Assembly (NCBI GenBank): GCA_965219955.1 | Contig: OZ244799.1 | Coordinates: 2,304,001-2,368,000 of the forward strand | Reading direction: 5' to 3' | From: a bacterium | Lineage (GTDB): Bacteria > UBA8248 | DNA: 64,000 nucleotides | In this document: positions 1-64,000 of the stretch, one piece after another | How the letters are laid out: the number at the start of each line of letters is the position of its first letter | Position numbering within the stretch: position 1 is the stretch's first letter | Made by a program: the position numbers and the translations under genes | The notes under the pieces: model-generated | Database searches by the model: none | Told to the model about the DNA's origin: nothing | What the model saw: the letters and a program-made list of their open reading frames with translations, nothing else

Positions 1-687
1 CACGCCCGCCGCGGCGCGGGCGAGGTGAGGAACCATGCTTCTATCCCCTCCCGAGCAATCCCCGAGTCCGCCCGGCGACTGAACGCTGTGCGTCGCATCG
101 AAAACGACGGGATATCCCGATTCGCGCATCTTCACGAGCGAACGCATGTCGGATACCAGATTATGGTAGCCGAAACTGGTCCCTCTTTCGGTAAGAAGTA
201 TCTGCCGGCAACCCGCTTCCTCGAGCTTTGCTACGACGTTTTTCATGTCCTCGGGCGCCATGAACTGCCCTTTTTTCACGTTTACGGGCTTTCCCGTTCT
301 CCCCGCGGCATCGAGGAGGTCCGTCTGGCGGCACAAGAAGGCGGGAATCTGAACCGCATCCAGCACCTGCGCCGCGCGTTTGGCCTCCTCGGGACTATGG
401 ACGTCCGACATCACGGGAAGACCGGTTTCGCGTCTTACCATATCGAGTATGCGCAAGCCCTTATCGATGCCGGGGCCACGCGGAGACTTGCCCGAGCTGC
501 GATTCGCCTTGTCATACGAGGCCTTGAATACACCTCCGATACCGCATTTTTCAGTCGCTTCCCTTACTTTTTCAGCACATTTTCTGGTCAATTCTTCGCT
601 TTCGATCACACAAGGTCCTGCGATGACGCATATCGCCCCCTGCTCTCCGAAGGCCACATCACCGATTCTTACTATTTTTTCCGCCAT
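1..687 (-). CDS. kdsA: 3-deoxy-8-phosphooctulonate (KDO8P) synthase, runs off the window start
   Basis: Not in the ORF track. Manual minus-strand translation from ATG at 687 gives MAEKIVRIGDVAFGEQGAICVIAGPCVIES...FKASYDKANRSS, matching KdsA motifs (IAGPC, KASYDKANRS); follows pyrG in the kdsB-pyrG-kdsA order. Confidence 0.93.
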   Translation of the reverse strand, partial: MAEKIVRIGDVAFGEQGAICVIAGPCVIESEELTRKCAEKVREATEKCGIGGVFKASYDKANRSSGKSPRGPGIDKGLRILDMVRRETGLPVMSDVHSPEEAKRAAQVLDAVQIPAFLCRQTDLLDAAGRTGKPVNVKKGQFMAPEDMKNVVAKLEEAGCRQILLTERGTSFGYHNLVSDMRSLVKMRESGYPVVFDATHSVQSPGGLGDCSGGDRSMVPHLARAAAGV

Positions 688-736
688 TGTTATCTTTTCC
701 AGATTTCATGCCGTATGAACGGCATGAGAGGACGCA

Positions 737-3168
<2,432 letters not shown>

Positions 3169-3180
3169 CCATGACGCCGT

Positions 3181-4569
3181 CTAATACGCATTTTTGTTTA
3201 TCAGTCCCTTCCAGAGGGTGAGCCATAAGATCTTGATGTCAAAACCCAAGGACCAGTTCTCGATATAGTGTAAATCGAATTCGATTCTTTTTTCTATCGA
3301 CGTGTTTCCGCGCCATCCATTCACCTGCGCCCAGCCCGTTATTCCGGATTTCATCTTGTGACGCAGCATGTAATCGGGAACGGACGCGCGGAATTTCTCC
3401 ACGAAAACCGGACGCTCGGGCCTTGGACCCACGAGGCTCATTTCACCGCGCAACACGTTGAACAACTGCGGCAACTCATCGAGACTCGTCTTTCTGAGGA
3501 AAGCGCCGAAACGGGTGCGCCGCTCATCCTTGTCCATCGTCCAGACCGCGCCTGATTCCGCTTCCGCATCCACCTTCATGGAGCGAAACTTGTACATGCG
3601 AAACCGCACGCCGTCCAGGCCCATTCTCTCCTGGTGATACAAAACGGGACCCCGGCTCGTCCATTTCACGACGAGCGAGATAGCTATCATGAGCGGTCCA
3701 AGAACGAGCAACGCCAGGGCTCCCAGAGAATAATCCACCACCACCTTCATCCACCGATTCCAGCCCAGAAGAGGCGTTTGCGACAACAGGATCACAGGCA
3801 AACCATCGAGATCCTCAATCCCGGCGTTCAGCCGCATGTGATCGATAATATCGGGCACCAGGCGGACGTCAACGCTCGAGTCCGCCAGAGCGCTCAGCAA
3901 TTCCTCCTGCGCGGCGTACGAATTCGGGGGAAGCGCCACGTAGACTTCATGGATTCTCTCTCGCGCCACGACTTCGCGCACCTCGCCCAGTTTCCCGAGC
4001 ACGGGCGTGCCCTCTTCGCCATCTGCTTCGCAGAGGTGTCCCACAACCTGAAAACCAAGATTTCGATACGTCTCCAGATGAGCGGCGATTCTTCGGGCGA
4101 GAGGCGTTGTTCCCGCGATGAGAATGCGTCGCATATCCATGCCACGCCGTCTCAACCGCCGAATGATGGACCAAACCAAACGCCGAGCCGAGAAAAGAAA
4201 AACAGGCGCCAGACACATGAAAACAACGATCAATAAACGGCTGTAGCTTTGTCTGCGATAGAAAAACGTGAAGAAAGTGAACAACAGAATTGTCCAGGCC
4301 AACGTGCTCGTGAGGCGAATGACTTCTCGGGTGCTATTGAGTCCGGCCCGGTAATGATACAAACGCGACATACCAGATGCGATAAGCCAAATGAGCAGTA
4401 TCACGAAAAGTGAAACGAAATAAACACTGAAATCGGGATACCCGAAAGAAACGGGAATTATCTCCACGACGAAACGCAGCCAATACGCTGCGAACCAGGC
4501 TGAAATCAGCGCTATTGCATCACCACAAAAGAGAAATAACGCATTCAATTGGCCGTATTTGCGCAACAC
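3181..4569 (-). CDS. Undecaprenyl-phosphate sugar phosphotransferase (WcaJ/WbaP-like priming glycosyltransferase)
   Basis: N-terminal TM helices; C-terminal KFRSM, SLDELPQLFNVLRGEMSLVGPRPE, GITGWAQVNG. Confidence 0.95.
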   Translation of the reverse strand: MLRKYGQLNALFLFCGDAIALISAWFAAYWLRFVVEIIPVSFGYPDFSVYFVSLFVILLIWLIASGMSRLYHYRAGLNSTREVIRLTSTLAWTILLFTFFTFFYRRQSYSRLLIVVFMCLAPVFLFSARRLVWSIIRRLRRRGMDMRRILIAGTTPLARRIAAHLETYRNLGFQVVGHLCEADGEEGTPVLGKLGEVREVVARERIHEVYVALPPNSYAAQEELLSALADSSVDVRLVPDIIDHMRLNAGIEDLDGLPVILLSQTPLLGWNRWMKVVVDYSLGALALLVLGPLMIAISLVVKWTSRGPVLYHQERMGLDGVRFRMYKFRSMKVDAEAESGAVWTMDKDERRTRFGAFLRKTSLDELPQLFNVLRGEMSLVGPRPERPVFVEKFRASVPDYMLRHKMKSGITGWAQVNGWRGNTSIEKRIEFDLHYIENWSLGFDIKILWLTLWKGLINKNAY

Positions 4570-4652
4570 GACATGATGTTCCTTGTCGGGTCCGGCCTGA
4601 AATCCCTCGTGGAAGGCTCTTTCGGATAGCCTTCTTCTAGCGGTATTGCTCC

Positions 4653-5846
4653 TTATTTTTCATCCAGATTTTCAAGACGCTCGCGGTGATTCAGCCAACT
4701 TTGCCAAAATCGCTCCCTCGCCGCTTCCTTGAAATTCTCGCGAGCGAATCGCTCCGCCTGTCTGCGCGAGGCCTCAGGGGAGAACCGTTTTTCCATTTTC
4801 TCGAAAGCCACGACGGCATCTTCGATATGCGTCGGCTCAGAACGGGAGAAAAACATTCCCGTAGGCTCCGCTTCCCCATCCCCCGCACCATCCCAGGGGA
4901 TGAAGCCCTGCGGCGCTTCATATTCATCCGCATTCACGCTCACGACAGTCTCGAGTGCGCCGCCCGCGCCCAGGGCGATAACCGGCCGACCGCATGCCTG
5001 CGCCTCGAGCGGGGTGATGCCGAAGTCCTCCTCTCCCGGCAGGATGAAGGCGCGGCAACCGGCGTAAAGCTCGCGGATGGTTTCATCATCCTGATGGCCC
5101 AGGAACTCCACGTTCGGTTTTCCCAACGCCCGGACGCGCTCGAAATCCTGACCCTCTCCAACCACCTTGAGCGGACGGCCCAGCCGCCCGAACGCCTCGA
5201 CCGCCGCATCGACGCGCTTGTATGGCGCGAACGCCGTGACCATGAGGTAATAATCCGAGACGCGCTCGTTTCGGGAGCGGTAGAACCCGGTATCCACCGG
5301 CGGGTAGAGCACCTCCGCCTGCCTGCCGTAATAGCGGCGTATGCGGTCCGCCACCGTATGGCTGTTGGCGATAAAATCATGCACTCCCTTGTTGGCCTCG
5401 TTGTCCCACCTTCTCAGGTACTCGACGAGGCGGGGAAAGAACCATCTGGCCGCGCCACCCAAGCACGAGAGATAATCCTCATACCCGCTCCAGGCGTAGC
5501 GCATCGGCGTATGGCAATAGCTGAGATGATACGTCTCATAACTTCCCCTCGCTCCTTTAGCGACGCAATGCGAACTGGAGAGGATGAAATCGTACTCTCC
5601 GAGCGAGAACATCCGCACGGCCGTCGGCATGAGGGGCAGCATGTAGCGATAGCGGCGCCCGGCGCCGGGAATCCGCTGCAAGGGGCTGGCATGGATGCGA
5701 TGACGCTCGATGGTGTCCGATACCGAACCCGGAATGTGAAACAGCGTGAAGATATCCGCCTCCGGGTATATCTCGCAAAACACCTCGAGGCATTTCTCCC
5801 CGCCTCTCATGCCCGTGAGCCAGTCGTGCACGATCGCTACCCGCAT
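4653..5846 (-). CDS. Glycosyltransferase family 4
   Basis: Likely start MRVAIVHDWLTGMRGGE at 5846; EDFGITPLEAQACG motif. Confidence 0.92.
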   Translation of the reverse strand: MRVAIVHDWLTGMRGGEKCLEVFCEIYPEADIFTLFHIPGSVSDTIERHRIHASPLQRIPGAGRRYRYMLPLMPTAVRMFSLGEYDFILSSSHCVAKGARGSYETYHLSYCHTPMRYAWSGYEDYLSCLGGAARWFFPRLVEYLRRWDNEANKGVHDFIANSHTVADRIRRYYGRQAEVLYPPVDTGFYRSRNERVSDYYLMVTAFAPYKRVDAAVEAFGRLGRPLKVVGEGQDFERVRALGKPNVEFLGHQDDETIRELYAGCRAFILPGEEDFGITPLEAQACGRPVIALGAGGALETVVSVNADEYEAPQGFIPWDGAGDGEAEPTGMFFSRSEPTHIEDAVVAFEKMEKRFSPEASRRQAERFARENFKEAARERFWQSWLNHRERLENLDEK

Positions 5847-5862
5847 GTCTGCTCCTGAGGTC

Positions 5863-6993
5863 TCACCGTCTGGAGACGGATGGTGTAGCGGAAATCCGGC
5901 CGGGCGAACACGAAAGGGCGTCACGGTAGGCGCGCAGCGTTTCGGCGGCGAGTTTTTCCCAATGAAAAAAGCGCGCCCGCTCTTTCGACTTTTCAGCAAG
6001 GGCGTCTCTGAGCTCCGGCTCCCTCAAGATGCGCAGCATGGCGTTTCGCAAGGCATCCTTATCTCCCCGGGGAACGATGAGGCCGGCATCGCCGACCACC
6101 TCGGGCAGGGCCGCCGCGTCCGAAACAATCGGCGGCACACCGCACGCCATGGCCTCCAGGGGAGGATAGCCGAAACCCTCGTAATGGGAGGGGAATACCA
6201 GCGCCCGCGCGGGCCGATAGATGCCGGGGAGCGCTTCCTGAGGCATCTGCCCCAGAAACACCACCTCCTCACCCAGCTTCAAAAAGCGCAAAACGCCATC
6301 AAGACTCTCCCGCTCACCCGTCATGACGAGGCGAACTCCATTCGCCTCCTTCCTCAAATCCGCAAAGGCATCGAGCAAAAGCTGAATGTTCTTGTGGCGT
6401 TTGTGGTTTCCCACGTACAGGAAATAAGGCGCATCGCCGATCTTTTCCAGAGCTTCGGGCCTGGGCGCGCGCCCCTCCTCCCAGCCGGGCGGCAGGGCGT
6501 TGTGCGTGACGCGTATCTTTTCCTCCGCGACGCCCACGTGCTCCACGATATCTTTTTTCGTGTGTTCGGAAACGGCGAGAACAACACGCGCCCGACGCGC
6601 CGTTCTCGCAATCATCCATTTGGAGACGCGCCAATGCAGTGGCGAGGGACAAAGCGCCGGAAATAACTGATGGATCAAATCATGAACAGTCGCCACCATG
6701 GGCGTCTTGCCGAAAAAAGGCGTGAAATAATGCGGATGGTGGATCAGGTCCAGGCGCGCGCGCCCCAAGAGCCGGGGCAGCCTCACCTGCTCGGTGAGCG
6801 AATACGGAGGCGCCGCACAAACCACTCGACTGAAGTTACTACCCAGACCTGTGCAGTAATCCATATCCTTTTCATGCAGGAACACGACGTATTCCACATC
6901 GTCATCGCGCCTGTCCAGCCCGGCGAGCAAGCTTCTTAAATAGGTGCCGATGCCGCCCATCGATATCATCCGGGCGTCAACGCCTATACGCAT
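5863..6993 (-). CDS. Glycosyltransferase family 4 (mannosyltransferase-like)
   Basis: Likely start MRIGVDAR at 6993; YEGFGYPPLEAMACG motif. Confidence 0.92.
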   Translation of the reverse strand: MRIGVDARMISMGGIGTYLRSLLAGLDRRDDDVEYVVFLHEKDMDYCTGLGSNFSRVVCAAPPYSLTEQVRLPRLLGRARLDLIHHPHYFTPFFGKTPMVATVHDLIHQLFPALCPSPLHWRVSKWMIARTARRARVVLAVSEHTKKDIVEHVGVAEEKIRVTHNALPPGWEEGRAPRPEALEKIGDAPYFLYVGNHKRHKNIQLLLDAFADLRKEANGVRLVMTGERESLDGVLRFLKLGEEVVFLGQMPQEALPGIYRPARALVFPSHYEGFGYPPLEAMACGVPPIVSDAAALPEVVGDAGLIVPRGDKDALRNAMLRILREPELRDALAEKSKERARFFHWEKLAAETLRAYRDALSCSPGRISATPSVSRR

Positions 6994-8291
6994 CTCTTCA
7001 CCGCCTCGTAGACGCGCTCGAGTTCCTGGTTCTCTTTGTCCTTGTGAGTATCGCCTATGGATGAGGGACTTTTTCGCAACACCAACACATTCGGGCCACG
7101 CGGCCCCCATACGCTCGGCTCGGCCGGGCCCTGGAAGATGCAAATCACGGGAAGGCCGAGCGCCGCGGCGATATGGGTGGGACCCGAGTCGTTGCCGATG
7201 AACAAGCGGCAGGCCTTCATCACCCCCATGAGCGAACGGAGATGCTGAACCTTCTCGCACATGTCAATAATCGTGCCCCGGACGCGGACACCCTTCATGG
7301 ATTTGAGCGTCTCATCGACGACCTGCCGATCATCCGGCCCGCCCAGCAACAGGACCCGAGCGGGAAGAGTCGAGACGACCCGGCTGATCAACTCCCCATA
7401 GAGTTTCGGGCTCCATATCCTTTCCCTTCCTCCGGCGCCCGGGTGAATTCCGATGAATGAGCCTGAGGTGTCCTCCGTCAGGGAGGCGATGCACGCTCGC
7501 CCCTCGGCAAGCTCTTCTTCCGAAAGCGTCAGAGCGGGATTTTTCGTCTCGAACGGACCCAGCCCCGCATGTTCGAGCATATCCAGATTAAATTCCACCT
7601 GATGGCGTTTTGGGAATTCCTCGGCCTCCACGTCCAGCCCGAAGCCGAACCCCCTGATTCCGCGCCCCACCAGATAGCGCACTCCCGCAAGCCTGGCTGC
7701 GATAATCGATTGAAAATCGCCCGCAAAATCCACCGCCAGATCGTAGGATCCGCCGATTTCCTCGGCTCTCAACCTAAGCAACCGCCTCAGGCGATTCATC
7801 GAGAGAAAACCGAATTTCTTCCTCTTCGACCTGTCGCGCCAGGACGCGTTGAATACGAGGAAATCCACTCCGCCCAATTCTTCGTCCATATTCCAGAACA
7901 AGGAGCGGGCAGATGAGCGAATGAGGAGGTCGATTTGCGCCTCCGGCAGGCTCGCGCGAAGGGCATGGATGGCGGGCAGCGTGCAGACGACGTCGCCGAT
8001 ATGGTCGGGGCGCATCAAGAGAACGCGGCGAATGGCCTGGGGCTGTTCCCTCGTCTTGCGAAAAAAGGTCTCCCCCAGCAGGTCGACCGCGCGAAACGCC
8101 CATCGCGCCGGAAATCTCTTATAGTGATAGCCGCGCTCGAATACGGAAAGTTTGCGGCCCCGCTCCGGCCCGAGCGCCTCTCTCAACGAGGGCGTAGCGG
8201 ATTTGGGAGGCACACGCAGGCGAGCCTCATCGAAAAAACTCGCCGCATCATCGGGTGATTCGCGCATTCCTACTTTTTCCCACCTGTTCAT
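6984..8291 (-). CDS. Glycosyltransferase family 9 (LPS heptosyltransferase-like)
   Basis: RPDHIGDVV, IHPGAG, FIGNDSGPTHIAAALG motifs; exact start uncertain. Confidence 0.9.
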   Translation of the reverse strand: MNRWEKVGMRESPDDAASFFDEARLRVPPKSATPSLREALGPERGRKLSVFERGYHYKRFPARWAFRAVDLLGETFFRKTREQPQAIRRVLLMRPDHIGDVVCTLPAIHALRASLPEAQIDLLIRSSARSLFWNMDEELGGVDFLVFNASWRDRSKRKKFGFLSMNRLRRLLRLRAEEIGGSYDLAVDFAGDFQSIIAARLAGVRYLVGRGIRGFGFGLDVEAEEFPKRHQVEFNLDMLEHAGLGPFETKNPALTLSEEELAEGRACIASLTEDTSGSFIGIHPGAGGRERIWSPKLYGELISRVVSTLPARVLLLGGPDDRQVVDETLKSMKGVRVRGTIIDMCEKVQHLRSLMGVMKACRLFIGNDSGPTHIAAALGLPVICIFQGPAEPSVWGPRGPNVLVLRKSPSSIGDTHKDKENQELERVYEAVKRCV

Positions 8292-8425
8292 GTTGCGCTC
8301 TCAAAATGTTCGACTTCGCAGCTAATACAGAATATAGCGCGCTTCGCCCTTTGGCGGAAATTCCCCTCTCCAATTACAGGAAATATACAACGCCATCCGC
8401 TCCACCACGTCCATGCGCTATCCGC

Positions 8426-9541
8426 TCAAGACCGCAAGATATCCTCATAAAGACGATGCGCCTTATCCGCCAGCACATCCCAGGTGAATTCCTCTAACAC
8501 TCTTTTGCGGCCCGCATCCGCCAGCCGCTTGCACTCACCGGGTTCGTTTTTCAGCTTCTGGAGGATATTTCGGAGAGTCTCCACGCTATCTTCCGGGAAT
8601 ACGAATCCCTCCGTTCCAATGACGTGCGTGATTTCACCCGTGGCCGCTCCAACGGGAACCACGCCGCAGGCCAGCGCCTCGATCAGCACCCGGCCGAACT
8701 GCTCCCTCCAGTGCGCGGTCGTTCTTGACGGCAGCGCCAGCGCATGCCAGCCACGCAAACAGCCGGGCACGTCGGCGTTATCGACCCGGCCCAGGAATTC
8801 CACCCGTTCCCCGATCCCGAGGGACCGCGCCTGCCGCTCGAGCGTTGCGCGCTCGGCTCCATCCCCCACGATCTGCGCTCTCCACTCCCCCGAAAGGCCG
8901 GCAAGCGCTCTCAGGAGAACGTCTACTCCTTTCGAATAAACGAGCCTCCCGAGGTACCCGACGCAGAAAACATCGCCGCGCTCACCCGGTCTTGGGGGAC
9001 GGAAAAGCTGGGGGTCCAGCCCGAACTGGGGCAGCGTTCGCACTTTTTCGGGGGGCGCGCCGAGACGCAACAGCCTCTCCCGGGCGGTACGGGCAAAGAC
9101 CAAAAGCGCATCCGCGCGGCGAAAAGCTTGTTTTTCGATAACGCGGGAACGCCAGGGGAGAGCGATATCGAAATTCTCCGAGTTGTTGACCATGAGCTTC
9201 GGTCGCGTCTTCAACACGGACAAGTAAAGCATCACCTGCGCCGCGACGAAGCTGTAGGATTCCTCCTCCATGTGGACGATATCGGGCCGCGCTTCCTTCA
9301 GCGCCTTCCATAGTCCACTGCCGTAGACGTGTCCGCCCACCCTGCCGTTGAAAACGAGAAAGCCGGTGAAAATCCGGTAGCCGTCCTCTATGCCCTCACG
9401 GCAGGTGAGCAACCGCGCGCCTTCTTTCCACGCCGCAGGCGCGAGCAGAGAAACTTCCAGGCCGGGCCGCCGGGCGAGCGCGGCGAGTTTCTCCCGATAA
9501 ACCGGCGACGCGCAGAAACGGGAAATGACCAAAACGCGCAT
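8426..9541 (-). CDS. Glycosyltransferase family 4
   Basis: Likely start MRVLVIS; GRLVYSKG and WREQFGRVLIEALACG. Confidence 0.9.
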   Translation of the reverse strand: MRVLVISRFCASPVYREKLAALARRPGLEVSLLAPAAWKEGARLLTCREGIEDGYRIFTGFLVFNGRVGGHVYGSGLWKALKEARPDIVHMEEESYSFVAAQVMLYLSVLKTRPKLMVNNSENFDIALPWRSRVIEKQAFRRADALLVFARTARERLLRLGAPPEKVRTLPQFGLDPQLFRPPRPGERGDVFCVGYLGRLVYSKGVDVLLRALAGLSGEWRAQIVGDGAERATLERQARSLGIGERVEFLGRVDNADVPGCLRGWHALALPSRTTAHWREQFGRVLIEALACGVVPVGAATGEITHVIGTEGFVFPEDSVETLRNILQKLKNEPGECKRLADAGRKRVLEEFTWDVLADKAHRLYEDILRS

Positions 9542-9793
9542 GATGACCCACTCGTGTCTATAGCGCATGCCTCGCGTCATGCCCGTTTTCCAACTGCTAT
9601 ATTTCGGAAACCCTGGAATTTCCGTTCGCTCTCATTCCAGAAAACTGGTGGGTCCTGTGAGCGCAGATATTCCAGTAAAGCGGCCTCTCAGGAAAAGCGC
9701 AAGACGCATGCGGCATCTTTCAGGCAGTCAAGACTCCCACCCACGATGGTTGAAGCGTTCCATAGGCCGAGCCCGCCTTTCCATCTATCCTCG

Positions 9794-10567
9794 CTACACG
9801 CGCACAAAAACGCCTTCAACGACCCCGCTGAACCAACAGACGGGAGGAATCTTGGAGAGCCAGGCCTCGGCCCCAAGCCATATATGCGGATGCGCTCCCA
9901 GCAATTGCCTGAATCTATCCGGCAAAGGGGTGAAATTCCTGGGCAGAATATTCGAGTACCAAGTCTCGACCGCTTCGAACCCGAACGTGGAGAGGAGTCG
10001 ACACATTTTTTCCATGGAATAGAGCCGCTCGTGATCGCTCGCGCGGAAGACGTTTCTCGCCATGAACTCCGCATAGCTCCATTCGTTGGGAAGCATCATC
10101 ACGATGAGCAACCCCTCGGGGCGCAAGATGCGCCGAATTTCCGTGAGCGAGCCGCTTTCGTCTTCCACGTGCTCCAGAACGCCGCAGGACAAAACGACGT
10201 CGAACGACTCGTCCTCGAAGGGAAGCCGTACGGGGTCTTCGCCGTAAACGACATTCAGGTTCTGCTCGCGCAGAAAGGAGTTCCAGGGAGAGGGTTCTTC
10301 CGCCTCGATGGTATAGGAAATGACTTCGAAACCCCGGTTTCTCAAAAGATAAGACATTTGCCCGTAGCCGCATCCCCAATCCAGCAGCCTGCCGCCACCA
10401 GGATTCAGGTGTTTCACGGTATCCGCTTTGCGCAGGTAATTGGCGCGACCCAGCGGCGTGCTGAGGTGATAGAGACCGGCGCAGCCTTCGGCCAGCGAAC
10501 GCTCGACGGCGCGGGCGAGGGCCGCCATCTCTTCGGACTCGGCTCGAGGAGAGCGTTTTATCGGCAT
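9794..10567 (-). CDS. Class I SAM-dependent methyltransferase
   Basis: LLDWGCGYG, LPFEDESFDVV, VLEHV, RILRPEG; start uncertain. Confidence 0.88.
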   Translation of the reverse strand: MPIKRSPRAESEEMAALARAVERSLAEGCAGLYHLSTPLGRANYLRKADTVKHLNPGGGRLLDWGCGYGQMSYLLRNRGFEVISYTIEAEEPSPWNSFLREQNLNVVYGEDPVRLPFEDESFDVVLSCGVLEHVEDESGSLTEIRRILRPEGLLIVMMLPNEWSYAEFMARNVFRASDHERLYSMEKMCRLLSTFGFEAVETWYSNILPRNFTPLPDRFRQLLGAHPHIWLGAEAWLSKIPPVCWFSGVVEGVFVRV

Positions 10568-10710
10568 GGAATATGAACCTTGTGTTTCTCGTGGAGGCAA
10601 GACCTACTCTAACCCCGGGATCACGCGGAACACAAGGCTCGCTTGACACGGGGCCGGTGGTGGGAGAACTTCCGAATAACTTGCTCTCCACTTACTCGAG
10701 GGATAACGCC

Positions 10711-11577
10711 ATGAACGATCGTGGTGCGCGCCTCCGGGCGCTTCTGGAAGAGAACCGGCCCGTGCTCGCTCCCGCCTGCATCGACGCCTTCAGCGCGCGC
10801 ATGGTGGAGCAGGCGGGGTTCGAGGTGAACTATCTGACGGGCAACGGCGCATCGGCGGCGCTCCTCGGCAAGCCCGACGTGGGCTTCATGACGCTGCGCG
10901 AGGTGGCCGACGTTTGCCGGAACGTCGTTCAGGCGACTTCGATTCCCCTCATCGCGGACGCCGACACCGGCTACGGCAACGCCGTGAACATGATCCGCAC
11001 CGTCCGCGAACTCGAATCGGCGGGCGTCGCCTGCATCCAGATCGAGGATCAGGTGACCCCCAAAAAGTGCGGCTTCCTGCCCGGCTCGATCCCCGTCATC
11101 TCGCTGGAAGAACAGCTCGGCAAGCTGAAAGCGGCTCTCGATGCTCGGGAGAGCGAGGATTTCCTCATCCTCGCCCGCACGGACGCCGCCGCCGACCATG
11201 GGCTGGACGAGGCGATCCGCCGGGCGGTCGCCTATAAGGAGGCGGGAGCCGACCTCACCTTTATCGAGGTGGAAGGCACCGAGGAGGAACTGAGACAAAT
11301 CGGAGCCGAGGTTCCCCCGCCCCACGTCACCACGCTGGATGAATCGAGGCGCGAGGCGGCCCTCAGCGTGGATGAACTCGGCGAACTCGGTTTCGGCGTC
11401 ATCATCTACCCGGGCATCGTGCGCTGCACGTACCTGAAAGCGGTGAACGACGTGCTGCGCATCTTGAAGGAAGAAGGCTCCACGCGCTCGGCGCGCGAGA
11501 TGATGGCCACTTTTCAGGAATACAACGACGCCCTGGGCATCTCGGAAATCCAGACGTGGGAGCGCGAATACCTCTAG
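10711..11577 (+). CDS. Isocitrate lyase / PEP mutase family enzyme (PrpB-like)
   Basis: IADADTGYG, IEDQVTPKKCG, ARTDA, AYKEAGAD motifs; start MNDRG chosen at 10711. Confidence 0.9.
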   Translation: MNDRGARLRALLEENRPVLAPACIDAFSARMVEQAGFEVNYLTGNGASAALLGKPDVGFMTLREVADVCRNVVQATSIPLIADADTGYGNAVNMIRTVRELESAGVACIQIEDQVTPKKCGFLPGSIPVISLEEQLGKLKAALDARESEDFLILARTDAAADHGLDEAIRRAVAYKEAGADLTFIEVEGTEEELRQIGAEVPPPHVTTLDESRREAALSVDELGELGFGVIIYPGIVRCTYLKAVNDVLRILKEEGSTRSAREMMATFQEYNDALGISEIQTWEREYL

Positions 11578-11608
11578 TACCCCACCGGCGTCTTGCAAGG
11601 AGCGGAAC

Positions 11609-11908
11609 ATGATCACCGTAGGGATGTATTACGAAGTGCTGCCGGGCAAGGAGAAAGAGTTCGAGGAGAAATTCGAGGCCGTGGCCGGCGCCCTCGAAGG
11701 ACAGGCCGGCCACGTGCAGAGCCTTCTGTATCAGCAGGTGAAAAATCCCAATTCCTACACCATCCTCTCGGAGTGGGAGGCGCAGGAAGACTTCATGGCC
11801 TTCATCAGGAGCGATGCCTTTCGCGCCGTCACGGACTGGGGAAAGGCGGAGATCCTGGCGGGCCGGCCTCGCCACAAGCTCTATGGCCGCGAGGGCGACC
11901 TCCACTAG
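11609..11908 (+). CDS. Antibiotic biosynthesis monooxygenase (ABM) domain protein
   Basis: 99 aa, VLPGKEKEFE...SEWE...F pattern; SD AAGGAG upstream. Confidence 0.85.
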   Translation: MITVGMYYEVLPGKEKEFEEKFEAVAGALEGQAGHVQSLLYQQVKNPNSYTILSEWEAQEDFMAFIRSDAFRAVTDWGKAEILAGRPRHKLYGREGDLH

Positions 11909-11919
11909 AGGGAAACTGA

Positions 11920-12798
11920 ATGCCGGATATGCTCCCCTGCCCGCCGCCCGATCCCCAGCCCAGAGCGCCCTGCTTCGAGCTACCCTCCGGCGCCTGGGAT
12001 ACCCACGGACACATCTTCGGTCCCGAGAGCAAGTACGCCTACTCCCCCCGAAGGGGCTACACGCCTCCCGACGCCTCACTCGATGCGTACGAAACCCTCC
12101 ACCGCACGCTCGGCGTGGCGCGCGGCGTCCTCACCCAGCCGAGCGTCTACGGGATCGACAACACCGCCATGCTCGACGCCATGGCCCGCTCCGGCGGGCG
12201 GCTTATGGGCGTGGCCTCCGTGGGCAGGGAGGTGAGCGAGGCGGAGTTGACGCGCCTTCACGAGGCGGGCGTTCGCGGCCTGCGCATCAACCTGGCGGAC
12301 AAGGGCGGGAATCCCTTCGATTCGTTCGCGGACGTTCAGGCGATGGGCGAGCGCATCGTGGACATGGGCTGGCACCTGGAGTTTCTGATCCACGTGCATG
12401 AGTTCCAAGCTCTCAGGAAAACCTTCTCCGCCCTGCCCGTCCACAGCGTTTTCGGGCACATGGGCTACGTCCCGGCGGGCGAGGGTTTAGGCCCACTCCA
12501 GGAATTCATGGGCTTGCTCAAAGAGGGCAGAACCTGGGTGAAGCTCACTGGCACATACCGCATCACGGGCCTGAAGCAGACCCCCTACTCGGACGTCGAC
12601 CCCATCGCCCGCGCTCTCATCGAAGCGGCGCCCGAGCGCGTCATCTGGGGCACGGACTGGCCGCATCCCGTCTGCAAGATTCCGATGCCCAACGACGGCG
12701 ACTTGCTGGATCAACTGCTCGACTGGGCGCCGGATGAGAGCGTCCGGGAAAAAATACTCGTGGAAAATCCCCTGAAACTGCTCGGGATCGAAAGATAG
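11920..12798 (+). CDS. Amidohydrolase, 2-pyrone-4,6-dicarboxylate lactonase (LigI)-like
   Basis: GAWDTHGHIFG, QPSVYGIDN, GHMG, WVKLTG, WGTDWPHP, MPNDGDL. Confidence 0.85.
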   Translation: MPDMLPCPPPDPQPRAPCFELPSGAWDTHGHIFGPESKYAYSPRRGYTPPDASLDAYETLHRTLGVARGVLTQPSVYGIDNTAMLDAMARSGGRLMGVASVGREVSEAELTRLHEAGVRGLRINLADKGGNPFDSFADVQAMGERIVDMGWHLEFLIHVHEFQALRKTFSALPVHSVFGHMGYVPAGEGLGPLQEFMGLLKEGRTWVKLTGTYRITGLKQTPYSDVDPIARALIEAAPERVIWGTDWPHPVCKIPMPNDGDLLDQLLDWAPDESVREKILVENPLKLLGIER

Positions 12799-12807
12799 GA
12801 GAGAAAC

Positions 12808-13713
12808 ATGGCGCGCAAGGCAACGAAAAAAATCGCATTCCTGGGTCTGGGCCGCATGGGCGGATTGATGACGAAGCACCAGGTCGACGCCGGCTTCCCG
12901 GTCACGGGCTACGATCCCTCGGCGAAAGCCATCGCTACTGCGAAGAAAAACGGCGCCAAAACCGCCAGAACCGTCGCGGCGGCGGTGAAGGGCGCCGACG
13001 TGGTTTGCAGTTCGCTTCCCTCGCCCGCCGTTGTGAGGGACGTCTACCTCGGCCCCAGGGGCGTGCTCGAGACGGCGCGGCGCGGCGCCGTCTGCTTTGA
13101 GCTTTCGACCAGCACCGTCAGCCTGGCGAAGGAGATCGGGGAGGCGGCGAAGAAAAAGGGAATCGCCTTTCTGGACGCTCCCGTCAGCGGGAGCATTCCG
13201 CACCTGGAGCGCAAGGAAGTGGCCGCCATCGTGGGCGGAGACCAGACCGCGCTCAAGGAACACCGCGACGTGCTCGACGCCTTCAGCAAGTCGGTCACCT
13301 ATATGGGGAAATCCGGCAACGGCCTGATCATGAAACTGGTGACGAACCACATCCTGAACATCCACCACTCCGGCATGGCCGAGGGTCTCGCCTTCGGGAT
13401 GAAGGCGGGGCTGACGGCTCCCAAGATGATGAAATTCTTACAAGGCAGCGTGATCCCCCTGTTGATACATTACAAGGGCACCACGATGGCGGCGCGTGAT
13501 TATTCCGACGTCATCGCGAACCTGGGGATCAGCTTCAAGGATTTGGGACTCAGCATCAACGAGGCGAACGACTTGGGCGCCCCCGTACCCCTGGGCGCCG
13601 CCGCGCGGCAGCAATACACCTCCGCCATGGCGCTCGGCCTCGAAGATGCGGACTTCAACGCGGTTTTCGAGTCGTTCCTGAACGCCATGGGAACGAGGCC
13701 GAAGAGAAAATAA
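12808..13713 (+). CDS. 3-hydroxyisobutyrate dehydrogenase / tartronate semialdehyde reductase family oxidoreductase (copy 1)
   Basis: FLGLGRMG, DAPVSG, GNGLIMKLVTN with catalytic Lys. Confidence 0.92.
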   Translation: MARKATKKIAFLGLGRMGGLMTKHQVDAGFPVTGYDPSAKAIATAKKNGAKTARTVAAAVKGADVVCSSLPSPAVVRDVYLGPRGVLETARRGAVCFELSTSTVSLAKEIGEAAKKKGIAFLDAPVSGSIPHLERKEVAAIVGGDQTALKEHRDVLDAFSKSVTYMGKSGNGLIMKLVTNHILNIHHSGMAEGLAFGMKAGLTAPKMMKFLQGSVIPLLIHYKGTTMAARDYSDVIANLGISFKDLGLSINEANDLGAPVPLGAAARQQYTSAMALGLEDADFNAVFESFLNAMGTRPKRK

Positions 13714-13842
13714 TTTTACAGGGGCAAACGGATGTACATGCTTGCATCGGAGACGCCTGTCCTGATTTTGGAGGGATGCCTCAAGTCGGTTTCATGGTGT
13801 GGGCATTAAGCATGGCAGATGAAATTTCAGGATTTTGAAGAT

Positions 13843-14757
13843 ATGGCGCGCAAGGCAACGAAAAAAATCGCGTTCCTGGGCCTTGGCCGAATGGGCGGGT
13901 TGATGGCGAAACACCTGGTTGATGCGGGCTTCGACGTCACCGGCTACGACCCCGTGCCAAGGGCTGCCTCCGCCGCGAAGAAAAACGGCGCCAAAACCGC
14001 GAAAACCGTCGCGGCGGCCGTCAAGGGCGCTGACGTGGTTTGCAGTTCGCTCCCCAAGACCGACATCGTGAGAGACGTCTACCTGGGCAAAGGCGGCGCG
14101 CTCAAGACCATGCGGCGCGGCGCGGTATGCTTCGAGCTTTCGACGAGCAGCGTCGTCCTCGCAAAAGAGATCGCCGCAGAAGCCAGGAAGAAGAGAATCG
14201 CGTTTCTGGACGCTCCCGTGCTCGGAAGCGTTCCGCACCTGGAGCAAAAGGGAGTCTCCGCCATCGTGGGCGGAGACGAGGCTGCGCTCAAGGAACACCG
14301 TGACGTGCTCGACGCCTTCAGCAAGTCGGTCACATACATGGGGAAATCCGGAAACGGCCTGCTCATGAAGCTGGTATCGAACCACATCGTCTTCATCCAG
14401 CACGCCGGCATGGCCGAGGGACTCGCATTCGGGGTGAAGGCGGGACTCACGGCCCGGAAAATGATGAAATTCCTGCAAGGGAGCGTGATTCCGGACCTGA
14501 TCCACTACAAAGGCCCGGAGATGGCGGCGCGCGATTATTCCAATGTCATAGGGAACCTGGGACTCAGCTACAAGGACATGGGAATCAGCATGAACGAAGC
14601 GAACGATCTGGGCGTTCCCGTTCCCATTGGCGCCGCCGCGCGGCAGCAGCATACCTCCGCCATGGCGCTCGGGTTCGAACACGCGGACTTGAACGCCGTT
14701 TTCGAGGCTTTCCTGAACGCCGCGGGAATGAAGCCGCAGAAAAAATCATTTTCATAG
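13843..14757 (+). CDS. 3-hydroxyisobutyrate dehydrogenase family oxidoreductase (copy 2, close paralogue of copy 1)
   Basis: Same N-terminus MARKATKKIAFLGLGRMGG; DAPVLG; MKLVSN. Confidence 0.92.
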   Translation: MARKATKKIAFLGLGRMGGLMAKHLVDAGFDVTGYDPVPRAASAAKKNGAKTAKTVAAAVKGADVVCSSLPKTDIVRDVYLGKGGALKTMRRGAVCFELSTSSVVLAKEIAAEARKKRIAFLDAPVLGSVPHLEQKGVSAIVGGDEAALKEHRDVLDAFSKSVTYMGKSGNGLLMKLVSNHIVFIQHAGMAEGLAFGVKAGLTARKMMKFLQGSVIPDLIHYKGPEMAARDYSNVIGNLGLSYKDMGISMNEANDLGVPVPIGAAARQQHTSAMALGFEHADLNAVFEAFLNAAGMKPQKKSFS

Positions 14758-14893
14758 GGGCAGGCAAATACCCCACACGAGACGGGGGGCGCCTCTCCTG
14801 ATTTCATGAGGGATGGGCCTGTCCCCTCCCAGTCCATTGGCTCGCAAGCATGGACACTCAGCAATGGCGCATTACATTTAGGAGTGATTAGAA

Positions 14894-15772
14894 ATGGCGA
14901 AAGTGGTTGCTTTTCTGGGCCTCGGCAACATGGGCTCGGGCATGTCGGAAAATCTGGTGAAGGCGGGCTTCGAGGTTCGTGGCTTCGACCCCGTCCCCGC
15001 CGCACGCGAGCGGGCGGCATCGGCCGGCCTTACCGTCTTCGAGACGGCGGCGGAAGCCGCCACGGGGGCCGAGGTCATCTGCAGTTCGGTGCCCGAAGTC
15101 GAGCACGCGAGAGAAGCATATCTGGGAGAGACCGGCGCGCTCACGACGGCTACGGAAGGCGCGGTCTGTTTCGACCTGTCCACCCTCACGGTCGAGGGGA
15201 GCCAGGAGTTGGCGGCGGAAGCGGAAAAACAAGGCGTCCGGTTTCTGGATACCCCCGTGAGCGGGAGCGTGCCCCACGCGAGGGCGGGCACCCTCGCCAT
15301 CATGGCGGGGGGCGATGAGGCCTCGCTCGAAGCCCACCGCGACGTTCTGGAGGCCTTCAGCGCCTCGATCCACTACTTCGGCGCGAACGGCGCGGGCCTC
15401 CAGATGAAGCTGGTGACGAACCACATCTTCTCGATTCACATCTCCGCCATCGCCGAGGCGCTCACCATGGGGACGAAGGGAGGCCTCGACCCCGAACTGA
15501 TGGTCGAGTTCCTGAAAGCGAGCGTCATCCCCAAAATCCTCGAATACAAGGCCTCGCCCATGATCGCCAAGGACTACACGCCCACCTTCACGGTGAACCT
15601 GATGCTCAAGGATCTGCGCATCATCGCGGCGATGGCCGACGGCGTCGGGACGCCGATTCCGCTGGGCACGATGGCGCGGCAGGTCTACATGGGCGCAGCG
15701 GCCCTGGGCCACGGCGACGCGGACCAGAACGCCATTCTGGAGTTTTTCGAAAAAGGCGCGGGGATGGATTAG
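14894..15772 (+). CDS. 3-hydroxyisobutyrate dehydrogenase family oxidoreductase (copy 3, more divergent)
   Basis: FLGLGNMG, DTPVSG, MKLVTN, LMLKDL. Confidence 0.92.
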   Translation: MAKVVAFLGLGNMGSGMSENLVKAGFEVRGFDPVPAARERAASAGLTVFETAAEAATGAEVICSSVPEVEHAREAYLGETGALTTATEGAVCFDLSTLTVEGSQELAAEAEKQGVRFLDTPVSGSVPHARAGTLAIMAGGDEASLEAHRDVLEAFSASIHYFGANGAGLQMKLVTNHIFSIHISAIAEALTMGTKGGLDPELMVEFLKASVIPKILEYKASPMIAKDYTPTFTVNLMLKDLRIIAAMADGVGTPIPLGTMARQVYMGAAALGHGDADQNAILEFFEKGAGMD

Positions 15773-15780
15773 CGCGAAGA

Positions 15781-16098
15781 GGGGTTGTTGAAAAAGCCCG
15801 ATGCGGCGCAACCCCCCTCCTCGTCCTGCGTGGCCCGCCGCTCCGCCTCACCCTGAGTAGCGGCGAAGCCGCTTATCGAAGGGCGAAATTCGCGCCCGCT
15901 GCAGAGATGCGCCCCTCCATCCTTCGATACGGCGCTTGCGCGCCTACTCAGGATGAGGTTTTGTGGCCGCCCGCATCGGATATGTTCATCCCCGTGACTA
16001 CGCTTCGCAGGGACAGACACGGGGACCTCGGACAGGCACGGGGCCTGTCCGCTACAAACCCTCTACTTGCAGGAGCTTGGGCGGACTTTTTCAACAAC
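15781..16098. repeat. MITE-like element: GTTGTTGAAAAAG...CTTTTTCAACAAC ends enclosing CTGAGTAG..TATCGAAGG / CCTTCGATACG..CTACTCAGGATGAG palindromic repeats
   Basis: Terminal inverted repeats and internal modules recur many times in the window. Confidence 0.75.
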
Positions 16099-16357
16099 GA
16101 AGAGTGAGCGTTTGTCGTGCTGTTGATTCCACAAGCTGTCGTGGGCGCGTCTCTTGCGGCATGGCGCTTGGCGCTTTTTTCCGGATAATGACTCGATTTC
16201 GATGTTTCAAGAATCAGGCTTGCTATTCTTGAGTAAATTAGTTTAGTATTCGAAAGAATTGCGGGGCGGGCACTGCGCGCTCTGAAGTGCCGATAACTTA
16301 CGATTATCTATCCCATATCCCTTTTCAGCGAACGCTGGGAGCAAAGGAGATCAAGAA

Positions 16358-17557
16358 ATGTCGAAAACAGGACGGGACCTGCTCGAGGACGCGCGGGGCG
16401 ATGTTCCTGAGATCACGGCGGAGGAAGTGAAGTACGCCGTCGATACCGGCGCCGAGGTGGCGCTCATTGACGTGCGCGAACCGGATGAGTTCCGGGGCGG
16501 CTACCTGCCGGGTGCGGAGCACGTGAGCCGCGGATTCCTGGAACTCAAGATCGAGCAGGTCGTCCCCGACAGAAAGACGCCCATCGTCGCCTATTGCGCG
16601 GGCGGCGTGCGCTCGCTGCTCGCGGGCCAGGTGCTCCAGTCCATGGGTTATCAGAACGTGAAATCCATGGCGGGCGGTTACGGCAAGTGGAAGGATCTCG
16701 GTTTTCCCGTCCAGGTGGACAAGCAAATGAGCGCCGAGCAGCTGAACCGCTACAGCCGCCACTTCTTGCTCTCCCAGATCGGGGAAAAAGGCCAGGCCAA
16801 ACTCCTGGACGCCAAGGTCGTCCTGATAGGCGCGGGCGGGCTGGGTTCTCCCACCGGGCTGTATCTGACGGCCATGGGCGTGGGCAACATCGGCATCGTG
16901 GATATGGACGTCGTGGACATGAGCAACCTGCAGCGCCAGATCGTCCACACGAACGATCGCGTGGGCACCTCCAAGGTCGAGAGCGCGGCCGCCACCTTCA
17001 CCGCGCTGAACCCCGACGTGAACGTCATCGCGCACGAAGATAGAATCAACCGCGACAACGCGCTCGATATCCTGAAAGACTACGACGTCATCGTGAACGG
17101 GGCGGACAATTTCCCGACCCGCTACCTCGTGAACGACGCGGCTGTCTTTCTCGGAAAGCCCATCGTCGACGCCTCTATCTTCAAGTTCGAGGGCCAGGCC
17201 ACCGTCTACCATCCCGCCAAGGGCGGCCCCTGCTACCGCTGCCTCTATCCCGAACCGCCGCCGCCCGGCATGGTGCCCTCCTGCCAGGACGCGGGCGTGC
17301 TCGGCGCGCTTTGCGGCACGATGGGCTCCATCCAGGCGACGGAGACGGCCAAGCTCATCGTGGGCTTCGGCGAACCGCTTATCGGCAAACTCCTGATGTA
17401 CGACGCGCTCAAATCGCAGTTCAGGACGCTCAAGATCAGGCGCGACCCCGCCTGCCCGGTGTGCGGAGACAGCCCCTCCATCACCGAGCTCATCGACTAC
17501 GAGTTCTTCTGCGGCCTCACCGAAGCCCCCGCTACGGCCTCCGTCAACGGGGGCTGA
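16358..17557 (+). CDS. moeB: Molybdopterin-synthase adenylyltransferase MoeB/MoeZ-like (ThiF/E1 family) with N-terminal rhodanese domain
   Basis: Rhodanese IDVREPDE...YCAGGVRS; RYSRH, GAGGLGSP, SNLQRQ, CYRC, CPVC. Confidence 0.92.
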   Translation: MSKTGRDLLEDARGDVPEITAEEVKYAVDTGAEVALIDVREPDEFRGGYLPGAEHVSRGFLELKIEQVVPDRKTPIVAYCAGGVRSLLAGQVLQSMGYQNVKSMAGGYGKWKDLGFPVQVDKQMSAEQLNRYSRHFLLSQIGEKGQAKLLDAKVVLIGAGGLGSPTGLYLTAMGVGNIGIVDMDVVDMSNLQRQIVHTNDRVGTSKVESAAATFTALNPDVNVIAHEDRINRDNALDILKDYDVIVNGADNFPTRYLVNDAAVFLGKPIVDASIFKFEGQATVYHPAKGGPCYRCLYPEPPPPGMVPSCQDAGVLGALCGTMGSIQATETAKLIVGFGEPLIGKLLMYDALKSQFRTLKIRRDPACPVCGDSPSITELIDYEFFCGLTEAPATASVNGG

Positions 17558-17616
17558 TGGGAGAGAAGCGGGCAAGGAAGCGGACGTGGTGAACTAACAA
17601 AACCCAGCAAAAAGAC

Positions 17617-17653
17617 ACCCCCGGGGCATGAGCCTCGGGGGTTTTTCGCTTTT
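17617..17653 (+). terminator. Rho-independent terminator after moeB; marks the left edge of the AT-rich island
   Basis: ACCCCCGGGGC-ATGA-GCCTCGGGGGT hairpin followed by TTTTCGCTTTT. Confidence 0.8.
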
Positions 17654-17676
17654 CACATAAATTCAAAATATTTTGC

Positions 17677-17705
17677 TTGACAATAATAATTATTTGACTC
17701 ATAGT
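17677..17705 (+). promoter_or_regulatory. Putative sigma70 promoter of the retron operon
   Basis: TTGACA (17677-17682), 17-nt spacer, CATAGT; AT-rich upstream region. Confidence 0.6.
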
Positions 17706-17714
17706 TAGAAATAT

Positions 17715-18166
17715 TGCAGCAGGGTGATTCGCCCTGTATGTTCTTTGACAATCCATCTTCGAGTTTGGTGTTTAGACTTCTATCCGACACCTCTCCAAGC
17801 ATTCGGCTTTTCTGGATGCTTGTGCTTGAAATTTAGGCTATGCCTAAAATCCAGTGTGAAAATTCCGGCACTGTGATTTCCCATCTATGCAGCGAATCCA
17901 AGACCTTAGGTTTCCTATTTACAGAAGCATCGGGCATTGGGTTATCGGTCACTCACAAAATGAAAAATGTATGGAGAGGGCGTTCGCACTATTAATGAAC
18001 ATTATAGGCGAACTAGCGAATGAGGGGGTCTTACGGTAGATCCCGCCAGTTTCTAATCAGAAACAAACAAAGGACAAAGGAGGTGATTAGATGAAGAAAA
18101 TTTAAACACCAAAATCTCCGCCCGACAACTTTATCCATAGGAGAAAAAATAAATGGATAAAATCGG
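17715..18166 (+). ncRNA. Putative retron msr-msd-like structured RNA / 5' leader
   Basis: Perfect 11-bp long-range inverted repeat TTTGGTGTTTA (17764-17774) / TAAACACCAAA (18103-18113) enclosing several hairpins (17796-17822, 17832-17848, 17852-17873, 17982-18013, about 18025-18044, 18049-18064); lies upstream of a retron-type RT; ends approximate. Confidence 0.75.
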
Positions 18167-18464
18167 TAACTCGAAGGTGGGCCTTGAGAGGGCCGTAAAA
18201 GATGTTATCAAAGTCGCTTATAAGCTACTTCGGCAACAAAACGACCCTCTTATGGCGGGGACTTCAAAGGTAGTTCGTTGTCGTCTCAAGCAGCTTGAGC
18301 GTCAGTTGCAAAAAAAGCGAACGAATCCATTTCCCAAAAAAGAACTGGATAAAATCGCTAGAGAAGCAACTGACACGATAAGCTATCTTATGAAGTCCCT
18401 CATTCGTTACTTATTTTCCGCAATTTACAATTGCGAGTTATTGAAAGCATGGAAAACAAATTAG
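18153..18464 (+). CDS. Small basic hypothetical protein (103 aa), candidate retron effector
   Basis: SD AGGAG upstream, AT-rich like the island, overlaps the downstream HTH gene; no family recognised. Confidence 0.7.
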   Translation: MDKIGNSKVGLERAVKDVIKVAYKLLRQQNDPLMAGTSKVVRCRLKQLERQLQKKRTNPFPKKELDKIAREATDTISYLMKSLIRYLFSAIYNCELLKAWKTN

Positions 18465-18754
18465 GCAACACACTAAAAGTAATTAGAGTAGCTGCAGGTA
18501 TAAACCAGTCCGCTATGGCAAAAAAGCTGGAGATTACCCAAAACTATTTGTCTTTGGTCGAAAACAATCACAAAGAACCGAGCTTATCATTCTTGAAAAA
18601 GTTTGCCTCTAGTTTCGATATTCCTCTTGGGTATTTTTTATGGCTAGCCTTAGACAAGCAAGAAAATATGGAGGAAAAAGAATTGCGTGACAAGATGGAA
18701 ATACTTCTCAAAGAAATACTAATAGGCAGAAGAAGTGAAAATGTTACAGGATAA
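18449..18754 (+). CDS. XRE/Cro-C1 helix-turn-helix protein
   Basis: LGNTLKVIRVAAGINQSAMAKKLEITQNYLSLVENNHKEPSLSFLKKFA is a typical HTH_3 pattern; ATG at 18449. Confidence 0.9.
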   Translation: MENKLGNTLKVIRVAAGINQSAMAKKLEITQNYLSLVENNHKEPSLSFLKKFASSFDIPLGYFLWLALDKQENMEEKELRDKMEILLKEILIGRRSENVTG

Positions 18755-19688
18755 ACAGCCTAATCTAAAATCATCCTGGAATTTACGGACTTTGAAAGAT
18801 TTGTCACGCCTTCTAGGTGTAAAAGAAGAAATCATAAACGAGATTTCGAACTCAGCACACTTGATGTACCGGTCGCGAGAAGAACCAAAGAAATCTGGAG
18901 GAGCAAGACCAATAGATGTCCCTGGCAATAGATTAAAATGGATACAATCGACGATTAACAAGCGTTTATTGCAAAGGACCCTCGTCCATAAATCTGCAAT
19001 GGGTGGTATTCGAGGCAAACGATTAAAAGACAATGCTCAAAAACACGTTGGGAAAAATTTAGTTGCCAAATTCGATTTAGAAAATTACTTTTCGAATATT
19101 TCTCATCAGCAAGTCTACGATCGATTTTGCTCCATTGGATGCTCCCCTGATGTGGCTAGGGTTCTCACCAAACTAACAACATATAAAGGAAGAGTTCCAC
19201 AAGGAGCACCCACAAGTACTATGCTTGCGAATTTAGTAGCTGCATTTGCAAGAGACTGCAATAGTTTCAATGCAAGAATTGTTTCACTGGCTAAAAAGCG
19301 TCGTGCAACCGCTACTACTTGGGTTGACGATGTAACAATGTCAGGCCCGCGTAATATTCAAAAAGAAGCCAATACTTTCGAGAAAATTGCTAGGCAAAGT
19401 GGCTTCATACCAAACACTGATAAAAATGAATTCATAGGTAACAACCAACAACAATTCGTCACTGGAGCAGTTGTCAATCAAAAAGTAAGCGCCTCAAAAA
19501 AATACAGGAAAGCAATACGCGCGGAACTCCATCAACTCAAAGTTCATGGCCCAAGAAATATTTGTAAAGAGCCGATCAAAAAAATAAAGGAGCAGCTTCG
19601 GGGCAAAATTGCACACATAGACAACTTAAACCCCGAGCATGGTGAAAAACTTCTAAAAGAATTCAGCGCTATCGACTGGGACTCTTAA
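18735..19688 (+). CDS. Retron-type reverse transcriptase
   Basis: KKSGGARPI..LKWIQ, NAQKH (retron region X, NAxxH), DLENYF, PQGAPTS, WVDD (YxDD equivalent), VTG (retron region Y); 317 aa with no maturase, endonuclease or Cas1 domain; start may be ATG 18741. Confidence 0.93.
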   Translation: MKMLQDKQPNLKSSWNLRTLKDLSRLLGVKEEIINEISNSAHLMYRSREEPKKSGGARPIDVPGNRLKWIQSTINKRLLQRTLVHKSAMGGIRGKRLKDNAQKHVGKNLVAKFDLENYFSNISHQQVYDRFCSIGCSPDVARVLTKLTTYKGRVPQGAPTSTMLANLVAAFARDCNSFNARIVSLAKKRRATATTWVDDVTMSGPRNIQKEANTFEKIARQSGFIPNTDKNEFIGNNQQQFVTGAVVNQKVSASKKYRKAIRAELHQLKVHGPRNICKEPIKKIKEQLRGKIAHIDNLNPEHGEKLLKEFSAIDWDS

Positions 19689-19711
19689 AAGTCACCAACC
19701 ATAAGACTGAA

Positions 19712-20068
19712 CTACCCAATCTCCTCAAGCTCCGCCGCATCCATCACGGGCCGAATGGGGTAGCCGCCCCGCAGGAATTCGGCGAGAAAACCCAGGTGTT
19801 CGGCGAGGGCTGACATGTGCGCGGCGGCGTAGCGCGAGGAGAGCGCGTCGGCTTTCCGCGCCAGGGCTTCGCGGGCGTCCGCGGCGGGGTCATCCTGTGC
19901 GGCGAGGGCGTTATAGGCGTCGAGCAGGGCGCGCACGTCTTCGTGCTCCCCTGCATAGCCTGTATTCAGCGCATAGGGGCTTCGTAAGATCAAATGGACG
20001 GGGTTTTGCGTGTTCGAGGACTGATCGAGCATGCAGCGGCTGCGCCTTTGGTCGTAGTTTTCGGGCAT
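19712..20068 (-). CDS. Hypothetical protein
   Basis: SD GAGGA upstream, host-like codon usage, directly downstream of the MBL gene. Confidence 0.55.
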   Translation of the reverse strand: MPENYDQRRSRCMLDQSSNTQNPVHLILRSPYALNTGYAGEHEDVRALLDAYNALAAQDDPAADAREALARKADALSSRYAAAHMSALAEHLGFLAEFLRGGYPIRPVMDAAELEEIG

Positions 20069-20078
20069 GGCGTCCTCT

Positions 20079-20987
20079 TCAACCTCCCCTTGCGTCGTGG
20101 AGCGATATCCCCTGCTCGCCCCTCCCCTTGAACTCGTTGTAGAGCTTCATCACGGCCTGTTCGACGCGGTCGGGCTTCATCCACTCGGCATAAATCCCTA
20201 AGGGAATCTCGCGCGCGGCGCGTCTGGCGGGGATTCCCTCCTTGAAACGCTTTCGCGCCTCCCGGCGCACGAGCCGAAGGTAGCCCAGGGTTTTCTCGAG
20301 TGCACTCTTGTCCCCCGGCGGCCCGTGGCCCGGAACGACCGTCTCGACGGGGAAGGTTTTGAGTATCTTCTCCGCGACCCGTATCCACCCGCCGACGTGG
20401 GCGTCGAAGGTGGCGGGCGTGACGTAGTGAAAGCAGATGTCACCGGTGAAGAGAACACGCTCTTCGGGCAGATAGACGACCGTGTCGCCTTTCGAATGCG
20501 CGTGGCCCAGGTGGTGGAGTTCCACGACGCGCTTGCCCAGGCGGAGCGTCATGCCCCCCTCGTAGATGACGTCGGGAAAGCGCTGTTTGAGCCTTTTGAG
20601 TTCCGAGGCATATTCGGGGTTCACGCCCCGGTAGTGCGCGAGGTCGAGGCCCGTTTCCACCATCCGCTCGCGCATGTAGCGGTGTGCGATGACGGGGATA
20701 TCGTTATCGAACCAGATGAGGCCCAAGGTGTGATCCGCATGGTGGTGGGTGCAGACGACCTTGCGCACCGGCTTTCTGGTCGCTTTGAGGATGGCCTCCT
20801 GAAAGGCCTGCGTCATGGGGCGCACGTAGAGCGCGTCGACGACGAGCGCCTCATCGTCCCCCACGATGAGGCCTGCGTTCGAGACGTTCAGCCCGCCCGC
20901 CTGGATGTAGGCGTAGACGCCCGGGGCCATGCGCTGAAGCCCCGTCTTCCAGCTTGTGGGCACTTTCCGGGTTCCAGCCATGCGCAC
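20079..20987 (-). CDS. MBL-fold metallo-hydrolase (cyclase-like)
   Basis: SNAGLI, THHHADHTLG, AHSKGD, FTGD, VPGHG. Confidence 0.92.
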   Translation of the reverse strand: MRMAGTRKVPTSWKTGLQRMAPGVYAYIQAGGLNVSNAGLIVGDDEALVVDALYVRPMTQAFQEAILKATRKPVRKVVCTHHHADHTLGLIWFDNDIPVIAHRYMRERMVETGLDLAHYRGVNPEYASELKRLKQRFPDVIYEGGMTLRLGKRVVELHHLGHAHSKGDTVVYLPEERVLFTGDICFHYVTPATFDAHVGGWIRVAEKILKTFPVETVVPGHGPPGDKSALEKTLGYLRLVRREARKRFKEGIPARRAAREIPLGIYAEWMKPDRVEQAVMKLYNEFKGRGEQGISLHDARGG

Positions 20988-21106
20988 CTCCTTTTCAGGC
21001 GCATCATTCTACACGATGGGAGCGATTGACCGCACGCCGCCTTACGGGCGACATTGGCCCCGAATTCAAAGCCGGGGTTTCAGCCGTTCACGCAAAGGGG
21101 GAGCAA

Positions 21107-21517
21107 ATGCAATTATCATTCGATCACGTGCACATTATTTGCAAGGACTTGGAGGGGATGGCCGCCTTTTTCGAGAAGATATTCGGCGGCGAGGTCATCT
21201 ACCGCGAGGAGAATTTCCACGGCGCGCCCAACGCCGTCGTGCGGGTCGGTGAAGCGAGGCTTTTCTTGAGAGGCGTGCGCCCGGGCGAGCGCATCGGGGA
21301 GAACCACGAGGACGCCGTGATGGGCCTCGACCACTTCTCCTTCGCCGTGGACGATATCCACGGACTCGCGGCGCAAATGAAGGCGGCGGGCGCGGACTTC
21401 ATCCGCGACCCCTCCCCCTCGGGCATGGGCGGCAGGACGACAGCCTATATCAGAGGCCCCGAGGACGTGCGGATCGAGCTTTCCGAGCGCGCGGGAGAGA
21501 CCTACGGCGGCGGTTGA
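21107..21517 (+). CDS. VOC / glyoxalase family protein
   Basis: FDHVHI, LDHFSFAVDD, GPEDVRIEL; start at ATG 21107 after GGGGAG. Confidence 0.88.
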   Translation: MQLSFDHVHIICKDLEGMAAFFEKIFGGEVIYREENFHGAPNAVVRVGEARLFLRGVRPGERIGENHEDAVMGLDHFSFAVDDIHGLAAQMKAAGADFIRDPSPSGMGGRTTAYIRGPEDVRIELSERAGETYGGG

Positions 21518-21542
21518 AGCGCAGCTCAAGTCAAACAAAAAT

Positions 21543-21571
21543 AAACCCCCGGGCGTCAAACCCGGGGGTTT
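21543..21571. terminator. Bidirectional terminator between the convergent VOC and ino1 genes
   Basis: AAACCCCCGGG-CGTCAAA-CCCGGGGGTTT hairpin. Confidence 0.75.
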
Positions 21572-21591
21572 CATGTTCCGATGCGCAGGAG

Positions 21592-22737
21592 TTATTTGTG
21601 GTCGTAGCGGGCGGGCAGGCCGTTTCCGTTGAACTCGACCTGATCGCTCGCGCGCAGGTCGCCCGCGATGAATTCCTCGATCATCAGGCTCGCGACGGAA
21701 TCGGGCACCTGAACCGGGGGGTGCTTCATCAGATAGGCGCTCACCGGGTAGAGCGGCCCCGCCTCGCCCCGGTCGCGCGCGATGCGCGCCAGGCGAATCG
21801 CGTCGATGACGACGCCGCCCGAGTTGGGGGAATCCTCCACCGAGAGGCGCGCCTCGATCTCGAGCGGCACGCCTCCGAAGCCCTCCGCCTCGATCCGCAG
21901 GAAGCAGATCTTGTTGTCGTCCTGCCAGGGCACGTAATCGGACGGACCGATGTGGATGTCGTCCGAGTCCAGGGGTTCGGGCAACTGGCTCTGTACGGCG
22001 TCCGTTTTCGAGATTTTCTTGGACTTCAGGCGCGAGCGCTCCAGCATGTTCAGGAAATCGGTGTTTCCGCCCGTGTTCAACTGGTAGGTGCGCTTGAGCT
22101 TCACGCCCCTGTCCACGCACAGCCTGGCGAGCGTGCGGTGCAGGATGGTGGCGCCGAGCTGGGCCTTCACGTCGTCACCCACCACGGGTATTCCCGCATC
22201 GGTAAAGCGGCCCGCCCATTCGGGGTCCGAGACGATGAAGACCGGCATGCAGTTGATGAAGGAAACGCCCGCCGCGAGTGCGGCTTCCGCGTAGTGGCGC
22301 GCCGCCTGCTCGGAGCCCACGGGCATGAAGTTCAACAGAATTTCAGCACCACTCTCGCGAAGCTCCGCCGCCACGTCGCAGGGTTCGGCCTCGGCGGGCA
22401 GAAAAGAGCGATCCGAAGCGTATTCCGCCATGTGGGACGCCACGCCGTCGAGGATGGGGCCCATCCGCACGTTCACGCCGTAATCGGGCAGGTTCTCCCA
22501 GATGGTCTTCGTGCAGTTGGGCCTGGCGAAGGCCGCGGCGTGGAGCGGCTGGCCCACCTTGCGGACGTCGATGTCGAAAGCCGCTACGACCTCGATATCC
22601 TCCGGACCGTAGCCGCCCAGATCCCGGTGCATGAGGCCAAGCTCTTCCTCGGGATGGTGGCGGTAGTACTCGATGCCCTGTAGCAGGGAACTCGCGCAGT
22701 TCCCCACACCGGCGATGGCGATGCGAATCGGCGACAT
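21592..22737 (-). CDS. ino1: myo-inositol-1(3)-phosphate synthase
   Basis: GVGNCASSL, GDDVKAQLGAT, QLNTGGNTDFLNM, SKKISKT, EDSPNSGG. Confidence 0.95.
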   Translation of the reverse strand: MSPIRIAIAGVGNCASSLLQGIEYYRHHPEEELGLMHRDLGGYGPEDIEVVAAFDIDVRKVGQPLHAAAFARPNCTKTIWENLPDYGVNVRMGPILDGVASHMAEYASDRSFLPAEAEPCDVAAELRESGAEILLNFMPVGSEQAARHYAEAALAAGVSFINCMPVFIVSDPEWAGRFTDAGIPVVGDDVKAQLGATILHRTLARLCVDRGVKLKRTYQLNTGGNTDFLNMLERSRLKSKKISKTDAVQSQLPEPLDSDDIHIGPSDYVPWQDDNKICFLRIEAEGFGGVPLEIEARLSVEDSPNSGGVVIDAIRLARIARDRGEAGPLYPVSAYLMKHPPVQVPDSVASLMIEEFIAGDLRASDQVEFNGNGLPARYDHK

Positions 22738-22967
22738 GTATGTGTTTCCTTTCCTGCCTTTGCAGTCGCTGGGGCCTCAGATGACGGATCCCAAATCGAG
22801 CCCATGCGTCAGGATTCCCGCCGTCGGCCACGCGCGTGCGGATTCAAATTCAGGTCAATCGATGCGAACGCTTACGTCCACAGAAAGGCGACTATATCCC
22901 AAAAATCACATTTTCTCCAAGAGGAGGAGAGAAAATGATTCCAGAGGGCCTCGGGCGGGATACGCGG

Positions 22968-23966
<999 letters not shown>

Positions 23967-24074
23967 GGATAACCTCCGGATTGCGGACTAAGCCGAGCAG
24001 AACAGGTTAAAAGATAGGCGATTATAAGGACTCCGGATTCGGGTTGTCCAGTCGAATGCGCAGATTCCCGCAAA

Positions 24075-24716
24075 TCATCCGCCGGAAAGCGCCTCCTGAC
24101 CATGCGGACAGCCTTTCAGGATCGGACAATCCGCGCACAGGGGCTTTCTCGCCGAGCAGCAGTTTCTCCCGTGATGGATCAGGAGCAACGTGACGCGGCC
24201 CCACCATTTTTTTGGCACGGCCTCCAGAAGCTGAAATTCGGCCTTCACCGGGTCGCGCGTCGATATCCAGCCCAGCCGGTTCCCGGTGCGCAGAACGTGC
24301 GTGTCGACGGCGATGGCGGGTTGGCCGAAGACCTCGTTCAGGACGACGTTGGCCGTCTTGCGCCCCACGCCGGGAAGGGTCACCAGATGCTCCATCTCGC
24401 CCGGCACCTCACCGCCGAACTCCTCCACGAGGCGCCGGCAGCACGCGCGGATGGATTTCGCCTTCTGGCGGTAGAAGCCGCATGAGTGAATCAGATCTTC
24501 CAGCTCAGCCGGCTCGGCCTTCGCATACGAGGCGGCGTCGGGATAGCGGGCGAAAAGAGCGGGGGTCACCATGTTCACCCGCTCGTCGGTGCACTGGGCG
24601 GAGAGCATCGTCGCCACGAGGAGTTCGAGCGGGTTCCGGTAGTCGAGCGCGCAGCGCGCGTCGGGATAGGTCTGCTCCAGAATGCGCAGAAGACGCGCTG
24701 GCGTGGATGCGGGCAT
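24075..24716 (-). CDS. nth: Endonuclease III
   Basis: LSAQCTDERVN, LPGVGRKTANVV, AVDTHV, C-x6-C-x2-C-x5-C. Confidence 0.97.
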   Translation of the reverse strand: MPASTPARLLRILEQTYPDARCALDYRNPLELLVATMLSAQCTDERVNMVTPALFARYPDAASYAKAEPAELEDLIHSCGFYRQKAKSIRACCRRLVEEFGGEVPGEMEHLVTLPGVGRKTANVVLNEVFGQPAIAVDTHVLRTGNRLGWISTRDPVKAEFQLLEAVPKKWWGRVTLLLIHHGRNCCSARKPLCADCPILKGCPHGQEALSGG

Positions 24717-24807
24717 CGGGCTTCCTTTTCATGAGCGGTGATTCGGACTAGAATAGCGAACCTGATTCATATCGCCTAACAGCGTCAAGACAAAGGAGAG
24801 CGAACCG

Positions 24808-25047
24808 ATGGCCGACCCCAAAGTGGCCCAGAAAGCACCCTATATCTATAAACCGGAAAAAGACGAGAAAGTCGCCTGGTGCGCGTGCGGCCTGAGCCAA
24901 ACGCAGCCATTTTGCGACGGCTCGCACAAGGGTTCGGAGTTCCGCCCCATCGTCCTCGACGTTCAGGCGGGCAAGACGTGCGCCTTTTGCGGCTGCAAGC
25001 AGACGGGCAAGGCGCCCATGTGCGACGGCACGCACTCCATGATATAG
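24808..25047 (+). CDS. CDGSH iron-sulfur protein with two CDGSH motifs
   Basis: WCACGLSQTQPFCDGSH and FCGCKQTGKAPMCDGTH. Confidence 0.93.
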   Translation: MADPKVAQKAPYIYKPEKDEKVAWCACGLSQTQPFCDGSHKGSEFRPIVLDVQAGKTCAFCGCKQTGKAPMCDGTHSMI

Positions 25048-25077
25048 GGGTGAGGTTCTAAAGCAGACGATGAACAC

Positions 25078-25153
25078 GCGCGTGTAGCTCAGAGGATAGA
25101 GCGCCTGCCTCCGGAGCAGGAAGTCGCAGGTTCGACTCCTGCCACGCGCACCA
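25078..25153 (+). tRNA. tRNA-Arg (anticodon CCG)
   Basis: GCGCGTG/CACGCGC acceptor stem, TAGCTCAG D-arm, CCTGC-CT-CCG-GA-GCAGG anticodon arm, GGTTCGACTCC, encoded CCA. Confidence 0.97.
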
Positions 25154-25173
25154 GGAATCGTGAACCCACAAGT

Positions 25174-25204
25174 GCCGGAGACCAGCCTCTCCGGCGTTTG
25201 TTTT
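25174..25204 (+). terminator. Terminator after the tRNA
   Basis: GCCGGAGA/TCTCCGGC stem followed by GTTTGTTTT. Confidence 0.7.
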
Positions 25205-25313
25205 ACGGGAGTGCTCCCCGGCCCGCCGCTCCCTGTAATCAATCTCCCCCTTGACCCCCGTTGCCCATGCGGATAGGTTGACTTCCAAGCATCCAACGAG
25301 CGGAGAGGTTCCG

Positions 25314-26207
25314 GTGTTCGGCGAATACATCGACAGCCACAATCACATGCACGCCCTGAACTGGGACGAATGGGAACTGCTCGGCACGACGGGCATGCGC
25401 GCGGCGGTGCTCTCCTGCGGCAACCCCCATCTCTACCGCGAGGTGTGGGAGGAAGCGCCGGGTTACGACGACATCATGCGCTTCTGGGAGGGCCCCATCG
25501 ACATGGCCCGGGCTCTCGAGGCGCAGCACTTCATCCAGATCAGCTGCGCGGTCGGGATCAGCTCGATGACGCGGGTGACCGACTGGGAGAAGCTACTCGA
25601 GGAGATGCCCGGCTTTCTCGAAGACGAAAGCGTCGTCGCCCTGGGCGAGATCGGCCTCGACCCCACGCAGTATTTCTCCCTCACCTGGCCGATGGAAGAG
25701 CAGGCCGCGTGCCTCGAAGCGCAGGCGGAACTTGCGAAAAAGTACGACAAGCCCATCATCCTCCATACGCCGACGCCCAAGAAGAGCAAGGATTTTCTCG
25801 GCAACGTCGCCGTGCAGGCGGACGTGCCGCCCGAGCAGATCCGGCTCCACTACATGCAAAAAGACCTGGAAATCATCCGCAAGACCGGCTTCGATGAAGC
25901 CCGGGTCGCCGTCGATCACACCGACGCCACGACGGTCGAGCACATCCACGAACACACGCGCGCCATGTGCGCCATCAGCATCGGCAGCGCGCTCAGGCCG
26001 CTCCAGCCCGCGCAGGTCATCGAGTGGGTGGAGAGGTTCGGGCCGGACCGGATCATGCTGAACTCCGACCACCTGGGCTACCGGCCCATCGACATCCTCT
26101 CGGTTCCCAAGACGCTGCGCGCCATGCGAAACGCAGGGCTGTCGGATGAGGCGATCCGCAAGGTGTCTTTCGAGAACGCGAGAAAGTTCTACAACCTCAC
26201 CCTGTAA
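25314..26207 (+). CDS. TatD-family metal-dependent hydrolase
   Basis: IDSHNH, ALGEIGLD, PIILHTP, VDH, LNSD; GTG start chosen after GGAGAGG. Confidence 0.82.
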   Translation: MFGEYIDSHNHMHALNWDEWELLGTTGMRAAVLSCGNPHLYREVWEEAPGYDDIMRFWEGPIDMARALEAQHFIQISCAVGISSMTRVTDWEKLLEEMPGFLEDESVVALGEIGLDPTQYFSLTWPMEEQAACLEAQAELAKKYDKPIILHTPTPKKSKDFLGNVAVQADVPPEQIRLHYMQKDLEIIRKTGFDEARVAVDHTDATTVEHIHEHTRAMCAISIGSALRPLQPAQVIEWVERFGPDRIMLNSDHLGYRPIDILSVPKTLRAMRNAGLSDEAIRKVSFENARKFYNLTL

Positions 26208-26216
26208 GGACACACG

Positions 26217-27248
26217 ATGAACGAAACGCAGGACCCCTTCGAGTATTTCTTCGAGATGCCCTGGTCGGACGGGCTGCCCGTGGTGACGCCCACGCCCGAG
26301 CGCCTCGCCCGGATGCTGGCCGGCACGAGCCGGGACGCCGGCGAAGTTCTGGGAGACATCCCCCCCTCGCTGAACACGGCGACGGTGGAGAGCGTCGCTC
26401 TCCACGCGCTGATGGCGGGCTGCAAACCCGAATACCTGCCCGTGGTGCTGGGAGCTATCGAGGCCATGCTTATCGAGCGCTTCAACCTCGTGGGCATTCA
26501 GGCCACCATGTTCACCGGCGGTCCCCTGCTGATACTGAACGGCCCCTATGCCAAGGAGATCGGCGTCCACGGCGGTTCGGGGTGCTTCGGCCCCGGCTTT
26601 CGCGCGAACGCCGCCATCGGCCGGGCGATAAGACTCATCATGATGAACCTGGGCGGCGGCATCCCGGGCGTATCGGACATGAGCACCTTCGGCAGTCCTT
26701 CCAAATTCACCTACTGCGTCCGCGAGAACGAGGAGCAAAGCCCCTGGGCGCCGATGCCGGGCGATTTCGGTTTCGGGAAGGATGAGAACGTACTCACCGT
26801 CTGCAACGCCGAGGCGCCGCGCATGGCGATGGACGACGTGAGCGCCAAACCGGAAGGCGTCCTCACCACGCTCTCGAACACCATGTGCGCGATGGGCGCC
26901 ACGACGGCCTACACGCAGACGAACTGGGTGATCGTCGTCGCTCCCGATCACGCCGACATCCTGGCGAGAGGGGGCCTCAGCCGCGCGGACGTGAAGCGAG
27001 AACTCTTCGAGCGTGCGAGAATGCCCGTGGGCATCCTGAAAAAAGGCGGGCGCTACCGGGGTCCCGAGCTCTCGCGCTGGCCGGACTGGGTGGACCACGA
27101 CGACGATGATTCCCTCGCCCCCATGGTGCACGAGCCCGAAGACATCCTGCTCATCGTCGCGGGCGGCATCCCCGGCCCGTCCTGCCTCGTCATACCCGGC
27201 TGGAACACTTCGAGCCAGGCCATCACGCAGGCCTACCGCACGGATTGA
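26217..27248 (+). CDS. Conserved uncharacterised protein (WSDGLPVVTPT family), paralogue of 52197-53225
   Basis: Clear coding frame; shares WSDGLPVVTPT, MAGCxPEYLPVV, GCFGPGFRANA.IGRA, ENE..SPW with the second copy. Confidence 0.85.
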   Translation: MNETQDPFEYFFEMPWSDGLPVVTPTPERLARMLAGTSRDAGEVLGDIPPSLNTATVESVALHALMAGCKPEYLPVVLGAIEAMLIERFNLVGIQATMFTGGPLLILNGPYAKEIGVHGGSGCFGPGFRANAAIGRAIRLIMMNLGGGIPGVSDMSTFGSPSKFTYCVRENEEQSPWAPMPGDFGFGKDENVLTVCNAEAPRMAMDDVSAKPEGVLTTLSNTMCAMGATTAYTQTNWVIVVAPDHADILARGGLSRADVKRELFERARMPVGILKKGGRYRGPELSRWPDWVDHDDDDSLAPMVHEPEDILLIVAGGIPGPSCLVIPGWNTSSQAITQAYRTD

Positions 27249-27281
27249 GGGGGGCATTCTTTCATCGAACGAGAATGGCCC

Positions 27282-27450
27282 GTAGGGGCGGACCTGCGTG
27301 TCCGCCCGCTTTTTCTCCGTAAGGGCCGTTCACGAACGGCCCCTATTTTTCGCGGACTTGATATCCGTCATTCCTCTGTCAATTCCGATTTATGGGAGAT
27401 TGCCCGGAGGTGGATAAAAATACCGGGCGGACACGCAGGTCCGCCCCTAC
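27282..27450. repeat. GTAG-type REP doublet (REPIN-like)
   Basis: GTAGGGGCGGACCTGCGTGTCCGCCC ... GGGCGGACACGCAGGTCCGCCCCTAC perfect inverted arms. Confidence 0.8.
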
Positions 27451-27648
27451 AAAACAAGCGCTCATCCAGGCCGAACACAGAGGTTCGCCCTTGCCCAAAT
27501 ACCCTTCTCGATTCCCTCCTCCATCTGGATCACGGAGCGCAAGGCGGCTATAATCGCCGCGTTCACCGATAAGACAATCAAATTTCGATGGCGGCTGCCT
27601 GCGCCGCCTGCACTCAAACATCTTCGATGAGCCGAGGAGAAAGACCGA

Positions 27649-29403
27649 ATGAGCGATTACAAGACCGAAGACAGAGACGGAATGCGCATCGACTGGGACG
27701 TCCCCATCCCCATGGAAGACGGGGTCGTCCTGCGCTGCGACGTCTACCGCCCCCAGGACGATGCGGGAAAATACCCCGTTATCCTGACGTATGGACCGTA
27801 TGGAAAATACCTCCACTTCGAGGACCTGTACGAGACCTGCTGGACGCGCATGGTCGAGCAACACCCCGACGTGCCGGCAGGCTCCACCAACAAGTACCAG
27901 AACTGGGAGGTCGTGGACCCCGAGAAATGGGTACCGGACGGCTACGTCTGCATACGGGTGGACTCGCGCGGCGCGGGCCGCTCGCCGGGCGTCATCGACA
28001 TCTGGTCGGCGCGCGAGGCGCAGGACTTGTACGAGTGCATCGAGTGGGCGGCGTTGCAGTCCTGGAGCACGGGCAAGATCGGGCTGAACGGCATCTCGTA
28101 TTACGGCATGAACCAGTGGCAGGTGGGCGGAATGCAGCCGCCCCACCTCGCCGCCATGTGCGTCTGGGAGGGCGCGGCCGATTTCTACCGGGAGATGGCC
28201 CACCACGGCGGCATCTTCTGCAACGGCTTCGCACGCAACTGGTCCGAGATGCAGGTCTACACCGTCCAGCACGGCCTCGGCACGCGCGGCTTCAAGAGCC
28301 GCTTCACGGGCGACTGGGTCTCCGGCCCCATCACGCTCACCGAGGAGGAACTCGGCGCCAACCGCCGGGACTTCGGCGAGGATTGCTTCTCCCACAAGCT
28401 CGACACCGACGAATACTGGCAGTCGCGGATGCCCGATTTCAGCAAGATTCAGGCGCCGCTCCTCTCTACCGCCAACTGGGGCGGGCAGGGTCTCCACCCG
28501 CGCGGGAACTTCGAGGGCTACCTGGAAGCCGGCTGCGAGGAGAAATGGCTCGAAGTCCACGGCATCGAACACTGGACGGAGTTCTACACCGACTACGGCG
28601 TCAACATGCAGAAGAAATTTTTCGGCCATTACCTGAAAGGCGAGGACACCGGCTGGCTCGACCAGCCCAAGGTGCTGCTCCAGGTGCGCCACCCCGGCGA
28701 GCGCTTCGTCGAGCGGCACGAGAACGAATGGCCGCTGGCGCGGACGCAATGGACGAAATACTACCTGAACGCGAACACTCACTCGCTAGAAAATGCCCCC
28801 GTAGCCGATGCGGCGACGGCGACCTACGCGGGCTTCAGCGAGGGCGTCACCTTCACCACGCCGCCCATTTCGGAAGAAACCGAAGTCACAGGCCCCATCG
28901 CGGCCAAGCTCTTCGTGTCGTCGGAGACGAAGGATGCGGACTTATTTCTAGTCGTGCGCGTCTTCACGCCGGACCTGGAAGAAGTCGTCTTCCAGGGCGC
29001 GCTCGATCCGCACACCCCCATCGCGCAGGGCTGGCTGAGAGCCTCGCACCGAAAACTGGACCCCGAGAAGTCCCTGCCCTACAGGCCGTATCACACGCAT
29101 GATGAGGAACAGCCCCTGACACCGGGCGAGGTCTACGAGCTGGACATCGAGGTCTGGCCGACCTGCATCGTCATCCCCGAGGGCTACCGGGTCGCCTTCA
29201 CGGTGCGCGGCAAGGACTACGTCTACCCCGGCGGGTCGGGCGGCGGCCTCTCCAACATGAAGAACGAGTTCACCGGTTGCGGGTGCTTCATACACAACGA
29301 CCCGAAGGACAGGCCGCCCGAGGTGTTCGGTAAGAACGTGACGCTCCATTGCGGCGGCGAGCACGAGTCCTACGTGATGCTGCCGGTGATTCCCGATAAA
29401 TAG
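27649..29403 (+). CDS. CocE/NonD family hydrolase (peptidase S15-like), copy 1
   Basis: DVPIPMEDGVVLRCDVYRP, VDSRGAGRSPG, GISYYG nucleophile elbow, C-terminal PepX-like domain. Confidence 0.92.
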   Translation: MSDYKTEDRDGMRIDWDVPIPMEDGVVLRCDVYRPQDDAGKYPVILTYGPYGKYLHFEDLYETCWTRMVEQHPDVPAGSTNKYQNWEVVDPEKWVPDGYVCIRVDSRGAGRSPGVIDIWSAREAQDLYECIEWAALQSWSTGKIGLNGISYYGMNQWQVGGMQPPHLAAMCVWEGAADFYREMAHHGGIFCNGFARNWSEMQVYTVQHGLGTRGFKSRFTGDWVSGPITLTEEELGANRRDFGEDCFSHKLDTDEYWQSRMPDFSKIQAPLLSTANWGGQGLHPRGNFEGYLEAGCEEKWLEVHGIEHWTEFYTDYGVNMQKKFFGHYLKGEDTGWLDQPKVLLQVRHPGERFVERHENEWPLARTQWTKYYLNANTHSLENAPVADAATATYAGFSEGVTFTTPPISEETEVTGPIAAKLFVSSETKDADLFLVVRVFTPDLEEVVFQGALDPHTPIAQGWLRASHRKLDPEKSLPYRPYHTHDEEQPLTPGEVYELDIEVWPTCIVIPEGYRVAFTVRGKDYVYPGGSGGGLSNMKNEFTGCGCFIHNDPKDRPPEVFGKNVTLHCGGEHESYVMLPVIPDK

Positions 29404-29444
29404 GCGCGGAAGATGAAACTTCCCACTGACGAGATGAGGTGAAC

Positions 29445-31214
29445 ATGAGCGACATCGACCTGAGCACGGACCCTCAATACCGAACCGAGAAGCGTGACGG
29501 CTTCCTCATCGAATGGGACGTCCCCATCCGGATGGAAGACGGCCTGGTGCTGCGGGCGAACGTCTACCGGCCCGATGACGACGGCGAATACCCGGTCATC
29601 CTGAGCTACGGCCCCTACGCGAAGGACCTGGCCTGGCAGGATGGCTACGAGACGGCGTGGGAGCTTTTCGCCACCGGACATCCCGACGCCATCGCCGGCT
29701 CCTCGAACATCCACCAGAGCTGGGAGGTCGTGGACCCCGAGAAATGGGTGCCCGACGGCTACATCTGCGTGCGCGTGGACTCGCGCGGCGCGGGCCGCTC
29801 ACCGGGCTATATCGACCACTTCTCTCCGCGCGAGACGAAGGATTTCGCCATCTGCATCGAATGGGCGGGCGAACAGCCCTGGTGCAACGGCAAGGTGGGC
29901 CTCACGGGCATATCGTATTACGCCATCAACCAGTGGCACGTGGCGGGCCTCCAACCCAAGTATCTCGAAGCCATGTGCGTCTGGGAGGGCGCGGCCGATT
30001 TCTACCGCGACATGAGCCACCAGGGCGGCATCCTCACCACGTTCCTCGCCAACTGGTACGACATGCAGGTGAAGTCCGTGCAGCACGGCCTGGGCGAGAA
30101 CGGCCCCAAGAGCCGCGTCCACGGCGGACTCGTCTGTGGCCCCGACACCCTGAGCGAGGAGGAAATGGAGAAAAACCGCTCGGACTACGGGGGCGACATC
30201 CTGGAGCGTCCGCTGGACGGCGAGTGGTATCAGGATCGCTCCGCCCACTGGGACAAGATAAAAACACCCTTCATCTCGGCGGCGAGCTGGGGCGGACAGG
30301 GTCTCCACCCCAGGGGGAACTACGAGGGCTTCATGCGGGCGGCGTCCACGGAGAAATGGCTCGAAGTCCACGGCTTCGAACACTGGACGGAGTTCTACAC
30401 CCCCTACGGGGAGAAGCTCCAGAAGCAGTTCTTCGGCCATTATCTCAAGGGCGAGGACACCGGCTGGATGGAGAAGCCGCCCGTCATGCTCAAGGTGCGC
30501 CACGTCGGCGAGAAATTCGTCGAGCGCGGCGAGAACGAATGGCCCCTCGCGCGGACGAAGTGGACGAAGTTCTATCTGAACCCCGAATACATGAGCCTCG
30601 ACGCCGCGCCCATCGTTCGGGATCAGACCATCACCTACGGGGGATTCAGCGACGGCGTGACGTTCATGCTGCCACCGTTTGACAAGGAGACGGAGATCAC
30701 CGGCCCCATGGCTTCGAAACTCTTCGTCTCATCCGAAACCCAGGATGCAGACTTATTCCTGGTCCTGCGCCTGTTCACGCCCGACATGAAGGAGATCACC
30801 TTCCAGGGAACGCTCGACCCGAACACGCCCATCGCGCAGGGCTGGCTGAGAGCCTCGCAGCGAAAGCTCGTGCCCGAACTCTCGACGGAGTGGAAGCCCT
30901 ACCAGGCGCATGACGAGAAGCAATACCTGAACCCCGGCGAGATTTACGAACTCGACATCGAGGTCTGGCCCACCTGCATCGTGGTGCCCCCCGGCTACCG
31001 GCTGGCACTCAGCGTGCGCGGGAAGGACTATGAATACAGCTGCGCCACCACGCACAAGCTCTCGAACATGAAGAACGTGTTCAGGGGCTGCGGGCCGTTC
31101 CTGCACGACGACCCCACGGACAGGCCCGAGGAGATTTTCGGCAAGAACGTGACGCTCCACTGCGGACCCGAGCAGGCCTCCTACATCATGCTGCCCGTGG
31201 TGCCGGAGAAGTAG
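29445..31214 (+). CDS. CocE/NonD family hydrolase, copy 2
   Basis: Same motifs (GISYYA); tandem paralogue of the upstream gene; start may be GTG 29439. Confidence 0.92.
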   Translation: MSDIDLSTDPQYRTEKRDGFLIEWDVPIRMEDGLVLRANVYRPDDDGEYPVILSYGPYAKDLAWQDGYETAWELFATGHPDAIAGSSNIHQSWEVVDPEKWVPDGYICVRVDSRGAGRSPGYIDHFSPRETKDFAICIEWAGEQPWCNGKVGLTGISYYAINQWHVAGLQPKYLEAMCVWEGAADFYRDMSHQGGILTTFLANWYDMQVKSVQHGLGENGPKSRVHGGLVCGPDTLSEEEMEKNRSDYGGDILERPLDGEWYQDRSAHWDKIKTPFISAASWGGQGLHPRGNYEGFMRAASTEKWLEVHGFEHWTEFYTPYGEKLQKQFFGHYLKGEDTGWMEKPPVMLKVRHVGEKFVERGENEWPLARTKWTKFYLNPEYMSLDAAPIVRDQTITYGGFSDGVTFMLPPFDKETEITGPMASKLFVSSETQDADLFLVLRLFTPDMKEITFQGTLDPNTPIAQGWLRASQRKLVPELSTEWKPYQAHDEKQYLNPGEIYELDIEVWPTCIVVPPGYRLALSVRGKDYEYSCATTHKLSNMKNVFRGCGPFLHDDPTDRPEEIFGKNVTLHCGPEQASYIMLPVVPEK

Positions 31215-31304
31215 GAGCCGTTCGCGAACGGCCTCTACGGATTTTGACGAAGGGGCAGAAGGGGGCAAGTCCGCAAGGTTTCATTTTGATGCAATGCCGT
31301 TCTT

Positions 31305-31431
31305 GTAGGGACAGGCCCCCGTGCCTGTCCGACGGGGGACAACCACAGGAGGGTTGTCCCTACGCTGCGCTCGTTTCGGCAATCGGTAGGGTTTGCGGGT
31401 TTTGTAGGGGCGGTTCGCGAACCGCCCCTAC
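31305..31431. repeat. GTAG-type REP cluster
   Basis: GTAGGGACAGGC..GCCTGTCC / GGACAACC..GGTTGTCCCTAC and GTAGGGGCGGTTCGCGAACCGCCCCTAC. Confidence 0.8.
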
Positions 31432-31441
31432 GGGAGGTTAA

Positions 31442-33176
31442 CCCGGATATTTCACCGACAAATGGCATGGGGCCTCTGAATGTCGGATAATGTGAGTTGT
31501 CTCAATAACTTACACCCGTCCGACAGAGAGGCCCCATGGATACGCATTGTACACCGGAACAACTTCACTTTCACCCCCACGGAAGACGCGAGGTCATCGC
31601 CCGATTCGACGGCGGACGGATCACGTCGGACGCCGGCGGGGTGCTGCTTCGCGAGACGGATCTCCGCCTGGGTCTGATGGCTCGTCTGGCGCGGTGTTTT
31701 CGTGATTGCCGCAAGCCCGGCAGCGTGGAGCACCCGGTGCGCTCGCTGGCGGCGCAGCGGGTGTACGCGCTGGCGCTGGGCTACGAGGACCTGAACGACC
31801 ACGAGGATTTGCGCCGCGACAGGTTGCTGGCGCTGCTGGTGGGCAAGCGGGACCTGACGGGAGCCGGGCGGGTTCGCCTTCGGGACCGCGGCTCTCCGCT
31901 GGCCGCATCGAGTACGCTGAACCGCCTGGAGTTGGGCGGCGCCGAGGCGGCGACGGATCGCTACAAGCGCATCGCTGCGGACTTCGAGGCGATGGACCGC
32001 CTGCTGGTGGACGTGTTCATGGAGTCTTACGCCGAACCGCCCGAAGAGATATGGCTGGACCTCGACGCCACGGACGACCCCCTGCACGGTCGCCAGGAGG
32101 GGCGCTTCTTCCACGGCTATTACGGCCGCTACTGTTATCTGCCGCTCTACGTCTTCTGCGGCGCGCATCTGCTGTGCGCGCGGCTGCGCCGCTCGAACGT
32201 CGACGCCTCGGCCGGCAGCGAGGAGGAGTTGGCGCGGATCGTGGCGCAGGTCCGCAGGCGCTGGCCGCGTACGCGGGTCGTGGTTCGCGGCGACTCGGGT
32301 TTTTGCCGCGAGCCGTTGATGCGCTGGTGCGAGGAGAACGGCGTCGGCTACGTGTTCGGCATGGCGCGCAACGCGCGGCTGGTGCGGGCGATTGGCCGGG
32401 ACCTCTACCGGGCCGAGGTCGTCTGTCGCCGCACGGGTGAGCCGGCGCGCCGGTATCGCGACTTCCGCTATCGAACGCGCAAGAGCTGGTCCAGAACCCG
32501 CCGGGTGGTGGGCAAGGCGCAATACCTGCCCAGGGGGGCGAACCCGCGGTTCGTGGTCACCAATCTCCGCCCCCGGCGGGCCGGCGCCAGACGCCTCTAC
32601 GAAGAACTCTACTGCGCCCGGGGAGAGATGGAGAACCGCATCAAGGAACAGCAACTCGGCCTGTTCGCCGACCGCACCAGCAGCGCCACCATGAGGGCCA
32701 ATCAGTTGCGGCTCTACTTCGCCTCCTTCGCCTACGTCCTGATGCACGGACTCCGGCGCCTGGGGCTGGCGGGCACGACATGCGCCAGGGCCCAGTGCGC
32801 AACGATCCGGCTGAAACTGCTCAAGATCGGCGCCCGCGTGAGGGTCAGCGTGCGCAAGGTCCGGCTGTCTATCTCCGAGGCCTGGCCCCATGCGGCGCTC
32901 TTCGAAAAGGTAGTGAACAACCTGCGTACGCACCCGCCCTGGCCGACGGCGGGGGAGAGTGACTGAGCGTAGAATCGGAGCGACATAGGTTGCCGCAGCG
33001 GGAAACCTGCGCCTGCGCGTCGGCCGGCACTCCCCGAAAGCCTTCGAAATCGACGAAAAAGCGCCGCTCGGGCGCCGTGCGTCATCGTATCGCGCCGACG
33101 AAGAAGGCCGCCTCCCGAATCAAGCCGTCCACGACTTCAAATCAGGCCGTTCCAAAGCCTCGGTGAAATATCCGGG
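31442..33176 (+). mobile_element. IS1380-family insertion sequence, copy 1 (1735 bp)
   Basis: 17-bp perfect terminal IR CCCGGATATTTCACCGA; 4-bp target duplication TTAA. Confidence 0.95.
31536..32966 (+). CDS. IS1380-family transposase
   Basis: FDGGRITSDAG, GYEDLNDH, LDLDATDDPLHGRQE, RGDSGF, YCARGEMENRIKE. Confidence 0.96.
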   Translation: MDTHCTPEQLHFHPHGRREVIARFDGGRITSDAGGVLLRETDLRLGLMARLARCFRDCRKPGSVEHPVRSLAAQRVYALALGYEDLNDHEDLRRDRLLALLVGKRDLTGAGRVRLRDRGSPLAASSTLNRLELGGAEAATDRYKRIAADFEAMDRLLVDVFMESYAEPPEEIWLDLDATDDPLHGRQEGRFFHGYYGRYCYLPLYVFCGAHLLCARLRRSNVDASAGSEEELARIVAQVRRRWPRTRVVVRGDSGFCREPLMRWCEENGVGYVFGMARNARLVRAIGRDLYRAEVVCRRTGEPARRYRDFRYRTRKSWSRTRRVVGKAQYLPRGANPRFVVTNLRPRRAGARRLYEELYCARGEMENRIKEQQLGLFADRTSSATMRANQLRLYFASFAYVLMHGLRRLGLAGTTCARAQCATIRLKLLKIGARVRVSVRKVRLSISEAWPHAALFEKVVNNLRTHPPWPTAGESD

Positions 33177-33320
33177 TTAAACACGAGCGCGGGGGAAGGG
33201 GTTTTTCAACAACCCCGCATCAATCGCAATTGACTTGCCAGAAAACCGCGTTTCTCCTAAAATTCCGCGTCGTTGTCATCAAATTCATACGCCATCTTTC
33301 GTAAGGATACGCCCGAACCC

Positions 33321-34040
33321 ATGTCCACCATCATCGGCGTCGTTCATGCGACGCGCGTCGCGGTATCGCCCATCGAAGCCGCGTTCGAAAGCCATTGGCC
33401 CGAAGCCGAGGTCGTCCAGCTCATCGACGAATCCCTCTCCCGCGATCTGGAAGCTATCGGCCGTCTCACGCCCGAGATCAACGAGCGCGTGGAGCGGCTG
33501 GCGGCGTTCGCGCACAGAGGGGGCGCTCAGGCGATTCTCTACTCCTGCTCGGCCTTCGGCCCGGCGATTGAGGCAGCAGGGGCGGGGCTCCCGGTTCCCG
33601 TCCTGAAACCCGACCAGGCGATGCTCGATGAAGCGCTGGCGCATGGAGGCCGCATCCGCGTTCTCTCGACGTTCAGACCCTCGGGCCCCTCGATAAGGCG
33701 TGAACTCGAATTGCTGGCGGCGCAGAAAAACGTCGGTGTCGAAATCGATGATTCCTACGTACCGGGCGCACTCGACGCACTCCAGGCGGGTGACGGAGGA
33801 GCGCACGACGCGCTCATCGCGGAAACCGCCGCCGGCTCAAGAGCCGACGTCGTCCTCCTCGCCCAGTTCTCCATGGCGCGGGCGCGGAATGAGGTCTCCC
33901 GCCGCGTGGATGCGAGGGTGCTCAGCAGCCCCGTGAGCGCCGTCCTCGCGCTCAAGCGGATGATGCGCACACCCGCGAACGGGCACGCTCCGGCGACGAA
34001 CGGGACGGCGGCCACTTCCACGCAACATCTATCCGCGTAG
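33321..34040 (+). CDS. Aspartate/glutamate racemase superfamily protein
   Basis: ILYSCSAFG, PVPVLKPDQAM, VLLAQFSMA, VLSSP. Confidence 0.8.
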   Translation: MSTIIGVVHATRVAVSPIEAAFESHWPEAEVVQLIDESLSRDLEAIGRLTPEINERVERLAAFAHRGGAQAILYSCSAFGPAIEAAGAGLPVPVLKPDQAMLDEALAHGGRIRVLSTFRPSGPSIRRELELLAAQKNVGVEIDDSYVPGALDALQAGDGGAHDALIAETAAGSRADVVLLAQFSMARARNEVSRRVDARVLSSPVSAVLALKRMMRTPANGHAPATNGTAATSTQHLSA

Positions 34041-34121
34041 TTTCACGACCTTATCCTGGATGGTCTTCCCCCGCAGGGGCCGTTCGCGAACGCCCCCTAC
34101 GCCGCCTCGACCCGTAGATCG

Positions 34122-34305
34122 TCGTCATTCCGGCATCATTCCCGACTGAGAAAGGAGGGATTGACCGGAATCCATTTGCGGATGTGGGTGAATACACAAC
34201 GGTGTTTCATTCCCCACCGATGCGCGGGGACCCGGACGAGAGGCGAAAGGCGTAAAAAATGGATTCCGGCTTTCGCCGGAATGACGGTGAACACTCTCGA
34301 TTGGG
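34122..34305. repeat. CGTCATTCCGGC..GCCGGAATCC / GGATTCCGGC..GCCGGAATGACG palindromic repeat element
   Basis: Arms recur at 41056-41225, 54050-54122, 62782-63000 and 63691-63837; the internal spacer is also shared with the 41056 and 54050 copies. Confidence 0.8.
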
Positions 34306-34448
34306 GGGGAGTCTACAACCCCTTCCAGGCGGACACATCGGCCCGCCCCTGCGAAGACGCTATCCCTCCCCGCTCAAAACCGCTCCCGCCTTGCCCCTCG
34401 CCATCCACCGGTGGATAATGGCGTTTTCTCTTGCCCTGAGTTAACCAC

Positions 34449-35333
34449 TTGCTCGACTCCCTTCATCCCAACCTGATGGCGCTTCTCTCGGCGTTTTTCA
34501 TCTCCGTCGCCAGGACGCTCTACCGGGGCGCGCTCATGAGCCTGAGCCCGCTCGTGACCACGGTGATCGCGACCATCATCACCACCCTCTTCGCCCTCGG
34601 CCTCTACGCGACGGGCGAGGGACTCGACCACTGGCCGCTCTACGGGATCCTGTGGTTCGTTCTCGTGGGCACGGTCGGCGGGCTGGGCGGGCGCTACATG
34701 GGGATGATATCCATCAAGCTGGTGGGGCTGGCCCGCACGCCCATCCTGACGCAGACAGGCCTCGTCTGGTCCTCGGGGCTGGCCGTGCTCCTTCTGGGCG
34801 AGAGGCTCACCCCCCTCGTGACGCTGGGAACGCTGGGCATCATGGCCGGCGGCGTCCTGCTCCTCTACGACAAGAAAGCCGCCCAGAGGCGCATCCCGCT
34901 CACCTACTACCTCATCCCGGTGGCAGGCGCTGCGTTCGCGAGCGTCTCCCACATCGTGCGCAAATACGGCTTCGTCCACATCCCCTCGGTCACGCTGGGG
35001 ATGGGCGTCTCGAACATGACGACGCTCACGCTATTGCTCGCGAGCGCCTTCTTCTTCCCGGCGCTCCAGATGAAAAGCAGTCCCTTTACCCGCCATTCGC
35101 TCCTCATCACCGCCCTGGGTGCTACGTGCAACTTCCTCGCCGCGTTCTTCTTCTGGTGGGCGATCAAGGACGGCGAGGTCATCCAGGTGGTTCCCATCAA
35201 CCGGCTCTCGATCCTGATCGTCATCCTCTTCTCCTGGCTTTTTTTCAGGAAACAGGAGCGCGTGAGCGCGCAGGTCATCATCGGCGGGGCGTGCTCGGTG
35301 CTGGGCGCATGGGCCGTCGTGTGGGGGAAGTGA
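34449..35333 (+). CDS. DMT/EamA family transporter
   Basis: About ten hydrophobic segments, LLLGERLT and FFRKQERVS repeat halves. Confidence 0.85.
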   Translation: MLDSLHPNLMALLSAFFISVARTLYRGALMSLSPLVTTVIATIITTLFALGLYATGEGLDHWPLYGILWFVLVGTVGGLGGRYMGMISIKLVGLARTPILTQTGLVWSSGLAVLLLGERLTPLVTLGTLGIMAGGVLLLYDKKAAQRRIPLTYYLIPVAGAAFASVSHIVRKYGFVHIPSVTLGMGVSNMTTLTLLLASAFFFPALQMKSSPFTRHSLLITALGATCNFLAAFFFWWAIKDGEVIQVVPINRLSILIVILFSWLFFRKQERVSAQVIIGGACSVLGAWAVVWGK

Positions 35334-35374
35334 TGTCTGGGGCGGGCGATGCGCTTACGCGCTGCTTTATCTTC

Positions 35375-36391
35375 TTAAGGAGTTTCCACGCGCGCCCATC
35401 CCCCCGCTTTAGATGACTCCAGCATGGCCGAGAGCAGCGCGACGAGGGCGGCTCCTTCGCGCCCGTCGGTGAACGGGGGCGCATCGCCGCGGACGCTCTG
35501 CGCGAAAGACGCCATGTGGCGGGCGATCATGTCGGTTTGCTCGACCGCGAGGATCTCCGGCTCCGCTTCGTCCCGCCTGTGGATGACGAGGCCGGGCGCT
35601 GCGGGCGTCCCGCCCCCCGGGTCCGCGTTCACGTAGAGGTTCGCCTCGGTTCCGAACAGGGATAGCTGGTAGCGGCGCTGCGTGATGAAGCTCGAACTCA
35701 CCTGGGCGGTTACGCCTGAGGCGAACCGGAGCGCGCCCGAGGCGGTGTCCGGTATCCGCCCCGACGCCATCTTCCGCTCCAGCACGGCGAAGGCTTCTTC
35801 CACCGGCCCCAGGAGGTACTTCAGGATGTCCAGGAGGTGAAAACCCGGCCCCGTGAACGGCCCGAGTGGCGATTCTGCGGGGTCGTCGCGCCAGATTTCC
35901 CTTCCGTAGTTGCGGGCGCGCGGGTTGCCGAAATGCCCCGCCGCCTGCGTCACCTCGCCGAGCGCGCCCTCGTCCAGCAGCGCCTTCGCCTGCTGGACCG
36001 ACGCCACCCAGCGCCAGCAATGCCCGACCATCAAGACGACGCCCGCACGCTCGCAGGCCTCCACGCAGGCGCGCGCGTCACTTAATGTGACGGAGATCGG
36101 CTTCTCCACGAACACGTGCTTCCCGGCCCGGGCCGCCGCGCAGACCTGCTCCTGATGCGCGCTGTGGGGCGTGGTGAGGAGGACGGCGTCGATATCCGGG
36201 TCTTCAAGTACGGCCGCATAGTCGGGACAGGGCCTGCAATCGTATTTTCGCGCGAACGCTTCTTTCCGCTCGTCCGACCTCGTATGGCAGGCGGTGATCT
36301 CGAGTCCCGTGGTTTTCCGGACTCCCTCCGCCAGCACCCCGGCCCAGCGGCCCAGTCCGACACAAGCCAGTCGAATGCTTTCTCCGCTCAT
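35375..36391 (-). CDS. Gfo/Idh/MocA family oxidoreductase
   Basis: VGLGRWA, TTPHSAH, AGKHVFVEKP; start MSGESIRL at 36391. Confidence 0.92.
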   Translation of the reverse strand: MSGESIRLACVGLGRWAGVLAEGVRKTTGLEITACHTRSDERKEAFARKYDCRPCPDYAAVLEDPDIDAVLLTTPHSAHQEQVCAAARAGKHVFVEKPISVTLSDARACVEACERAGVVLMVGHCWRWVASVQQAKALLDEGALGEVTQAAGHFGNPRARNYGREIWRDDPAESPLGPFTGPGFHLLDILKYLLGPVEEAFAVLERKMASGRIPDTASGALRFASGVTAQVSSSFITQRRYQLSLFGTEANLYVNADPGGGTPAAPGLVIHRRDEAEPEILAVEQTDMIARHMASFAQSVRGDAPPFTDGREGAALVALLSAMLESSKAGGWARVETP

Positions 36392-36502
36392 GGCGCTCAA
36401 TATACCACCCCGGCCCCGAAACGATAAAATTCCCCCCTGTGACTGCCCTTCTCGCGGCGGATGAATTAGGATGGGGCTTTCACACTCCCGGGAGGTGCGG
36501 CG

Positions 36503-37240
36503 TTGTCGCCAGACCCTATTCAAGGAAAAACCTGCATCGTCACCGGCGCGAGCCGGGGCATCGGGCGCGGATGCGCGCTGGCATTGGGGAGCGCGGGCTG
36601 CCGCGTGGCGGTGAACTACCGAGAGCGCGCGGAGGAAGCGGAGGAGACCCGCCGCGAGATAGAAGAGGCGGGCGGGGAGGCTTTCATCTTCCGAGCGGAC
36701 GTATCGGACTCTAGCGATGTACACCGCCTGGTGGAGGAAACGAGAGAGCGATTCGGCCCCGTCTCGATTCTCGTGAACAACGCGGGTATCGCCATCCAGA
36801 AGCCCTTTGACGAACTCACCGAGGCCGATTGGGACGCCACGATCGACGTGAATCTCAAATCCGCGTTCCTGCTCACCCGGGCCGTGCTGCCCGACATGCG
36901 AGAGGCGCGGTGGGGGAGAATCGTGAACGTCTCATCGAACGCCGCCTTCACGGGCGGGCGCGTCGGGCCGCACTACGCGGCTTCGAAGGCGGGCATGCAC
37001 GGCCTCACCCACGGCTATGCCGCCGCCCTCGTGAAAGAAGGCGTCACGGTGAACAGCGTGGCGCCCGCCCTCATCGACACCGACATGACGACGCAGGACC
37101 TGCGCACCTCCACGCCGAACACGCCGATGGAGCGGTTCGGCACGGTGGAGGAGACGGTCGACGCCGTCATGATGATGATCCGGAACGCCTTCGTCACGGG
37201 CCAGACCCTCCTGGTGAACGGCGGCAATTACTTCCACTAA
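36503..37240 (+). CDS. SDR family oxidoreductase (FabG-like)
   Basis: TGASRGIG, VNNAG, YAASKAG. Confidence 0.95.
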   Translation: MSPDPIQGKTCIVTGASRGIGRGCALALGSAGCRVAVNYRERAEEAEETRREIEEAGGEAFIFRADVSDSSDVHRLVEETRERFGPVSILVNNAGIAIQKPFDELTEADWDATIDVNLKSAFLLTRAVLPDMREARWGRIVNVSSNAAFTGGRVGPHYAASKAGMHGLTHGYAAALVKEGVTVNSVAPALIDTDMTTQDLRTSTPNTPMERFGTVEETVDAVMMMIRNAFVTGQTLLVNGGNYFH

Positions 37241-37277
37241 TCCATATCATTTCCACCAACACCCAGAGGCGAGACAG

Positions 37278-38969
37278 ATGAGAAACGCAAACGGCGCAGG
37301 CTTGCTGCTCGAAACCCTGCTCGACGAAGGAGTGACGCACCTGTTCGGAAACCCGGGCACGACGGAGCTTCCCCTCATGGACGCGCTCGTGAACGAGGAG
37401 CGGCTCGAGTTCATCCTCACGCTGCACGAGGGCGTGGCGATCTCCGCAGCAGAGGGATACGGCCTGAGCACCGGGAGGCCCGCCGCCATCAACCTCCACG
37501 TCGCCCCCGGCCTCGGCAACGCGATGGGGCTTCTCTACAACGCCAAGCGCTCGCGCGCGCCCATGCTCGTCACCGCCGGGAACCAGCCCCAGAGCGGGCA
37601 TTTTCAGGAAATCATCCTCTATGACGATCTCGCGCGCATGGCGGAGCCGCTCGTGAAGTGGTCGTATGAGGTGCGCCGCGTCGAGGATTTGGAGCAAGCC
37701 GTGCGGCGCGCCGTCAAGGTGTCCATGACGCCGCCGACGGGTCCCGTGTTCCTCTCCCTGCCGGGTGACGTCATGCTGGCCACAGCCTCCGGCCTCCAGG
37801 AAAAACCCACGCGCATCCATACGCGCTTCGCCGCATCGGCGGAATCGGTCGAGGCGGCGGCCGCGCTCATCGCGAAAGCGGAGCGGCCCTGCATCGTCGC
37901 AGGTTCCGGCGCCGCGCACTCGGGCGCGCTGGACGAGGCGGCGCGCTTCGCCGAGCAGATCGGCGCAACGGCGTATGAGGAGAACTTCGCCAACGTGATC
38001 ACATATCCCATGGCCCACCCGCTCTACGCCGGGAAACTCCCCATTCTCGCCAAGCCCCTGAGGGAGCGCCTCGCGGAGCACGACCTGGTGTTCCTCGTCG
38101 GCACGGAGGTATTCCTGTTCTCATACCCCGCCGACGTGCGCCCGCTGCCCGAGAGCTGCCGGGTCGTTCACCTGGATCTCAACGCATGGGAGATGGGCAA
38201 GAACTTCGGCCTGGACGCCGCACTCTACGGCGACCCGAAAACCACCCTCCCCGTCCTGACGGAAGCCGTGGCGAGGGCGCAGACGGCGGATGAGGCGGCA
38301 GGGGCGAAAGCGCGCGCGGAGCGGATCGCGGCGGAAAACCAGAGCGCGCGCGAGGCCACCCCGCCCCCGGCAGCGCAAAGCGATTATACCGAAGGCATGT
38401 CCCTTCCCGCCTTTCACCGCGCTCTCGGCGCGGGCGCGCCCGATGGCGCCGTCTGGGTGGACGAGGCGCTCACCTCCGCAGGCCCCGGCTTCCGCCGAGC
38501 GGTGGGGCGCAACGCCTCCCAGATTTTCGGCAGAAAAGGCGGCGGCATCGGGAACGGCCTGCCCATGGCGCTGGGGGCGAAGATAGCGACGCCCGACCGC
38601 CCCGTCATCTGCCTCTCGGGCGACGGCTCGGCCATGTACTCCAACCAGACGCTGTGGACGGCGGCAAAATACGGCATCGGCGCCGTCTTCGTCATCGCGA
38701 ACAACGGGGCTTATCACATCCTGAAAGGGCGCGTGCTGGCGCTGGACGGCAAGGCGAAGGAGTTTCACCGCTTCGTCGGCATGGACCTGACGGAACCAAG
38801 CCTCGACTTCATCAAGCTGGCGGAGTCGATGGGGGTGGAGGCCGCGCGCGTCCATGCGCCGGATGAGTTGGAAGCGTGTCTTGCAGAAGCCGCAAGTGGC
38901 GACAAACCCTATCTCATCGACGCGGTCGTCAAGCCCAACCCTCTGGGCGGCGCGCCCCAGGAGCTTTGA
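37278..38969 (+). CDS. Thiamine-diphosphate enzyme, benzoylformate decarboxylase-like
   Basis: FGNPGTTELP, LHE, NLHVAPGLGNAMG, GDGSAMY...NNGAY. Confidence 0.9.
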   Translation: MRNANGAGLLLETLLDEGVTHLFGNPGTTELPLMDALVNEERLEFILTLHEGVAISAAEGYGLSTGRPAAINLHVAPGLGNAMGLLYNAKRSRAPMLVTAGNQPQSGHFQEIILYDDLARMAEPLVKWSYEVRRVEDLEQAVRRAVKVSMTPPTGPVFLSLPGDVMLATASGLQEKPTRIHTRFAASAESVEAAAALIAKAERPCIVAGSGAAHSGALDEAARFAEQIGATAYEENFANVITYPMAHPLYAGKLPILAKPLRERLAEHDLVFLVGTEVFLFSYPADVRPLPESCRVVHLDLNAWEMGKNFGLDAALYGDPKTTLPVLTEAVARAQTADEAAGAKARAERIAAENQSAREATPPPAAQSDYTEGMSLPAFHRALGAGAPDGAVWVDEALTSAGPGFRRAVGRNASQIFGRKGGGIGNGLPMALGAKIATPDRPVICLSGDGSAMYSNQTLWTAAKYGIGAVFVIANNGAYHILKGRVLALDGKAKEFHRFVGMDLTEPSLDFIKLAESMGVEAARVHAPDELEACLAEAASGDKPYLIDAVVKPNPLGGAPQEL

Positions 38970-38982
38970 GGGGAAAAGACCC

Positions 38983-39759
38983 TCAGGCCGGTTTTTGGCC
39001 CAGGATGGTCAGACGTTTTCTGATGATGGAGAATTCCGCGCCGTAGCCTTTTTCCTCATACCAGCTTCCGCCCTGATCGCGCAGGCGCTCGAAGGCGGCC
39101 CTCAGTTTCGGGAACACATCGGGCGAGGTCTTGGCGAGGTCCATCCAATCATCGAAGGGCGTGTCCGTCCTGTCGACAACGGTCTCCTCGACCCGGATTC
39201 CCTCCGCGTGAAACAAGCCTTCCATCTCCTTTCCGGACAGATGTCGCGTGATGGTCGGCTCGCGCACCCGGTCGAGTTCTTCTATCTTCCCGCGCTCTTC
39301 TTCCTCGTCCGGATAATGGTAGTCGATCAGGAAGACGTGGCCGCCCGGACGCACCGCGCGCGCCATCTCACTGAAAACTGTATTCGGGTCTTCCAGATGA
39401 TGAAACGTATGGCGGCAGATGGCGGCGTCGGCGGCTCCCGCCGCCAGGGGCGCTTCGTGCGCGTTCGCCATAACGTAGCGGGCGTTCGCTTCCAGACCCC
39501 ACTCGCGCAGGCGCTCGCGCCCTCTCCTGGTCATCGCGGGGGTGAGATCGAGACCCACGACATTCCCGCCCGCCGCCAGAAAAGGTTTTGCGGATGTGCC
39601 CGTGCCCATCCCGAAATCGACCAGCCAGGAACCTTCGCCAAAACCGACCCGCTCGGCCATCGCGCCCAGGCGCGCCTGTTCCGCGTCGCTGTAATAGCCG
39701 CCGTAGGTCTCCGCCATCCGCGTGAAGGTGTCGATGTTCCGCTGTTTCGCCGTATCCAT
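38983..39759 (-). CDS. Class I SAM-dependent methyltransferase
   Basis: VDFGMGTG, GLDLTPAM, FHHLEDP, VRPGG. Confidence 0.88.
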   Translation of the reverse strand: MDTAKQRNIDTFTRMAETYGGYYSDAEQARLGAMAERVGFGEGSWLVDFGMGTGTSAKPFLAAGGNVVGLDLTPAMTRRGRERLREWGLEANARYVMANAHEAPLAAGAADAAICRHTFHHLEDPNTVFSEMARAVRPGGHVFLIDYHYPDEEEERGKIEELDRVREPTITRHLSGKEMEGLFHAEGIRVEETVVDRTDTPFDDWMDLAKTSPDVFPKLRAAFERLRDQGGSWYEEKGYGAEFSIIRKRLTILGQKPA

Positions 39760-39927
39760 CCAAAAGCCCCCTTATGGGAGTTCGCCTTGTCCTGCCTTGA
39801 GGGTATTCGCGCATCATACACCGAAACCGGGAAAAGCACGCTCTCCGCTCTCACTCGTTTTACAAAAGGCGCGGGCTGCCGTTAGAATGATTGAAAATCA
39901 ACCTCTCAAACACAAGGAGAGCGAACG

Positions 39928-40431
39928 ATGGGTGAAATTCTCGACAAATTCGCAACCGAATGCCACGACATCCTGAAAGCCGATTCGAGCAAGGCGGGCC
40001 TCCAGAAGGTAAGCGACGCCCTGGAGAAAGTGCTGGTGCAAGAGGAGTTCGTTCAGGAGCACCTCGGGCCCGACAACGACTCCCCCCGCAAGATCCTCTA
40101 CAAGGACCCCGAACTCGGCTTTTGCATCTTCGCCCACGTGCACAAGGGCGTGACCGGCAGTTCCCCGCACGATCACGGGGAATCCTGGGCCATCTACGGC
40201 CAGGCGGTGGGCACCACCACGATGACGGACTACGAGCTCGTCGAGCGGCCCAACGGCGCAGCGCCCGGCAAGGTGCGCGCCGTGCGCAGCTACGACCTCA
40301 CGCCGGGCCTCTCCAAGGCCTACGACGTGGGGGAATTCCACTCGCCCAAGCGCGAGGGGGAGACGCGCCTCGTGCGCATCGAAGGCATCGATCTCGACAC
40401 CATCACGCGCGACAAGTACGAGGCGGTCTAA
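39928..40431 (+). CDS. Cupin / cysteine-dioxygenase-like protein
   Basis: PHDHGESWAIYG and a downstream FHS; SD AAGGAG. Confidence 0.75.
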   Translation: MGEILDKFATECHDILKADSSKAGLQKVSDALEKVLVQEEFVQEHLGPDNDSPRKILYKDPELGFCIFAHVHKGVTGSSPHDHGESWAIYGQAVGTTTMTDYELVERPNGAAPGKVRAVRSYDLTPGLSKAYDVGEFHSPKREGETRLVRIEGIDLDTITRDKYEAV

Positions 40432-40486
40432 TCACGCCTCGACAGCGGCGAAGTGATTCGTCGAGTTGAAAAGGTTTTGTTCTTAC

Positions 40487-40652
40487 GTGTCGCAGGTGGG
40501 CTTTCTCAGTGAAAGCCCGGGAAGCCGGTGAGAATCCGGCGCGGACCCGCCACTGTGACCGGGGACGAAAGCGGCTGAAACCACTGGCGCACCCCGCCGG
40601 GAAGGGGCCGTGAGTAGGATGATCCGGAAGCCAGGAGACCGACCTGCGGCAA
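40487..40652 (+). promoter_or_regulatory. Cobalamin riboswitch 1
   Basis: GGGAAGCCGGTGAGAATCCGGCGCGGACCCGCCACTGTGA, CCACTG..GGGAAGG, B12 box AGCCAGGAGACCGACCTGCG pairing with the 5' CGCAGGT. Confidence 0.93.
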
Positions 40653-40787
40653 CCTTATGACCCGTCACGTCCTCGCGGAACGGGAGGTGGGTGGTATCTT
40701 GCGCATCTTCACACCCCGAATCGAAAACATCACCGTACGCGCGTGGGTTGCGCACGCGCGACGCTAGAGTTTCGCCATTAGCCGGGA

Positions 40788-41264
40788 TTGTTGAAAAAGG
40801 CCCGATTCAGGAGCGGGCGGTATTGGGGGGTTATGCGGCGGTCATCCTTCCTACCGCGCAAGCGGCCACAAAACCTCATCCTGAGTAGGCGCGCAAGCGC
40901 CGTATCGAAGGATGAGAGGCGGCTCCCGGCGTGCGAGAGGGCATCCTTCGATACGGCGCTTGCGCGCCTACTCAGGATGAGGAAGGTGTGGGCCGAGCTT
41001 GTCCCGAGCGGAGTCGAGGGGCGGTTACTCAGGATGAGGTGGTGCGGTTTGGTTCGTCATTCCGGCGAAAGCCGGAATCCATTTGCGGATGCGGGTGAAC
41101 ATAGGCGGCGTTTCACTCCCCGCCGATGCGCAGGTATCCGGACAAAAGGCATCAAAATGGATTCCGGGCAATCCCTCCCTCCTCGGTCGGCATTGATTGC
41201 CGGAATGACGGTGAACACTCTTGATTCGGGGGCAACAACCCCGTTTGGGAGGCCTTTTCAACAG
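40788..41264. repeat. MITE-like composite repeat between the two riboswitches
   Basis: TTGTTGAAAAAGGCC ... GGCCTTTTCAACAG ends enclosing two palindromic repeat families. Confidence 0.75.
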
Positions 41265-41298
41265 CATAAGCGCGGTGGATCCATCCGCCGCTGAAACA

Positions 41299-41443
41299 GC
41301 CGGCAGGTGTACGGGAATCCGGTGCGAAACCGGAGCTGCCCGGCAGCTGTGAGCGACGCGCCTTTCATACGATCCACTGGGACAAAGCCCGGGAAGGAAT
41401 GAAAGGCGGCCATCGGCGCGAGCCAGAAGACCGGCCTGTCGGC
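41299..41443 (+). promoter_or_regulatory. Cobalamin riboswitch 2 (compact 5' end)
   Basis: GGGAATCCGGTGCGAAACCGGAGCTGCCCGGCAGCTGTGA, CCACTGGG..GGGAAGG, AGCCAGAAGACCGGCCTGTCGGC. Confidence 0.9.
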
Positions 41444-41511
41444 ATCATCTCCACACGACCCCGCCAGGGGTCCGTTCCGAGCGCTAGGGCCGCTCAAGGA
41501 GGCGCACCATC

Positions 41512-43572
41512 ATGCAAGGCATTTCAAGAAGACCCGGGAAATTCTCCATCCGACTCAAACGAAGCCTGTTCGTTTTATCGCTTGCAACACTCTTCCTGAT
41601 GGGCGGGACTTGCCTTGTCGTCGCGCAAAGCGCAACGTCGCCGGAGGAAGAGCTTTATCTCGACCCCATCACCGTCACGGCTACGCGCACACCCGAGCGG
41701 CTCAGCGACGTGGCCGATTCGGTCGAAGTGTTCGGCCCGGAGCGGATCGAGAGCCTCTTGCCCGGCGACGCGCTCGATTTCCTGAGCGAAGGGGCCGGCG
41801 TCATCCTCCCGCAGGCGAGCGGCAGGGGCGGGCAGGCGAGCCTCTTCCTGAGGGGGAGCGAGAGCAACTTCACCAGCGTGATGATCGACGGCTTCAAGCT
41901 CACCTTCCCGGACGGGAGCGCGTATGACTTCGGGCACCTCTCACCCGAGTGGGTGGGCACAGCCGAAATCCTCAAGGGTCCCCAAAGCCCGCTTTACGGC
42001 TCGGACGCGGCTTCGGGCGTCATGAATTTTATTCCGGACATCGGCAAGCCGGGCGAATCGCCGAGCTTCACGGTCGGCGCGAGAGGCGGCAGCGACGAGA
42101 CGTTCGAGGAAGCCTTCAAGCTCAAGGGCGGGACGGCCAGAAGCGGGTACGCCGCCAGTTTGAGCCGCCTCGACACGGAGGGACATCTTCCCAACGACGG
42201 CTACTACCGCACTGTCGGGACGGTGGCGCTTGATCATTTCTTCTCGGAGGAGGCGAAGCTGCGCTTTCTCTACCACGCCAACCAGAACCGCTACGACATC
42301 CCCGGACCGGCCCATGCGGGCTTCAGAGAACCCAACAAGTACGGGCGAAACACCGAACAGCTCATCGGCGCGCGCGCCCATCTGAAACCTTTCCCGTGGC
42401 TCGAATACATACCGCGCGTCTCCTTGTACCTGAGAGACACGCTGTTCGAGAACAAGGCGGACGCGATCAGCCCCGGCTCCGATAAAACGGATACGAGCGG
42501 AACGAGGCTTCACCTCGACAACCAGGTCAACGTGAGGTTATCGGGGAAACAACTCGGCCTGAGCGCCCTTCGCCGCTCCATATCCACGCTCGGCGTCGAA
42601 TGGGAGACGGAGGACATCTCCATCAAGAGCGCCTATGAGAACGACTTCGGCTCCGGCGAAAACGAGTACGACAGCGACAGGCGGGCGACTTCTGTTTACG
42701 CGCAGCAGCAGTTTCAGCTCCGAGGAGGCCTCACTCTTGCGGGCGGGGTGCGGGCCGATAATTTCGACGTCGGCGAAGACGAGACGACCGGCAAACTCTC
42801 CGCTTCCTATAAAATTCCCGGAACAGGCGCCCGGATTCGCGGCGCCGTGGGCGAGGGAATCAAGCGGCCCTCCTTCGCCGAACTGCTCGACGTCTACGGC
42901 CCCGGCAACCCGAATCTGAAAAGCGAACGTCAGAAAAGCTGGGAGGCGGGCATCGATCAGTTTTTCGCGAACAACAAGCTCAAGTTCAGCGCCACGTATT
43001 ACGTGAACGAAATCGACGACCTGATCGCCTATTCCTTCGAGCCCTTCGCCAACGGAACGAACTACGAGAACATCCAGAAGGCGCGGGTCAAGGGTGCGGA
43101 ACTCTCCTTGTCCTTGCTCGATTTTCACGACTTCTCGGCCCATGCGAGTTTCAACACCATGGACACCGTCGCGCTCGAAACCGAAGGCCTCGGCGCGCCG
43201 AACTACGTGGAGGGAAAAGCGCTCCTGAGGCGCCCGGACTGGTGGTGGAGCGCCTCGGTCAGCTATCACCCGGACCGCCTGAGGGCGAGTTTAAGAATCA
43301 ACTCGGTGAGCGATCGTTGGGACATCGACGACTCCCGGCCCTGGCCATATCCCAGGGTGGTGAACCCCGGCTTCACGCGGGTGGACTTAGGCCTTTCTCT
43401 AGACGTCGTGAAGGATCGCATCTCGATGTTCGACAAGACGAGGAAATCGAAGGTGAAAGATTTGACGGTGGAGTTGAAAGTCAACAACGCCTTGGATAAG
43501 GAATACGACGCCGTATATGGCTACACCGCGCCCGGAGTACAGTGGTTCGCGGGCGTTAGGGCGGTCTTCTAG
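41512..43572 (+). CDS. btuB: TonB-dependent receptor, probable cobalamin transporter
   Basis: ITVTATR TonB box/plug, EILKGPQSPLYGSDA, C-terminal Phe; directly downstream of B12 riboswitches. Confidence 0.88.
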   Translation: MQGISRRPGKFSIRLKRSLFVLSLATLFLMGGTCLVVAQSATSPEEELYLDPITVTATRTPERLSDVADSVEVFGPERIESLLPGDALDFLSEGAGVILPQASGRGGQASLFLRGSESNFTSVMIDGFKLTFPDGSAYDFGHLSPEWVGTAEILKGPQSPLYGSDAASGVMNFIPDIGKPGESPSFTVGARGGSDETFEEAFKLKGGTARSGYAASLSRLDTEGHLPNDGYYRTVGTVALDHFFSEEAKLRFLYHANQNRYDIPGPAHAGFREPNKYGRNTEQLIGARAHLKPFPWLEYIPRVSLYLRDTLFENKADAISPGSDKTDTSGTRLHLDNQVNVRLSGKQLGLSALRRSISTLGVEWETEDISIKSAYENDFGSGENEYDSDRRATSVYAQQQFQLRGGLTLAGGVRADNFDVGEDETTGKLSASYKIPGTGARIRGAVGEGIKRPSFAELLDVYGPGNPNLKSERQKSWEAGIDQFFANNKLKFSATYYVNEIDDLIAYSFEPFANGTNYENIQKARVKGAELSLSLLDFHDFSAHASFNTMDTVALETEGLGAPNYVEGKALLRRPDWWWSASVSYHPDRLRASLRINSVSDRWDIDDSRPWPYPRVVNPGFTRVDLGLSLDVVKDRISMFDKTRKSKVKDLTVELKVNNALDKEYDAVYGYTAPGVQWFAGVRAVF

Positions 43573-43985
43573 GGGTTGTTGGAAAAGGCCTTGTGGGTCT
43601 TGCTCGACCAAGGAGAAGAAAAACACTCCCCTCTTGAGGGGGTTGATGAAAAATCTGGAACACTGGATTTGTCGTATGTAACCGACCGAGGAGAGAGAAA
43701 AATCACTCCCCCCTTGAGGGGGAGTCGAAGAGCTAAGGGCGTAAGCCCGCAAGCGATTCGGTGGGGGGTATAATCCGGAATGGCGATAAAATGCATTTTA
43801 CCCCCCACCGCATCAGCCTTCGCAAAAAACGCTCGGCTTCTGCGACTCCCCCTCAAGGGGGGAGTGATTTTGGTGTTCTCATCTGTGTAAAGCGACTTCG
43901 TAGGGATCGTGTGCAGGGTTTTTCAACAAACCCTTGACAGGGGGCTAGAAGCGATGCCCCTGACGAGGATTATTCAACAGCCCCC
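43572..43985. repeat. MITE-like element containing CACTCCCCCTTGAGGGGGAGT / CCCTCAAGGGGGAGTGA repeats
   Basis: GGGGTTGTTGGAAAA ... TTTTTCAACAAACCC ends; inner module recurs at 53300, 54160 and 61560. Confidence 0.75.
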
Positions 43986-44015
43986 CGAAACGGGGCTTTG
44001 CGCAAAGGACGCGGG

Positions 44016-44876
44016 ATGCTCGGCAAGCTCAAAATCTACTTCCTGGCGGCGGCTCTTTTATGGGCTGCGGTCTCCTCTATGCCGGAGGGGCCCGCACCCG
44101 CCCGCGCCGCCAGGAAGCCCGAGCGCCTGATCGCCATGACGCTCGCCACCGCCGAGATGCTCCTCGCCCTCGCGCCCAGGGAAAGAATCGTCGGTCTGCA
44201 CAAGCTGGCCGGACACCCGGGCTATTCGAACGTCGCCGATCAGGTGGGGAGCATCCCGCTCATCGACAGCACGCCCGAGCGCATCATCAGCTCAAGGCCC
44301 GACCTGGTGTTCGTCGCCTCGTATTCGAGCGCCGCGTTCCTGAACCACCTGCGCGCCGCCAAGGTGCCCGTCTCCAGATTCTCCGCCTTCAGCGGTGTTG
44401 CGGACGTTTTCGCGAGCATCGAGAAGATGGGCCGCCTGATCGGAGCAGAAGACAAGGCGCAGAAACTCATTAAAGATGCACGAGAAAGAATCCGCGCCAT
44501 ACGTGCGCGCATTCCGCCCGATGCGAAGCCCCCGCGCATCCTCACTCTCGTGCGGGGCGGCTGGGTGACGGGCGGCGGCACCTCGCACGACGCGCTCATA
44601 CGCCTGGCGGGCGGCGTGAACGTAGCCACCGAACACGGAATCCGGGGAGCGCGGAGGGTGTCGGCTGAGCGGATCATCGCCTGGAACCCGGACGTCATCA
44701 TGGTGGGGGCGCACCCCGAATCGGGCGCGAGCATGAAAGACTTCATCCGCGCAAACGGGGTCTACGCCCCCTTGCGGGTCAAGAAAATCGTCGAGATCCC
44801 CTACCCCCGCTTCTCGAGCGTATCCCAATACATCGCAGGTGCACTCGATGACCTGGTGAGGGGGCTGTACCGGTGA
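44016..44876 (+). CDS. btuF: ABC substrate-binding protein (BtuF-like)
   Basis: PERLIAM..ATAEML, ERIISSRPDLV, LAGGVN, ERIIAWNPDVI; operon context. Confidence 0.8.
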   Translation: MLGKLKIYFLAAALLWAAVSSMPEGPAPARAARKPERLIAMTLATAEMLLALAPRERIVGLHKLAGHPGYSNVADQVGSIPLIDSTPERIISSRPDLVFVASYSSAAFLNHLRAAKVPVSRFSAFSGVADVFASIEKMGRLIGAEDKAQKLIKDARERIRAIRARIPPDAKPPRILTLVRGGWVTGGGTSHDALIRLAGGVNVATEHGIRGARRVSAERIIAWNPDVIMVGAHPESGASMKDFIRANGVYAPLRVKKIVEIPYPRFSSVSQYIAGALDDLVRGLYR

Positions 44877-45904
44877 GGAATTACGCCCTCACGGCCGTGC
44901 TCATAGCCCTCGCCGTGCTCCTCGCCGCTCTCAGCGTCCGGCTGGGCGTGGCGGACATCGGCGCAGAGAAAATTCTCCATGTCATCCTGAGCGAACTGGG
45001 GCTCATCGCAGGCGAGGCGGGCGTCTCCGCGCACGAGCGCGCCATCGTCTGGCACATCCGCCTCCCACGGACATTGACGGGCGCTTTCGTCGGGGCGTCG
45101 CTCGCGCTTTCCGGCGTGATGTTGCAGGGCCTTTTCAGAAACCCGATGGCGAGCCCCGTCGTCGTAGGTGCCAGCACGGGAGGCGCGCTGGGCGCGACGA
45201 GCGCCATCGCCTTTGGCCTGGGCGCCGCCTCGATCTGGGCCGTTCCCCTGAGCGCCTTCGGCGGGGCGCTGCTGACGGTGTTCCTCGTCTCCCTGGTGGC
45301 GTCGCATAAGGGGCACACGCCGCTGGGCGCGCTCATCCTCTGCGGTATGGCGGTGAACGCCATTGCGGGCGCGCTGACGACGCTCGTGCTCAGCTACAGC
45401 GTGAGCGATTTCGAGATCGCGCGCCAGATTCTCTTCTGGCTCATGGGGAGCCTCACGAACCGCACCTGGGAGCACGTGATCCTCGTGGCACCCTTTTTCG
45501 TAGCCTCCGCAATCGCCGCCGCTTTTTTCGGGCGTGAGCTGAACCTCATGATGTCAGGAGAAGAATCCGCCATGGCGCTCGGCGTGAACACGGCGCGGAC
45601 GAAGGCGTGGATACTCGTCATCGCCGCCGCGGCGGCAGGGGCGTCGGTCGCCGTGGCGGGCGTGGTCGGCTTCGTGGGCCTGCTCGTCCCCCACATCGTG
45701 CGGATGCTGGCCGGGCCGGACCACCGGAGGCTTCTCCCCATGAGCATGATCGCGGGCGCGGTCTTCGTGATGGGGATGGACCTGCTCGCGCGGACGCTCT
45801 CGCCAGCCGGCGAGATACGCCTGGGCGTTCTGTCCGCGGGCATCGGCGGGCCGTTCTTCCTGTATCTCATCGTCAGGAATCGCGCGCGCGCGGAGATGTT
45901 CTGA
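44873..45904 (+). CDS. btuC: FecCD/BtuC family permease
   Basis: IRLPR, QGLFRNPMASP, FWLMGSL, GVVGFVGLLVPH, GGPFFLYL. Confidence 0.85.
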   Translation: MRNYALTAVLIALAVLLAALSVRLGVADIGAEKILHVILSELGLIAGEAGVSAHERAIVWHIRLPRTLTGAFVGASLALSGVMLQGLFRNPMASPVVVGASTGGALGATSAIAFGLGAASIWAVPLSAFGGALLTVFLVSLVASHKGHTPLGALILCGMAVNAIAGALTTLVLSYSVSDFEIARQILFWLMGSLTNRTWEHVILVAPFFVASAIAAAFFGRELNLMMSGEESAMALGVNTARTKAWILVIAAAAAGASVAVAGVVGFVGLLVPHIVRMLAGPDHRRLLPMSMIAGAVFVMGMDLLARTLSPAGEIRLGVLSAGIGGPFFLYLIVRNRARAEMF

Positions 45905-46689
45905 TGCGGCTCAAAATGGAGAACGCACGGGTCGAACTCGGCGAGCGGGACGTCCTCAAGGGCGTCTCGGCTTCCTTTCAGTCGGGCGCGCTCACGGGCG
46001 TCATCGGCCCCAACGGAGCGGGCAAGACGACGCTCCTGCGCGCGCTCGCGGGCCTGCTGCCCGCAAAGACGGGGAACATCTCGCTGGACGGCGAACCCAT
46101 CGAATCGTTCGACAGGAAAGAGACCGCCCGCCGCGTGGGCTATCTCGCCCAGAAACAGGAAATCGCGTTTCCCTTCCGCGTCGACGAGACGGTGATGATG
46201 GGCAGATACCCCCATCAGGGCAGGCTCTCGCCCGAGACCGAGGCCGACCGCGAAGCGGTGGACGCGTCCCTTCGCGACGTGGACGCGGCAGACCTTAGCC
46301 GTCGCGCGATCAACGAACTCTCGGGCGGAGAGCTTCAGCGCGTCCTGATCGCCAGAACGCTCGCCGCGCAAACGCCCGTCCTGCTGCTCGATGAGCCTTT
46401 TGCGAATCTGGACGTCAGGCATTGCCTCGACATTCTGGCGATACTGCGCGCACAGGCCCGGGAGGGGCGCACCGTGGTCGTCTCGGTGCATGATCTGAAC
46501 CTCGCGCACCGCTTCTGCGACCACCTGCTCCTGCTCCACCAGGGAGAAATCCTCATCTCCGGGAACCCGCGAAGCGTCCTCAAGCCCGAATTCATCGAAC
46601 AGGCGTTCGAGGTGCGCGCGCAGATACTGTCGGTGAACGGCGGGGAGGAGCGGCATTTCATCATGCGCGTCCTGGAGGAGGGAGAATGA
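45904..46689 (+). CDS. ABC ATP-binding subunit (FecE/BtuD-like)
   Basis: GPNGAGKTT, LSGGELQR, LLLDEP, VHDLNLA; TGATG coupling to the permease. Confidence 0.92.
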   Translation: MRLKMENARVELGERDVLKGVSASFQSGALTGVIGPNGAGKTTLLRALAGLLPAKTGNISLDGEPIESFDRKETARRVGYLAQKQEIAFPFRVDETVMMGRYPHQGRLSPETEADREAVDASLRDVDAADLSRRAINELSGGELQRVLIARTLAAQTPVLLLDEPFANLDVRHCLDILAILRAQAREGRTVVVSVHDLNLAHRFCDHLLLLHQGEILISGNPRSVLKPEFIEQAFEVRAQILSVNGGEERHFIMRVLEEGE

Positions 46690-47123
46690 GAACAGCCTTT
46701 GCCCTCATCGCGCTCGCGTTCTTCTTTCTCTTCATGCCGAAGCCGCTACCCGCGCAGGAGATCAAGACGTCCGTGAGTGAGCCTACCGAGGCGCCCTCTT
46801 TCACCTTTTTCACCTTCCGGAAACGCCGCGTGCGGATGGATGCGGACGCGCGGCTCCAGGCGATTCTCAATCGCATCAGGCGCCACCAGCATTATCCTGC
46901 GCTCGCGCGCGAATCAGGCGCCGAAGGCGCGGCCACCGTGAGTTTCCGGGTTCTGCCCGACGGGCGGCTTCGGAATTTAAGGATCAAGAAGACATCCGGC
47001 AATGCATTTCTCGATGACGCCTCCCTGGAGGCGGTTCGAAAAGCGGCTCCCCTCCCCTGGCTGGATAAGACACTCGTGCTCACCATACGCTATACTCTGT
47101 TGCGAACGACCGATTCGCCTTGA
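46686..47123 (+). CDS. Short TonB C-terminal domain protein
   Basis: N-terminal TM segment, YPALARESGAEG, SG..FLDDASLEAV. Confidence 0.82.
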   Translation: MRTAFALIALAFFFLFMPKPLPAQEIKTSVSEPTEAPSFTFFTFRKRRVRMDADARLQAILNRIRRHQHYPALARESGAEGAATVSFRVLPDGRLRNLRIKKTSGNAFLDDASLEAVRKAAPLPWLDKTLVLTIRYTLLRTTDSP

Positions 47124-47180
47124 ACCTATTGGCTCGGGTTCCACTGAGGCGGGCGGCGAGGTTCCCAACGGGGTAGCGGC

Positions 47181-47756
47181 ATGAAAACGGATGTGCTGTA
47201 CCGGGAAGAAACAGGCGCGGACGGGAGTACGCAGTGCGTCTGGGAGTTCCGGCCCGGTCGCGAATTCCTGGAAACCCTGCTGCGCGACCTGTTCGAGAAC
47301 CATTACGAATCACTCACTTTCGGCCCCAGCATCCAGGGGGCCGTGTTCGAATGCCGCGTGAAATCCCCGCCCCGCCGGATCAGCTTCCTGGACGGCTACC
47401 TCACCGTCGATCTCGGCGACTGGCACTTCCACCTGTGCATCGGCAAGCACAGGGGCGACGCGCAGCACCCCTGTCCGCCCGAACTGGCGCGGTGGCGCAG
47501 GTGCGCGCGGGTGATGCTCCTTCGCATCTACCAGAATCCCCCCATCGCGGGCCACGCGCCGGTGAGCTATTCGATGGCGCTGCTGAACGGGCGCAACGAG
47601 CAGATGGTGACCTTCTACCTCCCCAACCCCTATTTCGACGAGCACTACCGGGTCCTCGAAACCGCCGACTGGGGAAAACTCGCCCTGTGGAACCACATAC
47701 GGACAAGCTATCTCGGGCTGGAGGCGGACCCGGGGCCTTTCGCGGACTTAAGGTAA
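47181..47756 (+). CDS. Conserved hypothetical protein at the end of the B12 uptake operon
   Basis: Host-like codon usage; FGPSIQGAVFE, DGYLTV, WHFHLCIG, FYLPNPY. Confidence 0.75.
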   Translation: MKTDVLYREETGADGSTQCVWEFRPGREFLETLLRDLFENHYESLTFGPSIQGAVFECRVKSPPRRISFLDGYLTVDLGDWHFHLCIGKHRGDAQHPCPPELARWRRCARVMLLRIYQNPPIAGHAPVSYSMALLNGRNEQMVTFYLPNPYFDEHYRVLETADWGKLALWNHIRTSYLGLEADPGPFADLR

Positions 47757-47783
47757 AAGACAACAGACAGCAAGGAGAACGCG

Positions 47784-48713
47784 GTGAAAGCGGTTCTGAT
47801 GCACGGCTACGGCGGTCCCGAAGTGCTCGAATACGCGGATGCGCCGGACCCAAAGGCTGCGCCGGGAGAAATCGTGGTCGAGGTGCACGCGGCAAGCCTG
47901 AACCCGGCCGACTGGAAGGTGCGGGAAGGACTACGGAAAAACGACGTGAAGGCGCGGTTCCCGCACATTCCGGGGAGGGATTTCTCGGGCGTCGTGCGCG
48001 AGACGGGAGACGGCGCTTCGGACTTTCAGGCCGGAGACCCGGTATTCGCCGTTAACGAACAAGGCCGCGAGGGAGCCTACGCGGAGGCCATCGCCATACC
48101 GGAGGCGCTTGCGGCGCGAAAGCCGGATTTCCTCTCCCACGCTGAAGCCTCCGCCCTCGCCATGACGGGCCTGACGACCTTGAGGGCCCTCAAGGACGAA
48201 GCGAAGCTCAAAACCGGTGAAACCATCCTGATCCACGCGGGCGCGGGAGGCGTGGGCGGCTTTGCGGTGCAATATGCGAGGCACGTGGGCGCTACGGTCC
48301 ACGCCACGGCGAGCGAGACGAACCATGAATACGTGAAAAGCCTCGGGGCTGATTTCGCCATCGATTACAAGAAGGTGGACTTCGCCGAAGCCGCCCCTCC
48401 CTGCGACGTGGTGTTCGACACCATCGGCGGCGAGGTGCACGCGCGCAGTTTCGCCCTCCTCAAGCCGGGAGGGCGGCTCGTGCACATCGCCGCGGGGCCG
48501 CCGGGGTTCAGCCCCCCGAGGGGGGACGTGCGCGTCATCCGCCCGGACGTGCGAAGAGACCGCGCACATCTCACGAGAATCCTCGAACTCGCCGAATCGG
48601 GCGCGGTGCGTCCCCCTCATATCCAGGAGATGCCGCTGGCAGACGCGGCGGCGGCGCAAGAGATCAGCAAGACCGGCCACGTGCGCGGGAAGATCATCCT
48701 GAGGGTGCGGTAG
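47784..48713 (+). CDS. NADP-dependent MDR / quinone oxidoreductase family
   Basis: YGGPEVL, NPADWK, GRDFSG, HAGAGGVG, GHVRGKI. Confidence 0.92.
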   Translation: MKAVLMHGYGGPEVLEYADAPDPKAAPGEIVVEVHAASLNPADWKVREGLRKNDVKARFPHIPGRDFSGVVRETGDGASDFQAGDPVFAVNEQGREGAYAEAIAIPEALAARKPDFLSHAEASALAMTGLTTLRALKDEAKLKTGETILIHAGAGGVGGFAVQYARHVGATVHATASETNHEYVKSLGADFAIDYKKVDFAEAAPPCDVVFDTIGGEVHARSFALLKPGGRLVHIAAGPPGFSPPRGDVRVIRPDVRRDRAHLTRILELAESGAVRPPHIQEMPLADAAAAQEISKTGHVRGKIILRVR

Positions 48714-48714
48714 C

Positions 48715-50421
48715 CTACAAAGCCTCCGCGACGGCGCTGGCCGCGTCGAGTCCGGCGACCACGCGGTTCTTCTCGCGCACCACCCGCGTGTAGATGACCC
48801 TGCCCGCGTCGCTCCCGGGCCCCCGCCCGGCGTAGTGGGCGATGCACTGAAGCCCCGGCATCCGGAACGCGCCGCTCGCCGGGTCGTGGTCGAACGGCCC
48901 CGCCAGCGTGTAGAGCACAGGGTTGACGGCGTGGCTCATCTCGAGGAGAGCGCGGTTGGCGCGGGCGGCGTCGACGCTTTCCAGCTTCGCGTTCAGCGAC
49001 TCGCACGCCCTGGCGAAGCGCGCCCCCGCTTCTCTAAGATCGCCCAGGTCCACGGCTTCGCCTCCCGATTCCGAGAGTCTGTCGATTTCTTCATTCACGA
49101 CGGCGGCCGTTGCGGCCGGGTTGAGCGGCACCCGCTCGAGCGCGCAAAGCTCGTGCAGCGCCGCCGCGTAGAGGCGGCAGTGCTCGGCGAGGAGGTCCTT
49201 GTCCATCTTGTCGAGCGTGTCGGCGGGGTGGTGCCAGTATTCGGGAAAACCGTCGCCGGGGTGATCCTTTCTCAAATCGGGGTGGCCGGGCGGGAGGACG
49301 GGCAGGAAGGAGAACGAGGGGACGCCCACCCCCCACAGCGACTGGTCGGCCATCTTGCGGGGGTGATCGGGCTCGGTGCGCTGCCCGCCGATGCGCGCGA
49401 CGGCGTCCCGCACCCAGTCGCGCACGTCCGCCGTGCAGAAGGGCCGGTAGAGCGTGGCGCCGATGCAGCCGGGCTGGTCGATGTTGAGATAGGCGACGCA
49501 GTTCCGGCGCAGCTCGCCGAACATGTGGTCCGCATACCAGGTGGAGCCCGAGAAGCGCCCGTGCGAGTGCCCGTTCCACCACGCGACCTTGAGACCGCGC
49601 GTGAGCTCACCCCGCCTCCCGTGGGCGACGCGCGCGAGCTCCATGAGCGTCGCGTCGCCCGCCGCGTTGTCGTTCGCCCCGATGTGCCAGGAGTCGATGT
49701 GCCCGCCGACGAGGACGTAATCATCGGCCCCGCTCCCGGGCGCGATGGTGGCGACCGGCATGAGCGTCTCCCGCCAGGCGGTGTCCATCTTCACGTGAAC
49801 GAGGAGCTCGACCTCCTCTTTCCTGTTCAACCGCTCGATGAGGCCCGCCCCCTGCTCTCGCGAGAGCGTGACGACGGGCGTCCCCGGCAGCCGCGCGATG
49901 CTCTCGGGCGTCGGCGCGCCCCAGATGGTGGAGACGGTAAGTTCGTGCGCGTTGCCCTTGTTGACGTAGACCTGCGCAATGGCGCCTCTTTGCTCGAAAT
50001 AATAAAACCGCGCGGGGCTCACCATCCCCTCGGCCACGACCACGCGCCCCGCGACGGGCGGCTCCCCGGTTGCGCCCGCATAGAGAGGATCGGTAAACGG
50101 CGTCGCGGGCGGGCCGGCCTCTCCGACATGGACCGCCTGCCCGCGCACGCCCGCAGCACCCGTCGAGGCGCCGAACACCGCGCTGATGGCGCGAATCGTC
50201 CCGCCGCCTTCTCCAGGCACCCCGAGCGTCGTCTCGCCCGGTATGCTGATGAGCGATTCGAACGCATGGACCTCGACGTCTATCCCCAGCGCCGACAGCT
50301 CCGCCTCGACGTAGCGCACCGCCGCGTTCTCGCCCTCGGTGCCGGTGTAGCGCTCCCAGCGGCAGAGGTCCCCTAAATTTTTCCACAGAGAATCGGCGTC
50401 TACGGATTCGCGAACGGACAT
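48715..50421 (-). CDS. M28 family peptidase/hydrolase with PA domain
   Basis: GGHIDSW, GANDNAAG, WWNGHSHG, YLNID, WHHPADT. Confidence 0.85.
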   Translation of the reverse strand: MSVRESVDADSLWKNLGDLCRWERYTGTEGENAAVRYVEAELSALGIDVEVHAFESLISIPGETTLGVPGEGGGTIRAISAVFGASTGAAGVRGQAVHVGEAGPPATPFTDPLYAGATGEPPVAGRVVVAEGMVSPARFYYFEQRGAIAQVYVNKGNAHELTVSTIWGAPTPESIARLPGTPVVTLSREQGAGLIERLNRKEEVELLVHVKMDTAWRETLMPVATIAPGSGADDYVLVGGHIDSWHIGANDNAAGDATLMELARVAHGRRGELTRGLKVAWWNGHSHGRFSGSTWYADHMFGELRRNCVAYLNIDQPGCIGATLYRPFCTADVRDWVRDAVARIGGQRTEPDHPRKMADQSLWGVGVPSFSFLPVLPPGHPDLRKDHPGDGFPEYWHHPADTLDKMDKDLLAEHCRLYAAALHELCALERVPLNPAATAAVVNEEIDRLSESGGEAVDLGDLREAGARFARACESLNAKLESVDAARANRALLEMSHAVNPVLYTLAGPFDHDPASGAFRMPGLQCIAHYAGRGPGSDAGRVIYTRVVREKNRVVAGLDAASAVAEAL

Positions 50422-50559
50422 GTCGTCTCCTTCGTGAGGTATATAAAGAGGTGGTGGCCGCCCATTCTAGTACACCGCCCGCGGAATGCCGAGCGCGCCC
50501 GCGCGTTGCGGGCAACGCCGCTTCGGGAGAGAATCCCCGAAACGGATTCCCGCCCATCC

Positions 50560-50905
50560 GGGGTTGTTGAAGAAGCTGGTTGCGGCAGTGGGCTTCGCAG
50601 AAGCCCTGACACCCTCATCCTGAGTAGGCGCGTGAGCGCCGTATCGAAGGATGGGCGGCGTCTCCCGGCGTGCGAGAGCAATCGCTTCCGCATTGGGCGC
50701 GATTGACCTTCGATACGCCGCCTTCGGCGGCTACTCAGGATGAGGAAGGTGTGGGCGGAGCTTGTCCCGAGCGAAGTCGAGGGGCGGCTACTCAGGATGA
50801 GGAAGGTGTGGGCGCGATGGTTTTTGTAGGGACAGGCCTCCGTGCCTGTCCTGACGAAGGACAACCACAGAGGGCAGGACAGGCACGGAGGCCTGTCCCT
50901 ACGGT
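50560..50905. repeat. Composite palindromic repeat cluster
   Basis: GGGGTTGTTGAA end, CTCATCCTGAGTAG family, duplicated CTACTCAGGATGAGGAAGGTGTGGGCG, GTAGGGACAGGC REP doublet. Confidence 0.75.
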
Positions 50906-50985
50906 GAACAATTCGATGCTCGGGATTCCCTACATCCCCAGGGACGGCTTTCCCGACAAACCCCCATCCAGGGGAGCGACCACTC

Positions 50986-51375
50986 ATGTGGCGGAAGATA
51001 TCCAGGCCGTTTTTCCTGACGCTGGGCTGCGTCTGCCTGGGCCTGGGCTTCATCGGCCTGCTGCTGCCCGTCCTGCCGACGACGCCCTTCATCCTCCTGG
51101 CGGCGTTCGCCTTCTCGAAGAGTTCGGAGCGCCTCCACGCGTGGCTGCTCGGCCACAGGCTCTACGGGCCGCTCATCACGAACTGGCAGCGCCACGGCGT
51201 CATCCGCCCCCGGGCCAAGTGGACGTCCGTCTCGCTCATCGTCCTCCTCGCGGGGCCTTCGATCTACCTCCTGGGCGCGCCGGGGTACGCGAAGGCCGCC
51301 CTCGCCGCCGTCTGCGCGTGCGTGGTCTGCTTCATCGTGACGCGGCCGGGGGAGATACCGGGGGACGGGGAGTGA
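50986..51375 (+). CDS. ybaN: YbaN / DUF454 family membrane protein
   Basis: LPVLPTTPFILLAAFAFSKSS.RLH.WL. Confidence 0.88.
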   Translation: MWRKISRPFFLTLGCVCLGLGFIGLLLPVLPTTPFILLAAFAFSKSSERLHAWLLGHRLYGPLITNWQRHGVIRPRAKWTSVSLIVLLAGPSIYLLGAPGYAKAALAAVCACVVCFIVTRPGEIPGDGE

Positions 51376-51522
51376 TCCCAAAAATCGAACATAGGTACCG
51401 TAGGGACAGGCCTCTGTGCCTGTCCGAAAAAGGACAACCACGGAGGGTTGTCCCTACGGCCATCATCATCAGGCGTCCATGTATATCATCATCCACCACC
51501 ACCTTATATAAAGGAGAAACCC

Positions 51523-51912
51523 ATGAACGAGGAGCGCTACGAGCGGGGGCTCGCCGTCCGGAAATCACTCGGCATCTACGGGGAGGACGGCCTCGCGGGC
51601 ACGTTCACCGAGATGAACGAGCTCGCGCCGACGCACACCCGCGCCATCGTGGAGTACGTCTTCGGCACCTGCTGGAGCCAGCCCCTGCTCGACAACAGGA
51701 CGCGCGAGATGATGATCGTCGCGGCGGCGGCGGGGCAGGACCTCTCCGGCGAGGTGGAGATTCACTCGCGCGGCCTGCTGAACCAGGGCCTGAGCCCCGA
51801 GGAACTCATCGAGGGCATCGTCTCGCTCTGCCCCTACATCGGTTTTCCGAAAACGAACCACGCCCTCGCCGCGGCGAAGAGCGCGATTGAGAAAAACGCG
51901 GCGGGGGAGTAG
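51523..51912 (+). CDS. Carboxymuconolactone decarboxylase family protein
   Basis: RYERGL, FGTCWSQP.LD.RTR, H...L..G, YIGFP; SD AAGGAG. Confidence 0.85.
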   Translation: MNEERYERGLAVRKSLGIYGEDGLAGTFTEMNELAPTHTRAIVEYVFGTCWSQPLLDNRTREMMIVAAAAGQDLSGEVEIHSRGLLNQGLSPEELIEGIVSLCPYIGFPKTNHALAAAKSAIEKNAAGE

Positions 51913-52095
51913 GGACAGGCCTCCGTGCCTGTCCCATGTCGTGGTGAATATGATCGATATAATCGACGGGGGGCGTGACGTAGGGGCGGTTCGCGAACCG
52001 CCCCTACAAAACCATCGCGAAACGAAACGTAGGGACAACCCTCCGTGGTTGTCCTTTGTCAGGGTTTCGGACAGGCACGGAGGCCTGTCCCTACG
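51910..52095. repeat. GTAG-type REP cluster
   Basis: Near-identical block recurs at 63551-63665; related doublet at 51400-51457. Confidence 0.78.
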
Positions 52096-52196
52096 GCCAC
52101 ACGACGCCCGAACGACGATCCAAAACAACCCCCGCCGTGGTAGGCTGAACCCATCGGCGGCCAAGAAAAATCAAACCACCCACCCGGAGACCCCCC

Positions 52197-53225
52197 ATGA
52201 ACGAGATGGACGAATTCGAATTCTTTCTGGAGAAACCCTGGTCGGACGGCCTGCCCGTGGTGACGCCGACGGAAGAGCGCGTCGAGCGCATGCTGGCGGG
52301 CACGTCGCGCTCGCCCGATGAGGTCGTGACCCCCGTCCCGCCGCTGGACGAGACGGCCACGGTGCGCGACGTCGCCGCCCACGCCGTCATGGCGGGGTGC
52401 AGGCCCGAGTACCTCCCCGTGGTGATCGCCGCGCTCGAACTCATCGTCGAGGAACCCTTGAACCTGCGCGGCGTGCAGGCGACGATGCACAGCGTGGCGC
52501 CCCTCCTCATCCTGAACGGCCCCTACGCCAGGCGAATCGGCGTCACTGGCGGGCAGGGCTGCTTCGGCCCCGGCTTCCGGGCGAACGCCACCATCGGCCG
52601 CGCGGTGAGGCTCCTGCTGCTCAACCTGGGCGGCGGAATCGCGCGCGTGGCGTGCATGAGCATCTACAGCCAGCCGTCGCGCTTCACCTTCTGCGTCGCC
52701 GAGAACGAGGACGAAAGCCCCTGGGAGTCGCTCGCCGTATCGCGCGGCTACGGCGCGGATGAAGACGTGATCACCGCCGTCATGGTGGAGAACCCCCACA
52801 TCATCTTCAACGACGTGGACAGGGAGCCTGAGCGCCTGCTCGTCTCCCACATGGACAACATGGCGGCGATGGGCTCGTGGCCCATCTGGGTGCGGTCCGA
52901 CACCGTGCTCGTCCTCTCCCCCGAACACGCCCGCCTGTGCGCGCGGGCGGGCTTTACGCGCGCGGACGTGCACGCCTACGTCTCCGAAAACGCCGGCCGC
53001 ACGGTGGGCGAGCTCAAGCGCGGCGGCCCCTGGCGGGCGGATAGGCCGAACGGGCGGTGGGAATACCCGGTGGAAAGAGATAACGACGATTTCTTCATCC
53101 GCGTCGTGAACGAGCCCGAGGATTTGCACCTCATCGTCGCGGGCGGGGAGGGCCCCCTCGGCGCCGTGATGCCCGGCTGGAACGGCGCCAGCCGCGCCGT
53201 GCACCGGGCGTATGACGCGGTGTGA
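52197..53225 (+). CDS. Conserved uncharacterised protein, paralogue of 26217-27248
   Basis: Motifs shared along the whole length. Confidence 0.85.
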   Translation: MNEMDEFEFFLEKPWSDGLPVVTPTEERVERMLAGTSRSPDEVVTPVPPLDETATVRDVAAHAVMAGCRPEYLPVVIAALELIVEEPLNLRGVQATMHSVAPLLILNGPYARRIGVTGGQGCFGPGFRANATIGRAVRLLLLNLGGGIARVACMSIYSQPSRFTFCVAENEDESPWESLAVSRGYGADEDVITAVMVENPHIIFNDVDREPERLLVSHMDNMAAMGSWPIWVRSDTVLVLSPEHARLCARAGFTRADVHAYVSENAGRTVGELKRGGPWRADRPNGRWEYPVERDNDDFFIRVVNEPEDLHLIVAGGEGPLGAVMPGWNGASRAVHRAYDAV

Positions 53226-53299
53226 TTGGGGGGGAGTGGAGGGTTGTCGGAATCCAAAAAGTTATTCTTGGGTGATTTGCCACCAGGTAGAAGAACAAT

Positions 53300-53606
53300 C
53301 AACTCCCCCCTTGAGGGGGAGTCGAAGAGGCAAGGGCGAAGCCCGCAGGCGATTCGGTGGGGGGACACGCCACAGAGTAAACCTCCCCCCACCGCATCAG
53401 CCTTCGCACAAACCGCTCGGCTTCTGTCGGGCTTCCCGAGGGGAAAGCCCGACCCCCTCAAGGGGGGAGTTGATTGCTTCTCTACTCAGTCGGGTTTGAC
53501 CCTCAAGGGGGGAGTGATTCCCTTTTCTCGCTGGTTGGCAAGAAACCTCAAGGGGGGAATGAATCCCTTCCCTCGTCGGTTGGCGAAAAACCTCAAGGGG
53601 GAGTAA
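53300..53606. repeat. CTCCCCCTTGAGGGGGAG / CCCTCAAGGGGGAG repeat array left of the DUF559 gene
   Basis: One full element plus several CCTCAAGGGGG units spaced about 33-46 bp apart. Confidence 0.8.
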
Positions 53607-53649
53607 AAACCTTCCCCAGAGGAATACGCAATAAACCGAGGAAGAAACA

Positions 53650-54033
53650 ATGAAACCCCGCCGCTCCAGTCAATCCACCCGCCGATACGCGGGAAAAACC
53701 CTGGAAAACGCCCGCACCCTCCGCCGTGAACGCACCGACGCGGAAGGCCTCCTCTGGGCGCGCCTGCGCGGCAACGCGCTCGGCGGCCGAAAATTCCGCC
53801 GCCAGCAGCCGATAGGCCCCTACATCGCGGATTTCGCCTGCATGCCCGAGAAGCTGCTCGTCGAACTCGACGGGGGCGGCCACGCGGAGCGCGAAACCCT
53901 CGATCGCAAGCGCGATGAATTCCTGAAGCGCAAAGGCTACCGCGTGCTGCGTTTCTGGAACACGGAGGTCTTTGAGAATCTCCAGGGAGTGCTGGAGAAG
54001 ATACACGAGGCGTTGGAGAAGAAGCCTGATTGA
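53650..54033 (+). CDS. DUF559 / Vsr-like endonuclease domain protein
   Basis: ARTLRRERTDAEGLLWARLR, KFRRQQPIGPYIADF, VELDGGGH, GYRVLRFWN. Confidence 0.93.
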   Translation: MKPRRSSQSTRRYAGKTLENARTLRRERTDAEGLLWARLRGNALGGRKFRRQQPIGPYIADFACMPEKLLVELDGGGHAERETLDRKRDEFLKRKGYRVLRFWNTEVFENLQGVLEKIHEALEKKPD

Positions 54034-54049
54034 GGGGGGGGTCCGCGCA

Positions 54050-54450
54050 TCAGCGGGGAATAAAACGCCGCCGTGTATTCACCCGCACCCGCAAATGGAT
54101 TCCGGCTTTCGCCGGAATGACGAACCAAAACCGCTTTCCTCCCTTGTAGAGCGCCCAACAATCACTCCCCCCTTGAGGGTCGGCCTTTCCTCCTCGGGAA
54201 GGCCGACGAAGAGCTAAGGGCGTAAGCCCGCAAGCGATTCGGTGGGGGGACATGCCACAGAAAAGCTCCCCCCACCGGTTCAGCCTTCGCACAAACCGCT
54301 CGGCTTCACCGACTCCCCCTCAAGGGGGGAGTTGATTGTCAAACCCTTATCGGTTGGCAAGAACCCTCAAGGCGGGATGGATTGACGGAATGACGAACAA
54401 AACCATACTGCCTCATCCTGAGTAGCGGCGAAGCCGCGTATCGAAGGATG
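54050..54450. repeat. Repeat cluster right of the DUF559 gene
   Basis: Second copy of the CCCCCTTGAGGG..CCCTCAAGGGGG element (54160-54335) plus two other palindrome families. Confidence 0.78.
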
Positions 54451-54500
54451 CCCCCTCCCCAACCGCTTTTCCCCCCCAAACACCACCCCAAAAACATTCC

Positions 54501-54658
54501 TTGACAAAAACTTTGCAATTCCCGCAAGATGCCTTCGTGCGACACAATCCGCGGGGTGAAGAGGCTTCGGCTGCTTGCCTTCCACGAGGCGGCCCTCTCA
54601 CAGAGGGTCGATTTGGCAAGAATTCACCTTGACAAAACGGAAATAGCTGTAGCAAGAT
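54501..54658 (+). promoter_or_regulatory. Two similar putative promoters, TTGACA-N18-CAAGAT
   Basis: 54501-54530 and 54629-54658 have identical hexamers and spacing; each is followed by TGCGACACA(A/T)TCC. Confidence 0.5.
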
Positions 54659-54662
54659 GGAT

Positions 54663-55084
54663 GTTGCGACACATTCCATGAGGTGCAGTCGTCTCCGGGC
54701 TGCCTGCTGAATACAACACGGCCTTCTCCTTTGAGGGCCGGAACAAGCGGGAACCCACCTCAAGAACCTATACCTCGTGGATTGTGTCGCAACCAGCCCG
54801 GACTGCGACGCCGCCCTGTCGCTCCGCTCCGGCGCTGCTGATGCGGATCACGACGGGCCGGATGCCGGCCTTCATATACACGCGATAGAGGAGGCTCATC
54901 GGACGAAGCCGAGAATGCGCTGAGAGACCCTTTTGAACGAGAAAGTTTGCGACACGATTCACGAGGAGCAGTCATCTTCCGGGTGACGGCTGGAATGAGA
55001 AAAAGACCCTCCCCCCCGAAAGGCGGGGAACCCACCTGCAAGATCAATCCTCCTGAATGGTGTTCCAGGCAGGCCGGACGGCGA
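54663..55084 (+). ncRNA. Unidentified tandem structured RNA motif in the leader of the lipoprotein genes
   Basis: Two diverged units of about 140 nt (54664-54808, 54947-55084) with conserved complementary segments. Confidence 0.5.
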
Positions 55085-55232
55085 GCCCTGGAAGCCGCCG
55101 ATCTCCGGTTGCCAAAGAAAACAGAACCCAAAGCTTATGGCCCGATTTAAACGCGAGGAAAGGAGGTTAATCGGAGAAAGCCGGAAATTTACGGAAAATC
55201 CCTTTTTCTATGTATCCAGGAGGACTCACTAA

Positions 55233-56990
55233 ATGACGTTCAGAGAGAAACCGATAACCAAGCTTTACGCTTTCGCGATGGCGGCGGTTTTCGCCCTCGT
55301 GCTGGCCGGCTGCGGCGGCGGCGGCGGCAGCGCTGCTGTTGAAGAAGAGCCGCCCGTGGTGGTGGAGCCGGAACCGACCCCGCAGGAAATGTGCGAGGCG
55401 GACAACGGCCGGTATAACGACGACGGTACCTGCACCTCCGCTGAAGAACTCGCGGCCGAAATGGCCGAAGCGGAAGCCCTGAGTGGCGCGCAGGACGCCG
55501 CGATGGCGGCCTACATGGCGGCGATGGCGGCCGTGAGCGGCGCGAAGGACCCCGTGGCGATGGGCAACGCGCAGCCGTACGCGGGCATGGCCAAGGAGGC
55601 CTCCGACATGGCGGCTGCGGCCACGACTTCCGAGATGGCCATGGAATACCAGATGAAGGCCGAGATGTACCGCGACATGGCCATGAAAGCGGGGATGACG
55701 CGCGGCCTGGGTCTGACCACCCTGGCGAACAAGATCACGAACCAAGCCGATATCGACAACGCCATACTCGAGGGCACGGAGCCCGACGATCCCGTCTCCA
55801 ACGCGACGAGAGTGGGTGCGGCGCTGGCGCTTTCAGCCGCTGCCGATGCCGACCCTACAACGACTGCTGGAAGCGTCCATCAAGGCGGAACTGCTAGCGC
55901 AACAGCGACTTACGGCGCGAGCGGACCCAGCATGACAGTGGATCTGACCGCTGTTACTGGGGCTAATCCGGTAACCAGAGGCGAAAACCCGCAGGGGCTG
56001 ACGACGCGCGGCGGCTGGATGGGCGCCGAACTGGTAGGGGGCGCAACCGGCGCGACAAACAGCATGACGTACGCCAACGCCTACACGGACGTTCAACCGG
56101 ATAAGGTGACGCCGAATTATGAAGCCGATGTCACTTTGACGCCCGGCACCGGGGTACTCACTGGCGATATTCCGGGTGACGGGTCAAGCTTCGAAGGAAC
56201 ATACAATGCGTCTACTACAGACAATACCCCGGCGGTGCCGGGGCGATACCATTGTCCTACCGGCGCTGCCGGGGTCTGCTCCATCAGCGCCGACGACAAG
56301 GGCAATATCGTATCGGTTGTGGGCTACGTGTTCCAGCCCTTGGATAGCTCAACGGGCACCAAAACACCCGACACCGACTATCTGGCCTGGGGCGTCTGGC
56401 TGCACGTTCCGAACGCTACGGAAGCGACGAACCTTGCCGTCGCCGGCGCATTCGCGAGCGGCAACGACGTGTTCGAGGTCAGGGCTGAACTCAAAGGCAC
56501 GGCGACTTATAACGGCGTCGCGACAGGCATGTATTCGGCGGCCGGCATGGTCGAATACTTCGACGCGGACGTCAGCCTGATGGCCAACTTCGGCGGAACC
56601 GTTGGGGCTGATTCAGATACTACTACAGATGTAACAAATGACGGGTTCCTCCTGGGCGCCGTCACCGGCTCCGTCTCCAACATCAGGGCCGGCGGCATGG
56701 ACGTGGCTGGTTCGCTGACACTCAAGAGGGCACCCATCGTTACGACTACCGCAAACGGCGACAGCTCGAACGGCTTCACCGGCGACACTTCGGGTACCTT
56801 GGCGAGCAGAGCCATGGCCGGCGAATGGGGCGGCCAGTTCTACGGCCCCAACAAGGCGACGGCGGATACAGCCGCCGCTCAAACTGAATTCCCCACGACC
56901 GCCGCGGGCACGTTCGGTGCGGATTCCGATGGTGTCGGTACCGACAAGGTAAGAATCCTCGGCTCTTTCGGCACGTGGAAGGCCGAGTAG
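55233..56990 (+). CDS. Surface lipoprotein with C-terminal TbpB-like beta-barrel
   Basis: Lipobox LAGC then GGGGGS; YLAWGVWL, GTATYNGVATGMY, F.ADVSL.ANF, GEWGGQFYG, AAGTFGA, ILGSFG. Confidence 0.8.
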   Translation: MTFREKPITKLYAFAMAAVFALVLAGCGGGGGSAAVEEEPPVVVEPEPTPQEMCEADNGRYNDDGTCTSAEELAAEMAEAEALSGAQDAAMAAYMAAMAAVSGAKDPVAMGNAQPYAGMAKEASDMAAAATTSEMAMEYQMKAEMYRDMAMKAGMTRGLGLTTLANKITNQADIDNAILEGTEPDDPVSNATRVGAALALSAAADADPTTTAGSVHQGGTASATATYGASGPSMTVDLTAVTGANPVTRGENPQGLTTRGGWMGAELVGGATGATNSMTYANAYTDVQPDKVTPNYEADVTLTPGTGVLTGDIPGDGSSFEGTYNASTTDNTPAVPGRYHCPTGAAGVCSISADDKGNIVSVVGYVFQPLDSSTGTKTPDTDYLAWGVWLHVPNATEATNLAVAGAFASGNDVFEVRAELKGTATYNGVATGMYSAAGMVEYFDADVSLMANFGGTVGADSDTTTDVTNDGFLLGAVTGSVSNIRAGGMDVAGSLTLKRAPIVTTTANGDSSNGFTGDTSGTLASRAMAGEWGGQFYGPNKATADTAAAQTEFPTTAAGTFGADSDGVGTDKVRILGSFGTWKAE

Positions 56991-58579
56991 TAAGCAACAG
57001 CGCATGACTCCCTTCGAGCCCCGGGCTGCATCAAGCCCGGGGCCGGGGGATGGAAAAGCAGGGCGCTCCGGCGCGCGCAAGCGGTAGATGGAACCCGAGT
57101 TTTATCCGTCCGCCCCCTTCCGCTTCAGGAGGGGGGGCAGCCTTAGGGGGCAAATGATGAAAATGCTCAAGTTTTCGAGATTGGCGGTACTTGTCGCGTG
57201 CATTGCGGCATTTGCCTCCGGTTGCGGCGGCGGTGGCGGCGGCTCAGCGACGACGCCGGAAGAACCACCGGTGATGGAATGCCCGCAGGGCCAGGTCGGG
57301 ACGTACCCGGACTGCATGGATCCGCCACCGGCCGAGCCGACCGATGCGGAAAAGATAGCGGCGGCGAGACAGGAACTTTCAACTATCCTTTCAAATGCCC
57401 AGGCGCGGGCGGGGGCGGCGAGTTCGGCCGCGGCCGCGATACAAACCAACCCCGACGCCACGGCCGATCAGATCACGAGCGCCATCAGCCACAGCAGCAC
57501 CGCGCAAAGCGCCCTGGCGAGTATCGTGAGCGCGAATACCGCGGCGACCCTGGCCACTACGCCGGCGGAGGCGAATACGGCGCTGGGGAACGCCAGAGCG
57601 GCTCAAGGCACTCTCAACACAGCCGCATCGTCAATAGCGGGCATTCAGGGCGCCGTGCAGGCGGCAACGAACCAACGCCAACAGCGGGAAGCGGACGAGG
57701 CCGCCTTGACGGGCGGGTCCTCGCTCATCAGGCATTTGAGGGACAACAAGAAAGTATATGATGCTCTCCTGCCACTGAGCGCTACTTCTATTCCTGACGG
57801 CAACCTGGGTTCGACGGACGACGCCAACCAGGCAACTTTTCCTGTTTACTATCAAGCAACAGACGGAACAACACCCGGGACGGAATATCCGAGACCCCGG
57901 GATACGAACCAAGGAGTTTTGGCCGTTACGATAACACCGACAGGAGGGGTAGTTTCGTCGCACAGCAAAACGGGCAGAATCAAGGACCCGGGCCGTCTCC
58001 ATCAGGGTTTCGACCTGAAAAACACTGCCGGCACCATCTTCGCCAATGCCTACACGGATATTTCGGTGTCGCAATTGGTAAGGACCCTTGATGGTTCCAG
58101 GAATCTAATACCAAACGCTTCAGATACACCAGCTGATGAGAGCCGGGTGTATCAGCCAGATCCCGATTATTTGCTCGCTGGAATCTGGCTTGATGACTCG
58201 GGCGACACCCCTTCGCTTCAAGCCTTTGCGTACGGCAGCCAGCCCATCACCTCTACCGCTACGCATGATTTTTGCAGCGTCACAGATTTAACCGATACCC
58301 CTGCGCTCGCCAAGACCTGCGACACGACAGGAGGGTTTAATTCGATCGCCTCGGTGCTCGACAACAATACGGACAAGAGCTACACGTATCGAGGAAACGC
58401 GAACGGCGCGTATATGGCGGACGGAAAGGCCAGTTATTTCAAGGCGGACGTTTCGCTCACGGCTGAATTCCAGGATGTAGGCGGAACAGGCTCGGGTAGT
58501 ATCGGGGGCGCAGTCACGAACATCATGGCCGGCGGAAATCGCATTGACGGAAGCATTGAATTGCAGGAACAGACTCTAA

Positions 58580-60314
58580 CCCGGATATTTCACCGAGGCT
58601 TTGGAACGGCCTGATTTGAAGTCGTGGACGGCTTGATTCGGGAGGCGGCCTTCTTCGTCGGCGCGATACGATGACGCACGGCGCCCGAGCGGCGCTTTTT
58701 CGTCGATTTCGAAGGCTTTCGGGGAGTGCCGGCCGACGCGCAGGCGCAGGTTTCCCGCTGCGGCAACCTATGTCGCTCCGATTCTACGCTCAGTCACTCT
58801 CCCCCGCCGTCGGCCAGGGCGGGTGCGTACGCAGGTTGTTCACTACCTTTTCGAAGAGCGCCGCATGGGGCCAGGCCTCGGAGATAGACAGCCGGACCTT
58901 GCGCACGCTGACCCTCACGCGGGCGCCGATCTTGAGCAGTTTCAGCCGGATCGTTGCGCACTGGGCCCTGGCGCATGTCGTGCCCGCCAGCCCCAGGCGC
59001 CGGAGTCCGTGCATCAGGACGTAGGCGAAGGAGGCGAAGTAGAGCCGCAACTGATTGGCCCTCATGGTGGCGCTGCTGGTGCGGTCGGCGAACAGGCCGA
59101 GTTGCTGTTCCTTGATGCGGTTCTCCATCTCTCCCCGGGCGCAGTAGAGTTCTTCGTAGAGGCGTCTGGCGCCGGCCCGCCGGGGGCGGAGATTGGTGAC
59201 CACGAACCGCGGGTTCGCCCCCCTGGGCAGGTATTGCGCCTTGCCCACCACCCGGCGGGTTCTGGACCAGCTCTTGCGCGTTCGATAGCGGAAGTCGCGA
59301 TACCGGCGCGCCGGCTCACCCGTGCGGCGACAGACGACCTCGGCCCGGTAGAGGTCCCGGCCAATCGCCCGCACCAGCCGCGCGTTGCGCGCCATGCCGA
59401 ACACGTAGCCGACGCCGTTCTCCTCGCACCAGCGCATCAACGGCTCGCGGCAAAAACCCGAGTCGCCGCGAACCACGACCCGCGTACGCGGCCAGCGCCT
59501 GCGGACCTGCGCCACGATCCGCGCCAACTCCTCCTCGCTGCCGGCCGAGGCGTCGACGTTCGAGCGGCGCAGCCGCGCGCACAGCAGATGCGCGCCGCAG
59601 AAGACGTAGAGCGGCAGATAACAGTAGCGGCCGTAATAGCCGTGGAAGAAGCGCCCCTCCTGGCGACCGTGCAGGGGGTCGTCCGTGGCGTCGAGGTCCA
59701 GCCATATCTCTTCGGGCGGTTCGGCGTAAGACTCCATGAACACGTCCACCAGCAGGCGGTCCATCGCCTCGAAGTCCGCAGCGATGCGCTTGTAGCGATC
59801 CGTCGCCGCCTCGGCGCCGCCCAACTCCAGGCGGTTCAGCGTACTCGATGCGGCCAGCGGAGAGCCGCGGTCCCGAAGGCGAACCCGCCCGGCTCCCGTC
59901 AGGTCCCGCTTGCCCACCAGCAGCGCCAGCAACCTGTCGCGGCGCAAATCCTCGTGGTCGTTCAGGTCCTCGTAGCCCAGCGCCAGCGCGTACACCCGCT
60001 GCGCCGCCAGCGAGCGCACCGGGTGCTCCACGCTGCCGGGCTTGCGGCAATCACGAAAACACCGCGCCAGACGAGCCATCAGACCCAGGCGGAGATCCGT
60101 CTCGCGAAGCAGCACCCCGCCGGCGTCCGACGTGATCCGTCCGCCGTCGAATCGGGCGATGACCTCGCGTCTTCCGTGGGGGTGAAAGTGAAGTTGTTCC
60201 GGTGTACAATGCGTATCCATGGGGCCTCTCTGTCGGACGGGTGTAAGTTATTGAGACAACTCACATTATCCGACATTCAGAGGCCCCATGCCATTTGTCG
60301 GTGAAATATCCGGG
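58580..60314 (-). mobile_element. IS1380-family insertion sequence, copy 2 (1735 bp)
   Basis: Same 17-bp IRs and length as copy 1; target duplication CTAA. Confidence 0.95.
58790..60220 (-). CDS. IS1380-family transposase
   Basis: Protein identical to 31536-32966 in the ORF track. Confidence 0.96.
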   Translation of the reverse strand: MDTHCTPEQLHFHPHGRREVIARFDGGRITSDAGGVLLRETDLRLGLMARLARCFRDCRKPGSVEHPVRSLAAQRVYALALGYEDLNDHEDLRRDRLLALLVGKRDLTGAGRVRLRDRGSPLAASSTLNRLELGGAEAATDRYKRIAADFEAMDRLLVDVFMESYAEPPEEIWLDLDATDDPLHGRQEGRFFHGYYGRYCYLPLYVFCGAHLLCARLRRSNVDASAGSEEELARIVAQVRRRWPRTRVVVRGDSGFCREPLMRWCEENGVGYVFGMARNARLVRAIGRDLYRAEVVCRRTGEPARRYRDFRYRTRKSWSRTRRVVGKAQYLPRGANPRFVVTNLRPRRAGARRLYEELYCARGEMENRIKEQQLGLFADRTSSATMRANQLRLYFASFAYVLMHGLRRLGLAGTTCARAQCATIRLKLLKIGARVRVSVRKVRLSISEAWPHAALFEKVVNNLRTHPPWPTAGESD

Positions 60315-60919
60315 CTAACCGATGATCTGAGTGTAGCTTTTACGGGCACCGCCGCTGGCGTGGTTGGAGGAAATGCCTACAACGGCGCCTGGAAGGGCCG
60401 GTTTTTCGGATTGAGACATGACAAAAAAGTTACAGCCCCAAGGGTTGCGGTAGAAAACAATCCAGACACACAAACCATTTCATATACGCCCGGACTCCCG
60501 GGCTCTGTTGCCGGGACGTTTTACCTCAACAAGCTGACCGGGCCCGGAGGAGACGCCGCCTTCATCGGGGCGTTCGGGGCGCACAGGTAGGAGAGCAGGA
60601 CGCCTTCGGCCCCGGGGATTCATGCCCGGAGCCTGAGGCTGAAAAAGGAGAGCGAAAAGGGGGTTGCCCGTTGGTTGCTTCCCTCGTGATAGAGCAAATT
60701 GTACCGCTCCTGGTTATGAGTTTGAGTCCTCGAGCCGGGAACGGGAGCAATGGGCAACCCCTGCTCTTCTTATACGCCATTTCCGGCGTGGATGGCAAAC
60801 GAGAAAAAGGGACTGCCCCCTCTCTCAGGGCCGAACGAATCGAGAGGGCGGGCGGTCCCTTTTTTTGTCTCGAACCCGACCGGGGAGGGAGGGTTCGCCG
60901 ACCGATGAGGGAGGGTTTG

Positions 60920-61985
60920 CCGTAGGGGCGGTTCGCGAACCGCCCTTGCCGGAGAAACGGGCGCTTCACGAAGCGCCCCTACGCTTCCTTTGTCCAGGAA
61001 ACCAACCCCCCCTACCCCCCCTTGTCAGGCTTGTTGAAAAAGCCCTGTCCGACCTTCGAGATTGTTCGCTGTAGGGACAGGCCTCCGTGCCTGTCCTGAC
61101 GAAGGACAACCATGAAGAGCAGGACAGGCACGGAGGCCAGGACAACCCTTTTGGGTTGTCCTGCTACAAAACCATCACGTCTGCGCCGCGTGAACCTCCT
61201 TGCCGCCGATCCCGAAACAGGCTTTTTCAACAACTCCTCGTCAGGGGGGTATGAAAAACAAAAACCCCGGCGAGGGGCCTTTTCTGTACAACCCCGATGA
61301 GAGTGGAATCACTCCCCCTCGAGGTTTCCCGCCAACCAGCGAGAAAAGGGGAATCACTCCCCCCTTGAGGGGCCTGTTGAAAAAGCCTGGTCTGCCCCTC
61401 CTCAAACCGCCAACACCTCTTTCCTCACCCTGAGTAGCCGCCGAAGGCGGCGTATCGAAGGGCGCGGAGAGTCGAACGCCTCGCGCCGGGTGAGGGGGCA
61501 TCCTTCGATACGCGGCTCCGCCGCTACTCAGGATGAGGCGGAAGGGGGTTTTTCAACAGCCCCTTGAGGGTCTGGCTTCCCGAGGGGAAAGCCAGACGGC
61601 AAGACGAGGGCGAAGCCCGAAGTCGCGCCGGTGGGGGGACATGCCACAGAGTAAACCTCCCCCCACCGAATCAGCCTTCGCAAAAAACGCTCGGCCTCTT
61701 CGTCGGGCTTTCCCCTCGGGAAGCCCGACCCTCAAGGGGAGTGATTGTATATCTCGCGCGTGATGGGCCGACCCTCAAGGGGGGAGTGATTTTCAAACCC
61801 TTATCGGTTGGCAAAACCCTCAAGGGGGGAGTTGAAAAAGTCCTCACATCTCCCTCATCCTGAGTAGCGGCGGAGCCGCGTATCGAAGGTCAAACGCGAT
61901 TGATGAATGAGCGTTTGCTCTCGCCACGGCGCGAGTTCCTCGCCCTTCGATACGGCGCTTTCGCGCCTACTCAGGATGAGGTTTT
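60920..61985. repeat. Dense mosaic of REP-like / MITE-like repeats
   Basis: GTAG REPs, GTTGAAAAA/TTTTTCAAC ends, CTGAGTAG and CCCTCAAGGGGG families. Confidence 0.8.
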
Positions 61986-62162
61986 GTGGCCACCGGCGCG
62001 GCAGGAAGGAGGACCACCGCGTAACTCCCAATTCCGCCCGCCGTCAAAACCTCATTCACCAATCGGTCTCCCTCCCCCACCACCCGGAAATCGCCTTGAC
62101 GAAGCGCGCGGCGCGCAGTAGAGTTCCGTGTTGGAGGACCCACTTTCGTGGGAGAACGCCAA

Positions 62163-62564
62163 ATGACGGAATACGAAGCCGCAAGCCTCGCCATACAAGA
62201 ATCTTCCCTCAAATTGCAGGAAGCAGCCCTCGCGGCGCAGCAGGCCTCCGTGTGGGTCGCCGGCATCGTCGGGGCCGCGCAGTGCTCCCTGATCGCCTAC
62301 GGCCTCTATTTCATGCGCCAGGCCGCGCGTCACCGCGACGCCCAGCACCGCGAAACCATGAAGGCGCTCGAGGGCCGCCACCGCGAACACATGGAGGCGC
62401 TCGCCGCCGAGCGCGAGGCGCAAAAAGACCAGCACCGCGCAACCATGGAAGCGTTCGCCGCACAGCGCGAGGATCAAAAAGCGCAGCACCACGAGAACAT
62501 GGAGGCGCTCAAGGAACTCATCCGGCGCACCGCCGCGCCGCCCGGCACGCCTCACCCCGAGTAG
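62163..62564 (+). CDS. Small membrane-anchored protein with HRE(T/H)MEAL-like repeats
   Basis: SD GGGAG, host-like codons, one hydrophobic segment, four internal repeats. Confidence 0.7.
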   Translation: MTEYEAASLAIQESSLKLQEAALAAQQASVWVAGIVGAAQCSLIAYGLYFMRQAARHRDAQHRETMKALEGRHREHMEALAAEREAQKDQHRATMEAFAAQREDQKAQHHENMEALKELIRRTAAPPGTPHPE

Positions 62565-62604
62565 CCGTCCCCTCGACTCGGAAACCACCCCCCCCCTCTT
62601 AACA

Positions 62605-63870
62605 GGGGTTGTTGAAAAACCTCTCTCCACCTCATCCTGAGTAGGCGCGTAGGTCAAACGCAACCGATGAGGGAGCGTTTGTATCGAAGGATGGGGGGTG
62701 TATCTCTCCGGCAGGCGCGAACCTGCGCCCTTCGATACGCGGCTTCGCCGCTACTCAGGGTGAGGCGGTGGGGTTTTGGTTCGTCATTCCGGCCTTGAGC
62801 CGGAATCCATTTTCGCCTTTGCCTTCGGCCTTTCGCCCGGACGTACTCTCTCCCGACCGGGGAAGATACGGACGCCGCCATATATATCCGCCTCAGCCGT
62901 TCCGGATTCGGGCGCGGCGCTCCCTCCCGCGAGTCAGGATCAAACGAAAAAACAAAAGCAAAAATCATAAAATGGATTCCGGCTCAAGGCCGGAATGACG
63001 GTGGTTTTCCCGCATCGAGGGACTTTTTCAACAACCCCTTGAGGGGGAGTGAATTGCTTTTTCGTCGGACGGCAAAACCCTCAAGGGGGGAGTGAAACGC
63101 CCTTCTCCCCGCTAGCCCCCTGCATGAAAACCAACCCCCCGCAAAAATGGATCAACTCCCCCCTTGAGGGGGCTGTTGAAAAACCCCCGAGGAGAGAGGA
63201 ATCACTCCCCCCATGTCGGGCCTGTTGAAAAAGCCTGGTCTGCCCCTCCGCAAACCGCCAACACCTCTTTCCTCACCCTGAGTAGCCGCCGAAGAGCCTG
63301 TCCTGAGCTTGTCGAAGGGCGGCGTATCGAAGGGCGCGGAGAGTCGAACGCCTCGCGCCGGGTGAGGGGGCATCCTTCGATACGGCGCTTTCGCGCCTAC
63401 TCAGGATGAGGAGTGTCGGGGAACGGCGGAGCCTGTCCCGAGCGAAGTCGAGGGGCCGCTACTCAGGATGAGGCGAGAAGGGGTTTTTCAACAGCCCCTT
63501 GTCAGGGGGGTATAAAAAACCAGACCCCGGCGAGGGAGCGGGTTTCCGCAGGGCCGGTTCGCGAACCACCCCTACACAATAATTACGAAACGAAACGTAG
63601 GGACAACCCTCCGTGGTTGTCCTTTGTCAGGGCTTCGGACAGGCACAGAGGCCTGTCCCTACGGCATCCTTCCGGAGAGATCACAACACCCGTCATTCCG
63701 GCCTTGAGCCGGAATCCAGAGCCGATGAGGATCAAGACGACCCGGCATTTCATATTCCCACCTCTCGGGTAGAAAAAGGCGAAGAGCAAAGTCGAAAAAG
63801 CAAAGTCCCTGGATTCCGGCTCAAGGCCGGAATGACGGTCAAAGGCAAAAGGCAAAGCCCCTGGATTCCG
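62605..63870. repeat. Dense mosaic of REP-like / MITE-like repeats
   Basis: 63219-63410 duplicates 61371-61535; 63551-63665 duplicates 51980-52095; two GTCATTCCGGCCTTGAGCCGGAATCC pairs. Confidence 0.8.
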
Positions 63871-64000
63871 CCAAACCTTCATTCCCCAATCGCGTTCGAC
63901 CCCACGCACCCGCCCTGCTCGTCCCTCGCCGCACCGGCCGGCTCCGAAAAACCACCCCCGCATTTGCCCGCAGTTGGCGTCATGGCGGGGGCGGGGGCGC

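Follow-up and report, generated by a model that had tools for sequence, protein, structure and literature searches.

Within the analysed window, i.e., the whole stretch of 64 kb of DNA, a block of 2,064 bp at positions 17648-19711 shows a GC content of about 40%, compared to about 63% in the surrounding DNA. Besides a promoter and a long structured RNA region, it carries genes for a small protein (SP), a helix-turn-helix (HTH) protein and a reverse transcriptase (RT), and the following features can be assigned.

17648..19711, unstranded: whole inserted cassette, delimited by flank comparison with same-genus loci
17677..17705, + strand: sigma-70-type promoter TTGACA-17-CATAGT, 10 of 12 consensus matches
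17713..18152, + strand: non-coding part of the predicted hybrid RNA (msr-msd-like domain), start deduced from the -10 box
17719..17737, + strand: 5'-terminal conserved hairpin with a stem of 8 bp, immediately preceding the first arm of the long-range repeats
17753..17765, + strand: 5' arm of a long-range helix, pairing with SP codons 6-9
17786..17796, + strand: anti-Shine-Dalgarno-like strand (CACCUCUCC type), 5' arm closing the inner structured domain, at the position of a retron a1 repeat
17857..17986, + strand: hypervariable segment within a long irregular stem-loop, candidate msd template
18077..18086, + strand: AAGGAGGUGA box, 3' arm of the helix closing the inner domain, at an a2-like position, pairing with 17786..17796
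18130..18161, + strand: hairpin with the SP Shine-Dalgarno AGGAG (18139-18143) in the loop and the SP AUG (18153) in the stem
18153..18464, + strand: SP, 103 aa, predicted toxin/effector (ORF list, homologues, structure model)
18168..18180, + strand: 3' arm of the long-range helix within the SP coding sequence, partner of 17753..17765
18449..18754, + strand: XRE/Cro-C1-type HTH protein, 101 aa, predicted antitoxin/regulator (HTH_VI 2.1e-25)
18741..19688, + strand: retron RT, 315 aa (PADLOC, NCBIfam, motifs)

In a composition scan, GC values of 0.60-0.66 give way to 0.36-0.45 from about 17600 to 19700 and are regained thereafter, the retron block being the sole trough of this kind within the window. 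The neighbours of the cassette are the terminator of a MoeB/ThiF-rhodanese gene on the left and the stop codon of a convergent 118-aa gene on the right. In nine out of 11 same-genus loci, the site is free of the cassette and 5-22 nt separate the MoeB/ThiF terminator from the stop codon of the convergent gene downstream, while the remaining two comprise G020 with the same cassette and a locus with a different right side. Because of these empty sites in relatives, the cassette, judged from the flank comparison, is foreign DNA that has been horizontally acquired. An AT-rich block of about 2 kb in GC-rich DNA and its horizontal acquisition had both been proposed in the preliminary description, and the former is confirmed by the GC scan and the flank comparison, the latter supported by the empty sites. 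No target-site duplication is seen at the cassette flanks and an integrase gene is absent from the cassette, showing that a 2-kb retron can exist in genomes of uncultured bacteria as a solitary insertion without a mobility gene.

The promoter, likewise recorded before and now assigned to the sigma-70 type, is kept in all seven related loci compared. A second TTGAC box overlaps its spacer, resulting in two boxes 17 nt apart which may represent the operator bound by the HTH protein. The motif TTGACNYATAGTT is present in every subclade locus and, among the other fetched loci, only in L100. Downstream, the three ORFs overlap as previously stated, with 16 nt found to be shared by SP and HTH and 14 nt by HTH and RT. 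For the HTH ORF (18431-18754), the ATG at 18449 is the likeliest start, with the TTG at 18431 as alternative giving 107 aa, and the RT ORF (18735-19688) is started by gene callers at the ATG at 18741, with the GTG at 18735 as alternative. Compared to the orthologous copies in locus L001, dN/dS values of 0.25 for the SP and 0.17 for the RT were calculated, in line with the earlier claim of an intact system; by this measure, purifying selection acts on an intact cassette. In a metatranscriptome run compared at the level of contigs, not reads, a relative about 89% identical is represented by one contig of 2,130 nt spanning 17769-19706, which documents presence in the library and is not proof of transcription.

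NAxxH and VTG motifs are hallmarks of retron RTs, and both can be read in the deduced RT sequence (NAQKH at 19032-19046, VTG at 19458-19466), together with a WVDD box at 19320-19331, corroborating a retron-type enzyme with a variant active site as initially described. The protein matches RVT_1 at 4.3e-15, and the best 25 of 50 PADLOC matches are all to retron models, with RT_III-A on top (228.8 bits), followed by RT_VI (220.5 bits, covering positions 5-278 of 279) and RT_II-A close behind. For the RT of the relative L004, the gap between RT_III-A and RT_VI is even wider (205.2 versus 183.6 bits). Four of five HTH-linked RTs tested match RT_VI better than any other PADLOC model, but RT_VI ranks second for the sub-lineage of the window. 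In NCBIfam, the RT reaches 163 bits with retron St85 (cut-off 235), 34 bits with the group II intron RT TIGR04416 (cut-off 300) and 21 bits with Drt2. With regard to the grouping with group II intron, DGR or UG enzymes against which the preliminary description had suggested checking the RT, a group II intron was rejected at this score and with Rfam giving no intron RNA, a DGR with neither a template/variable repeat pair nor long near-identical direct repeats in 14000-24000, and a DRT-type RT with the Drt2 score far below that for St85.

Of 30 aligned RTs from the sub-lineage, sharing 46-89% identity, 29 have the tryptophan of the WVDD box, and neither aspartate varies. W-x-DD boxes are also common among the sampled HTH-linked RTs, a sample partly chosen through this motif, and the combination of "retron" with "WxDD" was not found in a full-text literature search. 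In an RT tree of 81 rows, built without labelled Type IV, V and VI references and with the presence of an upstream HTH as only label, 24 of 25 RTs with upstream HTH, including that of the window, are located on one side of a branch with a not strong SH-aLRT value of 85; the HTH-linked RT of L055, on a long branch, is found outside this side. More closely, the window RT belongs to a clade of eight (support 99), seven of them with SP and HTH and one without upstream DNA. The five scanned RTs without upstream HTH are all placed on the other side, show YADD or YCDD boxes and reach 344-503 bits with RT_III-A or RT_Ec107-like models.

Running PADLOC, as had been recommended, also resulted in a match of the HTH protein to HTH_VI at 2.1e-25 (86.8 bits, model positions 1-88 of 92), confirming the Type VI-class HTH beside the RT that had been claimed. 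HTH_VI is unspecific at low scores, with matches in 13 of 14 control genomes, and is informative only at about at least 76 bits and full length; such matches were found only five times in 42 family genomes, in which weak matches occur everywhere. Besides, the protein matches HTH_3 at 1.1e-11, and the antitoxins HipB and Y4mF are among its weak NCBIfam matches, each scoring below cut-off. HTH and RT co-occur in 25 loci, and the HTH protein of 101 or 107 aa overlapping the RT is within the 91-110 aa of the Cro/C1-type HTH proteins of Type VI.

The SP is basic (pI 10.1) and modelled with three helices (pLDDT 78.8), the C-terminal one being hydrophobic and aromatic with hydropathy climbing over the last 30 residues. 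Hence, also the small helical protein with hydrophobic C-terminal helix upstream of the HTH, typical of Type VI, is found here. Homologues are encoded immediately upstream of the HTH in L001, L004-L008 and L100, and a search of 1.84 billion proteins gave relatives at E<=1e-3 in 25 representative clusters; on the evidence of its homologues and substitution pattern, the SP is a real gene. No match was obtained in Pfam, PADLOC, NCBIfam and PHROGs, and no significant similarity to the ORFs at SP position in other HTH-linked loci (hhalign probability 0.5%), the sole likeness to these being a 12-column C-terminal K-x-L-x-R-Y. Published Type VI SP clusters are cl2075, cl2760, cl3272 and cl3897. The length of 103 aa and the missing significant match to the SP-position ORFs of the other fetched loci point indirectly away from the published clusters of 75-79 aa. 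Of the unrecognised effector claimed before, the part that stands is a family matching no library searched, while a small protein encoded ahead of the HTH gene has already been published for the class.

Between the predicted start near 17713 and the SP ATG, about 440 nt are non-coding, agreeing with the about 430 nt of hairpin-rich sequence noted previously. Compared to shuffled sequences, z values of -4.78 for 454 nt and, with the SP ORF included, -10.6 for 769 nt were calculated, none of 100 and 20 shuffles, respectively, folding equally well. Further z-scores are -6.4 and -4.1, and the same RNA architecture is obtained for window and L001. When counted on the same seven related sequences from which the structure was derived, 92.7% of cells of the shared fold are paired versus 38-49% in slid-partner controls, and 33 pairs are changed on both sides versus 4-10, the observed values being reached by 0 of 500 shuffles. 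In these sequences, the hairpin at 17719-17737 is paired in 100% of cells, L006 and L008 showing compensatory replacement of GC by AU, and its pattern is limited to subclade loci. The long-range arms 17753-17765 and 18168-18180 (helix 2) form a 13-nt inverted repeat (I3, 92%) present in both minimum-energy folds, with 93.9% of cells paired and changes on both sides in four of seven pairs. Further inside, the helix closing the inner domain (helix 4) is paired in 91.9% of cells, and its strand 17786-17796 might have the role of a1. The box GGAGGUGA is invariant in all seven sequences and in L004, L005 and L007 a second copy constitutes the SP ribosome-binding site, whereas the AGGAG at the SP ribosome site of the window repeats just 5 nt of the box.

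A candidate template (msd) for reverse transcription is the segment 17857-17986: the stretch 17893-17986 shares only 54% identity with L001, compared to 83-91% on either side, and in relatives from X13 and X14 the part 17857-17931 is swapped for a diverged sequence of equal length. A direct repeat linking the variable stem-loop to the SP leader and conserved between window and L001 was not found. The arms of the 18130-18161 hairpin represent a 9-nt inverted repeat (I9, 100% complementary) present in the folds of window and L001. Computation thus gives a structured RNA running through the SP gene, with inverted repeats and a sequestered ribosome site, and the fold shared across seven related loci supports a burial of both the SP ribosome site and the start codon. 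Rfam gave no match near any gathering score to an intron or other RNA family.

For the HTH-SP pair, a complex model score of 0.62 was obtained, compared to 0.14 for the best control. Of 80 solved complexes, 58 pass the mark applied, as do 2 of 110 mismatched pairs, counts that hold only roughly here because own alignments were used, and the runs show at least 74% contact agreement with partner pLDDT of at least 70. The modelled interface, involving HTH residues 57-93 and SP residues 10-28 and 66-87, supports binding of the SP by the HTH protein.

Two Type VI retrons have been studied. In Retron-Vpa2 from Vibrio parahaemolyticus, msDNA is described to turn on translation of an SP toxin encoded in a hybrid RNA (hyRNA; Zhang et al., bioRxiv 10.1101/2025.10.22.683967). 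In Retron-Sen3 from Salmonella enterica, the SP toxin is reported as constitutive and restrained by the HTH antitoxin (Garcia-Rodriguez et al., bioRxiv 10.64898/2026.04.27.721009). According to the latter account, Type VI RTs are monophyletic, and they correspond to clade 3 in the survey of Mestre et al. (2020; PMC7736814). With Vpa2, as described, the cassette shares the operon order of structured RNA, SP, HTH and RT, the SP coding sequence within a highly structured hyRNA with ribosome site and start codon in stem-loops, inverted repeats joining the RNA arms and the hydrophobic C-terminal SP helix. It differs in SP length (55 aa in Vpa2), in the predicted hyRNA of about 750 nt (758-934 nt in relatives) instead of about 470 nt, in WVDD instead of YADD and in its host, an uncultured lineage with about 63% GC; moreover, the conserved 7-nt loop repeats of Vpa2 were not recognised, in a comparison by description, not by sequence. 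Like the published Sen3, the cassette shows an SP-HTH-RT layout, a long internal stem-loop with non-conserved centre and a long-range pairing setting the SP gene into the RNA scaffold. In addition, the 17719-17737 hairpin takes the position of the 18-nt stem-loop needed for Sen3 defence, and the modelled interface has the topology of the AlphaFold3 model in which Sen3 HTH alpha6 contacts SP alpha1 and alpha3. In contrast to the cassette, Sen3 is described with an SP of 79 aa (cl2075, hosted by Beta- and Gammaproteobacteria) and not a 103-aa protein of a family without detectable match, with YVDD, with a hairpin stem of 5 instead of 8 bp, and with IR2 downstream of the SP stop and not a long-range partner in SP codons 6-9.

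The Type VI systems of Mestre et al. (PMC7736814) resemble the cassette in combining a clade-3 RT with a 91-110-aa Cro/C1-type HTH and, optionally, a small accessory protein predicted as three-helix bundle, as in the SP model; the accessory clusters listed there are 75-79 aa long, and no ncRNA is given for Type VI. Likeness to Type III-A is limited to the top PADLOC model, and this type was rejected, as the insertion carries only SP, HTH and RT and no PRTase-like partner, wHTH or Ndt gene, while the five scanned HTH-less RTs with YADD or YCDD score much higher on RT_III-A or RT_Ec107-like models. A small basic toxin-like protein overlapping an XRE-HTH gene, with binding modelled, is also reminiscent of Type II toxin-antitoxin pairs (XRE/HipB-like HTH), from which the cassette differs in having the toxin gene first, in the pair being joined to RT and structured RNA, and in an HTH matching the retron-specific HTH_VI far better.

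The block is most probably a self-contained, horizontally acquired Type VI retron serving as an anti-phage module of the abortive-infection type, with trigger and defence phenotype presumed by analogy with Vpa2 and Sen3. The preliminary description was right in relating it to Type VI, and the long ncRNA, viewed there as novelty, is now a published feature of the class. A new system, also envisaged there, is not what the cassette represents, since an SP together with a long structured RNA is already the published Type VI architecture of Vpa2 and Sen3. It is a divergent new member, distinguished by the SP family without library match, the W-for-Y replacement in YxDD throughout the sub-lineage and the predicted hyRNA of about 750 nt. 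Type VI is the least settled retron class, with Vpa2 and Sen3 giving opposite pictures, and a third lineage, well separated, is made up by the cassette and the about 30 relatives detected. As this lineage bears marks of both modes, i.e., the sequestered SP start and the modelled HTH-SP interface, it is a useful test of what is general in the class, though no new kind of system is revealed. Moreover, defence-finder RT models rank the lineage ambiguously, with RT_III-A above RT_VI, and such systems may therefore be missed or mistyped.

The cassette would work as follows. From the single promoter, a hybrid RNA of about 750 nt would be transcribed, with 440 nt of msr-msd-like sequence in its 5' part and the SP-coding sequence in its 3' part, followed by the overlapping HTH and RT genes. 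The SP would be the toxic effector, as its counterparts in the two studied systems suggest, and would be restrained twice in the uninfected cell. In the RNA, ribosome-binding site and start codon would be hidden in the 18130-18161 hairpin, clamped by long-range helices of 17753-17779 with 18098-18116 and 18168-18180, and at the protein level the C-terminal HTH helix would grip the SP in the manner of an antitoxin, a role likewise presumed from the studied relatives. The RT with its W-V-D-D box would copy the variable stem-loop into single-stranded DNA, again by analogy with both. If a phage then disturbs recombination and nuclease functions of host or phage, this could alter the fate of the ssDNA or of the HTH-RT-RNA complex, whereupon the SP would be freed and the infected cell stopped.

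A purely Sen3-like operation, with constitutive SP, control by the HTH only post-translationally, the RNA as mere RT template and ssDNA unchanged on infection, is conceivable but doubtful. It agrees with the Sen3-like interface and the conserved 5' hairpin resembling that of Sen3, and the Sen3 SP ribosome site is also described as predicted to be sequestered, yet the SP was detected without phage (10.64898/2026.04.27.721009). However, SP initiation is buried here beyond the need of a template, by a hairpin together with a pair of long-range helices, of which one extends into codons 6-9, and compensatory changes preserve this pairing in seven loci; the published tree description, in addition, has the Sen3 lineage (cl2075) in Beta- and Gammaproteobacteria with SPs of 75-79 aa. 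A purely Vpa2-like operation can be proposed just as tentatively: the hybrid RNA would block SP translation until phage-induced msDNA builds up, and the HTH would repress reverse transcription and not the SP. The sequestered ribosome site and AUG fit this, as does the direct repeat of GGAGGUGA in a2-like arm and SP ribosome site in three of seven loci, recalling the riboregulator repeats proposed by Zhang et al. (10.1101/2025.10.22.683967), and Vpa2 is assigned to a heterogeneous "Large" lineage, home of unclassified SPs, in the account of Garcia-Rodriguez et al. (10.64898/2026.04.27.721009). The modelled direct HTH-SP contact is at odds with it, as are the mere 5 nt of the box repeated in the window and the lack of a conserved direct repeat between variable stem-loop and SP leader in window and L001.

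Rather unlikely is that the sub-lineage constitutes a Type VI variant of its own, with the toxin turned on in cis by reverse transcription. The inner RNA domain would be closed by a decoy Shine-Dalgarno/anti-Shine-Dalgarno helix, consisting of a CACCUCC-type strand and the invariant GGAGGUGA, and the helix between 5' leader and SP codons 6-9 would clamp the SP start region. Once the template has been copied and removed by RNase H, either the clamp strands on the 5' side would be detached from the SP mRNA or the anti-SD strand would be able to pair elsewhere, each change permitting translation of the SP of about 100 aa from a family unrelated to the studied ones, and the W-for-Y box conserved across many HTH-linked RTs might tune the enzyme for low-level gated synthesis.

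Much less probable than these is a degenerate retron in which the W-for-Y change has abolished polymerase activity and the cassette persists as SP/HTH addiction module without defence role. The residue is unusual at this position and not met in the literature search on retrons, and the Sen3 HTH-SP module is reported to work without RT and ncRNA (10.64898/2026.04.27.721009); however, the conserved W and invariant aspartates across the sub-lineage, the low RT dN/dS and the compensated RNA fold are signatures of a working RT-RNA pair. Hardly credible, finally, is another retron type (III-A or II-A) or a non-retron RT (group II intron, DGR, UG/Abi/DRT) beside an unrelated XRE regulator, as the lead of RT_III-A by 8 bits, with RT_II-A close behind, is set against the far higher scores of the five HTH-less RTs on the opposite side of the tree (344-503 versus 229 bits here) and against an HTH gene that overlaps the RT and accompanies it in 25 loci.

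In all likelihood, the AT-rich block at about 17648–19711 is a Type VI retron, complete in its parts and acquired by the lineage through horizontal transfer. A composition scan shows GC content dropping from 0.60–0.66 to 0.36–0.45 across about 17600–19700, the sole trough of its kind in the 64-kb window and in accordance with the preliminary description of an abruptly AT-rich segment of about 2 kb in GC-rich DNA. The cassette, comprising genes for a small protein (SP), an XRE-type helix-turn-helix partner (HTH) and a reverse transcriptase (RT), is organized as follows.

17617–17642, intrinsic terminator of the MoeB/ThiF-rhodanese gene, upstream of the cassette
~17648–19711, insertion of 2,064 bp, from comparison of both flanks with same-genus loci
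17677–17705, plus strand, promoter TTGACA-17-CATAGT
17719–17737, 5' hairpin, in both minimum-energy folds (window and L001)
invariant TTCTTTGA(C/A)AA box, in both minimum-energy folds
17753–17765 with 18168–18180 (within SP codons 6–9), closing helix, part 1, in both minimum-energy folds
17761–17779 with 18098–18116, closing helix, part 2, in both minimum-energy folds
17786–17796 with 18077–18086, inner helix of a CACCUCC-type strand and the invariant GGAGGUGA box, closing a domain of several stem-loops
inside the inner-helix domain, long irregular stem-loop with hypervariable centre
18130–18161, SP-start hairpin with the Shine-Dalgarno sequence in the loop and the AUG in the stem, branching between the two closing-helix parts
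18153–18464, plus strand, SP ORF, 103 aa
18431–18754, plus strand, HTH ORF, likeliest start ATG 18449 giving 101 aa
18735–19688, plus strand, RT ORF, gene callers' start ATG 18741 giving 315 aa

Of 22 other same-genus genomes, 21 contained the MoeB 3' end; the 12 best loci, the window's own among them, were retrieved, and 11 of these were compared with the left and right flanks of the block. In nine of them, the flanks are 5–22 nt apart, with the MoeB terminator abutting the stop codon of a convergent 118-aa gene, and because the flanks adjoin there, the inserted piece can be delimited to about 17648–19711. This empty site bears out the horizontal acquisition proposed previously. One locus matches the left flank alone (L091), while another (genome G020, locus L001, also L092) bears the same cassette at the identical site, so that one sister species shares it. 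Neither a target-site duplication at the borders nor an integrase or transposase gene within the cassette was found. Metagenome contigs with cassette relatives show 38–44% GC in the surrounding DNA, fitting an origin from low-GC bacteria. The cassette host is uncultured; the nearest named homologues of its MoeB (81–86% identity) come from MAGs with the label Candidatus Tectomicrobia or Nitrospinota, a hint at host affinity from one gene.

Besides its presence in the window's genome (G000) and G020, the cassette is absent at the site in G011 and G012, although their MoeB 3' ends are at least as similar (94–95% versus 93%). Distribution in the genus is therefore patchy, suggesting that the cassette was lost, gained a second time or passed on by recombination of the flanks. 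The window's one tRNA gene, tRNA-Arg (CCG) at 25078–25153, lies 5 kb off the cassette and away from its borders. In the GC-rich coding DNA upstream, a 93-nt direct repeat of 72% identity (14356–14448 and 15395–15487, 1,039 nt apart) probably represents two paralogous genes or domains.

All three predicted ORFs are present and overlap, SP and HTH by 16 nt and HTH and RT by 14 nt. The RT is recognized by Pfam RVT_1 (4.3e-15) and carries the NAQKH and VTG motifs already regarded as retron hallmarks in the preliminary description, and the best 25 of 50 matching PADLOC families are all retron RT models, headed by RT_III-A (228.8 bits), RT_VI (220.5 bits, positions 5–278 of 279) and RT_II-A (213.7 bits). 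Among NCBIfam models, retron St85 scored 163 bits (cut-off 235), Drt2 21 bits and group II intron RT 34 bits (cut-off 300), a group II intron affiliation being improbable. The HTH matches HTH_3 (1.1e-11) and, over positions 1–88 of 92, PADLOC HTH_VI (2.1e-25), the latter starting at residue 10 of the longer HTH form. At low scores, HTH_VI is unspecific, with matches in 13 of 14 control genomes and in 38 of the 42 from the family; only five hits reach 76 bits or more over the full length (G001, G006, G000, G020, and G062). The succession of ncRNA, SP, HTH and RT is the canonical Type VI architecture, as published descriptions show it, and together with the HTH_VI match it supports a relation to the HTH-associated Type VI class. 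For the SP, no match was obtained in Pfam, PADLOC, NCBIfam or PHROGs. The effector described as unrecognizable corresponds to the SP of the published Type VI architecture.

Homologues of the window RT comprise five close sequences (84–92% identity) and about 25 at 45–56%. Scanning metagenomes with an alignment of RTs yielded 80 loci, and scanning the genome collection only L001; in 25 of these, counting the window's copies once, an HTH homologue is encoded directly upstream of the RT. A tree of 81 RTs was built, labelled by the presence of an upstream HTH rather than by Type IV, V or VI references; it omits L010 (<230 aa) as well as L002 and L003, which are copies of RTs from the window and L001. 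A branch of SH-aLRT 85 sets apart 24 of 25 HTH-linked RTs together with three lacking upstream DNA, and L055, HTH-linked with a long branch, falls outside this group. The window RT resides in a clade of eight (support 99), seven of which have SP and HTH. When ten tree RTs were scanned with PADLOC, RT_VI was the best model for four of five HTH-linked RTs (209–248 bits), whereas in L004, from the window's subclade, RT_III-A ranked first (205 versus 184 bits). The five RTs without HTH reached 344–503 bits on RT_III-A or RT_Ec107-like models, far above the RT_III-A score of the window RT. Judged by these scores, the window lineage is a divergent branch fitting no PADLOC RT model well.

The variant active site noted previously is real, as the RT sequence reads W-V-D-D at the catalytic box. 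Across 30 aligned RTs of the sub-lineage, the residue before x-DD is W in 29 and Y in one, and both aspartates are invariant. Of the 81 tree RTs, W[VI]DD is carried by 22 of the 25 that are HTH-linked, a sample biased towards W since W[IV]DD... was one of two peptide patterns fetching those loci, compared to none of 47 without HTH (YADD or YCDD) and two of nine without upstream DNA. Both studied Type VI RTs are reported with Y in the box, YADD in Vpa2 (10.1101/2025.10.22.683967) and YVDD in Sen3 (10.64898/2026.04.27.721009), and a full-text literature search found no mention of WxDD together with 'retron'. Compared to L001, dN/dS amounts to 0.17 for RT, 0.25 for SP and 0.08 for the flanking MoeB; W conservation and the RT value argue for the window RT working as an enzyme.

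Two further kinds of loci were encountered in the family. In the same genus, L096 (G001, 1495–2716) and L097 (G006, 1477–2692) encode a different HTH_VI-type HTH (108–110 bits) overlapping an RT of 295–322 aa that is distantly like the window RT (69–72 bits), both within AT-rich islands (GC 0.43–0.50 versus 0.65–0.73), and constitute a second Type VI-like lineage. No upstream ORF of at least 60 aa was seen at either locus; any SP would thus be smaller. L100 from another genus (G062, 30–1239, minus strand) is a cassette of the window's subclade. Its SP homologue has 115 aa (profile E = 2e-17), its HTH scores 98 bits, its RT is cut by the contig end, and the promoter box is present; the exact 5' hairpin pattern is unmatched.

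Four close homologues of the SP (77–88% identity) were retrieved from a collection of 5.8 billion proteins. When 1.84 billion proteins were searched with an 11-sequence profile, 25 representative clusters matched at E ≤ 1e-3; apart from one 1,115-aa repeat protein, they measure 81–137 aa. Homologues encoded directly upstream of HTH are present in L001, L004–L008 and L100. When a 10-SP profile was run against plus-strand ORFs of at least 35 aa from 83 loci, solely the subclade and one marginal row (L029, E = 9e-4) were hit, and no relatives were found among 253 matches to single-SP patterns in metagenomes or 61 pattern matches when viral contigs were scanned with aligned SPs. In other HTH-linked loci, the ORFs at the SP position fall into distinct sequence families that track the RT clades; hhalign comparison with one of them gave a probability of 0.5%, with only a short C-terminal K-x-L-x-R-Y likeness. 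The SP is basic (pI 10.1), most hydrophobic in its final 30 residues and predicted (pLDDT 78.8) to form helices at 4–27, 32–53 and 62–102. A Foldseek search of the PDB with this model gave nothing at E ≤ 1e-3, generic helical bundles only. ESM Atlas matches were to eukaryotic hypothetical clusters sharing 140–147 of 256 features and were treated as chance. The SP start region (18133–18168) recurs at 18325–18360 with 78% identity, M-D-K-I-G at the start corresponding to L-D-K-I-A at residues 65–69; this may be due to chance, to an internal duplication of old date or to a repeat acting at RNA level.

Complex prediction with a 16-row HTH and an 11-row SP alignment resulted in scores of 0.62, 0.62 and 0.67 in three runs versus 0.00, 0.14 and 0.00 for controls, with at least 74% contact agreement between runs and a partner pLDDT of at least 70. 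Of 80 solved complexes, 58 attain this score mark, as do 2 of 110 mismatched pairs, counts that are only a rough calibration for our own alignments. The modelling supports binding of the HTH to the SP. The predicted interface, which joins the HTH C-terminal helix region (57–93) to SP residues 10–28 and 66–87, mirrors the AlphaFold3 model reported for Sen3.

The promoter noted previously is present, and its elements (TTGACAG, a second TTGAC box and (C/T)ATAGT) are common to all seven compared loci, while outside of these the exact motif was found among the fetched loci in L100 only. The two TTGAC boxes, 17 nt apart at 17677–17699, are kept in 7/7 related loci though the RTs are 45–50% identical, and are a candidate HTH operator. 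From the promoter to the SP stop, predicted transcripts span 752 nt in the window and 758–934 nt in the others. The hairpin-rich non-coding stretch, about 440 nt from the predicted start (~17713) to the SP ATG, indeed out-folds shuffled sequences, with z = -4.78 for 454 nt (0/100 shuffles as good) and z = -10.6 for 769 nt including the SP ORF (0/20). Window and L001 minimum-energy folds share the same architecture. The centre of the long stem-loop (17893–17986) is only 54% identical to L001 versus 83–91% nearby, and in relatives from sequencing runs X13 and X14 a diverged sequence, likewise of 75 nt, takes the place of 17857–17931.

An RNAalifold consensus of seven sequences comprises 69 pairs. 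Standard pairs occupy 92.7% of cells versus 38–49% with partners slid by 1–3 columns, and two-sided changes affect 33 pairs versus 4–10 in slid controls, counts to be read in view of the structure stemming from the same alignment of related sequences with a variable middle poorly aligned by MAFFT. On four of five measures, observed values were met by none of 500 shuffles. Paired cells amount to 100% in the 5' hairpin, 93.9% in the leader-to-SP-codon helix and 91.9% in the anti-SD/SD-like helix, each kept in 7/7. Among fetched loci, these hairpin and box sequence elements occur in the subclade alone. Rfam at E ≤ 10 gave chance-level rows only for 17300–20000 (best 21 bits versus a gathering score of 54). 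As the best duplexes of the TCTTTGA(C/A)AA box lie at differing places in the seven loci, no conserved partner in the 3' transcript part is evident. Several short direct repeats shared by the SP leader and the variable stem-loop, in the style of Vpa2, are present in the window (D6, D8, D9, and D12) but not conserved in L001. In viral contigs, the 5' hairpin pattern had 30 matches, all attributable to chance since neither the promoter nor the TCTTTGA box adjoins any of them. Directly after the GGAGGUGA box, at Shine-Dalgarno distance, a mini-ORF of four codons (ATG, three codons, TAA; 18090–18104) is found, also in L001 and absent from L004–L008.

Type VI was defined by clade-3 retron RTs with 91–110-aa Cro/C1 HTH proteins and optional accessory proteins of 75–79 aa predicted as three-helix bundles (Mestre et al., 2020; PMC7736814). 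For Vpa2, a hybrid RNA of about 470 nt is described that combines msr-msd with the coding sequence of a toxic 55-aa SP, whose ribosome site and AUG are held in stem-loops, and forms a complex with HTH and RT; msDNA is undetectable at rest, builds up with phage recombination proteins and is required for SP translation (Zhang et al.; 10.1101/2025.10.22.683967). In Sen3, the toxic 79-aa SP is reported to be constitutively made and neutralized by HTH, with RecBCD inhibition as trigger, and Type VI RT sub-lineages follow SP clusters (cl2075, cl2760, cl3272, cl3897, and a heterogeneous 'Large' lineage) (Garcia-Rodriguez et al.; 10.64898/2026.04.27.721009). The long ncRNA recognized in the preliminary description is present, but long SP-containing RNAs were already described in Type VI. 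The predicted RNA of the cassette closely resembles those of Vpa2 and Sen3 in its hairpin upstream of the 5' repeat, its variable long stem-loop, its sequestered SP start and the SP gene within the scaffold; it has about 1.6 times the length of the Vpa2 RNA.

By analogy, the cassette most likely works like the two studied systems. The SP would be the toxin, which the HTH would counter as antitoxin, by repressing reverse transcription, or in both ways, and the RT-RNA pair would be the infection-sensing part. The cassette combines features of msDNA-gated translation, as in Vpa2, with features of the post-translational control described for Sen3, and either mode may apply. It is of a known kind, whereas its lineage is new, distinguished by its SP sequence family of about 100 aa, conserved W-x-DD box, longer hybrid RNA with decoy SD/anti-SD closing helix and uncultured hosts.

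Relatives are also found in sequencing runs, 16 of 23 holding just 6–16% of the sampled words; four were examined at contig level (X5, X7, X13, and X14), where uncovered parts carry no evidential weight. Runs X1–X4 hold the exact stretch and may represent the source sample. X13 and X14, from one sample labelled sponge metagenome, share the same relative (~89% identity), with a single 2,130-nt contig of the metatranscriptomic X14 spanning 17769–19706. The relative's cassette is thus in an RNA library, by which transcription is not proven, and contigs give neither ends nor levels. In X7, likewise labelled sponge metagenome, one contig covers 17659–19689 with 147 differing letters (~93% identity).

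At DNA level, no gene of the cassette differs more from its L001 counterpart than that of the HTH, with 68–79% identity per 100-nt window and saturated dS (NG86); 18481–18780 is less alike than the adjoining SP and RT genes (mostly 85–91%), which could reflect faster evolution or exchange of the HTH segment.

Follow-up and report, generated by a model that had tools for sequence, protein, structure and literature searches.

In canonical retrons such as Retron-Eco1 (Ec86), the a1/a2 inverted repeats flank a structured RNA upstream of the reverse transcriptase (RT) gene, and the msDNA acts as the antitoxin. To our knowledge, no ribosome site or coding sequence lies within the a1/a2 region of the canonical retrons. 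The locus described here has in common with Eco1/Ec86 the inverted repeats placed around a structured RNA 5' of a retron RT; unlike in that system, a Shine-Dalgarno (SD)-like site and coding sequence are predicted to take part in the a1/a2 region.

The closest described systems are Retron-Vpa2 and Retron-Sen3. According to the main text of the Vpa2 preprint (Zhang et al., 10.1101/2025.10.22.683967), a hybrid RNA (hyRNA) holds both the RT template and the coding sequence of a small protein, SP; the SP ribosome site and start codon lie within stem-loops, and the fold of the RNA represses SP translation. The same text reports that msDNA is undetectable before the trigger and is required for SP translation. 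Conserved 7-nt direct repeats, located in an msd loop and in the riboregulator loop, are proposed there as mediators, and the 5' 23 nt of the msDNA, which are needed for derepression, contain such a repeat; the ribosome site and the repeats are treated as separate features. RT, HTH protein and RNA are described as forming a complex, and the HTH protein as repressing reverse transcription. For Retron-Sen3 and its cl2075 ncRNA, the preprint text (Garcia-Rodriguez et al., 10.64898/2026.04.27.721009) describes an SP ribosome site sequestered in the basal stem, a 5' inverted repeat just after a conserved stem-loop, and long-range pairing around SP.

The window that we analysed is a stretch of 64,000 nt of bacterial DNA (GCA_965219955.1 OZ244799.1:2304001-2368000), and all positions are counted from its first letter. 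Within DNA of about 63% GC, it contains a low-GC island of 2.1 kb (about 40% GC) that houses an SP-HTH-RT operon (Table 1). The SP gene lies upstream of the HTH gene, the end of the HTH ORF (18754) overlaps the start of the RT ORF (18735), and the leader is structured, with a 5' stem-loop, terminal inverted repeats and a sequestered SP start; these features and this gene order are those of the Type VI retrons in the classification of Mestre et al. 2020. An earlier reading made before any comparison (hereafter, the sequence-only reading) had recognized a retron at this locus, and the PADLOC profiles HTH_VI (2e-25) and RT_VI (6.5e-66, 220.5 bits) bear this out, with the RT scoring slightly higher against RT_III-A (2.3e-68, 228.8 bits). 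Judged from the HTH_VI and RT_VI scores and from the order SP-HTH-RT, the locus is probably a Type VI retron, a kind of anti-phage system. SP had no match in Pfam or PADLOC.

Between a promoter-like site and SP, about 440 nt of structured leader RNA hold no long ORF. An Rfam search of positions 16000-21000 in E-value mode gave chance-level matches only, and no retron or leader family. The promoter boxes, TTGAC.TATAGTTAGA, are kept in related loci (groups B and C, defined below). The -35 region at 17669-17684 (TATTTTGCTTGACAAT) and the a1 segment at 17737-17752 (TATGTTCTTTGACAAT) form a 16-nt direct repeat with 81% identity, and two TTGAC boxes in the promoter are also present in related loci; the repeat and the boxes could be HTH operators, or chance. 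Among 22 other genomes of the same genus, the leader DNA is found in one (G020, the place of the related locus L001) and is absent from 21, and the retron looks like a sporadic, horizontally acquired cassette. The island is inserted directly 3' of the terminator of the ThiF/rhodanese gene, and in L001 (G020) the retron lies behind the same ThiF/rhodanese gene.

Table 1. Features of the retron locus, with positions in the 64,000-nt window. The last four rows give the strands of the P2 extension (3' strand / 5' strand) in the window and in related loci.
Feature	Position	Strand	Description
Low-GC island	17600-19700		between ThiF/rhodanese gene and metallo-beta-lactamase-fold gene
Promoter-like site	17677..17705	+	sigma-70-like; TTGACA, 17-nt spacer, CATAGT; 10/12 matches
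5' stem-loop (helix 1)	17719..17737	+	GCAGGGUGAUUCGCCCUGU; 9/9 loci; one compensatory pair (G-C to A-U, group C); 98.6% of cells paired
Candidate a1 arm	17740..17748	+	GUUCUUUGA, UCUUUGA invariant; pairs with 18068-18075
P1, 5' strand	17753..17765	+	UUCGAG-like; pairs with SP codons 6-10 (18168-18180); inverted repeat of 13 nt, 92%
P2, 5' strand	17766..17796	+	includes anti-SD CACCUCU (17788-17794)
Presumed msr-msd core	17797..18067	+	covarying hairpins H1-H3, variable long stem, hairpin A (18025-18044), hairpin B (18049-18064)
Candidate a2 arm	18068..18075	+	CAAAGGAC; directly upstream of SD1
SD1	18076..18087	+	AAAGGAGGUGAU; perfect 12-nt complement of host 16S rRNA 3' end; core AGGAGGUGA
Four-codon ORF (MKKI, stop)	18091..18105	+	lineage-specific; 3' strand of P2 extension
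Local hairpin	18130..18161	+	perfect 9-bp stem pairing the SP start codon (18153-18155); weak SP ribosome site AGGAGA (18139-18144) in loop
SP	18153..18464	+	103 aa; small protein of the SP-HTH-RT operon
HTH protein, Cro/C1 type	18449..18754	+	PADLOC HTH_VI 2.1e-25; Pfam HTH_3 1.1e-11
Retron RT	18735..19688	+	PADLOC RT profiles
P2 extension, window			GAUGAAG / CUUC-AUC, then UUUAAACAC / GUGUUUAGA
P2 extension, L001			CAGAUG / CAUCUG
P2 extension, group B			CCUG / CAGG
P2 extension, L083			AAAAGUAC / GUGUUUUU

The motif at the center of this study is the 9-mer AAGGAGGTG at 18077-18085, followed by the 5-nt spacer ATTAG and by ATG AAG AAA ATT TAA at 18091-18105; the sequence-only reading had reported exactly this arrangement, and direct inspection of the window confirmed it. 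The host 16S rRNA terminates in GAUCACCUCCUUU, to which positions 18076-18087 are complementary in 12 of 12 bases, and we refer to this extended motif as SD1. Two copies of the 9-mer are present in the window against 0.30 expected, a number reached by 3 of 100 shuffles; the second copy (20985-20993, minus strand) is located directly upstream of the start of the metallo-beta-lactamase-fold ORF. The looser pattern GGAGG-N4-9-ATG is as frequent in the window as chance predicts (16 found, 15.3 expected), so the pattern by itself is weak evidence and the case has to be made from the relatives.

At E <= 1e-20, the databases contain 180 relatives of the RT. An alignment of 30 RT relatives was used for the scans, which returned 80 genome loci and 80 metagenome loci, and 11 loci had an RT identity of at least 45%. 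L086 and L087 were left out because their RT lies at a contig edge, without DNA upstream, and L082 because it does not differ from L003 over 1800-3000. The nine distinct loci compared are the window and L001, group B (L002, L003, L081, L084) and group C (L004, L083, L085). RT identity to the window is 84% for L001 and goes down to 45-50% within the clade. SP, HTH and RT are present in all eight relatives. A tblastn search with SP gave nine locus ids, including L161 (the window), L162 (the place of L001) and L082 (the same as L003), and these represent five distinct loci beyond the window; SP-like ORFs with the same KSLIR motif are also present in L004 and L085.

A covariance model of the 3' block (R1), run on 160 loci, found seven training loci besides the window, the duplicate L082, and L001 (E 7.5e-5); outside the clade, these 160 loci gave two chance-level matches only (E about 0.8). 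A 22-nt degenerate pattern had no match in viral contigs. The tblastn search of the RT against plasmids returned 56 records, all below 60% identity (27-35% among the 30 listed), with no Vibrio record among the matches listed, and the supplement of the retron census contains no ncRNA sequences for its Type VI entries. Contigs from public runs yielded two further near-identical variants, about 93-95% identical to the window, and a contig of run X5 that covers the HTH and RT part only. The metatranscriptome contig X8 (2130 nt, depth 43.8) extends from 17769 through the RT gene and belongs to a variant about 93% identical to the window; DNA run X7, from the same sample, has a depth of 3.8-6.1. The X8 contig is only a hint of expression, and contigs prove neither transcription nor a transcript end (here, 17769).

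The comparison of the nine loci separates SD1 from the ORF that follows it. The core AGGAGGUGA is invariant in 9/9 loci, as is AGGAGGTGA, which is the longest invariant run in a leader block with a mean column identity of 62-73%, and this invariance of AGGAGGTGA among related loci lifts the motif above chance. The 13-nt linker 5' of SD1 is also nearly invariant. An ATG followed by four codons is found in two of the nine loci only, the window (MKKI) and L001 (ATG AAA ATA ACT TAA, MKIT); at the same place, group B has CTG (4/4) and L004 TTG, and a start codon is missing from L083 and L085. The frames after the motif differ among loci and none is shared, the CTG of L081 being in frame with SP and that of L002 out of frame. 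In the environmental variants (X6, X7, X8), T18101C (ATT to ACT, as in L001) is the sole change within 18077-18105 among the changes listed. The sequence-only reading had proposed looking among homologues for a conserved SD, ATG and short stop, and the outcome is divided: the SD is kept in 9/9 loci, and the ATG with its short stop in 2/9.

Start, frame and length, which a leader peptide should conserve among homologues, are therefore not conserved here, and the micro-ORF does not stand as a conserved feature. The extension of helix P2 (described below) changes in sequence between lineages yet stays paired, which identifies the ATG and the micro-ORF codons as the 3' strand of a covarying helix. 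Most likely, the ATG and the four codons are helix-extension nucleotides that read as an ORF by accident in the window lineage. We also considered the micro-ORF as a relic copy of the SP start (ATG-A/G..-AAA-AT) and rejected this idea, the resemblance being too weak by eye.

The leader (17740-18200) folds to -151 kcal/mol, compared to a shuffle mean of -114 (z = -6.8), and none of 100 shuffles folds as well. From the nine leaders, RNAalifold recovered the 5' stem-loop, six covarying hairpins and two long-range helices, P1 and P2, both of which were found unprompted. Pairs were counted on the consensus structure with a1:a2 added as a crossing helix: 93.1% of the cells are paired, against 42-52% when partners are slid, and 32 pairs show a compensatory change. 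The value is reached by 0 of 500 shuffles, a statistic that is inflated by the relatedness of the loci, which form three tight groups only. P1 has compensatory changes in six pairs according to RNAalifold and in 7 of 10 pairs in the pair count.

In the P2 core, 98.4% of the cells are paired, and the changes are one-sided only, because SD1 never varies; the evidence for the pairing of this core is thus its energy and the covarying extension. The P2 5' strand of the window and of L001 is misaligned in alignment A2, and the helix-4 counts flatter both, for which reason P2 was verified in each sequence separately. The 5' strand of every one of the nine loci pairs with SD1 and the extension downstream of it, with energies of -17.8 to -25.9 kcal/mol. 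The anti-SD partner of SD1 varies among loci (CACCUCU, CUCACCCCCC with an A-C mismatch, UCACCUCC and CACCUUCC), and the fact that SD1 is fixed while the strand facing it varies suggests that SD1 has a second partner. All nine full-length folds have SD1 paired, with a mean unpaired probability of 0.00-0.20. In the window this value is 0.02, and two earlier statements are borne out by the fold: the SD, said to be complementary to CACCTC at 17788-17793, is predicted to pair with CACCUC(U), and its burial in a stem of the retron RNA is seen as a long-range stem.

The sequence-only reading had taken the stop codon of the micro-ORF as the start of the a2 arm, its a1/a2 corresponding to 17761-17779 with 18098-18116. 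An inverted repeat of 19 nt, 84% complementary, does join these segments and spans the stop codon; its arm begins at 18098, and the statement about the stop is therefore roughly right. This repeat, however, is a lineage-specific extension; a better candidate for the priming a1:a2 is 17740-17748 with 18068-18075. Their predicted duplex is found in 9/9 loci, with 8-10 paired bases and energies of -10.4 to -18.2 kcal/mol. In the pair count (helix 2), 98.7% of the cells are paired, with one compensatory pair, and substitutions are tolerated through G-U pairs. L001 has a 14-nt linker deletion and a duplex rebuilt from other bases, and in the X6 variant the change G18073A turns a G-U pair of a1:a2 into A-U. 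SD1 begins 2-3 nt after a2, and a1:a2 crosses P1 as well as P2. We call the fold with P1 and P2 the clamp fold; compared with it, a structure in which a1:a2 is forced is less stable by 6.6-18.9 kcal/mol. Since a2 and SD1 are so close to each other, the two folds are expected to be mutually exclusive.

Two other observations concern the presumed msr-msd core. The 75 nt at 17857-17931, within the variable long stem, are swapped for a diverged segment of the same length in the X7/X8 variants, which matches the "non-conserved variable region" mentioned in the text of the Sen3 preprint (10.64898/2026.04.27.721009). A G-rich motif is retained in the loop of hairpin A (18024-18047), with the form YGGGGWG for groups B and C and ACGGUAG for the window, and in group B similar GGGGUGA or GGAGGUGA copies lie between SD1 and the SP ribosome site; the hairpin A motif may correspond to the 7-nt direct repeats that have been published.

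Seven of the nine loci have another AGGAGGU copy as their true SP ribosome site, and SD1 precedes the SP start by 59-89 nt. Weak SP sites are present in the window (AGGAGA) and in L001 (AGGAA), exactly the two loci with the ATG, a coincidence that would fit a functional micro-ORF as well as drift. In the fold of the window, the unpaired probability is 0.96 for the SP ribosome site and 0.05 for the SP AUG. An alternation of the 5' strand between SD1 and the true SP ribosome site was considered as the switch mechanism and discarded, the pairing being no better than that of shuffled sequence in 6/9 loci. L081 has a third copy of the site: at 590-665 of this locus, three GGAGGUGA copies lie within 60 nt upstream of the SP start, and the frame from the first of them is open into SP, making an N-terminally extended SP possible in this locus only.

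More distant Type VI loci place SD1 in context. L088, whose RT is 32% identical, has a 5' stem-loop, an a1-like arm, an anti-SD, an a2-like arm and an SD in the same layout, and there the SD after a2 is the real SP ribosome site, paired with the 5' anti-SD. The position of SD1 is thus one that a real SP ribosome site occupies elsewhere, in agreement with the description of Sen3. L089 combines a TTCACCTCCACC/GGTGGAGGTGAA helix with a distinct SP site. At 1234-1256 of L089, ATG TAA G ATG comes after the SP ribosome site AAGGAGGTGAG, and this start-stop pair directly before the SP start is another minimal ORF beside a retron SD.

Compared with Vpa2 as its preprint text describes it, and with our locus known from its sequence, the two systems share the SP-HTH-RT operon, a single structured transcript with the RT template and the SP coding sequence, a sequestered SP ribosome site or start, long-range inverted repeats between the leader and the SP region, and direct repeats in the leader. 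Here, unlike in Vpa2, the closing helix contains a second, invariant SD copy, separate from the SP ribosome site; SP has 103 aa, and the leader plus SP measure about 750 nt, against about 470 nt in Vpa2. With Sen3, again by description, the locus shares closure of the ncRNA by inverted repeats, sequestration of a ribosome site at or within the basal stem, long-range pairing to the SP region and predicted alternative conformations, and the position of a1, directly behind the 5' stem-loop, agrees with that of the 5' inverted repeat in Sen3. The sequestered site of Sen3, however, is the real SP site, whereas here it is a pseudo-site (with the four-codon ORF in the window) and the real site is downstream; the distal repeat of Sen3 (IR2) comes after the SP stop, whereas the distal pairing here is with SP codons 6-10; and the SP family differs.

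The sequence-only reading had also not recognized the arrangement as a described retron feature. This needs qualification: a sequestered SP ribosome site, and reverse transcription tied to SP translation, are described in the texts of both preprints, and the known part of our observations is the Type VI hybrid RNA with a sequestered ribosome site. On the other side, the texts of the Vpa2 and Sen3 preprints contain none of the terms "Shine", "uORF" and "leader peptide", and the Sen3 text does not contain "anti-SD". Literature searches on retrons with Shine-Dalgarno gave engineering papers among the matches listed, and those on retron hyRNA gave the Vpa2 preprint only. What is new here, with no prior description found in the two preprint texts and the literature searched, is a separate invariant extended SD beside a probable a2, with two crossing conserved helices.

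From the observed anatomy, conservation, covariation and fold energies, we consider it reasonably probable that SD1 is a sequestered pseudo-ribosome site within a translational clamp of the Type VI hybrid RNA, that the ATG and codons behind it are incidental, and that the RNA toggles between folds. SD1 would be the 3' strand of P2, under sequence selection and held shut by the 5' anti-SD strand, and P1 together with P2 would clamp the arm that bears the real SP ribosome site and start codon. As the clamp crosses the a1:a2 helix, it probably excludes it. In the closed state, SD1 would be hidden, a1 would be unpaired with a2, preventing priming, and the SP start would be occluded; in the open state, a1:a2 would be formed, and SD1 and the SP initiation region would be exposed. 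Such an alternation in vivo, which we infer from the two folds, would tie priming to SP translation, and would account for the link between msDNA production and SP translation that the Vpa2 preprint text reports.

Once exposed, SD1 may bind 30S subunits as a standby or decoy site, as its strict complementarity to the 16S rRNA suggests. A 30S subunit on SD1 would also overlap a2, which makes a competition between ribosome entry and priming structurally reasonable. The competition of ribosome entry with a1/a2 pairing and RT priming put forward in the sequence-only reading is therefore structurally plausible, the SD lying beside the helices expected to position priming, and that reading's interpretation is, overall, partly supported. 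A comparable case is tisB/IstR-1, a toxin mRNA with a structured true start in which an upstream single-strand or SD-like entry site is kept closed. Unlike in tisB/IstR-1, the closing strand here is in cis, the element adjoins the helix that would prime reverse transcription, and there is no known antisense RNA. A bolder version, which we regard as rather doubtful, is that this super-SD (9-12 nt complementary to 16S rRNA, 2-3 nt after a2) is a ribosome-operated toggle of the clamp fold against the priming fold, and in the window lineage is now a translated uORF replacing the decayed SP site. In that version, a 30S subunit on SD1, or the disappearance of the 5' strand once reverse transcription and RNase H have acted, would keep the clamp open.

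Other explanations have to be weighed against the sequestered pseudo-site. For the window lineage, SD1 and the AUG may form a real start, the translation of four codons unzipping the stem or feeding the weak SP start 47 nt downstream and thereby linking translation to retron activation. The perfect SD with its 5-nt spacer and AUG, and the SP AUG of the window locked in a 9-bp hairpin, argue for this possibility, as do the micro-ORF length and TAA stop, which are kept in L001, with ATT to ACT as the only difference among the changes listed in X6, X7 and X8. In the same direction, the two loci with the ATG are the two with a decayed SP site (AGGAGA and AGGAA, against AGGAGGU in the other seven), but this co-occurrence is one evolutionary event and cannot be weighed statistically. 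The ATG is missing in 7/9 loci, where no common frame exists, the peptide differs (MKKI and MKIT), and the SD and AUG are almost fully paired, with an unpaired probability of about 0.02. In addition, the 47 nt from the stop to the SP start are long for direct translational coupling. Taking both sides together, we judge a functional micro-ORF to be unlikely.

The invariance of SD1 could instead reflect recognition by the RT or HTH protein, or a role of its DNA copy. Conservation for the reverse transcription machinery would make SD1 an RT or HTH recognition or positioning element next to a2, its likeness to an SD being inherited from an ancestral SP site. It does abut a2, behind a nearly invariant linker of 13 nt; L088 has its real SP site at the same position, of which SD1 may be a relic; and the Vpa2 preprint text (10.1101/2025.10.22.683967) describes an RT-HTH-RNA complex in which the HTH protein represses reverse transcription. 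A relic kept for pairing or protein contact, however, need not retain 9-12 nt of exact 16S complementarity while its partner drifts. We consider this explanation improbable. We give even less credence to SD1 as part of the reverse-transcribed template, with an anti-SD-like 5' end of the msDNA as the active species and SD1 as the 7-nt direct repeat of Zhang et al. SD1 and the SP ribosome site do form a direct repeat in 7/9 loci, the 5' 23 nt of the Vpa2 msDNA that are needed for derepression hold such a repeat according to the same preprint text, and SD1 would be inside the template if priming used the outer extension helix. Against this, SD1 is outside the template if a1:a2 is 17740-48 with 18068-75, the effect of a DNA copy of SD1 would be to cover the SP ribosome site, not to free it, SD1 is retained in the window and in L001 although the repeat is lost in both, and the Vpa2 text (10.1101/2025.10.22.683967) keeps the ribosome site and the repeats apart. 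Finally, a chance match of SD, ATG and stop in an AT-rich intergenic region would agree with the GGAGG-N4-9-ATG count given above, but the 9-mer is invariant in nine loci with RT identities down to 45-50%, inside a covarying RNA; this conservation already contradicts chance, which we consider a negligible explanation.

Type VI is the one retron type in which reverse-transcribed DNA reportedly turns toxin translation on, not off, and how the RNA turns it on is presented as an open point in the Vpa2 preprint text (10.1101/2025.10.22.683967). The clade described here is a natural experiment on this question, with an invariant extended SD that is not that of the toxin, located beside a probable priming helix, and with two crossing, well-supported helices. 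These features suggest mutants that address a possible competition of ribosome access, RT priming and toxin translation for shared nucleotides. If the ribosome-operated toggle were true, translation state, msDNA synthesis and toxin translation would be coupled on a single RNA. If the micro-ORF is not functional, the locus would represent a well-documented variant of a known riboregulator; if it is functional in the window lineage, it would be a first case of an upstream ORF within a retron RNA.

Follow-up and report, generated by a model that had tools for sequence, protein, structure and literature searches.

The window analysed here, a stretch of bacterial DNA of 64,000 nucleotides, holds a perfect 11-bp inverted repeat (TTTGGTGTTTA, 17764-17774, and TAAACACCAAA, 18103-18113) upstream of a reverse transcriptase (RT) gene. 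It raises the question of whether this repeat closes a retron RNA in the canonical manner, with a priming G directly after its 5' arm, as proposed in an initial annotation of the sequence. Our reading, to which we assign a probability of about 0.7, is that positions 17712-18152 constitute the noncoding 5' half of a Type VI retron hybrid RNA, that the repeat (helix D) and a second helix lying inward of it (helix C) form its base, and that the production of cDNA and of a small protein (SP) may be under coupled control. The locus is contained in an island with the following features.

17648 to 19712, forward strand: retron island of about 2.06 kb, encoding SP, an HTH protein and a reverse transcriptase.
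17677 to 17705, forward strand: sigma-70-like promoter (TTGACA, 17 nt, CATAGT), with 10 of 12 consensus matches in a consensus scan.
18153 to 18464, forward strand: SP, a small protein of 103 aa, with a homologous ORF in 7/7 loci.
18449 to 18754, forward strand: Cro/C1-type HTH protein (PADLOC HTH_VI, 2.1e-25; Pfam HTH_3, 1.1e-11).
18735 to 19688, forward strand: retron reverse transcriptase (PADLOC RT_VI, 6.5e-66, and RT_III-A, 2.3e-68; Pfam RVT_1, 4.3e-15).

The GC content of the island is 0.36-0.44, against about 0.63 for the genome, and the island begins directly 3' of the T-tract of the terminator of a ThiF/rhodanese gene. No integrase was found within it (17648-19712). The site is empty in three congeners (G002, G012 and G013), in which 17645-17647 are joined to 19719-19734, and it is occupied by the same island in the homologous locus L001. 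The -10 block of the promoter, (C/T)ATAGTTAGA, is kept in all seven loci compared, and transcription would start near 17712. A metatranscriptome contig of a relative ends at 17769, within helix D and away from that start; contig ends are not transcript ends, and this one lends the promoter call no support.

The HTH gene overlaps the end of the SP gene by 16 nt, and the RT start (18735) falls inside the end of the HTH gene. In PADLOC the RT scores slightly better with RT_III-A than with RT_VI, and its match to the NCBIfam model retron_St85_RT (8e-48) lies under the cut-off of that model. Its translation contains NAQKH, VTG and WVDD, which we take to be retron RT signature motifs. We assign the system to Type VI rather than Type III-A because the HTH gene adjoins and overlaps the RT gene. 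The locus thus combines a retron RT, an HTH gene overlapping the RT gene and an SP gene upstream of the HTH gene with a predicted upstream RNA that has a stem-loop, inverted repeats, a long variable hairpin and a sequestered SP start. Judged from its sequence, it is a Type VI retron of the order SP-HTH-RT, a recently described anti-phage kind. SP, presumably the toxic effector, has no match in Pfam, PADLOC or NCBIfam. Its homologues form 22 clusters at E<=0.001 among 1.84 billion representatives, and those in the ESM Atlas are exclusively eukaryotic 'hypothetical' clusters, which are uninformative. Structure prediction renders it as all-helical, with three helices and a mean pLDDT of 79.5. Three 50-aa ORFs inside the RNA (17724-17876, 17840-17995 and 17887-18039) are not credible as genes, since their counterparts in L002, L003 and L005 differ in length (111, 95 and 65 aa).

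RNAs of this kind are already described in two preprints, on Retron-Vpa2 and Retron-Sen3, and what is new here is their presence in another lineage. The hybrid RNA of Retron-Vpa2 joins an msr-msd to a translationally repressed SP, with the ribosome-binding site and AUG in stem-loops and inverted repeats linking the arms; the HTH protein represses reverse transcription, cDNA synthesis is conditional and the toxin is turned on by the cDNA (Zhang et al., bioRxiv 10.1101/2025.10.22.683967). The RNA of Retron-Sen3, of the cl2075 lineage, has a long stem-loop, SL3, with a variable core and alternative long-range pairing; ssDNA and SP are made constitutively, with control exerted post-translationally, and the ssDNA is reported to be debranched in E. 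coli (Garcia-Rodriguez et al., bioRxiv 10.64898/2026.04.27.721009).

The structure of the RNA was compared between the locus of the window (W) and six homologous loci (L001-L006). These seven loci fall into three clades, and the structure tested was derived from the same sequences, so that their agreement is inflated. Three contigs of relatives (X5, X8 and X9) reach into the RNA part and a fourth (X6) spans 18471-18760 alone; X9 and X6 added little. Two more distant Type VI loci (L009 and L010) were folded separately, having been picked by a whole-leader duplex screen so noisy that even the value of W was reached by 116 of 300 shuffles. The helices that emerge are these.

17719 to 17737, forward strand: P0, a conserved 5' hairpin that immediately precedes the long-range arms.
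17741 to 17748, forward strand: 5' arm of helix A, GTTCTTTG; family motif GCTCTTTGA.
18068 to 18075, forward strand: 3' arm of helix A, CAAAGGAC.
17753 to 17765, forward strand: 5' arm of helix B, CCATCTTCGAGTT.
18168 to 18180, forward strand: 3' arm of helix B, which lies within the SP coding sequence over codons 6-9 and into the start of codon 10.
17764 to 17776, forward strand: 5' arm of helix D, consisting of the a1 arm of the initial annotation plus G17775 and A17776.
18101 to 18113, forward strand: 3' arm of helix D, consisting of the corresponding a2 arm plus TT.
17788 to 17794, forward strand: 5' arm of helix C, anti-Shine-Dalgarno (anti-SD)-like CACCUCU; family form CUCACCUCC.
18079 to 18085, forward strand: 3' arm of helix C, SD-like GGAGGTG, the 'decoy'.
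18130 to 18161, forward strand: SP start hairpin, with the SP start codon in the stem and the SP SD (GGAGA, 18140-44) in the loop.

Independent MFE folds of all seven loci give the same nested order, P0 followed by B, D and C, and L009 repeats the order P0, A-like motif, helix B, helix C. The eight pairs of P0 are formed in 100% of cells in the seven sequences; in L004 and L006 both sides of one pair have changed, turning G-C into A-U. Helix B joins 17753-65 to 18168-80 over 13 nt (92% complementary) and belongs to the MFE structure of every locus; its duplex energy was reached by 0, 0, 2, 0, 0, 1 and 7 of 1000 shuffles in the seven loci, seven of its 13 pairs have changed on both sides, and a matrix of cognate and non-cognate duplexes is block-diagonal by clade. 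Helix A crosses helices B, D and C, with which it is mutually exclusive. It is paired in 98.3% of cells, and its second pair is C-G in four loci, U.G in one and U-A in two; a change in X5 and X9 (18073 G>A) likewise turns a U.G pair into U-A. Alignment A4 has 89.7% of its cells paired, a share that falls to 47.0% or less once partners are slid, and the covariation score is 0.256 versus 0.180 in shuffles, of which 0/500 scored as high. The initial annotation had called for a covariation check in homologues: helices B, A and P0 do covary, but helix D exceeds chance in W and L001 only. Its pairing map was also incomplete, missing both the outer, covarying helix B that reaches into SP and the helix A that crosses a1/a2. 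Like the gene set and the conservation of the helices, the covariation of B, A and P0 was established in silico. Pairing between the SP 3' end and the 5' end was found in no consistent form among W, L001, L002 and L003 folded to the HTH start.

Variation is nearly absent from helix C and from most of helix A, which therefore rest on conservation, not covariation; as A4 misaligns the helix C arms of W and L001, the figure of 87% that it gives for helix C is rough. In W, CACCTC (17788-93) pairs with GAGGTG (18080-85) with a mean probability of 1.00. Helix C is part of the MFE structure in 7/7 loci, and AGGAGGTGA in its 3' arm is invariant in all of them. Sequence comparison hence identifies CACCTC/GAGGTG as a family-wide anti-SD:SD helix. 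The decoy serves no SP start codon, the SP reading frame being closed by TAA at 18150-52, and the SP start lies instead in its own hairpin, a perfect 9-bp inverted repeat (18130-38/18153-61; pair probability 0.94) that is kept in L001. An SD-like sequence is present twice in L002-L006. In L009 and L010, on the other hand, the SD held by helix C is the real ribosome-binding site of SP, lying ahead of its start codon; the helix is therefore likely to concern toxin translation, and not only template occlusion.

Helix D is a more restricted feature. A repeat search extends its arms to 17761-79/18098-116 (19 nt, 84% complementary), and the stem closes both the MFE and the centroid structure of 17755-18125, the energy of which (-118.6 kcal/mol) was equalled by none of 100 shuffles (-91.55 +/- 5.22; z -5.18). 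The 11-bp pairing first noted is thus borne out, with a mean pair probability of 0.88 in the fold of 17712-18200. By itself, the perfect repeat is only marginal against chance: 92 of 2000 dinucleotide shuffles of 17600-18200 contain a perfect inverted repeat of at least 11 bp at a spacing of 100-520 nt. The duplex energy was reached by 2 of 1000 shuffles in W and 11 of 1000 in L001, against 138-751 of 1000 in L002-L006, where it is not above chance, and the helix is absent from L009; an insertion in the clade of W shifts its 3' arm into other alignment columns than those of the other clades. Helix D persists in L001, where a U-A pair has become U.G and an altered base in one arm is matched by an insertion in the other; for X5, the 11 core pairs have no listed change. 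The inward extension of the stem stood in part: TTCT/AGAA, ATC/GAT and CACCTC/GAGGTG are all present in W, but TTCT/AGAA is broken in relatives, as is 17776-18101, through 18101 T>C in X5, X8 and X9. We conclude that the long-range stem is genuine and that it is the predicted base of a structured retron RNA, strong only in the lineage of W and L001. The original view of the region as a retron non-coding RNA with a basal stem draws support from the HTH_VI and RT_VI matches (2.1e-25 and 6.5e-66) and from the conserved helices.

The basal helices enclose three groups of hairpins.

17796 to 17879, forward strand: H1-H3, small hairpins (17796-822, 17834-46 and 17847-79), candidate msr-like part.
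17880 to 17980, forward strand: H4, a long hairpin, branched and hypervariable in its core, the candidate template (msd) stem-loop.
17982 to 18064, forward strand: H5-H7, small hairpins (17982-18013, 18021-48 and 18049-64), with an invariant CGAAT linker at 18017-21.

The fold of 17712-18200 contains exactly these seven hairpin domains, in keeping with the initial count of at least six. H1-H3 are 84% identical to L001. H4, which can be likened to SL3 of Sen3 and to the long stem-loop of Vpa2, shows only 58% identity, against 78-86% for the transcribed neighbouring segments; it is still a long hairpin in L001, and the X8 contig is 'same length, diverged' over 17857-17931. Among the 17 pairs of the H5-H7 region, seven are changed on both sides (RNAalifold, seven loci). 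The hairpin at 17982-18013 does have the outer GTTCGC..GCGAAC pairing first described, but the inner TAATG-AA-CATTA would leave a 2-nt loop, and the MFE structure instead pairs CTAT with ATAG around an 11-nt loop. Pairing of the CGAAT linker with P0 or H1 is inconsistent across clades. The enclosed span, previously remarked upon as long for a classical msr-msd, fits the sizes given for Type VI RNAs (about 280 nt in the Sen3 lineage and about 470 nt for the Vpa2 hybrid RNA). An Rfam cmscan of 17000-20200 at E<=10 returned seven weak matches, all far under gathering scores, the best at E = 0.73 and none to a retron family, and an nhmmer search of 85 loci with the seven-locus RNA profile matched only the same seven distinct loci. 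A DNA pattern scan of viral contigs for the P0 and motif consensus gave 0 matches; RT alignment against viral contigs yielded 16 loci, all at <=33% identity and none fitting the ncRNA profile, and the plasmid and phage collections contained no RT above 32.4% identity.

What follows on the template, the priming nucleotide, the direction of switching and any effect on translation is inferred. Helices D and C would form the base of an arm carrying the RT-recognition and template hairpins, and would themselves be nested in the larger helix B, between the 5' leader (17753-65) and SP codons 6-9. Since B encloses D and C in the full transcript, the SP start would be clamped three ways, by the SD-like sequence held in C, by the AUG hairpin and by the early codons held in B. 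Helix A would close the ncRNA alone, and is predicted to be the first to form as the RNA is transcribed, only to be displaced later. It closes 7/7 folds of transcripts cut just before the decoy SD, is replaced by C (with or without D) in 6/7 folds running to the SP AUG, and gives way to B, D and C in 7/7 folds that include the early SP codons. Forcing it costs +3.2 to +18.9 kcal/mol relative to the MFE (+11.7 in W). Its equilibrium pair probability is 0.0, and any role of helix A therefore depends on kinetics or proteins. By analogy with Retron-Vpa2, RT and HTH may bind the RNA, the cDNA may be copied from H4 together with at least one small hairpin on its 3' side, and the fold may couple cDNA production to translation of the SP toxin. 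The suggestion that cDNA synthesis is conditional finds experimental support in one Type VI retron, Vpa2; Sen3, however, makes ssDNA and SP constitutively, and coupling of the Vpa2 type may therefore not apply here.

A stronger version of this model, which we put forward only tentatively, makes the basal region a two-state switch tying reverse transcription to toxin translation, with a decoy SD that evolved from the real SP ribosome-binding site. The nascent ncRNA would be closed by A and, once the decoy SD and the first SP codons were transcribed, C, D and B would clamp the toxin start. As the 3' arms of A and C adjoin at or near the template 3' end, copying, RNase H removal or cDNA annealing would undo the clamp. 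If this were true, the distant Type VI retrons would still hold the ancestral SP ribosome-binding site in helix C.

The same folds allow the roles of the helices to be assigned differently, helix A being what really closes the end of the RT substrate (the counterpart of a1/a2, as in the Sen3-lineage model) and D and C a competing conformer that controls translation only. Helix A comes directly after P0, as does the 5' inverted repeat in the Sen3 lineage; besides closing every truncated fold, it has one covarying pair, is improved by the changes seen in relatives and has a counterpart of different sequence in L009, and it would place H7, H6 and H5 at the template 3' end, resembling the small 5' stem-loop of Vpa2 msDNA. 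No G follows its 5' arm, however, the next bases being ACAATCC here and AAAACC in relatives, and it is 3-19 kcal/mol less stable than the B/D/C fold, so that we deem this assignment possible, though doubtful.

Two positions are candidates for the priming nucleotide, which was not found stated for Type VI retrons in the available sections of the Vpa2 and Sen3 preprints or by term searches of them.

17775, forward strand: candidate branching G, a G in W, L001 and X8 and an A in X5.
17786, forward strand: candidate G one base 5' of helix C, a G in W, L001 and X8, with no change listed in X5.

Priming by the same basal stem from G17786, at the 5' foot of helix C, would have the decoy SD copied first and the cDNA begin with an anti-SD-like sequence. 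Apart from its retention in the lineage of W, a G stands directly 5' of the helix C arm in L002-L006 and L009, and the two copies of the SD-like sequence in L002-L006 also speak for such copying. We nonetheless regard this proposal as unlikely: L010 lacks the G, in several loci the G is simply the closing pair of helix C, an SD-complementary cDNA should block translation rather than free it, and the Vpa2 repeats are described as being in loops, unlike the decoy SD, which lies in a stem.

The initial annotation took helix D for a canonical a1/a2 stem, with the 2'-OH of G17775 as primer, a template starting near 18102 and inner pairing that gates initiation. This is the classical retron geometry, an 11-bp stem with a G (in a TTAG context) right after its 5' arm; both W and L001 have a strong stem (reached by 2 and 11 of 1000 shuffles), Vpa2 makes its cDNA conditionally, and G17775 lies 10 nt after the 5' arm of helix B, as does a G at 10-12 nt in L002-L006, so that 7/7 loci have one in this range. 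L010 has no G at the corresponding junction. The canonical reading is weakened because 17775 is an A in X5, an apparently intact relative with no indel listed in its SP/HTH coding part up to 18760, in which the next G is 17786; no invariant G is thus found directly 3' of the a1 arm. In W (probability 0.99) and in L001, moreover, G17775 is predicted to pair with U18102 rather than to be free at the stem end, and the chance-level helix D of L002-L006 and its absence from L009 weigh against the model too. A start near 18102 would imply a cDNA of >200 nt before passing H4, and the reported Type VI products measure 86, 112 and 145 nt. Hence G17775 is not favoured as the priming G, and the model as a whole appears quite unlikely.

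It is highly improbable that the decoy SD drives a 4-codon leader ORF (ATG 18091 to TAA 18105), translation of which would melt helix D in a translation-coupled switch. GGAGGTGAT does lie 7 nt from the ATG, the stop codon falls inside the helix D 3' arm, L001 keeps the ORF as M-K-I-T-stop, and the sole change in X5, X8 and X9 (18101 T>C) affects codon 4, leaving start and stop untouched; but in L002-L006 no start codon lies at this distance, helix C buries the SD (probability 1.00), and four codons easily arise by chance. Finally, that the inverted repeat is a functionless chance match in AT-rich DNA, as the 92 of 2000 shuffles might suggest, is scarcely tenable given the fold z-score of -5.18, the duplex reached by 2/1000 shuffles, the compensated changes in L001, the unaltered 11 core pairs of X5 and the predicted pairing of the position in all seven loci.

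The interpretation of 17712-18152 as the noncoding half of a Type VI hybrid RNA bears on a class of retrons in which the usual retron logic is reversed or rewired. The lineage adds a third, independent sequence set with the same scaffold, a clear pair of predicted mutually exclusive closures and a natural G-to-A variant at the most obvious priming position, and these three additions narrow the search for where priming occurs and point to helices worth mutating. Being very compact and self-contained (2.06 kb with its own predicted promoter), the island would also be easy to test in a laboratory strain.

As far as the preprint describes it, Retron-Vpa2 shares with this locus the gene order SP-HTH-RT, a single structured transcript carrying both the RT template region and the SP coding sequence, an SP ribosome-binding site or AUG in stem-loops, inverted repeats that tie the arms, a long stem-loop with a small 3' stem-loop as candidate template and the idea of conditional cDNA. 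Compared by description, it differs in that the basal-stem SD is here a decoy and a second SD serves SP. With Retron-Sen3 the locus has in common inverted repeats at the termini, a basal stem containing an SD sequence, a long internal stem-loop whose core is not conserved, and alternative long-range pairings involving the SP region. Unlike in Sen3, the SP family is small (22 clusters), the enclosed RNA is longer (about 350 nt), and the second long-range helix has its far end within the SP coding sequence, not downstream of SP's stop codon.

Canonical retron msr-msd RNAs, such as that of Ec86/Eco1, combine an a1/a2 stem with a branching G. Their layout recurs here in an inverted repeat that, upstream of a retron RT, flanks a set of small hairpins and a single long variable one and, in the lineage of W, in a G after the 5' arm; yet this G is changed in a close relative, the family as a whole does not conserve the stem, the helix continues inward of the G, and three hairpins intervene between the long hairpin and the 3' arm. 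In the mRNAs of type I toxin-antitoxin systems, such as hok, long-range fold-back exerts control, pairing of an anti-SD and of the 5' leader shuts off the toxin start, and alternative folds arise as the RNA is made or processed. The likeness to these mRNAs is an analogy of mechanism, not membership: there is no antisense RNA partner here, and the RNA would also serve as an RT template in a system that includes an HTH protein and a reverse transcriptase.

Folding and sequence comparison in silico place the translation start of SP, the presumed toxin of this retron, within a conserved scaffold in which long-range helices nest at the base of the arm with the candidate template.

Features of the retron locus (window coordinates)
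17677-17705: sigma-70-like promoter
17719-17737: P0, a 5' hairpin
17741-17748 with 18068-18075: helix A
17753-17765 with 18168-18180: helix B
17764-17774 with 18103-18113: helix D, the 11-bp stem of the initial annotation
17788-17794 with 18079-18085: helix C
17796-18064: hairpins H1-H7 (H4, the long one, at 17880-17980)
18153-18464: SP, a 103-aa ORF, no family match
18449-18754: HTH gene (PADLOC HTH_VI, 2.1e-25)
18735-19688: retron RT (RT_VI, 6.5e-66; RT_III-A, 2.3e-68)

These elements occupy a 2.06-kb island of GC 0.36-0.44, against ~0.63 for the genome. In three congeneric genomes the site is empty and the downstream gene follows 6-22 bases past a ThiF/rhodanese terminator; because the empty sites run from terminator to downstream gene within so short a distance, the island can be set at about 17648-19712. 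The insertion point lies exactly 3' of the terminator T-tract (17648 and 19712; loci L102, L103 and L105), the island lacks an integrase and any obvious direct repeat at its flanks, and the minus-strand gene next to it has a different 3' end in filled and empty sites. The upstream gene (16358-17557, terminator 17617-17642) is ordinary host DNA; its product is a fusion of rhodanese and ThiF, with Pfam hits at 2.6e-19 (Rhodanese) and 5.7e-81 (ThiF). At 17694-17708, the block TTGAC(T/A)(C/T)ATAGTTAGA overlaps the -10 element and is conserved in 7/7 loci; it is a partial palindrome (TGACT...AGTTA) and may be an operator to which the HTH protein binds. In a metatranscriptome library of a close relative (X8), a 2130-nt contig begins within helix D, covers SP and HTH and reaches into RT (window 17769-18755). 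This is a weak hint of operon expression, given that DNA carry-over is possible and that position 17769 is a contig end, not a mapped transcript 5' end.

Among 201 related genomes, the source genome included, four matches were found at E<=0.001, with the locus itself only in the source genome and G020; the other two matches are just 26-33 bases long. G020 is apparently the genome that carries L001, the one syntenic ortholog from the genome scan (RT 84% identical): its locus L083 scores identically to L001. A word-based protein search with 1280 candidates gave 79 RTs at E<=1e-30; six, counting the RT of the window itself, are 84-100% identical to the query along the aligned stretch, and 26 are 45-56% identical. 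An alignment of these 32 RTs was then scanned over metagenome contigs, yielding at least 465 confirmed stretches of at least 590, of which the best 80 were used; seven loci among these 80 (L002-L008) have RTs 45-50% identical, and L002-L006 have sufficient upstream DNA as well as SP and HTH genes homologous to those here. SP belongs to a small family (five near relatives in the word search, counting the protein of the window; 22 clusters at E<=0.001 among 1.84 billion representatives), and an upstream-RNA profile searched against 85 loci found no match beyond the compared ones. The comparison therefore rests on seven loci in three clades (the window's with L001; L002, L003 and L005; L004 and L006), supplemented with contigs that public sequencing runs supply for three close relatives (X5, X8 and X9).

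The upstream regions of all seven loci can be aligned, and their separately computed minimum-energy folds share one nested order (P0, B, D, C). P0 shows one compensatory pair, helix B joins the leader to SP codons about 5-9, and in helix C a CUCACCUCC-like arm is paired to an invariant AGGAGGUGA. Helix B is well supported: it differs by clade with pairing retained (TTCGAGT/ACTCGAA, CGAGG/CCTCG, TTTTTGGAGA/TCTCCAAAAA, TTTTCGGAG/CTCCGAAAA), both sides have changed in 7 of 13 pairs, the matrix of cognate and non-cognate duplexes is block-diagonal, and its duplex energy is reached by 0-7 of 1000 shuffles in every locus. For P0, A, B and C together, 89.7% of cells are paired versus at most 47.0% with slid partners, and none of 500 shuffles reaches the covariation score, with the caveat that these are related sequences and that the structure was drawn from the same set. 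Two distant Type VI loci whose SP families are unrelated (L009, 1509-1925; L053, 327-670) likewise pair the first SP codons with a far-upstream leader; in L053 the helix is a perfect one of 14 bp (349-362 with 628-641). In L053 and L014 a 5' hairpin is followed by a TCTTTGAC- or CTCTTTAAC-like motif. Pairing between leader and coding sequence may be a general feature of Type VI retrons.

Helix C contains GGAGGTG (18079-18085), a strong Shine-Dalgarno (SD) sequence from which no SP start is served: a TAA at 18150-18152 closes the SP frame. SP's own SD (18140-18144) lies in a hairpin loop, with the AUG in the stem of the same hairpin (18130-18138/18153-18161). In the distant loci L009 and L010, helix C is present and holds the SD directly 5' of the SP start codon; L009 (RT ~32% identical, different SP family) repeats the order of leader, A-like helix and helix B, and L010 does not repeat this 5' order. 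Since distant Type VI loci hold the SD of SP in the same helix, helix C is a family-wide anti-SD:SD pairing. The family of the window and L001-L006 would then have added 60-100 nt with a second SD between helix C and the SP start, leaving the first as a decoy; in the window's clade, part of this addition folds back as helix D. From 7 nt past the decoy SD, a four-codon ORF (M-K-K-I-stop, 18091-18105) extends into the 3' arm of helix D, where it stops; L001 retains it (M-K-I-T-stop), and L002-L006 lack it. In L010 (1236-1254), an AUG-UAA start-stop pair lies between the SD in helix C and the start codon of SP.

Helix A (GTTCTTTG with CAAAGGAC; GCTCTTTGA/TCAAAGAGC in other clades) is paired in 98.3% of cells, its second pair being C-G in four loci, U.G in one and U-A in two, and 18073 G>A in X5 and X9 turns the window helix's sole wobble into a Watson-Crick pair. 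Helix A cannot nest with B, C or D; forcing it costs 3.2-18.9 kcal/mol, and its equilibrium probability is 0.0.

Predicted closure by transcript end
Just before the decoy SD: helix A (7/7 loci)
At the SP AUG: helix C (+D) (6/7 loci)
Past the early SP codons: helices B+D+C (7/7 loci)

We read this succession as two alternative closures, of which helix A would be favoured early in transcription.

The initial annotation took helix D for the a1/a2 stem of a retron, with G17775 as priming base and a template from ~18102. Its stem, repeats, G and hairpin all lie in the window at the positions given, and a repeat search returns the arms as 19 nt (17761-17779/18098-18116) of 84% complementarity. The stem closes 17755-18125 in both the minimum-energy and the centroid structure (-118.6 kcal/mol, z = -5.18, 0 of 100 shuffles as good), and within the larger RNA (17712-18200) it has a mean pair probability of 0.88 and encloses seven hairpin domains, in keeping with the "at least six" proposed. 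Of the inward pairing also proposed, CACCTC/GAGGTG holds (pair probability 1.00). The intervening TTCT/AGAA is broken by 17778 T>C in X5, and the 17776-18101 pair is lost in X5, X8 and X9. The 11-bp perfect repeat alone is only marginally unusual (matched in 92 of 2000 shuffles). As an arm-to-arm duplex, helix D exceeds shuffles only in the window (2/1000) and L001 (11/1000), where one U-A becomes U.G and a base change in the 5' arm is matched by a T inserted in the 3' arm; the 4-8 weak pairs in L002-L006 are not above chance (138-751 of 1000). The proposed priming base is G in the window, L001 and X8. In X5 it is A, and the next G there comes only at 17786; among the 40 of 55 X5 changes listed (up to 18508), there is no indel in the SP or HTH part. 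The window, L001 and X8 also share G17786, which lies at the base of helix C, with no X5 change there among those listed, and a G directly 5' of helix C recurs in L002-L006 and L009, not in L010. We consider priming from G17775 on a helix D a1/a2 stem unlikely.

The least conserved transcribed segment is H4, 58% identical to L001 versus 78-86% for the others (promoter segment, 67%); its L001 counterpart retains a long hairpin fold, and X8 is 'same length, diverged' over 17857-17931. H5-H7 covary in 7 of 17 pairs. A 7-nt direct repeat, AGCGAAT, on the 5' side of H4 (17891-17897) and in the invariant H5-H6 linker (18015-18021) is lost in L001 and changed at 18016 in X5 and X9, and is probably incidental.

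The gene order SP-HTH-RT is the Type VI layout as described in two recent preprints, on Vpa2 (bioRxiv 10.1101/2025.10.22.683967) and Sen3 (bioRxiv 10.64898/2026.04.27.721009), from whose descriptions this kind of system is already known. Vpa2 msDNA is reported to map to a long stem-loop together with one of 23 nt that lies 3' of it in the RNA. By analogy with Vpa2, RT and HTH would bind the RNA, HTH would restrain cDNA synthesis and cDNA build-up would alter SP translation. In Sen3, of another Type VI lineage, ssDNA and SP are described as constitutive and the toxin as controlled after translation; the direction of the coupling between cDNA and SP here may differ from that in Vpa2. According to the Sen3 preprint's descriptions, the variability of H4 resembles that of the template stem-loop in that lineage, alternative long-range pairings of a similar kind occur there, and the three helices predicted for SP (pLDDT 79.5) agree loosely with the helical core of SP toxins. 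Set beside the two systems as their preprints describe them, the retron here belongs to a separate lineage: its SP family is its own, and it has a decoy SD and an additional stem specific to the lineage.
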